IMG/VR virus record: IMGVR_UViG_2778261203_000001
Origin: a virus
Lineage: Duplodnaviria; Heunggongvirae; Uroviricota; Caudoviricetes
Reading direction: 5' to 3' (one strand)
Length of the DNA stretch: 9,694 bases
Shown: positions 1 to 9,694 of the stretch, piece after piece
How the letters are laid out: each line of letters starts with the position of its first letter
Position numbering within the stretch: the stretch's first letter is position 1
The notes under the pieces: model-generated
What the model was told of the DNA's origin: nothing
Seen by the model: only the letters and a program-made list of their open reading frames with translations
The model's database searches: none
Made by a program: the position numbers and the translations under genes

Positions 1-416
1 GCCAGTTCCGGGTATTCTTCAGCAGAAAAAGCCGCACCATTGCATTTCAGCCAGCCTGTCGGCGGAGTGGCGGAAGGCCACGGAACAGGCACACCGACAG
101 GTAATGCAGAGCCTTCTCCCAAACCAAGGTTTTCGAGAGCCGTTTTCACCGTGCCATCCGATTTGATATCGCCAAACGGATTCTTGCGGCTTAACAGCAG
201 CGCACGAAGCGCGGTAAGCAGCTGGTCATGCCGCCCCTTCTCCAGGCTGGCACCGGATGCCTCCACCACGCTGCAGAGTTCTTCCTGCAACATATCAAAG
301 TAGTCATCATCCAGATCGGTGGCAGGTGTGCCGGTCTGGGGGTTACCACGGGTAAAACCGTTTTTACCCGCGCCGAACTTATCCTTCTGCGCGGTTTTCG
401 TGTCTATACGATGCAT
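1..416 (-). CDS. Side tail fibre protein, N-terminal part (5' partial; gene continues past window start)
   Basis: Minus-strand ATG at 416-414, directly after the stop of the upstream gene (420-422). My translation: [47 protein letters not shown]...[47 protein letters not shown]. The GxGxxSA(L/F)PxGxPxPWP...GW/Y...G segment resembles the collar region of lambda Stf / e14 StfP-type fibres (recalled). Not in the ORF track because the reading frame runs off the window. Confidence 0.75.
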
Positions 417-419
417 GGA

Positions 420-1004
420 TTACTCCGGATATTTAAAAATTACGTAGGTATGCGACGGGCAGAGTTTGTTAAGCACACACTCGACAACGGTGTCGCCCCA
501 GATACGCAGTGCGGAATCACAGGGATCGCCACATGTCATCCAGGTGGTGTTGGTGGCGGCTGGCATGTTGACCTGCCAGTAATACCGCCATTCCGGCGCA
601 TTCACCGCGTCAGTACAGGCCGATGAGCAGGTGAACGTGCTTTTGTCGTATCGCGTGATGGTGGCGTCTGGTCTGCCCAGGGCAGCAAGCTGTGCAAGGT
701 AAAAATCCTCATTGATGCCGCCCGCCAGGTTAACCTTCGCATCCAGTCGTTGCTGACGCTGGCGAAGGGTCTGTGTCCCTGCGGGAATACATTCATCCGG
801 CAGGCCGCACAGACGCTCCCAGCGATTTATCAGTTCGGTGGTGGTGCGCGGATCCAGCTCCCGCATCAGGGCATCCGCACGCTGATGAACGCGGGTTAAT
901 GACGGTGCCGCACCGGCAATCGCCGGATTGCTGGCTGACCACGCCGGACCGGGGGGCAACAGTGCCGACAACAGACGGATGTAATCATCGTTTGTCACGT
1001 CCAT
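420..1004 (-). CDS. Mu gp48 / P2 gpI-like tail-baseplate protein (YmfQ-like, DUF2313 family)
   Basis: 194-aa ORF with ATG at 1004, overlapping the stop of the upstream J-like gene by 10 nt. Sits between a J-like gene and the tail fibre gene as in Mu-type tails. Family assignment from recalled similarity to e14 YmfQ-type proteins. Confidence 0.65.
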
Positions 1005-2053
1005 GAAATCGTCCCCAGTACCGCCAGTTCATTTTTTGCAATGGAGATATTGTCTGCCGGTGCAAACAACTGATGGCTGTATTCCCCGTTCGCACCGGAA
1101 ATCGCCTCACTGATACGCGACACCTTCAGTTCTCCCTGCGGATAACCATCACGCAGCAGGAACGAACGCAACTCGGCGGTGATGGCAGCCCGTATTTCCG
1201 GTGTGTCCGGCGTCACGCGGATATGAAAATCCACTTTATGCGCCACCGGCCTGAAGACATACAAATCAGAGCCTGCCACCGGGGCCAGTGGCCCGATATG
1301 TTGTCTTGCCGCCGTTTCCGTTGATTCTTCCGGAATGGGATTAATCAGGTCACTGCCGGCAATCATCACACCGACAGTTCCCGTTCCCATCCAGTGACGG
1401 TATGTCCATGCGCGGGTAATGCCGGGCACTTCTTTAGCCCAGACGACATAGTCCCCGTCAGCCCCGCCCTGAGGCGTCCAGTAATACCGCTCAATGACGC
1501 GGGCGCGCCACGTTTCCAGATCTTCAGTATCGAATCCGCCAGTCAGGGTATCTGCAACACCGGAAGACGGCAGACGATTCACCGGCGTGACCAGGATTAA
1601 TGCCGTACCGTCGTCAGCGTTACCGACCGCGCCTGCACTTGAGCAAGTGATCGGCACGCGCAGGACACCACCGGAGCTGGTTGCATCAGCAGTTGCCGTG
1701 TATTGAACCAGGTCAGCGCGCTGAATAACACTCCCGGCGGTCACCTTCAGGCCATCGCTGACACCTTCCCAGCGCATATACCCGCTGGCAGCCGTGGCCC
1801 CCTTGCGCGGACACCGTTTCATCGCAGCATGTCGCGCCAGCCAGGACTCATCGCACAGGTCAGGCAGCATGTTCATTGCCAGATAATCGATGTAACCGTA
1901 AACCGTATGCAGAGCCGCCGCATACACCTTTGCCCGCACGTCTTCATCCATGCGCCGGAGCGTGTCGCTGACGTCCAGCCTGGCGAATAAATCGTTACGG
2001 AGCATACTGATATTTTCTGCCAGCGTCGGGCGCTGAAATTCACTGTCCGCCAT
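995..2053 (-). CDS. Baseplate J-like protein (Mu gp47 / P2 gpJ family)
   Basis: 352-aa ORF with ATG at 2053. Size and position (after the W-like gene, before the I-like gene) match baseplate wedge protein J. Start overlaps the upstream gene and stop overlaps the downstream gene, suggesting translational coupling. Confidence 0.75.
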
Positions 2054-2468
2054 GCGTTATCGCACTCCACAGATCATCAAAAGAAATCATTACCGGTCCG
2101 TCACGACGCCAGAGGGTGATACTGTTACCCAGCTCATTAATCCCGGTGCGGCGGATATCCAGATCAATACGGGACACCACGCCGTCATCAATCATCCATT
2201 GCAGGCATTCGCGGATATATCCCCTTACCGTCTGCACCAGTTGATTGGTCAGTTTGCTGCGCTGAAGCAGCCACAGTCGGGAGCCGTAACGGTCATTCTG
2301 TACCGCAGGCCAGGTATCCCCCCACCATCCCATCGGGACGTCGGCGTTGTCATCAGGCTCCGCCCGCCGCCAGGTAAACAGGGAAATCACCACGGCGCGG
2401 GTCAGCGGATCCAGCGGTGCGCTGGCGCAGGTGCGTTTACCGTTCACCGTCAGCCACAGTTCCATCAT
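2040..2468 (-). CDS. Mu gp46 / P2 gpW-like baseplate protein
   Basis: 142-aa ORF beginning ATGATG at 2468; start overlaps the stop of the V-like gene (ATGA). Size and synteny (V-W-J-I order) typical of Mu-like baseplate modules. Confidence 0.7.
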   Translation of the reverse strand: MMELWLTVNGKRTCASAPLDPLTRAVVISLFTWRRAEPDDNADVPMGWWGDTWPAVQNDRYGSRLWLLQRSKLTNQLVQTVRGYIRECLQWMIDDGVVSRIDLDIRRTGINELGNSITLWRRDGPVMISFDDLWSAITHGGQ

Positions 2469-3013
2469 GCCTCCATCGCTTTATCCGGTTTGTCGGTGTT
2501 ACTGCCCTGACCGTTCTCTCTGTGACGATGCCCGTTATAGGCAAGCCGCATCGCTGACATGGTGGTACCGCCGGAGTCGCACAGGTCTTTCACCTGTCCG
2601 GTCACTTCCAGGTCCATTTCAAAACGTGCTCTGGGCGCATTGCGAAACGTGATCGTTTTACCTGCACCGTCCACCACGATCCCCTCCCGGGTCAGCGTCA
2701 CAGACTGCCCCTGATCGTCATAGACAGCCACCTCACCCGTCTGCAGCCCTTTCAGGCGGTAGCGCCGGTCCGACACCGTAACAACCACCGCATGAGAACG
2801 GTCGCCATCCGGAAACAACACCACCGCTTCCGCACCGCTGTTTGCCCTTGCGGTAAAACCGTAGGGTTCAAGATGTTCAATCCCGGCTTTGGGTTCACCG
2901 GCAATCAGGGACACATCCACGGTCTGACATTTCGTGGCGGCACTGATGCTTTTCACCACTGCCCGCCCAATCAGGCCGAGAAGTTGTCGCTGCATGGCTT
3001 CAATCGTCCTCAT
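2465..3013 (-). CDS. Baseplate assembly protein V / central spike (Mu gp45-like)
   Basis: 182-aa ORF with ATG at 3013, overlapping the stop of the upstream chimeric ORF (TGATG). C-terminal segment ...DLCDSGGTTMSAMRLAYNGHRH... resembles the conserved C-terminus of gpV-type spikes (recalled). Confidence 0.7.
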   Translation of the reverse strand: MRTIEAMQRQLLGLIGRAVVKSISAATKCQTVDVSLIAGEPKAGIEHLEPYGFTARANSGAEAVVLFPDGDRSHAVVVTVSDRRYRLKGLQTGEVAVYDDQGQSVTLTREGIVVDGAGKTITFRNAPRARFEMDLEVTGQVKDLCDSGGTTMSAMRLAYNGHRHRENGQGSNTDKPDKAMEA

Positions 3014-3720
3014 CAGAACGGGTCCTCCTGTACTCTGGCTTTTTTCTTTTTCCGCGCGCCGGGGTCTTCGGGTTCAGGCAGATAAGCATCAGGCGGGCCG
3101 ACACGGATTTCCGTCAGGGTGCCGTTCTGGTCCTGAGTAAACGTGACTTCCGAAACAAGCAGTTCGGTATTGTCGAAACCACAGACCGGATCAAAGACAA
3201 TCACCCGCTGGTTGGGCTGCCACAGCGTACCGTTACCCTGTCGCCAGCCCTGCACCACATAGGTGGTTTCATCCGTCCGCGCCGCCCGTTGCCGGGCTTC
3301 AAAGTCAGCACGCGCAATACAGCCAGCCCCCGTGGCCTGCCCTGTCTGCCTGATATACATCGGACGGTAACGGGCAATAAATGCGTCCTCTGTGCGGGCC
3401 CGCAGCGCGGTGGTGGTGGCCTCACCGAAATCATCGTCGTTTCCGGCACGCTGCCCCGCCACCTGGTAAACTGAAAACCGCTCCCGGATACTCTTCTCCG
3501 TATCGCAGGAAAGGATGTTTTCCCCAAGTACCAGCGCGGTATGTGCCCGCGTTGAGCCAATAACATCCCACTTCGAACCATAACCGCGCTGATGACGGGA
3601 TTGTCCTGGCTTGTATTGCTTCCAGCCTTCGCTTTTGTGGCTTTCACAATAGCCTGACGGGTCTGTGGTGGTATGGCGGCAGCCACGAACACGGCAGGCT
3701 TTTGGGATTCGTGATGGCAT
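3013..3720 (-). CDS. Chimeric ORF: HNH endonuclease-like N-terminus fused to a tail/baseplate-hub-like C-terminus (probable deletion scar; may be a pseudogene)
   Basis: ATG at 3720 preceded by GGAG; the ORF track extends to a TTG at 3819. N-terminus MPSRIPKACRVRGCRHTTTDPSGYCESH...RGYGSKW matches the start of phage HNH endonucleases, but the second Cys pair and the His-Asn-His core expected after RGYGxxW are absent. The remaining ~180 aa is unrelated and is translationally coupled to the V-like gene, where a gp44/gpD-type hub gene would normally sit. Confidence 0.5.
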   Translation of the reverse strand: MPSRIPKACRVRGCRHTTTDPSGYCESHKSEGWKQYKPGQSRHQRGYGSKWDVIGSTRAHTALVLGENILSCDTEKSIRERFSVYQVAGQRAGNDDDFGEATTTALRARTEDAFIARYRPMYIRQTGQATGAGCIARADFEARQRAARTDETTYVVQGWRQGNGTLWQPNQRVIVFDPVCGFDNTELLVSEVTFTQDQNGTLTEIRVGPPDAYLPEPEDPGARKKKKARVQEDPF

Positions 3721-3817
3721 ATGTACTCCAATGAAGAAGCCACCGACATAGCCTCCTCCATTCATCGTGAAACTATTTTCATCTACCCAGTAATGAATTC
3801 TTTGTAGAGTTGTGATC

Positions 3818-3840
3818 AATACAACTCACTAATGGAGAGG
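3818..3840 (+). promoter_or_regulatory. T7-class single-subunit RNAP promoter-like motif
   Basis: AATACAACTCACTAATGGAGAGG against the T7 consensus TAATACGACTCACTATAGGGAGA: 13 of 14 positions match over -16 to -3 (the ACTCACTA core is identical), but the -2/-1 TA is AT and the initiating region diverges. Confidence 0.25.
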
Positions 3841-3862
3841 CTTGTCCAACACGTTGGACAAG
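3841..3862. repeat. Perfect 10-bp inverted repeat CTTGTCCAAC-AC-GTTGGACAAG (operator-like; as RNA a hairpin followed by a T-rich tract on the plus strand)
   Basis: Arms at 3841-3850 and 3853-3862 are exact reverse complements; followed on the plus strand by AGTTTCCTGTTTGATTT. Confidence 0.9.
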
Positions 3863-3873
3863 TTTCCTGTTTG

Positions 3874-3896
3874 ATTTACTGGACACTATAGAAGGA
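3874..3896 (+). promoter_or_regulatory. SP6-class single-subunit RNAP promoter-like motif
   Basis: ATTTACTGGACACTATAGAAGGA against the SP6 promoter ATTTAGGTGACACTATAGAAGAG: 18 of 23 match, including an identical 13-mer GACACTATAGAAG (-9 to +4) and the ATTTA at -17 to -13. The three upstream mismatches fall at -12 to -10. Confidence 0.35.
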
Positions 3897-3942
3897 CAGA
3901 ATGCCTTCATCACTCGAATAACATCAATTAAGGAGGTTCAAC

Positions 3943-4065
3943 ATGTTTCATTCCACAAATCATCAGGCTGTAATTATGGCTGCATCAGCTTGTGCCACAG
4001 ACCTTTTCCGCTTCACTTTGAGCCTGATTCATTTCTACCTGACCGGCTCGCCTCTATCTTTTTAA
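3943..4065 (+). CDS. Hypothetical small protein (40 aa)
   Basis: ATG at 3943 preceded by AAGGAGG with a 6-nt spacer; translation MFHSTNHQAVIMAASACATDLFRFTLSLIHFYLTGSPLSF, stop TAA at 4063-4065. Lies 52 nt downstream of the predicted +1 of the SP6-like motif. Too short for the ORF track; no homolog recognised. Confidence 0.3.
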   Translation: MFHSTNHQAVIMAASACATDLFRFTLSLIHFYLTGSPLSF

Positions 4066-4245
4066 TCCCCGCTTTATCCAAATTGCATTGCCAGAATGCC
4101 GACAACAGACTGACATTCAAATCCTGACTACCTCCAATAGTCTGACCGTACACCTATATAGTTTTAATTTTCATCAATCCATTTAACTATCGTTTAATTG
4201 TTGTCACATAGGATTCTGCCGTTTTTAACAATGCAGGATAATAAG

Positions 4246-4539
4246 ATGAAAAAAATGTTGTTTTCTGCCGCTCTGGCAATGCTTATTACAGGATGTGCTC
4301 AACAGACGTTTACTGTTGGAAACAAACCGACAGCAGTAACACCAAAGGAAACCATCACCCATCATTTCTTCGTTTCGGGAATTGGACAGGAGAAAACTGT
4401 TGATGCAGCCAAAATTTGTGGCGGCGCAGAAAATGTGGTTAAAACAGAAACCCAGCAAACATTCGTAAATGGATTGCTCGGTTTTATTACTTTAGGCATT
4501 TATACTCCGCTGGAAGCGCGGGTGTATTGCTCACAATAA
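4246..4539 (+). CDS. bor: Bor lipoprotein (lambda Bor / Iss family, serum-resistance-associated outer membrane lipoprotein)
   Basis: ATG at 4246 (MKKMLFSAALAMLITGC...) with AGGA upstream; 97 aa, lipobox LITGC. Near-identical by recollection to lambda Bor (...ETITHHFFVSGIGQ.KTVDAAKICGGAENVVKTETQQTFVNGLLGFITLGIYTPLEARVYCSQ). The track ORF from 4198 is an upstream extension. Confidence 0.9.
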   Translation: MKKMLFSAALAMLITGCAQQTFTVGNKPTAVTPKETITHHFFVSGIGQEKTVDAAKICGGAENVVKTETQQTFVNGLLGFITLGIYTPLEARVYCSQ

Positions 4540-4549
4540 TTGCATGAGT

Positions 4550-4567
4550 TGCCCATCGATATGGGCA
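4550..4567. other. Hairpin between convergent bor and Rz (TGCCCAT-CGAT-ATGGGCA)
   Basis: 7-bp perfect stem with 4-nt loop in the 31-bp gap between the bor stop (4537-4539) and the Rz stop (4571-4573). No U-tract on either side, so terminator function is uncertain. Confidence 0.3.
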
Positions 4568-4570
4568 GCG

Positions 4571-5032
4571 CTATCTGCACTGCTCATTAATATACTTCTG
4601 GGTTCCTTCCAGTTGTTTTTGCATCGTGATCAGCCTCTCTCTGAGGGTGAAATAATCCCGTTCAGCGGTGTCTGCCAGTCGGGGGGAGGCTGCATTATCC
4701 ACGCCGGAGGCGGTGGTGGCTTCACGCACTGACTGACAGACTGCTTTGATGTGCAACCGACGACGACCAGCGGCAACATCATCACGCAGAGCATCATTTT
4801 CAGCTTTCGCATCAGCTAACTCCTTCGTGTATTTTGCATCGAGCGCAGCAACATCACGCTGACGCATCTGCATGTCAGTAATTGCCGCGTTCGCTAGCTT
4901 CAGTTCTCTGGCATTTTTGTCGCGCTGGACTTTGTAGGCGATTGCGTTATCACGGTAATGATTGACCGCCCATGACAGGCTGACGATGATGCAGATAATC
5001 AGAGCGGATATAATCGCGGTTACTCTGCTCAC
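4571..5032 (-). CDS. Rz: Rz i-spanin (inner-membrane spanin subunit)
   Basis: Translation from ...[34 protein letters not shown]... to ...QKYINEQCR closely matches lambda Rz (recalled). Start placed at the GTG at 5032, which overlaps the endolysin stop (GTGA) and gives 153 aa; the track ORF starts at a further-upstream GTG at 5044. Confidence 0.85.
4630..4812 (-). CDS. Rz1: Rz1 o-spanin (outer-membrane lipoprotein spanin subunit), embedded in Rz in the +1 frame
   Basis: [60 protein letters not shown]; lipobox VVGC; proline-rich; AAGGAG RBS 7 nt upstream of the ATG at 4812. Near-identical to lambda Rz1 (recalled). Confidence 0.85.
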
Positions 5033-5526
5033 TGTTGCCCCCACAAACAGACTTCACGCTCAATCTCACGACGAGTCATCAGGCCTTTCCATTGCTTACC
5101 GCCAGCGTATGTCCAGCGACGCAGCTGATCACATGCGCCTTTGATATCGCCCTGGTTTATTTTGCGAAGAAGCGTCGATGTTCTAAAATTGCCAGCACCC
5201 ACGTTGTAAACGAATGAGTAAAGAGCGCCGCGCGTTGTTTCCGGTATATCGACTTTGATATACGGGTTAATTTGTCTGGCGACAGTGGCAAGGTCTTTAT
5301 TCAAGAGTGCTTTGCATTCTGCTTTGGTATACGTTTTACCGAGCATGATGTCTTTTCCGGTGTGTCCGTGACATACAGTCCATACACCAACAATATCTTT
5401 GTATGGTATGTAGCTGACACCTTCCAGACCATCGTTACCACTTGGGCCAGTGATTAACACTGATGCTATAGCAATTGCTCCGCCACCAATAGCAGCAGCA
5501 ACGGCTTTTCGTAATGATGGAGGCAT
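5029..5526 (-). CDS. R: SAR endolysin (phage-21 R21 / RrrD-type lysozyme with N-terminal signal-anchor-release domain)
   Basis: 165 aa. N-terminal Gly/Ala-rich weakly hydrophobic segment ([20 protein letters not shown]) followed by a lysozyme catalytic region (..[23 protein letters not shown]..). ATG overlaps the holin stop (TAATG). Confidence 0.9.
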
Positions 5527-5741
5527 TATTCACCTCTCGCAGCCTTGCGCTTATCTTCTTTAATCTTGAAATAAAGGTTTGTCAGGTACGTCAGCAGGCC
5601 AAATACCAGGCTACCCAGCACACCTATTGCTGCCCACTGTGAGGGAGTGACTTTATCTAGCAGCTGTAAAAACCAGTACCCGGCACTACCTGCTGAGGTG
5701 CCATAGGCGACACCCGTTGTTAACTTATCCATGGATTTCAT
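5526..5741 (-). CDS. S: Class II holin / pinholin (phage-21 S21 / EssD-type) with dual-start motif
   Basis: 71 aa, [28 protein letters not shown]...[35 protein letters not shown]; two predicted TMDs. Met1 (5741) and Met4 (5732) give the classic antiholin/holin dual start; GAGGTGG upstream. Confidence 0.9.
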
Positions 5742-5850
5742 AACCCCACCTCGCAGACAAAGCGGGTGTAAATTGAGGGAATACTACGAAACGTAACAGA
5801 CTCGGAGTCAGTGAATAACTCAGGTATTGGGTTATCAGCTAATATCGAGA

Positions 5851-5886
5851 CTCAAAAAATGGAAAAACCCGCTCGACGGCGGGTTT
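5851..5886 (-). terminator. Intrinsic terminator on the minus strand, candidate tR' (late-leader terminator upstream of the holin gene)
   Basis: Minus-strand reading AAACCCGC-CGTCGA-GCGGGTTT (8-bp perfect stem, 6-nt loop) followed by TTCCATTTTTT. About 110 bp upstream of the holin start. Confidence 0.6.
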
Positions 5887-6313
5887 AAGCTGTGTGACGA
5901 AGTAACCACTCTTAACAGCATAACCAATTTTTTACGTACGTAAACCACTAAATGATATTTGAGAGAATGCTACCGAGTATTGAAAACACCACTACAAATA
6001 CATAAGCAAATCTCAACAAATAACCAAAAAATAATTTCCAGTGTTATTTTTAGCCGGTTTAAATTGAACCTTCAAATTATAGAGCACTTATAAATAACAG
6101 CCGTTAATATAAATTGGCTAATAGATTTATTTTTATTCAGCCAAGAGCCATGAATAGGATTCGATAGAAAAAAGTTCAGATAAAAATAGAGATCTACTTC
6201 ACAAATCAAACGAGAAACCAAAACTTACATCTTGAAATAATCACATTGATTAGATGAATATTTATCGCGCAGTGACATCATTTTTTAATAATAGTTCAAA
6301 AAAAGGGCTCACG

Positions 6314-7411
6314 ATGAAAAAATTAACAGTGGCAATTTCTGCTGTAGCTGCATCAGTACTGATGGCGATGTCTGCTCAGGCAGCTGAAATTTATAATAAA
6401 GACAGTAACAAGCTGGATCTGTACGGGAAAGTTAATGCTAAGCACTACTTCTCCTCTAATGATGCAGATGATGGTGATACTACTTATGCCCGTCTTGGCT
6501 TCAAAGGTGAAACCCAAATCAACGATCAACTGACTGGTTTCGGTCAGTGGGAATATGAATTCAAAGGCAACCGCGCTGAATCTCAAGGTTCCTCCAAAGA
6601 TAAAACCCGTCTTGCCTTCGCTGGCCTGAAATTCGGTGACTACGGCTCCATCGATTACGGCCGTAACTACGGTGTAGCATACGACATCGGTGCGTGGACT
6701 GACGTCCTGCCAGAATTCGGTGGTGACACTTGGACTCAAACCGACGTGTTCATGACTCAACGTGCAACTGGTGTTGCAACCTATCGTAACAACGACTTCT
6801 TTGGTCTGGTTGATGGTCTGAACTTTGCTGCTCAGTACCAAGGCAAAAACGATCGTAGCGATTTCGATAACTACACTGAAGGTAACGGTGATGGCTTCGG
6901 TTTCTCTGCTACCTATGAATACGAAGGATTCGGTATCGGTGCAACTTATGCGAAATCTGATCGTACCGACACTCAAGTTAATGCAGGGAAAGTTCTTCCT
7001 GAAGTATTTGCTTCCGGTAAAAATGCAGAAGTTTGGGCCGCAGGTCTGAAATATGACGCTAACAACATTTACCTGGCCACTACCTATTCTGAAACCCAGA
7101 ATATGACTGTATTTGCTGATCACTTCGTTGCTAATAAAGCCCAAAACTTCGAAGCTGTTGCACAATATCAGTTCGATTTCGGTCTGCGTCCGTCCGTTGC
7201 TTACCTGCAATCTAAAGGTAAGGATCTTGGAGTATGGGGCGATCAGGACTTAGTCAAATATGTTGATGTAGGTGCAACCTATTACTTCAACAAAAATATG
7301 TCTACTTTCGTTGATTACAAAATCAACCTGCTTGACAAAAATGACTTCACTAAAGCACTCGGTGTAAGCACTGATGACATCGTTGCTGTAGGTCTGGTTT
7401 ACCAGTTCTAA
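6314..7411 (+). CDS. nmpC: General porin of the OmpC/OmpF/PhoE family, phage-borne (NmpC / Lc type)
   Basis: 365 aa starting [23 protein letters not shown]|AEIYNKD (signal peptide), C-terminus ...VAVGLVYQF with terminal Phe typical of outer-membrane beta-barrels. Matches NmpC of DLP12 by recollection. Start at 6314 preferred over the track's upstream ATG at 6254. Confidence 0.9.
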
Positions 7412-7427
7412 TCTGATTACGAAAAAG

Positions 7428-7462
7428 ATATGTTGCGGGAGGCGTTGCCTCCCCAACATATA
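7428..7462 (-). terminator. Long hairpin just after the nmpC stop; possible minus-strand terminator for transcripts arriving from Q
   Basis: ATATGTTG-C-GGGAGGC-GTT-GCCTCCC-C-CAACATAT: 15 paired positions with one C/C mismatch. On the minus strand it is followed by CTTTTTCG. Confidence 0.4.
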
Positions 7463-7548
7463 AGTGGCTCCCTCAAGCCACTTCCTTTAGAAGCACAACC
7501 TTGCTTCTAACTATATAAACCTTCTGTTATATATTACCCTTTATTTTT

Positions 7549-7583
7549 GGGGGCGTCTCAACGCCCCATTTTTAATAATTTTT
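7549..7583 (+). terminator. Intrinsic terminator for nmpC
   Basis: GGGGCGT-CTCA-ACGCCCC (7-bp GC-rich stem) followed by ATTTTTAATAATTTTT on the plus strand. Confidence 0.65.
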
Positions 7584-7600
7584 AGTAAACAATTGGCATA

Positions 7601-7984
7601 TTAATTAGAGTTATTAACAACGATATCCATCTCTAACCGGATATCTAATGCCATTAACATCCCTTCAATTATGCCCTCAGCCTTCTGTAACCTTTTCCCG
7701 ATATAACCATCAGAGCAGCAATGCTTACCTGCCAGTGACATGAATGTCATACCGACTACATAATAATCTACTAATAAATCGTGCAAATCGCTGTTGTTCT
7801 TTTTCAGACGGGCCATGCACCCGCAAATGATCATCGCGTCATCGTCACAACATTGCGGGCGAGATTTTACTTTTGAAGTAATTAATCCCTTAAAACCGGC
7901 GGCAATGGACGACCAGGTCACATCTTCATGATTATTAGCCGCCCACGCTCCCCAACGCTCAAGAACCATCTGAATATCACGCAT
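7601..7984 (-). CDS. quuD: Late-gene antiterminator Q (small Q21/QuuD-type)
   Basis: 127 aa from ATG at 7984 ([24 protein letters not shown]...), preceded by GGAG; Cys-rich motifs [12 protein letters not shown] and HCC. The track ORF begins at an upstream TTG (7999). Matches DLP12 QuuD by recollection. Confidence 0.8.
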
Positions 7985-8069
7985 CAACTTACTCCACAAA
8001 AATCAGACCAGAACGCCAATTACAAGCAAAAATCAACAAAACAGTATTAGTTGATTGTTATCTCTGACT

Positions 8070-8210
8070 TCATACTCCTGCTCCTGTCAGGGTTTTGGCG
8101 TAATTCTTCAGTATTCGGTAATCGGTCAAAACAGAACCGGGGAAACGATATAAGCGCAGACGCCCCCAGCGGTGGCGAAGAAGTTCTGCCATATTAAACT
8201 CAAACATCAT
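8070..8210 (-). CDS. ylcG: YlcG-like small protein (46 aa)
   Basis: Translated by hand: [46 protein letters not shown]. The ATG overlaps the rusA stop (ATGA). Below the ORF-track length cutoff. Confidence 0.7.
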
Positions 8211-8569
8211 TCATTCCCCATTTCGGTGATGGTCAGTTCCAGCCTCCCACCTTTGGTAACAAGCATCTTCACAACGCGGTAATCAACGACCTGAGCATCA
8301 TCCAGCCAGAAACCTGCTTTAGTGAGTGCGTCAAAAGCGGCTTTTTGCAGATTATCCAGGTCACGGCGACGGCGATCCGGCATGTGGCACTCAATGCGGA
8401 TTTTCACAGGCATAGCCAGGCCGATATCCAGCATTGCGTTTTTAATGATTCGGGCGACGTTATCGCGGTATGCCTGCCCCTCTGCGCTGACGTGCGTGCG
8501 CCCGCGATTATGGCGGTAATAGCGATTATTGCTCGGAGGCCAGGGTAATGTGATGCTGTAGGTATTCAC
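8207..8569 (-). CDS. rusA: RusA Holliday junction resolvase
   Basis: 120 aa, [46 protein letters not shown]...[38 protein letters not shown]...; acidic catalytic residues in the DLDN and DDAQ motifs. Matches DLP12/phage 82 RusA by recollection. Confidence 0.9.
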
Positions 8570-8856
8570 GCCTTAATAACCCCCTCTTTCAGCCAGATAA
8601 CCTGTGTTCTCGCCATACCTTCCAGCGCGCATTCTTTTGCATATCCAGCGTCAACAAAATGCGTGCGGCGGTCGATTTCGTCGTGGCAGGCAGAACATGC
8701 AATGGTGGCAATCAGGTCTGGCGGTTTCGTACCGGTGCCGCACAATCCAGTCAGCCGGATATGTGCCAGTACAGACGTTTCAGGGTTGCCATTACATACG
8801 CCAGGGATTCTTACCTGGCATTCCCGACCACGCGCTGCTTTTCTCAAATCAGCCAT
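8566..8856 (-). CDS. ybcO: YbcO-like zinc-binding putative nuclease (DUF1364)
   Basis: 96 aa from ATG at 8856 ([28 protein letters not shown]...[11 protein letters not shown]...), with AGGAGG RBS. The track ORF is extended upstream to 8895. Cys-rich CxVRIPGVC...CSAC pattern. Confidence 0.8.
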
Positions 8857-9019
8857 GACTCCTCCTTGCTGCCAGTCGCAACCATTTTTTATCAACCAAG
8901 CTGGCGGTATATCCGAGCAGTGTTGGTATTTCGGATGGCTTCAGCTCAGGTTTACGCTTACGACGATTTGGTACTCTGTAGATGTGTCCGTTCATGACAC
9001 GAATAAGCGGTGTAGCCAT
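8849..9019 (-). CDS. ninE: NinE
   Basis: 56 aa from the internal ATG at 9019 ([56 protein letters not shown]). Start overlaps the ybcN-like stop (TAATG); the 3' end overlaps the ybcO start by 8 nt. Confidence 0.8.
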   Translation of the reverse strand: MATPLIRVMNGHIYRVPNRRKRKPELKPSEIPTLLGYTASLVDKKWLRLAARRSHG

Positions 9020-9474
9020 TACGCCTCCTGCTTGTCGCGCAGCAGCTGGAACTCGCAGCTCTGTGGAATAGTCAGGTGGCAACCAATATTCATCGCCCAG
9101 GCTTCAACCTTACACAGGAAGACATACATCTCTCCGGTATCAAGATCGGAGGTATGGCGTAACGACTGGATAGTGGTGATATCACCGGTTACGACATCAA
9201 CCAGGTCTTTGGTTTCATAACCGAGATATGTGTGTTTGAGAGCATCTTTTACCCAAGCTGGAGTGGCGAACGTTTTACCCCTGCTGATGAGGTATTCACT
9301 GATTTCGCTGTACCACATGTGGCTGAGTGCATTCTGGGAAAGACTGCGTTTCTCACGCCACGGTTTAAGCACCATGCGAAAGCATTTGCCCTCCTCCAGA
9401 TAAGGCTGGATCTGCCGACCGATAGCGGTGAAGTTGCCGCGATGTAATTTGATGCCGTCTTGTGAGAGGTTCAC
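9019..9474 (-). CDS. ybcN: YbcN-like nin-region protein (151 aa)
   Basis: GTG start at 9474 preceded by GGAGGGGAAGC; [30 protein letters not shown]... First gene of the coupled ybcN-ninE-ybcO-rusA-ylcG chain. Identity recalled from DLP12. Confidence 0.75.
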
Positions 9475-9567
9475 GCTTCCCCTCCGCAGAGGTCAAACGC
9501 TAGATGCAAAGAATTGCAGGTGCATTTCTGCATCTGTGAAGGGAGAAGAGAGTTTGGATTGTATGTG

Positions 9568-9694
9568 TGGATTTGCCCCTATATTTCCAGACACCTGTTA
9601 TCACTTAACCCATTACTGGCCTGCTGCCGCAGATATTCCCGTGGCGAGCGATAACCCAGTGCACTATGCGGGTGCCATTCGTTATAATGCTCGA
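9568..9694 (-). mobile_element. IS2, right terminal ~127 bp including the terminal inverted repeat (partial; continues past window end)
   Basis: Minus-strand reading ends ...TAATGGGTTAAGTGATAACAGGTGTCTGGAAATATAGGGGCAAATCCA, which matches the recalled IS2 right end (...GGGGCAAATCCA terminus) with a few substitutions. Confidence 0.85.
9579..9694 (-). CDS. insD: IS2 transposase (InsD / OrfB) C-terminal fragment, 5' partial
   Basis: Minus-strand translation ...[37 protein letters not shown] with stop at 9579-9581; matches the recalled C-terminus of the IS2 transposase. Confidence 0.8.

Follow-up and report, generated by a model that had tools for sequence, protein, structure and literature searches.

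An in-frame fusion of HNH endonuclease and baseplate hub gene remnants in a probable cryptic lambdoid prophage of Escherichia coli

Genes for packaging-associated phage HNH endonucleases, whose zinc-ribbon motif type has been described, generally lie beside the terminase genes (PMC3592412). Members of this group include the HK97 gp74 type, the zinc-ribbon HNH nickases, and the protein solved as PDB 5H0M. The serotype-converting Shigella phages SfII, SfV, SfI, and SfIV are complete and inducible. SfI is a cos-packaging phage that was obtained by induction, and e14 of E. coli K-12 is reported to be related to SfV and SfI (PMC3636060). In e14, a Pin-invertible tail-fibre remnant prevents the adsorption of phage T2 (PMC12529663).

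The stretch analysed here (9,694 bp, hereafter the window) shares one part with the K-12 prophage DLP12 and another with the Shigella phages. As in DLP12, ybcN, ninE, ybcO, rusA, ylcG, quuD, an nmpC porin gene, essD, rrrD, rzpD, and bor are present; gene calls and Pfam found the order from ybcN to bor in two records of this element, L009 and the 100-kb contig L007. The identity to K-12-derived strains was 99% over window positions 9694-4192 (query 1-5503), and both elements are defective, with the morphogenetic block missing. However, the homology to the K-12-derived strains ends about 50 bp past bor, where the window continues with an HNH remnant and an SfV-type baseplate region; in K-12, the next genes of DLP12 are ybcV, ybcW, and a lambda-type Nu1 remnant (nohD). 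K-12-derived strains also have an annotated IS5 in this stretch, which interrupts nmpC, whereas the porin gene is intact in the window.

In SfII, SfV, SfI, SfIV, and the prophage of E. coli NADC1036, HNH is followed by terS and then by the rest of the structural block, which ends with the hub gene and V; the order of the parts kept in the window is the same. The baseplate region from the 3' part of the hub gene to gp48 was 97.9% and 97.8% identical to SfII and NADC1036, respectively, with no gaps, and the 5' part of the HNH gene was 89.6% identical to SfII. Unlike these complete phages, the window lacks 14,023 bp of the structural block. We consider it very probable that the window is part of a cryptic lambdoid E. 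coli prophage in which one deletion of about 14.0 kb generated an HNH'::'hub fusion, and that the hybrid is likely non-functional. The features are as follows.

1-416, minus strand: tail-fibre gene, first 139 codons (Collar domain), running off the contig (gene call; Pfam PF07484 in L009 and L007)
420-1004, minus strand: baseplate wedge gene gp48/YmfQ, intact (Pfam; 191/194 aa identical to SfII)
995-2053, minus strand: baseplate wedge gene J/gp47, intact (Pfam; 347/352 aa identical to SfII)
2040-2468, minus strand: baseplate wedge gene gp46, intact (Pfam; 142/142 aa identical to SfII)
2465-3013, minus strand: baseplate spike gene V (Mu gp45/gpV), intact (Pfam Phage_Mu_Gp45; 182/182 aa identical to SfII)
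3013-3720, minus strand: chimeric open reading frame, HNH codons 1-54 in frame with baseplate-hub codons 177-359 (235 aa plus stop)
3013-3562, minus strand: Mu gp44/GpP-type baseplate hub gene, 3' remnant encoding just the third and fourth domains (Pfam; DNA identity)
3560-3562, minus strand: deletion junction, 3-nt microhomology TAT common to both parents (three-way alignments; BLAST overlap q6133-6135)
3560-3720, minus strand: packaging-type HNH endonuclease gene, 5' remnant of 161 nt (aligns up to 3560 with HNH of NADC1036, G4/9, and SfII)
3721-4242, no strand: AT-rich spacer of 522 bp separating bor from the start of HNH, inherited intact from the parent prophage
3837-3866: 13-pair hairpin in the spacer (terminator-like match)
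about 4013-4141, minus strand: Rz1-like pseudogene relic in the spacer (L016 and L017 have an annotated Rz1 fragment at the corresponding position)
4243-4539, plus strand: bor/iss lipoprotein gene (Pfam Lambda_Bor, E 6.6e-31; called iss in relatives)
4571-5044, minus strand: spanin gene rzpD (Pfam, ORFs; name from relatives)
4630-4812, minus strand: Rz1-type ORF embedded in rzpD (the lysis cassette overall spans 4571-5741)
5029-5526, minus strand: lysozyme gene rrrD (Pfam, ORFs; name from relatives)
5526-5741, minus strand: P21-type holin gene essD (Pfam, ORFs; name from relatives)
6314-7411, plus strand: nmpC-type porin gene, 365 aa, intact (Pfam Porin_1, E 5.6e-157; gene call)
7601-9572, minus strand: DLP12-type nin/Q region with ylcH, ybcN, ninE, ybcO, rusA, ylcG, and quuD (L009 gene calls with Pfam; names from relatives)

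Composition of the chimeric open reading frame

The chimeric open reading frame starts with an ATG at 3720 and ends with a stop codon at 3015-3013 on the minus strand, encoding 235 aa. Residues 1-54 (MPSR...RGYGSKWDVI) were identical (54/54) to the N-terminus of the 116-aa packaging-type HNH endonuclease of NADC1036 and G4/9, and residues 54-235 were identical (182/182) to the C-terminus of the 359-aa Mu gp44/GpP-type baseplate hub of the hub parents. The profiles of PHROGs and Pfam placed the boundary at residue 54/55. PHROG 144 'HNH endonuclease' matched aa 1-54 when the N-terminal part was scanned alone (E 1.8e-14), PHROG 177 'baseplate hub' matched residues 55-233 (E 1.6e-81), and Pfam GpP_4th and NMB1110_3rd matched the hub-derived part. 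The first-pass annotation had read the ORF starting at 3720 as an HNH::tail chimera. Indeed, the profiles and the identities to two separate parents agree on this, and the protein divides between two families instead of matching one of them from end to end; only the proposed sizes need correction, from 234 to 235 aa for the whole and from about 60 to 54 residues for the HNH part. The composition is settled by the DNA-level identity to both parents, and the ORF at 3013-3720 should be labelled a fusion pseudogene rather than a 'baseplate protein' or an 'HNH endonuclease'.

The HNH remnant has kept its native start, and the catalytic HNH domain is missing. Pfam HNH (PF01844) matched neither the whole chimera nor its first 52 residues, because in the intact 116-aa parent the domain occupies aa 66-112, past the breakpoint at aa 54. 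It is PHROGs, not Pfam, that names this N-terminal part. C9, C14, C25, and H28 of the remnant may represent an N-terminal Cys/His zinc-ribbon-like region. The HNH parent is a full-length homologue of PDB 5H0M, and in every intact relative examined the gene lies directly upstream of terS, in agreement with the earlier remark that the HNH gene adjoins the terminase genes in HK97-like and many lambdoid genomes (a general pattern, PMC3592412). In contrast to these packaging-associated enzymes, the window retains only the non-catalytic N-terminus, residues 1-54. The remnant is not beside terminase genes, which are absent from both the window and L007, nor, probably, beside cos.

The hub parent carries all four Pfam domains (GpP-like_1st, Gp44-like_2nd, 3rd, and GpP_4th) and aligned over its full length with Mu gp44 (gene P; PDB 1WRU, E 1.7e-50) and with the MuSo2 43-kDa tail protein (PDB 3CDD, E 4.3e-52). 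In comparison with these hubs, the chimera keeps the C-terminal part without GpP-like_1st and Gp44-like_2nd: Pfam detected only the third and fourth domains in it, domains 1 and 2 of the parent (aa 5-177) being missing, and the breakpoint falls exactly at the Pfam domain boundary, hub aa 177. Over window positions 2800-3562, which take in the hub remnant and the first part of V, the identity was 100% with strain 41 of E. coli and 99.1% with SfII. As in SfII and NADC1036, the hub sequence lies directly upstream of the gp45/V spike gene. Its stop codon overlaps the start of V (TGATG at 3011-3015) just as in intact phages, which agrees with the coupling to V that had been noted before. No internal stops were found in gp46, J/gp47, or gp48/YmfQ.

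Breakpoints and extent of the deletion

The prophage of NADC1036 was used as the intact reference for mapping the breakpoints. Homology on the left stops at nt 161 of the HNH gene (codon 54) and that on the right begins at nt 531 of the hub gene (codon 177), with flank identities of 98.8% and 97.8%, respectively. The two breakpoints are 14,023 bp apart on the NADC1036 prophage, and the intervening DNA is absent from the window. The missing block comprises the catalytic domain of HNH, 17 whole genes from terminase to the DNA-circularisation protein (including terS, terL, and the portal, protease, major capsid, connector, sheath, tube, chaperone, tape-measure, and DNA-circularisation genes), and hub domains 1-2. 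The cos site was probably lost with this block as well, given that the linear record of SfII ends at the HNH stop codon. These findings confirm the deletion proposed in the first-pass annotation, running from within HNH to within the gene upstream of V and leaving an in-frame hybrid, here of HNH codon 54 and hub codon 177.

No terminase, portal, capsid, sheath, tube, or tape-measure gene was found in the window or in its 20.7-kb context in L007, where genes were surveyed 10 kb either side of the junction; the terminase-to-tape-measure genes missing here are present in intact relatives. The absence of these genes had already been recognised in the window, and the larger contig extends it. By comparison with NADC1036, the prophage would be unable to make virions, as had been suggested.

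When the joint was checked for microhomology, 3 nt (TAT) were found, and the alignments with the parents revealed no IS element or long repeat there. The join is thus attributed to illegitimate recombination. The chance of a microhomology of at least 3 nt was estimated at about 5%, so that 3 nt is only marginally above chance and too little to point to a repair pathway. An IS-mediated deletion was rejected, the joint and its surroundings being free of IS elements.

None of the known genomes matches the left and the right flank at 100% each; the closest relatives of the two are different strains, and the exact ancestor has accordingly not been seen.

Origin of the joint and fate of the hybrid

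The ancestor would have had early, Q, porin, and lysis genes of the DLP12 type, combined with an SfV/SfII/e14-type structural module, that is, an HK97-like head and a Mu-like contractile tail. A single illegitimate recombination at the microhomology level would then have removed about 14.0 kb between HNH codon 54 and hub codon 177, taking the two N-terminal ring-forming domains of the hub along with the packaging, head, and most tail genes. The in-frame joint would be fortuitous, with the ribosome-binding site and start codon of HNH now presumably driving a 235-aa hybrid whose stop remains coupled to the baseplate V gene through TGATG. The resulting element is predicted neither to package DNA nor to build heads or tails. 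The hybrid may be co-transcribed with the late operon, and in all likelihood it is a by-product without a function.

The window is a short contig from a draft assembly, which might suggest a short-read mis-assembly, but the junction is real: 13 contigs, the 100-kb one among them, encode the identical 235-aa protein, and they stem from 3 NCBI assemblies plus no fewer than 5 independently assembled sequencing runs (hence at least 8 independent assemblies). Carrier strains include GCA_002468085.1, GCA_002233195.1, and GCA_021915725.1. Moreover, the 3 nt common at the joint are too few to mislead an assembler. We regard an artefact as practically negligible. The junction is also rare. None of 5,426 complete E. 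coli genomes contained it, and the carrier lineage of the window is the only one in which HNH codon 54 was found joined to hub codon 177. A 48-nt exact junction pattern gave 0 matches among one genome per species, a result that carries no information, as E. coli has a single representative there. Illegitimate recombination between two prophages of one chromosome, a DLP12-like one with bor-HNH and an SfV/e14-like one with the baseplate genes, would imply a larger chromosomal rearrangement instead of a deletion inside one prophage. The nearest relatives of each flank are consistent with this, as they belong to different strains, and so is the upstream context in L007, where emrE, ybcK, ybcL, and ybcM, as read from the Pfam gene list, are probably the DLP12 context of K-12; elements with the SfV-type module lie beside a tRNA-Thr gene and pao genes or beside intS and a tRNA-Arg gene. 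Nevertheless, G4/9, VG888, and LR-46 have single prophages of the same order (porin, essD, rrrD, rzpD, iss, HNH, terS ... J, ymfQ, fibre, pin, GIY-YIG, AraC, rve fragment), L007 and the G4/9 prophage are collinear over the whole element, from ybcN as far as the AraC gene and rve fragment, and the flanks share the orientation and order expected for a simple internal deletion. An origin from two prophages therefore seems very improbable.

The hybrid might also have been domesticated and selected, alone or with the V/gp46/J/gp48/fibre/Pin cassette, for instance in phage defence or as a cell-surface factor, instead of being a neutral scar. The native start and the translational coupling to V are kept in the in-frame fusion, the break at a domain boundary preserves whole domains (the zinc-ribbon-like N-terminus and hub domains 3-4), and the four baseplate genes downstream are intact. 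Furthermore, E. coli LR-46 has an independent in-frame HNH' fusion, the two breaks being 20 nt apart and each at a G-TAT microhomology, and the T2-blocking remnant of e14 offers a precedent (PMC12529663). However, that precedent concerns the fibre and Pin segment and not the hub, an in-frame outcome has a 1-in-3 chance, and the losses include the catalytic part of HNH and the domains with which the hub forms its trimeric ring, with sheath, tube, and tape measure absent. The lack of the junction in the complete genomes also speaks against selection, and the 7 carrier contigs besides that of the window itself were 100% identical to it wherever they overlapped, indicating a recent event with no signal of selection. 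We thus judge domestication highly unlikely. The same applies to a more specific proposal, to which we give only a slender chance, that the zinc-ribbon/hub fusion and the V-to-Pin cassette form a host module for receptor masking or anti-phage activity, with the left HNH edge as a preferred domestication breakpoint. The alternative in the first-pass annotation, a tail-fibre/baseplate cassette kept for another use, is conceivable but not required to explain the locus. A tailocin or other contractile injection device was rejected, since sheath, tube, and tape measure are absent and the hub is without its ring-forming half.

The single internal deletion, our preferred reading, has parallels: in e14, G4/9, strain 41, VG888-46E9, and LR-46, the same structural-module family has decayed, with internal deletions fusing unrelated gene fragments. 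The joint in G4/9 is terL'::'J and thus differs from that of the window, those in LR-46 are hub'::'J and HNH'::'tail-assembly, and VG888 has IS1 at the capsid gene (the LR-46 d2 and d3 and the G4/9 junctions were located by BLAST coordinates). Each of these lineages has its own breakpoints, independent of those of the window. Taken together with the alleles of G4/9, LR-46, strain 41, and VG888, the scar suggests that the SfV-type morphogenetic block is repeatedly lost via short-homology or IS-mediated deletions. Lysis, bor/iss, and porin genes stay behind in the remnants, as do the distal genes for the tail fibre and Pin. The deletion scar is ordinary, routine prophage decay, mapped here to the base, and its importance is slight outside annotation, where the element is to be scored as a defective prophage, predicted to be unable to package DNA or form particles.

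The region upstream of the fusion

The lysis cassette had been described as abutting the chimeric ORF; this does not hold, as bor on the opposite strand and the 522-bp spacer intervene. Window positions 3560-4300 were 100% or 99.9% identical in the 25 listed complete E. coli genomes with an intact HNH gene. The position of the porin gene, with Q on one side and the lysis cassette on the other, is that seen in DLP12. No RNA family was found when the entire window was scanned with Rfam, and a sigma-70-like promoter scan of 2900-4700 found 0 matches against 1.6 expected by chance. In the same interval, 4 terminator-like matches were obtained against 2.1 expected, among which the hairpin at 3837-3866 alone is notable.

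Gene arrangement and the composite reading frame

The window was 100% identical over its 9,694 bp, in reversed orientation, to contig NMNN01000048.1 of assembly GCA_002468085.1.

Features of the window, in minus-strand order
minus strand: ylcH, ybcN, ninE, ybcO, rusA, ylcG and quuD, the first genes
6314-7411, plus (opposite) strand: intact nmpC-type porin gene (365 aa), after quuD
4571-5741, minus strand: essD, rrrD and rzpD (P21-type holin, lysozyme, and Rz with embedded Rz1)
4243-4539, plus (opposite) strand: bor/iss
3721-4242: AT-rich spacer of 522 bp between bor and the chimeric ORF
3013-3720, minus strand: chimeric ORF, with its ATG at 3720
downstream of the chimeric ORF, minus strand: Mu-type baseplate genes gp45/V, gp46, J/gp47 and gp48/YmfQ
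after gp48/YmfQ, to the window end, minus strand: first 139 codons of a tail-fibre gene

The spacer has a G+C content of ~40%, and the value rises to ~58-60% across the baseplate genes. The lysis genes and bor had been described as running directly into the ORF; this detail needs correction, because bor lies on the other strand and the spacer intervenes. Relatives bear an annotated 'Rz1 lytic protein' pseudogene fragment at the place equivalent to 4013-4141 (minus strand), and this relic points to an older scar of the lysis cassette. The spacer also contains a perfect 13-pair hairpin (3837-3866); on the plus strand, a T-rich tail comes directly after it. The nmpC gene at 6314-7411 is uninterrupted; in the matching K-12-derived strains (EV36 and KMS), IS5 is annotated in the corresponding stretch, and we take IS5 to interrupt nmpC in such strains.

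The ORF encodes a protein of 235 aa. PHROG 144 'HNH endonuclease' matched residues 1-54 (E 4e-13; 1.8e-14 when that part was scanned alone), and PHROG 177 'baseplate hub' matched residues 55-233 (E 1.6e-81). Pfam matches were confined to residues 81-216, where domains three and four of the Mu GpP / NMB1110 hub family were found; the N-terminus had no match. Residues 1-54 were identical (54/54) to the HNH proteins of the NADC1036 and G4/9 prophages, and the last 182 residues (182/182) to the hubs of NADC1036 and strain 41; furthermore, the stop codon overlaps the V start (TGATG) as at the native hub-V boundary. The two-part HNH/baseplate make-up proposed in the first-pass annotation therefore stands, with the length corrected from 234 to 235 aa and the HNH part from ~60 to 54 residues.

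When intact, the HNH parent is a protein of 116 aa whose residues 66-112 form the Pfam HNH domain; its alignment with the solved structure of the phage HNH protein 5H0M spans the entire sequence. The chimera retains only its Cys/His-rich N-terminus (C9, C14, C25 and H28), which may resemble the N-terminal zinc ribbons of the HNH nickases that phages encode beside cos (PMC3592412). The hub parent has 359 aa and four Pfam domains, and it is homologous along its whole length to Mu gp44 (1WRU) and to the MuSo2 43-kDa tail protein (3CDD); it is cut where its second domain ends (residue 177), and the first two domains are consequently gone. Since both the HNH catalytic domain and hub domains 1-2 are absent, the chimera is not expected to have either parental function.

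Breakpoints and extent of the deletion

When window 2800-4300 was used as a megablast query against phage and E. coli genome collections, two non-overlapping sets of matches were obtained: 4300-3661, comprising bor, the spacer and the 5' part of the HNH gene, and 3562-2800, comprising the 3' part of the hub gene and V (99.1% identity in SfII and 100% in E. coli strain 41). None of the 5,426 complete E. coli genomes gave a query coverage of at least 80%. The left part alone (3560-4300) matched at full length in at least 25 complete genomes with 100% or 99.9% identity, and every one of the 25 among the matches listed was annotated with an intact HNH endonuclease adjoining iss.

NADC1036 and 14EC001 were the two genomes in which both halves were found, ~14 kb apart. 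In NADC1036 the prophage (L005) is complete: Rz is followed by iss, HNH, terS, terL, ymfR, portal, protease, capsid, and connector and terminator genes, and then by sheath, tube, chaperone, tape measure, DNA-circularisation protein, hub, V, gp46, J, YmfQ, fibres and pin. On L005, the left homology stops at HNH nt 161 (codon 54) and the right homology starts at hub nt 531 (codon 177). Placing both flanks bears out the earlier proposal of a deletion from within HNH to within the gene upstream of V: 14,023 bp are absent, namely 17 whole genes and parts of two. The SfII linear record stops at the HNH stop codon and its terS begins at nt 126; these positions lead us to place cos in the interval from HNH to terS, so that it would have been deleted as well.

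Microhomology at the junction, a point also raised in the first-pass annotation, amounted to 3 nt, the two homologies sharing TAT (window 3562-3560), or G-TAT with one mismatch allowed. No IS element, long repeat or att-like site was present at the joint. By our own estimate, a random joint shows an ambiguity of at least 3 nt with a chance of about 5%, so that the value is only marginally above chance. The joint is consistent with illegitimate recombination over a short homology, for instance by replication slippage or end joining, and does not in itself single out a pathway.

Occurrence of the junction

The exact 235-aa protein was found on 13 contigs, the 100-kb contig L007 being one of them; three NCBI assemblies and five or more sequencing runs, each assembled independently, supplied these contigs. 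The seven other carrier contigs fetched (L007, L008 and L010-L014) were 100% identical to the window in all overlaps, L007 and L008 over 9,567 bp. The junction is limited to a rare lineage, across whose members this region is near-identical. An assembly error as its source is excluded, because a 3-nt overlap is unable to produce a mis-join.

In L007, the DLP12-type genes emrE, ybcK, ybcL and ybcM lie upstream, and a tail fibre gene, assembly proteins, an inverted fibre segment, a Pin-type recombinase, a GIY-YIG protein, an AraC regulator and an integrase fragment lie downstream. No packaging or head genes were found in this neighbourhood, in agreement with their reported absence from the window. 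The final 127 nt of the window (9568-9694) match K-12-type DLP12 near the ybcM end and have no match in L007 or L008, both otherwise 100% identical to it; carriers therefore differ just upstream, by recombination or a different ybcM allele.

Repeated decay of the module in related prophages

Other deletions were found in relatives sharing the porin, essD, rrrD, rzpD, iss and HNH arrangement.

Deletions and insertions in related prophages
G4/9 (L006): terL fused to J (terL'::'J), junction at L006 17428-17433
strain 41 (L015): truncated hub joined to a yfdR fragment
VG888-46E9 (L016): IS1 after the capsid-gene start
LR-46 (L017): three deletions, one an in-frame HNH'::'tail-assembly fusion

The hub-V-gp46-J DNA of strain 41 is 99.96% identical to that of the window (1 mismatch in 2,626 bp), but its deletion is different and larger, joining the yfdR fragment to a longer hub remnant, and there is another deletion inside ymfQ. 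This remnant (L015 16687-19626) adjoins a tRNA-Thr gene. The LR-46 fusion (L017 11149-11454; junction 11284-11289), which arose independently of that in the window, keeps the same N-terminal part of HNH as far as RGY and continues into a fragment of a tail-assembly protein. Its HNH breakpoint lies 20 nt upstream of the window's; each joint follows a GTTAT pentamer in HNH and has G-TAT-type microhomology to the right-hand parent. This proximity could be coincidental or could mark a local hotspot of deletion.

Grounded prophages are well documented to degenerate through deletions (PMC6379469), and e14 of K-12 is a member of this structural family (PMC3636060). The event in the window, now precisely mapped, left a deletion scar of an ordinary sort in a defective DLP12-like / SfV-type prophage; events of this kind are well known, and this one gives a new allele. 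Because the HNH start and the coupling to V are retained, the hybrid could be translated if QuuD-dependent late transcription reads through; a priori, one joint in three would fall in frame. Cryptic prophages, DLP12 and e14 among them, add to the fitness of their hosts (PMC3105296). Domestication of the in-frame fusion or of the cassette is very improbable. For a cassette kept for another purpose, the sole precedent is in e14, where a Pin-invertible fibre segment blocks the adsorption of T2 (PMC12529663); that segment falls outside the window.

The right breakpoints of terL'::'J in G4/9 and of hub'::'J in LR-46 (L017 14154-14162) fall at one position in J (L005 36740 and 36741), which suggests an older J fragment shared and re-assorted by recombination, or a preferred break site. 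Near-identical porin/lysis/iss/HNH and SfV-type tail modules sit in differing chromosomal contexts in L005, L006, L015, L016, L017 and L007 (tRNA-Thr and pao genes; intS, tRNA-Arg and yfdC; beside csc genes; DLP12-like), indicating mobility or extensive recombination among these prophages.

What the first reader, a model, noticed from the sequence alone, without database searches (positions are those of the whole stretch)
3815..4065. Tandem T7-like and SP6-like promoter motifs flanking a perfect palindrome, upstream of a strong-RBS mini-ORF
Within 80 bp on the plus strand are two motifs close to the highly specific promoters of T7-group single-subunit RNA polymerases. At 3874-3896, ATTTACTGGACACTATAGAAGGA matches the SP6 promoter at 18 of 23 positions, including an identical 13-mer GACACTATAGAAG across the start site. 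At 3818-3840, AATACAACTCACTAATGGAGAGG matches the T7 promoter at 13 of 14 positions over -16 to -3. Between them lies a perfect 10-bp inverted repeat (3841-3862). The SP6-like +1 (G at 3891) is followed by a 52-nt leader, AAGGAGG, and a 40-codon ORF that reads towards bor. A 13-mer identity is not expected by chance in 10 kb, and this is not a vector-derived SP6 promoter because positions -12 to -10 differ, which are the specificity-determining positions in this promoter family. It could be a promoter for an uncharacterised phage-type RNAP encoded elsewhere, a relic of a T7-group phage, or a protein-binding module. I know of no described role for such motifs next to bor in lambdoid prophages.
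Basis: partly seen in the sequence, partly recalled or inferred. Interest (0 to 1): 0.7.

Follow-up and report, generated by a model that had tools for sequence, protein, structure and literature searches.

The report
Virulent-phage polymerase promoters inside a prophage
A resident prophage carries two near-perfect promoters for the private RNA polymerases of unrelated T7-like and SP6-like killer phages, aimed at a conserved 40-codon gene, so this gene is probably switched on only when such a phage attacks, which would be an undescribed way of sensing infection.

Summary
The "SP6-like" site (3874-3896) is a 21/21 match to the promoter consensus of coliphage K1E. This explains the "wrong" bases at -12 to -10. 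The "T7-like" site (3817-3840) is identical over 21 nt to a promoter of a Berlinvirus (T7 group). The palindrome between them is the repeated intergenic hairpin of SP6-like phages, and in those phages it also sits just upstream of a promoter.

The block is not a vector artefact. It occurs unannotated in 632 of 5426 complete E. coli genomes and in Shigella phage SfIV, always between the lysis and packaging genes and on the opposite strand. All 40 sequence variants keep both promoters within the score range of real promoters.

Each start site opens a 5' stem-loop that forms only on the + strand and shows compensatory changes. The 40-codon ORF is a real gene: 11 of 12 substitutions in its last 15 codons are synonymous. 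Klebsiella prophages carry the same gene behind Klebsiella-phage-type promoters (K11-type plus a third SP6-like class).

Best reading: a silent cassette transcribed by an invading phage's own polymerase, probably defensive. Function is inferred, not shown. I found no published description.

The parts
3817..3840 (+). T7-group promoter of the Berlinvirus type, covering -17 to +7. The predicted start is G at 3834.
   Evidence: Window 3815-3835 is 21/21 identical to Enterobacter phage PZJ0206 (27463-27443 in the record). It scores 28-29 bits on the PZJ0206 matrix, where real promoters score 19.1-38.5, and 22.4 bits on the T7 matrix built from the 17 annotated T7 promoters, where real ones score 22.0-38.7. 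A at -11 also occurs in T7 phiOL.
3831..3871 (+). RNA stem-loop that begins at the +1 of the T7-type promoter. Its apical part is the perfect palindrome at 3841-3862.
   Evidence: Inverted repeat found. The + strand fold is -20.1 kcal/mol against -13.8 for the - strand, and the + strand is the more stable in 11 of 12 variants. Across variants 94.9% of cells are paired, against 33-51% in the slid controls, and three pairs show changes on both sides. The same palindrome family occurs 8 times per genome in SP6-like phages.
3874..3896 (+). SP6-group promoter of the K1E (Vectrevirus) type. The predicted start is G at 3891.
   Evidence: 21/21 match to the K1E consensus. K1E has perfect copies at 13925, 15932, 24431 and 41717. 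Window 3873-3894 is 22/22 identical to K1E 41716-41737. It scores 36.7 bits, where real K1E promoters score 20.6-37.0. The hairpin-plus-promoter layout is homologous to Kp702 14418-14477.
3891..3908 (+). Second 5'-terminal hairpin, GAAGG...CCUUC, starting at the +1 of the K1E-type promoter.
   Evidence: Read directly from the sequence. The A-to-G changes at +2/+3 in variants L014, L016 and L011 would keep pairing as G.U on the + strand only (my reading). Capsid-gene promoters of K1E and SP6 show similar 5' hairpins.
3930..3936 (+). Consensus Shine-Dalgarno sequence AAGGAGG, 6 nt upstream of the ATG.
   Evidence: Sequence. A strong Shine-Dalgarno sequence is kept in all homologues, including the Klebsiella and more distant ones.
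3943..4065 (+). Gene for a 40-aa protein, MFHSTNHQAVIMAASACATDLFRFTLSLIHFYLTGSPLSF. The N-terminal half is hypervariable and the C-terminal 15 residues are invariant.
   Evidence: The ORF is intact in all 40 variants. In the last 15 codons plus the stop codon, 11 of 12 substitutions are synonymous. Nine of them fall at the second codon position of the antisense o-spanin frame, so they change that protein. Homologues of 37-40 aa sit at the same genomic position in Klebsiella and other enterobacterial prophages. The protein is predicted to form a single helix, residues 2-34, pLDDT 81.
4013..4153 (-). 3' remnant of an SfIV-type o-spanin (Rz1) gene. It overlaps the last 17 codons of the mini-ORF in antisense.
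   Evidence: tblastn with SfIV Rz1, and the SfIV annotation. The same stretch is annotated as a 'DUF4347 fragment' in ON470607.
3560..3722 (-). 5' part of the HNH endonuclease gene, the left neighbour of the cassette. In this window it is truncated and fused to Mu-like baseplate genes.
   Evidence: Intact relatives have HNH-terS-terL-portal at this position. Homology with those relatives stops near 3560.
4246..4539 (+). bor/iss lipoprotein gene. It lies downstream in the same orientation, so it would be co-transcribed by a phage polymerase that reads through.
   Evidence: Pfam Lambda_Bor, E = 6.4e-31. RefSeq annotates it as 'iss'. It is absent from SfIV-type relatives, so it is not a constant part of the cassette.

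Best explanation
Window 3817-4065 is a self-contained expression cassette carried by a lambdoid prophage and wired to foreign polymerases.

It holds two tandem promoters on the + strand. One is for the single-subunit RNA polymerase of T7-group phages (Berlinvirus type, start at 3834). The other is for SP6-group phages (K1E type, start at 3891). Each is followed directly by a 5' stem-loop. Next come a conserved 52-nt leader, a consensus ribosome-binding site and a 40-codon gene for a small helical, hydrophobic protein.

The prophage and its host encode no such polymerase, and the cassette runs antisense to the prophage late operon. It should therefore be silent in the lysogen and during the prophage's own lytic growth. 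It should be transcribed strongly only after a virulent T7-like or SP6-like phage has infected the cell and made its polymerase.

Shown here: the identity and conservation of the promoters, the + strand RNA structures, purifying selection on the protein, and host-matched versions in Klebsiella.

Inferred: that the promoters fire in vivo, and that the product harms the invader. Possible routes are abortive infection or exclusion, for example membrane damage, premature lysis, or a block to polymerase-driven genome entry.
For: **Promoter identity**
- 21/21 match to the K1E consensus, scoring 36.7 bits.
- 21/21 identity to a PZJ0206 promoter, scoring 28-29 bits.
- No other site in the window scores above 7 bits.

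**Homology to virulent phages beyond the promoter**
- The hairpin-spacer-promoter module matches the gp19/20 (SP6), gp17/18 (K1E) and gp20/21 (Kp702) intergenic regions.

**Conservation**
- The block is in 632 of 5426 E. coli genomes and in SfIV at about 85% identity.
- All 40 variants, which were retrieved with a leader 21-mer and not with the promoters, keep both sites within the range of real promoters: 23.4-35.7 and 26.5-36.7 bits.
- Variants switch between natural specificity types. These are K1E-type CTG, SP6-type GGT, and the -5 C-to-G form also seen in K1E at 7008.

**RNA structure**
- The structure is specific to the + strand, with compensatory changes.

**The ORF**
- 11 of 12 substitutions in its C-terminal part are synonymous, while the overlapping o-spanin frame changes.
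- It belongs to a family of 37-40 aa proteins that always sits at the lysis/packaging boundary on the opposite strand.

**Independent replication in another host**
- Klebsiella prophages carry the same gene behind a K11-type promoter scoring 28.8 bits, where real ones score 25.5-38.7.
- Other Klebsiella lineages have other T7-group types at that position.
- This is followed by the same hairpin and a promoter of a third SP6-like class, TAATAGTGGCGAGTATAGAA. That class is multi-copy in about 45-kb viral contigs, and the prophage copies score 28.7-29.5 bits.

**Other**
- The simple scan found no sigma-70-like promoter in 3500-4600. This is weak evidence.
Against: - No transcript or phenotype data exist. 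Everything about function is inferred.
- Promoter positions vary at about the background rate between lineages. Examples are SfIV with T at -3, and the window with A at -11 and one G fewer at +1 to +3. Some copies may therefore be weak.
- The Klebsiella copies of the third promoter class score slightly below that class's real range of 31.6-34.1 bits.
- The protein has no recognisable family: no Pfam, PHROG or PADLOC hit. Its N-terminal half shows no purifying selection, with variable columns by codon position at 10/10/5 (my split of the columns listed).
- T7-like phages degrade host DNA, so the time window for expression is short.
- In this particular window the prophage is defective.
- Repeated recombination with infecting phages could produce the promoter-type switching without any selection for sensing.
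Confidence: 0.6

Rival explanations
1. Neutral relic. Short pieces of virulent T7-like and SP6-like phage DNA were captured by recombination in an ancestral temperate phage and are simply drifting. They have no present function.
For: - Homology to virulent phages is limited to about 20-60 nt pieces.
- Promoter bases differ between lineages about as much as the flanks do.
- Some copies depart from the consensus (SfIV -3 T, window -11 A).
Against: - Promoters of two different phage subfamilies sit side by side in the same orientation in front of a ribosome-binding site and an ORF.
- All 40 variants keep both sites within the range of real promoters.
- The hairpin shows compensatory changes and G.U pairs only on the + strand.
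- The ORF is under purifying selection.
- The same architecture, with different host-appropriate promoter types, exists in Klebsiella prophages that have different neighbouring genes.
Confidence: 0.2
2. Recombination linker. The shared promoter and hairpin sequences serve mainly as homology patches through which virulent Autographiviridae and prophages exchange cassettes. The promoter-type switching is gene conversion by infecting phages, not a sensor.
For: - Hairpin and promoter variants in the prophages copy the variants of particular phage groups. GTCTCAC/GTGAGAC with CTG matches K1E. GTCCAAC/GTTGGAC with GGT matches SP6/Kp702.
- The left arm GGCTTGTCTCAC is identical to K1E copies.
- From my own knowledge of the SP6/K1-5 literature, which I did not retrieve here, promoter-flanked cassettes are exchanged among SP6-like phages.
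Against: - The payload gene has no homologue in any virulent phage. A profile search of 1.84 billion proteins found only 37-40 aa relatives, and every one whose context I looked up lies in a prophage.
- Conversion in a lysogen can be inherited only if the cell or the prophage survives the infection.
- This reading does not explain the conserved leader, the ribosome-binding site, or the selection on the ORF.
Confidence: 0.1
3. The conserved block is a cis element of the prophage's own late transcript on the - strand, for example a processing or stabilising hairpin upstream of the HNH and terminase genes. Its resemblance to phage promoters is incidental.
For: - The block lies inside the late operon, between Rz1 and HNH, in all relatives.
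- A palindrome also folds on the - strand.
Against: - Exact 21-22-nt identities to promoters of two phage groups are expected about 1e-7 times per window.
- The extended stem uses G.U pairs that would be A.C mismatches on the - strand. The - strand fold is weaker in 11 of 12 variants.
- The - strand ORF 3779-3913 is broken by the 1-nt indel present in several variants.
- No Rfam family matches.
Confidence: 0.03
4. The promoters are used by a phage-type RNA polymerase encoded by the prophage itself or elsewhere in the host genome.
For: None found. It remains formally possible for individual strains.
Against: - The fully sequenced relative SfIV (39.8 kb, 54 ORFs) has lambdoid regulation with a Q antiterminator, and the passages of the paper retrieved mention no polymerase gene (PMC3851460).
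- The window and the related loci show holin, endolysin, Rz, HNH and terminase genes under Q control.
- The two promoters would need two different polymerases.
Confidence: 0.02
5. Cloning-vector contamination, that is, a T7/SP6 promoter pair from a plasmid polylinker.
For: T7-type and SP6-type promoters close together are typical of in vitro transcription vectors.
Against: - The orientation is tandem, not convergent.
- Neither site equals the vector sequences.
- The block is present in 632 complete E. coli genomes, in SfIV at about 85% identity, and in Klebsiella in a diverged form.
Confidence: 0.005

Closest known systems
Promoters of SP6-group phages (Molineuxvirinae: K1E/K1-5, SP6, Klebsiella phage KpnP_VR702), with the hairpin that precedes some of them
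   Same: Identical 21-23 bp promoter of the K1E type. The same 7-2-7 palindrome lies 14-16 nt upstream. The transcript starts GAAG and opens a 5' hairpin.
   Different: Here the element is an orphan. It lies in a temperate lambdoid prophage that has no cognate polymerase, on the strand opposite to all neighbouring phage genes. It is paired with a promoter of another subfamily.
T7-group class III promoters with a 5' stem-loop leader (T7 phi10 type; Berlinvirus promoters)
   Same: The consensus from -17 to +6 is present. The transcript starts with GG(G)AGA, which forms the base of a 5' stem-loop, followed by an A/U-rich leader and a strong Shine-Dalgarno sequence. The layout of the phi10 leader is from my own knowledge.
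   Different: The -2/-1 bases are AT (Berlinvirus type) rather than TA. The window copy has A at -11 and GGA at +1 to +3. The site is not in a T7-like genome.
Lambdoid morons such as bor and lom
   Same: A small autonomous transcription unit inserted between the late genes, on the opposite strand, at the lysis/packaging boundary. bor itself lies directly downstream here.
   Different: As I understand them, known morons use host sigma-70 promoters and are expressed in the lysogen. This cassette has promoters that only a foreign phage polymerase should read.
Transcription of satellites switched on by a helper phage (P4 by P2 Ogr, PICI/SaPI derepression), and engineered phage-triggered suicide cassettes (own knowledge, not retrieved)
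   Same: The logic is the same: a resident element stays silent until a factor made by an incoming phage turns on its genes.
   Different: The trigger here would be the invader's own RNA polymerase reading copies of its own promoters. The resident element is not a satellite of that phage. I found no natural example of this in the literature searches.
Small membrane toxins of type I toxin-antitoxin systems (Hok, TisB, Ldr)
   Same: A 37-40 aa, mostly helical, hydrophobic peptide. The Klebsiella variant has a 19-aa window with Kyte-Doolittle hydropathy of 1.83.
   Different: No sequence similarity and no identified antisense RNA antitoxin. Control would be at the level of promoter specificity. 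Toxicity has not been tested.

Membership tests
SP6-group (Molineuxvirinae) polymerase promoter, K1E type | Match to the about 21-23 bp consensus from -17 to +4/+6 | tested here: met
   21/21 match to the K1E consensus. It scores 36.7 bits, where real K1E promoters score 20.6-37.0 in leave-one-out tests.
SP6-group (Molineuxvirinae) polymerase promoter, K1E type | Lies in a genome that encodes the cognate single-subunit polymerase, co-oriented with the genes it serves | tested here: not met
   It lies in a lambdoid prophage, antisense to the late operon. No polymerase gene is present in the window, the related loci or SfIV. It is an orphan promoter.
SP6-group (Molineuxvirinae) polymerase promoter, K1E type | Specific initiation by the cognate polymerase at the predicted +1 (3891) | not testable with these tools
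   Needs in vitro transcription or 5'-end mapping in infected cells.
T7-group (Studiervirinae) polymerase promoter, Berlinvirus type | Match to the 23-bp consensus, including the CTCACTA core and the GGGAGA start region | tested here: met
   21/21 identity to PZJ0206. It scores 28-29 bits, where real promoters score 19.1-38.5. On the T7 matrix it scores 22.4 bits, at the low end of the real range of 22.0-38.7. The window copy starts GGA rather than GGG. Variant L023 has GGGAGAG and scores 36.9 bits.
T7-group (Studiervirinae) polymerase promoter, Berlinvirus type | Specific initiation by the cognate polymerase at the predicted +1 (3834) | not testable with these tools
   Needs experiment.
Lambdoid moron | Autonomous unit inserted between conserved phage genes, and present or absent independently of its neighbours | tested here: met
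   The same gene and promoter array is found with HNH/P27-terS neighbours in E. coli and with PhageMetallopep/DUF2280-terS or other neighbours in Klebsiella. The right-hand flanks also vary.
Lambdoid moron | Own host-type (sigma-70) promoter and expression in the lysogen | tested here: inconclusive
   The simple scan finds no sigma-70-like site in 3500-4600. That scan is crude, and no expression data are available.
Intrinsic (hairpin plus U-tract) terminator | G+C-rich stem-loop directly followed by a U run, at the 3' end of a transcription unit | tested here: inconclusive
   The pattern scan flags 3837-3866 on the + strand. However, there is no + strand gene upstream, and the stem begins exactly at the +1 of the T7-type promoter. 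This fits a 5' leader stem-loop better.
Known anti-phage defence systems (PADLOC) and known phage protein families (PHROGs, Pfam) | Significant profile match of the encoded protein | tested here: not met
   No hits for the 40-aa or the 38-aa protein in PHROGs or PADLOC. Precomputed Pfam is '-' for all homologues.
Type I toxin-antitoxin small toxins | Small hydrophobic membrane peptide plus a cis- or trans-encoded antisense RNA antitoxin | tested here: inconclusive
   The peptide is helical and hydrophobic. The transmembrane-like score is clear only in the Klebsiella variant. No antitoxin RNA was identified and no Rfam family matches.
Cloning-vector T7/SP6 promoter pair | Exact vector promoter sequences in convergent orientation around a polylinker | tested here: not met
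   The orientation is tandem and the sequences are not the vector ones. The block is widely distributed in natural genomes with up to 15% divergence.

The most novel reading that the evidence does not exclude
A new principle of anti-phage immunity. Temperate prophages of E. coli, Shigella and Klebsiella would keep a micro-gene behind an array of copied promoters of the virulent Autographiviridae that prey on their host, so that the invader's own orthogonal RNA polymerase triggers the response. The array would evolve by swapping promoter specificities (K1E, SP6, Berlinvirus/T7, K11 and a third SP6-like class), which would be an arms race at the level of promoter recognition. The 37-40 aa helical protein would abort or exclude the infection.
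Probability: 0.4. Interest if true: 0.9.

Novelty: new variant of a known kind. Interest (0 to 1): 0.8.

Why it matters
If the cassette works as inferred, the signal for infection is the most phage-specific activity there is: the invader's private polymerase reading its private promoter. Such a trigger cannot fire by accident. The phage can escape it only by changing polymerase specificity together with all of its own promoters.

It would add a sensing mode to the catalogue of bacterial immunity and assign a function to an unannotated block present in about 12% of complete E. coli genomes. It may also help explain strain-to-strain host-range barriers for K1E/K1-5-, SP6-, T7- and K11-like phages. 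As far as I know, these groups are commonly used for phage therapy of E. coli and Klebsiella.

There are two further consequences:
- "Orthogonal" T7-family expression systems may not be orthogonal in natural strains.
- The finding draws attention to a repeated RNA hairpin of SP6-like phages for which I found no description.

Even under the neutral-relic reading, it documents repeated sequence exchange between virulent Autographiviridae and temperate prophages.

Tried and rejected
- **Rfam, permissive thresholds, 3400-4600:** only chance-level eukaryotic matches.
- **Sigma-70 scan:** no sites.
- **cos/pac site idea for the palindrome:** dropped. In SfIV and HK97-type relatives the genome end lies beyond the HNH gene, not in this block.
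- **Species-representative genomes, leader 21-mer:** no hit.
- **Species-representative genomes, generic SP6-type pattern:** only chance hits in unrelated taxa. The block is therefore not in the reference genomes of any species.
- **First coding test of the mini-ORF:** variable columns by codon position were 11/10/12, which suggested a non-coding stretch. This was overturned when the two halves were analysed separately and the Klebsiella homologues were added.
- **Apparent alternative junctions:** L100 is an IS629-like insertion in the hairpin and L073 is an IS2 insertion. L131 has an unidentified insertion after +4. None of them carries a new payload.
- **Larger + strand payload gene:** only bor (E. 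coli) or an unknown 125-aa ORF (some Klebsiella loci). Neither is constant, and neither has family hits.
- **- strand ORF 3779-3913:** rejected because of indels in the variants.
- **Viral-contig scans for TTACACGAGTAGGAAC and ATTAAGACTCACTAT:** no multi-copy virulent contigs, so these Klebsiella motifs remain unassigned.
- **Literature:** eight searches, including exact palindrome strings, and a reading of the SfIV genome paper found no description.
Full report
**1. What is there**

The window is a lambdoid prophage read in reverse lambda orientation:
- holin 5526-5741, minus strand
- endolysin 5029-5526, minus strand
- Rz 4571-5044, minus strand
- bor/iss 4246-4539, plus strand
- to the left, a truncated HNH gene fused to Mu-like baseplate genes

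- a T7-like 23-mer at 3818-3840
- a perfect 10-bp inverted repeat at 3841-3862
- an SP6-like 23-mer at 3874-3896
- AAGGAGG at 3930-3936
- a 40-codon ORF at 3943-4065

**2. Not an artefact, and not private to this genome**

The stretch 3762-4012 occurs in 632 of 5426 complete E. coli genomes, and no feature is annotated under the match in the listed records. It also occurs in several E. coli phage records and, at about 85% identity, in Shigella phage SfIV.

In intact relatives the order is holin - endolysin - Rz/Rz1 - [bor] - block - HNH - terS - terL - portal, with all phage genes on the strand opposite to the motifs. In SfIV the motifs are even closer to the textbook sequences. ATTTAGGTGACACTtTAGAAGG matches SP6 at 20/21 positions, and AATACGACTCACTA matches T7 at 14/14. 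The SfIV genome paper does not mention them (PMC3851460).

**3. The motifs are exact copies of promoters of known virulent phages**

- A sensitive BLAST matched 3844-3894 to an intergenic region of Klebsiella SP6-like phages.
- In the whole genome of one of these phages, KpnP_VR702, the 21-mer recurs about a dozen times on the coding strand. The palindrome GTCCAAC-NN-GTTGGAC recurs 8 times, mostly just after stop codons, and three times directly upstream of a promoter.
- A scan of viral contigs for the window's own version, with CTG at -12 to -10, found about 44-kb contigs carrying several copies each.
- Phage K1E has four perfect copies of ATTTACTGGACACTATAGAAG. It also has eight copies of the palindrome variant GTCTCAC-NN-GTGAGAC.
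- SP6 has the same hairpin-spacer-promoter module between gp19 and gp20.
- The T7-like site is 21/21 identical to a promoter of the Berlinvirus PZJ0206. Its consensus, AATACGACTCACTA[A/T]TGGGAGA, explains the AT at -2/-1.

| Matrix (built here) | Window site | Score (bits) | Range of real promoters (bits) |
|---|---|---|---|
| K1E | 3874 | 36.7 | 20.6-37.0 |
| Berlinvirus (PZJ0206) | 3817 | 28-29 | 19.1-38.5 |
| T7 (17 annotated promoters) | 3817 | 22.4 | 22.0-38.7 |

No other site in the window exceeds 7 bits. A generic SP6-type pattern occurs at chance frequency in 596 Gb of bacterial genomes: 21 hits, against about 17 expected by my arithmetic, none of them enterobacterial.

**4. Evidence that the block is maintained, not decaying**

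I retrieved 90 viral or prophage loci using a 21-mer from the leader, not from the promoters. They gave 39 distinct versions.

*Promoters.*
- All versions keep both promoters within the range of real ones.
- The variation at the SP6-type site is concentrated at -12 to -10 (CTG, CTT, GGT, AAT).
- A -5 C-to-G form also occurs, and K1E itself uses that form at 7008.

*Hairpin.*
- It changes by compensatory pairs, GTCCAAC/GTTGGAC to GTCTCAC/GTGAGAC to GCCTCAC/GTGAGGC.
- The first two forms mirror the two phage-group variants.
- On an 18-pair model, 94.9% of cells are paired, against 33-51% when partners are slid. Three pairs change on both sides, and many changes are G.U to G.C.
- The extended stem starts exactly at the predicted +1 of the T7-type promoter. 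It relies on G.U pairs that exist only on the + strand.
- The + strand fold is the more stable in 11 of 12 variants.

*Second hairpin.* A further small hairpin, GAAGG/CCUUC, starts at the +1 of the K1E-type promoter.

Promoter, then 5' stem-loop, then A/U-rich leader, then strong ribosome-binding site is the layout of late mRNAs in these phages. This can be seen in K1E, SP6 and PZJ0206. The comparison with the T7 phi10 leader is from my own knowledge.

**5. The mini-ORF is a gene**

A first count of variable columns by codon position was flat. The two halves behave differently, however.
- The N-terminal 20 codons are hypervariable, at 10/10/5 by codon position.
- In the last 15 codons plus the stop codon, 105 copies from E. 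coli, Shigella and Klebsiella show 11 variable columns, all synonymous for the + frame.
- Nine of those columns fall on second codon positions of the antisense o-spanin (Rz1) frame, whose product therefore changes.
- Only one non-synonymous variant was seen.

Homology searches found only 37-40 aa relatives sharing F-x-LS-[LV]-x-H-[FY]-[FY]-LTG-x-PL-x-F. The protein is predicted as one helix (pLDDT 81) and is hydrophobic. The Klebsiella form has a clear transmembrane-like segment. It has no Pfam, PHROG or PADLOC family.

**6. Independent replication in another host**

The Klebsiella homologue (38 aa) and three more distant ones lie at the same place: after the lysis cassette, on the opposite strand, before the packaging genes. 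Their neighbours are different. Upstream they carry the same architecture with other specificities:
- **T7-group promoter, differing by lineage.** One form is AATTAGGGCCCACTATAGAGACC, which scores 28.8 bits on a matrix from the 13 annotated promoters of Klebsiella phage K11, where real ones score 25.5-38.7. Others are AATTAGGTAGCACTATAGGGAGG and ATTAAGACTCACTATTGGGAAGG.
- **The GTCCAAC hairpin.**
- **AATAGTGGCGAGTATAGAAC**. This last motif is the promoter of a third SP6-like class. It is present in 5-9 or more copies in about 45-kb viral contigs. Those contigs also carry gggcttGTCCAACgcGTTAGACaa directly before a promoter.

So E. coli and Shigella cassettes carry coliphage or Salmonella-phage types. 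Klebsiella cassettes carry a K11-type promoter, and K11 is a Klebsiella phage. The host of the third SP6-like class is not known.

**7. Interpretation**

The most economical reading is a silent cassette in the prophage that is transcribed by the single-subunit polymerase of an incoming T7-like or SP6-like phage. It would produce a small helical protein.

The anatomy, conservation and selection are shown. Firing in vivo and an anti-phage effect are inferred.

*Plausible effector routes (speculative).*
- membrane depolarisation with premature lysis
- interference with polymerase-driven genome entry

*Alternatives.*
- **Neutral relic (0.2).** This struggles with the paired subfamilies, the retained scores, the structure, the selection on the ORF and the Klebsiella parallel.
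- **Recombination linker (0.1).** This explains the type switching but not the payload.
- **A - strand RNA element, a resident polymerase, or vector contamination.** These are effectively excluded.

**8. Relation to what is known**

The two sites pass the sequence test for membership of the K1E-type and Berlinvirus-type promoter families. They fail the contextual criterion of lying in a genome that has the cognate polymerase, so they are orphan promoters.

The unit resembles a lambdoid moron in position and autonomy, but not in promoter type. Its logic resembles helper-activated satellite genes and engineered phage-triggered suicide cassettes (own knowledge). I found no natural precedent in eight literature searches.

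I rate it a new variant of known kinds, with a substantial chance (about 0.4) that it represents a new sensing principle.

Noticed in passing
window 420-3761 (minus strand): The prophage is defective. The HNH gene keeps only about its first 54 codons (3560-3722) and is fused to Mu-like baseplate genes gp45/46/47(J)/48. Terminase, portal, head and most tail genes have therefore been deleted relative to intact relatives.
   Followed up: partly
L152 (K1E) 632, 6805, 6987, 8005, 9573, 10750, 15901, 32586; L006 (Kp702) 6270, 6433, 7231, 8638, 9578, 14418, 19578, 31781; L174 (SP6) 6093, 17752, 14258: SP6-like phages carry a repeated 7-2-7 palindrome (GTCTCAC-NN-GTGAGAC or GTCCAAC-NN-GTTGGAC). It sits mostly just after stop codons and often just before a promoter. 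The lower stems use G.U pairs on the coding strand. No paper in the library contains these strings, so its role (RNA stability, processing, or polymerase pausing) appears undescribed.
   Followed up: partly
L182, L273, L276, L289 (IMGVR_UViG_3300029472_000005) and L189, L285, L315, L327 (IMGVR_UViG_3300045988_045697): A third promoter class of SP6-like phages, TAATAGTGGCGAGTATAGAA[G/C], with core GGCGAGTATAG in place of GACACTATAG. It is multi-copy in about 45-kb metagenomic viral contigs. The cognate polymerase specificity is unknown to me.
   Followed up: partly
L100 (reverse complement, about 1-125), L073, L131: Mobile-element insertions into the cassette. An IS629-like end lies exactly at the centre of the hairpin (L100). 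An IS2 lies between the mini-ORF and bor (L073). An unidentified sequence is joined right after +4 of the K1E-type promoter (L131).
   Followed up: partly
window 4013-4153 (minus strand): This is the 3' remnant of an SfIV-type o-spanin (Rz1) left behind when a lambda/21-type Rz-bor segment replaced the original lysis genes. The same remnant boundary recurs in independent Klebsiella recombinants. It is annotated as a 'DUF4347 fragment' in ON470607.
   Followed up: partly
L175-L180 about 2780-3000; L269-L272 about 2290-2500: Klebsiella cassettes contain further conserved elements that I could not assign. One is a palindrome, TTGTCTCTTATAAGAGACAA, upstream of the T7-group promoter. The others are TTTAATGTTACACGAGTAGGAACAG and AATTAAGTTACACAATAGAAATC, which lie between the SP6-group promoter and the ribosome-binding site. 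They may be promoters of further phage groups.
   Followed up: partly
L175 and L177 3510-3887 (+): In some Klebsiella prophages an unknown 125-aa ORF without family hits lies downstream of the mini-ORF on the same strand. This is the position that bor occupies in E. coli, so it is a possible second payload of read-through transcription.
   Followed up: partly
window 6254-7411 (+): A porin gene (Pfam Porin_1, E = 5.6e-157) lies inside the prophage, between the lysis genes and the Q region.
   Followed up: no

Follow-up and report, generated by a model that had tools for sequence, protein, structure and literature searches.

The nin-type operon and the IS2 end of the contig

The stretch of DNA analysed here (9694 bp, the window in what follows) is the whole of the draft contig NMNN01000048.1 from the E. 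coli assembly GCA_002468085.1, as identified by a look-up with the exact RusA sequence; the locus taken from the contig record (L027) and the window are identical at 5488 of 5488 bases. In the left-hand part, the minus strand (420-3819) has Mu-like baseplate genes, i.e., a truncated GpP/gp44-like ORF, Gp45, GP46, Baseplate_J and Gp48. This module is joined near 3560-4200 to a DLP12-type bor-rzpD-rrrD-essD lysis cassette, and the resulting mosaic of myovirus-tail and lambdoid cryptic prophage is common only in part to strains G4/9 and LR-46. The porin gene of DLP12 (nmpC-type; 365 aa, starting with MKKLTV; 6314-7411, plus strand) is intact and identical to WP_000737280.1; the K-12 copy of this gene is interrupted by IS5. 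Scans for Rfam families and tRNAs gave no matches in the window.

The right-hand part of the window contains a co-directional gene cluster, with the following features:

7601..7984, minus strand: quuD (Q antiterminator, 127 aa), the last gene of the cluster, identical to K-12
8070..8210, minus strand: ylcG (46 aa), identical to K-12
8207..8569, minus strand: rusA (120 aa), P103L relative to K-12
8566..8856, minus strand: ybcO (96 aa), identical to K-12
8849..9019, minus strand: ninE (56 aa), identical to K-12
9019..9474, minus strand: ybcN (NinB-like, 151 aa), GTG start at 9474, identical to K-12
9479..9485, minus strand: Shine-Dalgarno sequence of ybcN, GGAGGGG, 4 nt before the GTG, read from the sequence
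9471..9567, minus strand: remnant of ylcH, the first ORF of the operon (33 codons), here minus its first 5 nt (ATGCG), delimited by K-12 annotation, alignment and the empty site in locus L018

All genes from ybcN through ninE, ybcO, rusA and ylcG to quuD are intact, and their starts and stops overlap or abut. Between 7601 and 9567 a single nucleotide distinguishes the window from E. coli K-12 MG1655, and it accounts for the P103L replacement in RusA (codon 103, in the region of position 8262). In the collection, 44 index blocks list the exact RusA variant. It is a natural allele that has nothing to do with IS2, because the same allele is carried by loci without the element that show 100% identity elsewhere; on these grounds we discarded the idea of a compensatory change linked to the insertion.

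Directly upstream of the ylcH remnant, the contig ends within a mobile element:

9568..9694, minus strand: right end of IS2 (its 3'-terminal 127 bp), 121/127 positions identical to canonical IS2 and 126/127 to the variant found in strain EC05
9568..9608, minus strand: right inverted repeat of IS2 (IRR), 41 bp, with the terminus ...GGGGCAAATCCA
9579..9692, minus strand: C-terminal 37 codons and TAG stop of orfB (insD/TnpB), from translation and NCBIfam NF006918

The terminal nucleotide of the element is 9568, where the plus strand reads TGGATTTGCCCCTATATTTCC... (or TGGATTTGCCCCTATATTTCCAGAC...), the reverse complement of the right terminus of IS2. The length of the repeat is the 41 bp given for the IRR of IS2 (PMC3299598), and the same terminus, ...GGGGCAAATCCA, bounds 14 complete IS2 copies elsewhere. 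Minus-strand positions 9692..9582 encode 37 residues that match positions 265-301 of the 301-position model NF006918, "IS2 transposase TnpB" (E-value 5e-21), and are followed by the TAG at 9581..9579, which lies inside the IRR. The IRR and the orfB end together confirm the element as IS2, a member of the IS3 family. The transposase gene is on the same strand as the operon, and the IRR is the leftward end, facing the operon.

The reference for canonical IS2 was the 1331-bp copy from E. coli EV36. The window differs from it at 6 of 127 positions, with the changes R to Q and C to S in the InsD C-terminus; within the IRR there is one difference from the canonical repeat, at position 9594, and none from the EC05 variant. 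Copies of the window type in EC05 and EcE.ESBL.COL are annotated simply as "IS3 family transposase". This variant is itself mobile, as judged by 5-bp duplications at differing sites.

Insertion into ylcH, the empty site and the contig end

The terminus of IS2 is separated from the start codon of ybcN by 93 bp (9475-9567). The initial annotation had placed an IS2 end about 95 bp upstream of ybcN-ninE-ybcO-rusA, reading outward into these genes, and was right on both counts: the end is real, and the transposase and the operon are co-directional. What had been taken for an intergenic leader, on the other hand, turned out to be the ylcH ORF minus 5 nt. In K-12, ylcH has 33 codons, begins with ATG CGC ACA TAC AAT and overlaps the start of ybcN (GTGA); the identity between the window and K-12 ceases 5 nt past the ylcH ATG, counted from its first base. 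The insertion point is thus 5 nt inside ylcH, directly after ATGCG, and the start codon of ylcH is lost. Since ybcN has a Shine-Dalgarno sequence of its own, its translation would not need ylcH.

Five loci without the element (L018, L020, L023, L024 and L025) are 100% identical to the window up to position 9567. This identity spans as much as 5.36 kb, with a left limit that varies by locus and is furthest at 4207. The identical IS-free locus is carried by strains with the assemblies GCA_049820525.1 and GCA_958430545.1. Beyond 9567, these loci run into the ATG of ylcH, a 116-bp intergenic region, and the genes ybcM (AraC-type), ybcL and ybcK. The comparison with IS-free DLP12-like loci proposed in the initial annotation thereby names the disrupted feature, the start of ylcH. 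The gene strand before the insertion can be read as ...TTTATGCG^CACATACAATCC... (or ...GGGGACGTTTATGCG^CACATACAATCC...), where ^ is the site entered by IS2. The insertion is recent, because IS-free loci exist that are the same at every base over 5.36 kb.

The window holds one IS end only, as had been noted before, since the contig ends after 127 bp of IS2. The other end most probably completes a simple 1331-bp insertion flanked by a 5-bp duplication, for which the predicted sequence is CACAT, and the reciprocal junction would then read ...TTTATGCGCACAT joined to TAGACTGGCCCC... (or ...GGGGACGTTTATGCGCACAT joined to TAGACTGGCCCCCTGAATC...). The ybcM-ylcH intergenic region, with its candidate native promoter and leader hairpin (see below), would now be found on another contig, 1.3 kb further upstream. 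It had also been suggested that the IS might have replaced the upstream regulatory region; this is unlikely, given that all 14 comparator insertions described below are simple ones and that identical IS-free loci exist.

The partial IS2 is a break in a short-read assembly and not a truncated remnant. The contig breaks off within a multi-copy element, and the position of the stop, at 127 bp, probably reflects the k-mer size of the assembler, as is seen at the ends of de Bruijn graph contigs. Truncation of the IS was among the observations said to speak against activation of the operon; with the truncation being the contig end, that objection does not apply. More generally, the case is a reminder that IS fragments at the ends of draft contigs are assembly breaks. 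The same property of the contig, an end exactly 127 bp into a multi-copy repeat, is what one would cite in favor of a chimeric contig end, with the real genome free of IS2 at this site. We regard such an artefact as extremely improbable. The junction is placed exactly at the terminal nucleotide of IS2, as it is in 14 bona fide insertions, and such a precise IRR terminus is not expected from a random chimera; furthermore, an independent complete genome has IS2 in the same orientation only 2 bp away.

Searches with 24-28-mers spanning the flank-IS2 junction found no match in the genome, metagenome and viral contig collections searched, and the exact junction was found solely in the window's own contig. 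A look-up of proteins similar to Mu Gp45, made in pursuit of the other IS end, returned unrelated contexts only. Strain LR-46 has the left-hand mosaic in common with the window, but its IS2-like remnant is a different one, interrupted by IS3 and in the opposite orientation.

IS2 insertions in the same region of other prophages

None of 5426 complete E. coli genomes matches the junction at 99% identity or more, and only one, DXMF6-3R, has a contiguous match across it, at 95% identity. In DXMF6-3R a canonical IS2 is inserted in the same orientation 2 bp further into ylcH, with the duplication CACAC (positions 9558-9567 of the window and 4258-4267 of locus L002). This is an independent event. Two insertions of different variants 2 bp apart suggest that the start codon of ylcH is locally a hot spot for IS2.

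We searched complete E. coli genomes with matched chimeric queries, each composed of 600 bp of the ybcN flank and 600 bp of either end of IS2. The IRR-proximal query found 15 genomes, and the left-end-proximal query found 8 genomes, representing 5 events. An impression that IS2 copies near ybcN are uniformly oriented as in the window was rejected as an ascertainment artefact, produced by a first query that contained the IRR end only. Altogether 14 independent comparator insertions were obtained (strains DXMF6-3R, EV36, EC05, P13-6, STEC306-308, F1022, PEC301, EcE.ESBL.COL, S1-JOR-02-A, EC21Z, S21/H14, CE-O153H30, YZ_2_1 and TOK-001), each exactly 1331 bp long, each with a perfect 5-bp duplication and each at a distinct site. 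Nine are co-directional with the operon; eight of these lie 91, 376, 495, 532, 564, 1007, 1018 and 1151 bp upstream of the ybcN start, and the ninth is inside ybcN. The five opposite ones lie 20 and 146 bp upstream, inside ybcN (two copies) and at the 5' end of ybcO. Operon genes are disrupted in 4 of the 14 comparators, and a stretch of about 170 bp around ylcH contains four events. In the EV36 lineage, a K-12/K1 hybrid laboratory strain (locus L003), the ybcM gene contains an IS2 that lies 376 bp upstream of ybcN and faces the rusA operon.

The operon region is therefore a recurrent target of IS2 in both orientations. With the window included, co-directional and opposite copies stand at 10:5 overall and 9:2 upstream of an intact operon, neither ratio being significant; when the window is left out as the ascertained case, the ratios are 9:5 and 8:2 (two-sided binomial p of about 0.4 and 0.1, respectively). 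The outward excess upstream of intact operons (9:2, or 8:2) would fit weak selection, and the 15 events give no statistically secure indication that outward-facing IS2 is selected for.

Possible transcription from IS2 into the operon and its consequences

The right end of IS2 contains an outward-reading -35 element within the IRR (PMC3219604, PMC3299598). In the IS2 minicircle, this -35 and a -10 from the left end form the junction promoter Pjunc (PMC3219604, PMC3299598), which functions with a 17-bp spacer only (PMC3299598). The resident left-end promoter, PIRL, is weak, has an extended -10 and is repressed by OrfA (PMC3219604, PMC3299598). The hexamers relevant to outward transcription in the window are:

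9584..9589, minus strand: outward -35-like hexamer TGGAAA in the IRR, assigned by the 17-bp spacer rule of Pjunc
9558..9563, minus strand: TACAAT, the nearest -10-like hexamer of the flank, 20 bp from TGGAAA, from the promoter scan

We infer that TGGAAA is the -35 by taking the six bases with which the left end begins (TAGACT) as the -10 of Pjunc. On the minus strand, the junction reads TGGAAATATAGGGGCAAATCCA followed by CACATACAATCC. Spacers of 16, 17 and 18 bp from the putative -35 lead to CACATA, ACATAC and CATACA, with at most 3 of 6 consensus matches and with the final T missing; ACATAC, at the 17-bp spacing, has 1 of 6. In a consensus scan, no hybrid promoter with -35 and -10 at 16-18 bp was found at the junction, the sole candidate being TGGAAA-20 bp-TACAAT, and 8 of 12 matches are not reached by any other junction-spanning pair of hexamers, nor by any complete outward promoter within the 127 bp of IS2 in the window. 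By comparison, the junction in DXMF6-3R reads TGGAAA-18-CACAAT. A hybrid promoter of the type known from ampC is unlikely in the window, because the nearest -10-like hexamer is 20 bp off and Pjunc is dead except at 17 bp. The hybrid-promoter route, one of two ways in which the initial annotation had envisaged activation, thus finds no workable spacing here, and any IS-driven transcription would have to be read-through from the transposase gene. Outward promoter activity of IS2 that was missed by consensus scans may also exist.

No strong terminator, which had been named as an observation that would count against activation, is predicted between the IS2 end and ybcN or further on to rusA; the only structure is a ylcH hairpin with a 5-bp stem and no proper U-run (fold z-score -1.7). 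Inside IS2, likewise, no intrinsic terminator is predicted. In the IS-free locus, a promoter-like sequence, TTGATT-17-CATAAT, is seen 56 nt upstream of the ylcH ATG, although matches of this type are no commoner there than expected by chance. Between this candidate promoter and the ATG there is a perfect 10-bp inverted repeat, GTCACCGGAG-N9-CTCCGGTGAC (positions 2946-2974 of L018), and the 61-nt fold that contains this leader hairpin has a predicted energy of -23.2 kcal/mol (z = -4.2). The repeat could represent a terminator or attenuator similar to tR2, or else an operator that silences the nin-type operon. It is kept in S21, where the upstream module differs, and the IS2 of S21 landed inside it. 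In the window IS2 is downstream of both the candidate native promoter and the hairpin, so that the operon is cut off from any native promoter and IS-derived transcripts would bypass the hairpin.

In K-12, the rusA gene of DLP12 is quiescent as a rule, and upstream insertions of IS2 or IS10 lead to its expression (PMC1636454, PMC10956419), as the initial annotation had stated. Two of them, rus-1 (IS2) and rus-2 (IS10), are suppressors of ruv mutations (Mandal 1993 and Mahdi 1996, as summarized in PMC1636454 and PMC10956419). The presence of IS2 upstream of rusA is, in other words, a well-known kind of event, and the window is one more natural instance of it, in which a DLP12-type prophage has the element upstream of rusA at a distance of about 1 kb. 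What this particular copy does can be understood in several ways. We favor, with a probability of roughly 0.55, an almost neutral insertion into a part of the cryptic prophage that is prone to IS2 entry, with at most weak read-through into the operon. The insertion is most likely the result of target preference in dispensable prophage DNA rather than of selection, as the region is a recurrent target in both orientations. Any IS-driven transcription from ybcN through rusA would then be read-through of the transposase transcript started at the weak, OrfA-repressed PIRL, and we would expect at most a low-level constitutive rise in operon transcription, with no strong switch-on of the rus-1 kind.

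Activation of rusA by the IS2 of the window is nevertheless plausible. In its full form, this interpretation makes the insertion a natural analogue of rus-1, in which outward transcription from IS2, from a promoter in or near the right end or by read-through, substantially switches on ybcN-ninE-ybcO-rusA (as well as ylcG-quuD) and yields active RusA Holliday-junction resolvase. Such an outcome is possible, if somewhat doubtful. The activation of rusA by IS2 and IS10 is documented (PMC1636454, PMC10956419), the orientation in the window presents the outward -35 of the IRR, and the distance of 93 bp resembles that of activating IS2 insertions at acrE. The genes from IS2 to rusA are coupled and intact with no terminator among them, the element is placed downstream of the strong leader hairpin, and the 9:2 excess of orientations upstream of intact operons points the same way. 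These arguments are offset by the geometry of the junction, i.e., TGGAAA and TACAAT at 20 bp with 1 of 6 matches in ACATAC at 17 bp, when the IS2 junction promoter is reported dead at spacers other than 17 bp, and by the weakness and repression of PIRL. The orientation excess is not significant, and opposite copies 20 and 146 bp upstream persist too. Strong activation, moreover, would co-express the Q antiterminator QuuD beside the lysis cassette, which would likely be costly.

A broader version of the same idea sees the DLP12 nin-type leader (the ylcH start and ybcM) as a recurrently selected IS2 landing pad, from which outward copies switch on rusA, ybcN, ybcO and quuD as a standing back-up for Holliday-junction resolution or as a means of prophage-gene activation. 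Its footprints of selection would be the pair of insertions 2 bp apart and the 9:2 orientation ratio seen upstream of intact operons; we consider this version quite unlikely.

The effect might also have the opposite sign. IS2 is a classical polar element, and its insertion moves the candidate promoter TTGATT-17-CATAAT 1331 bp away and removes the start codon of ylcH; with the native promoter displaced, ylcH decapitated and Rho termination taking place in poorly translated orfB, expression of the operon would fall below a wild-type level that is low already. This is unlikely as well, because consensus matches like the candidate native promoter are expected just as often by chance, a strong Shine-Dalgarno sequence precedes ybcN itself and IS2 is without a predicted intrinsic terminator; besides, wild-type rusA is described as quiescent anyway (PMC1636454).

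The likeness to rus-1 consists in the same element, the same prophage operon (1 nt from K-12), an insertion upstream of rusA and an orientation capable of outward transcription. In contrast to rus-1, which is a selected suppressor, the window comes from a natural isolate, with the insertion at ylcH, about 1 kb upstream of rusA. If IS2 does switch on rusA here, the laboratory route to rus suppressors would also arise in wild E. coli, and the loci with and without the element would make a natural near-isogenic pair ready for testing activation. At ampC, where the -35 of IS2 pairs with a resident -10 in a classical hybrid promoter (Jaurin & Normark 1983, as cited in PMC9330008), the right end of IS2 likewise faces a silent or weak gene with the outward -35 in the IRR, but the spacing is 17 bp, as against 20 bp to the -10-like hexamer of the window. 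The silent acrEF operon is activated by insertions of IS2 that lie 86-90 bp upstream of acrE, reportedly via promoters within the IS (Kobayashi 2001; PMC9783932). Here the similarity is in how far the element is from the operon's first gene, and a 5-bp duplication is present at acrEF; those insertions, however, were selected by phenotype and have been shown to raise expression, whereas the insertion in the window arose without selection. The closest relatives are the IS2 insertions in other DLP12-like prophages, which involve the same element and the same region, although all sites are distinct, five copies have the opposite orientation and four lie in operon genes. To these the window adds one data point, making a catalogue of 15 independent IS2 events in or near the operon.
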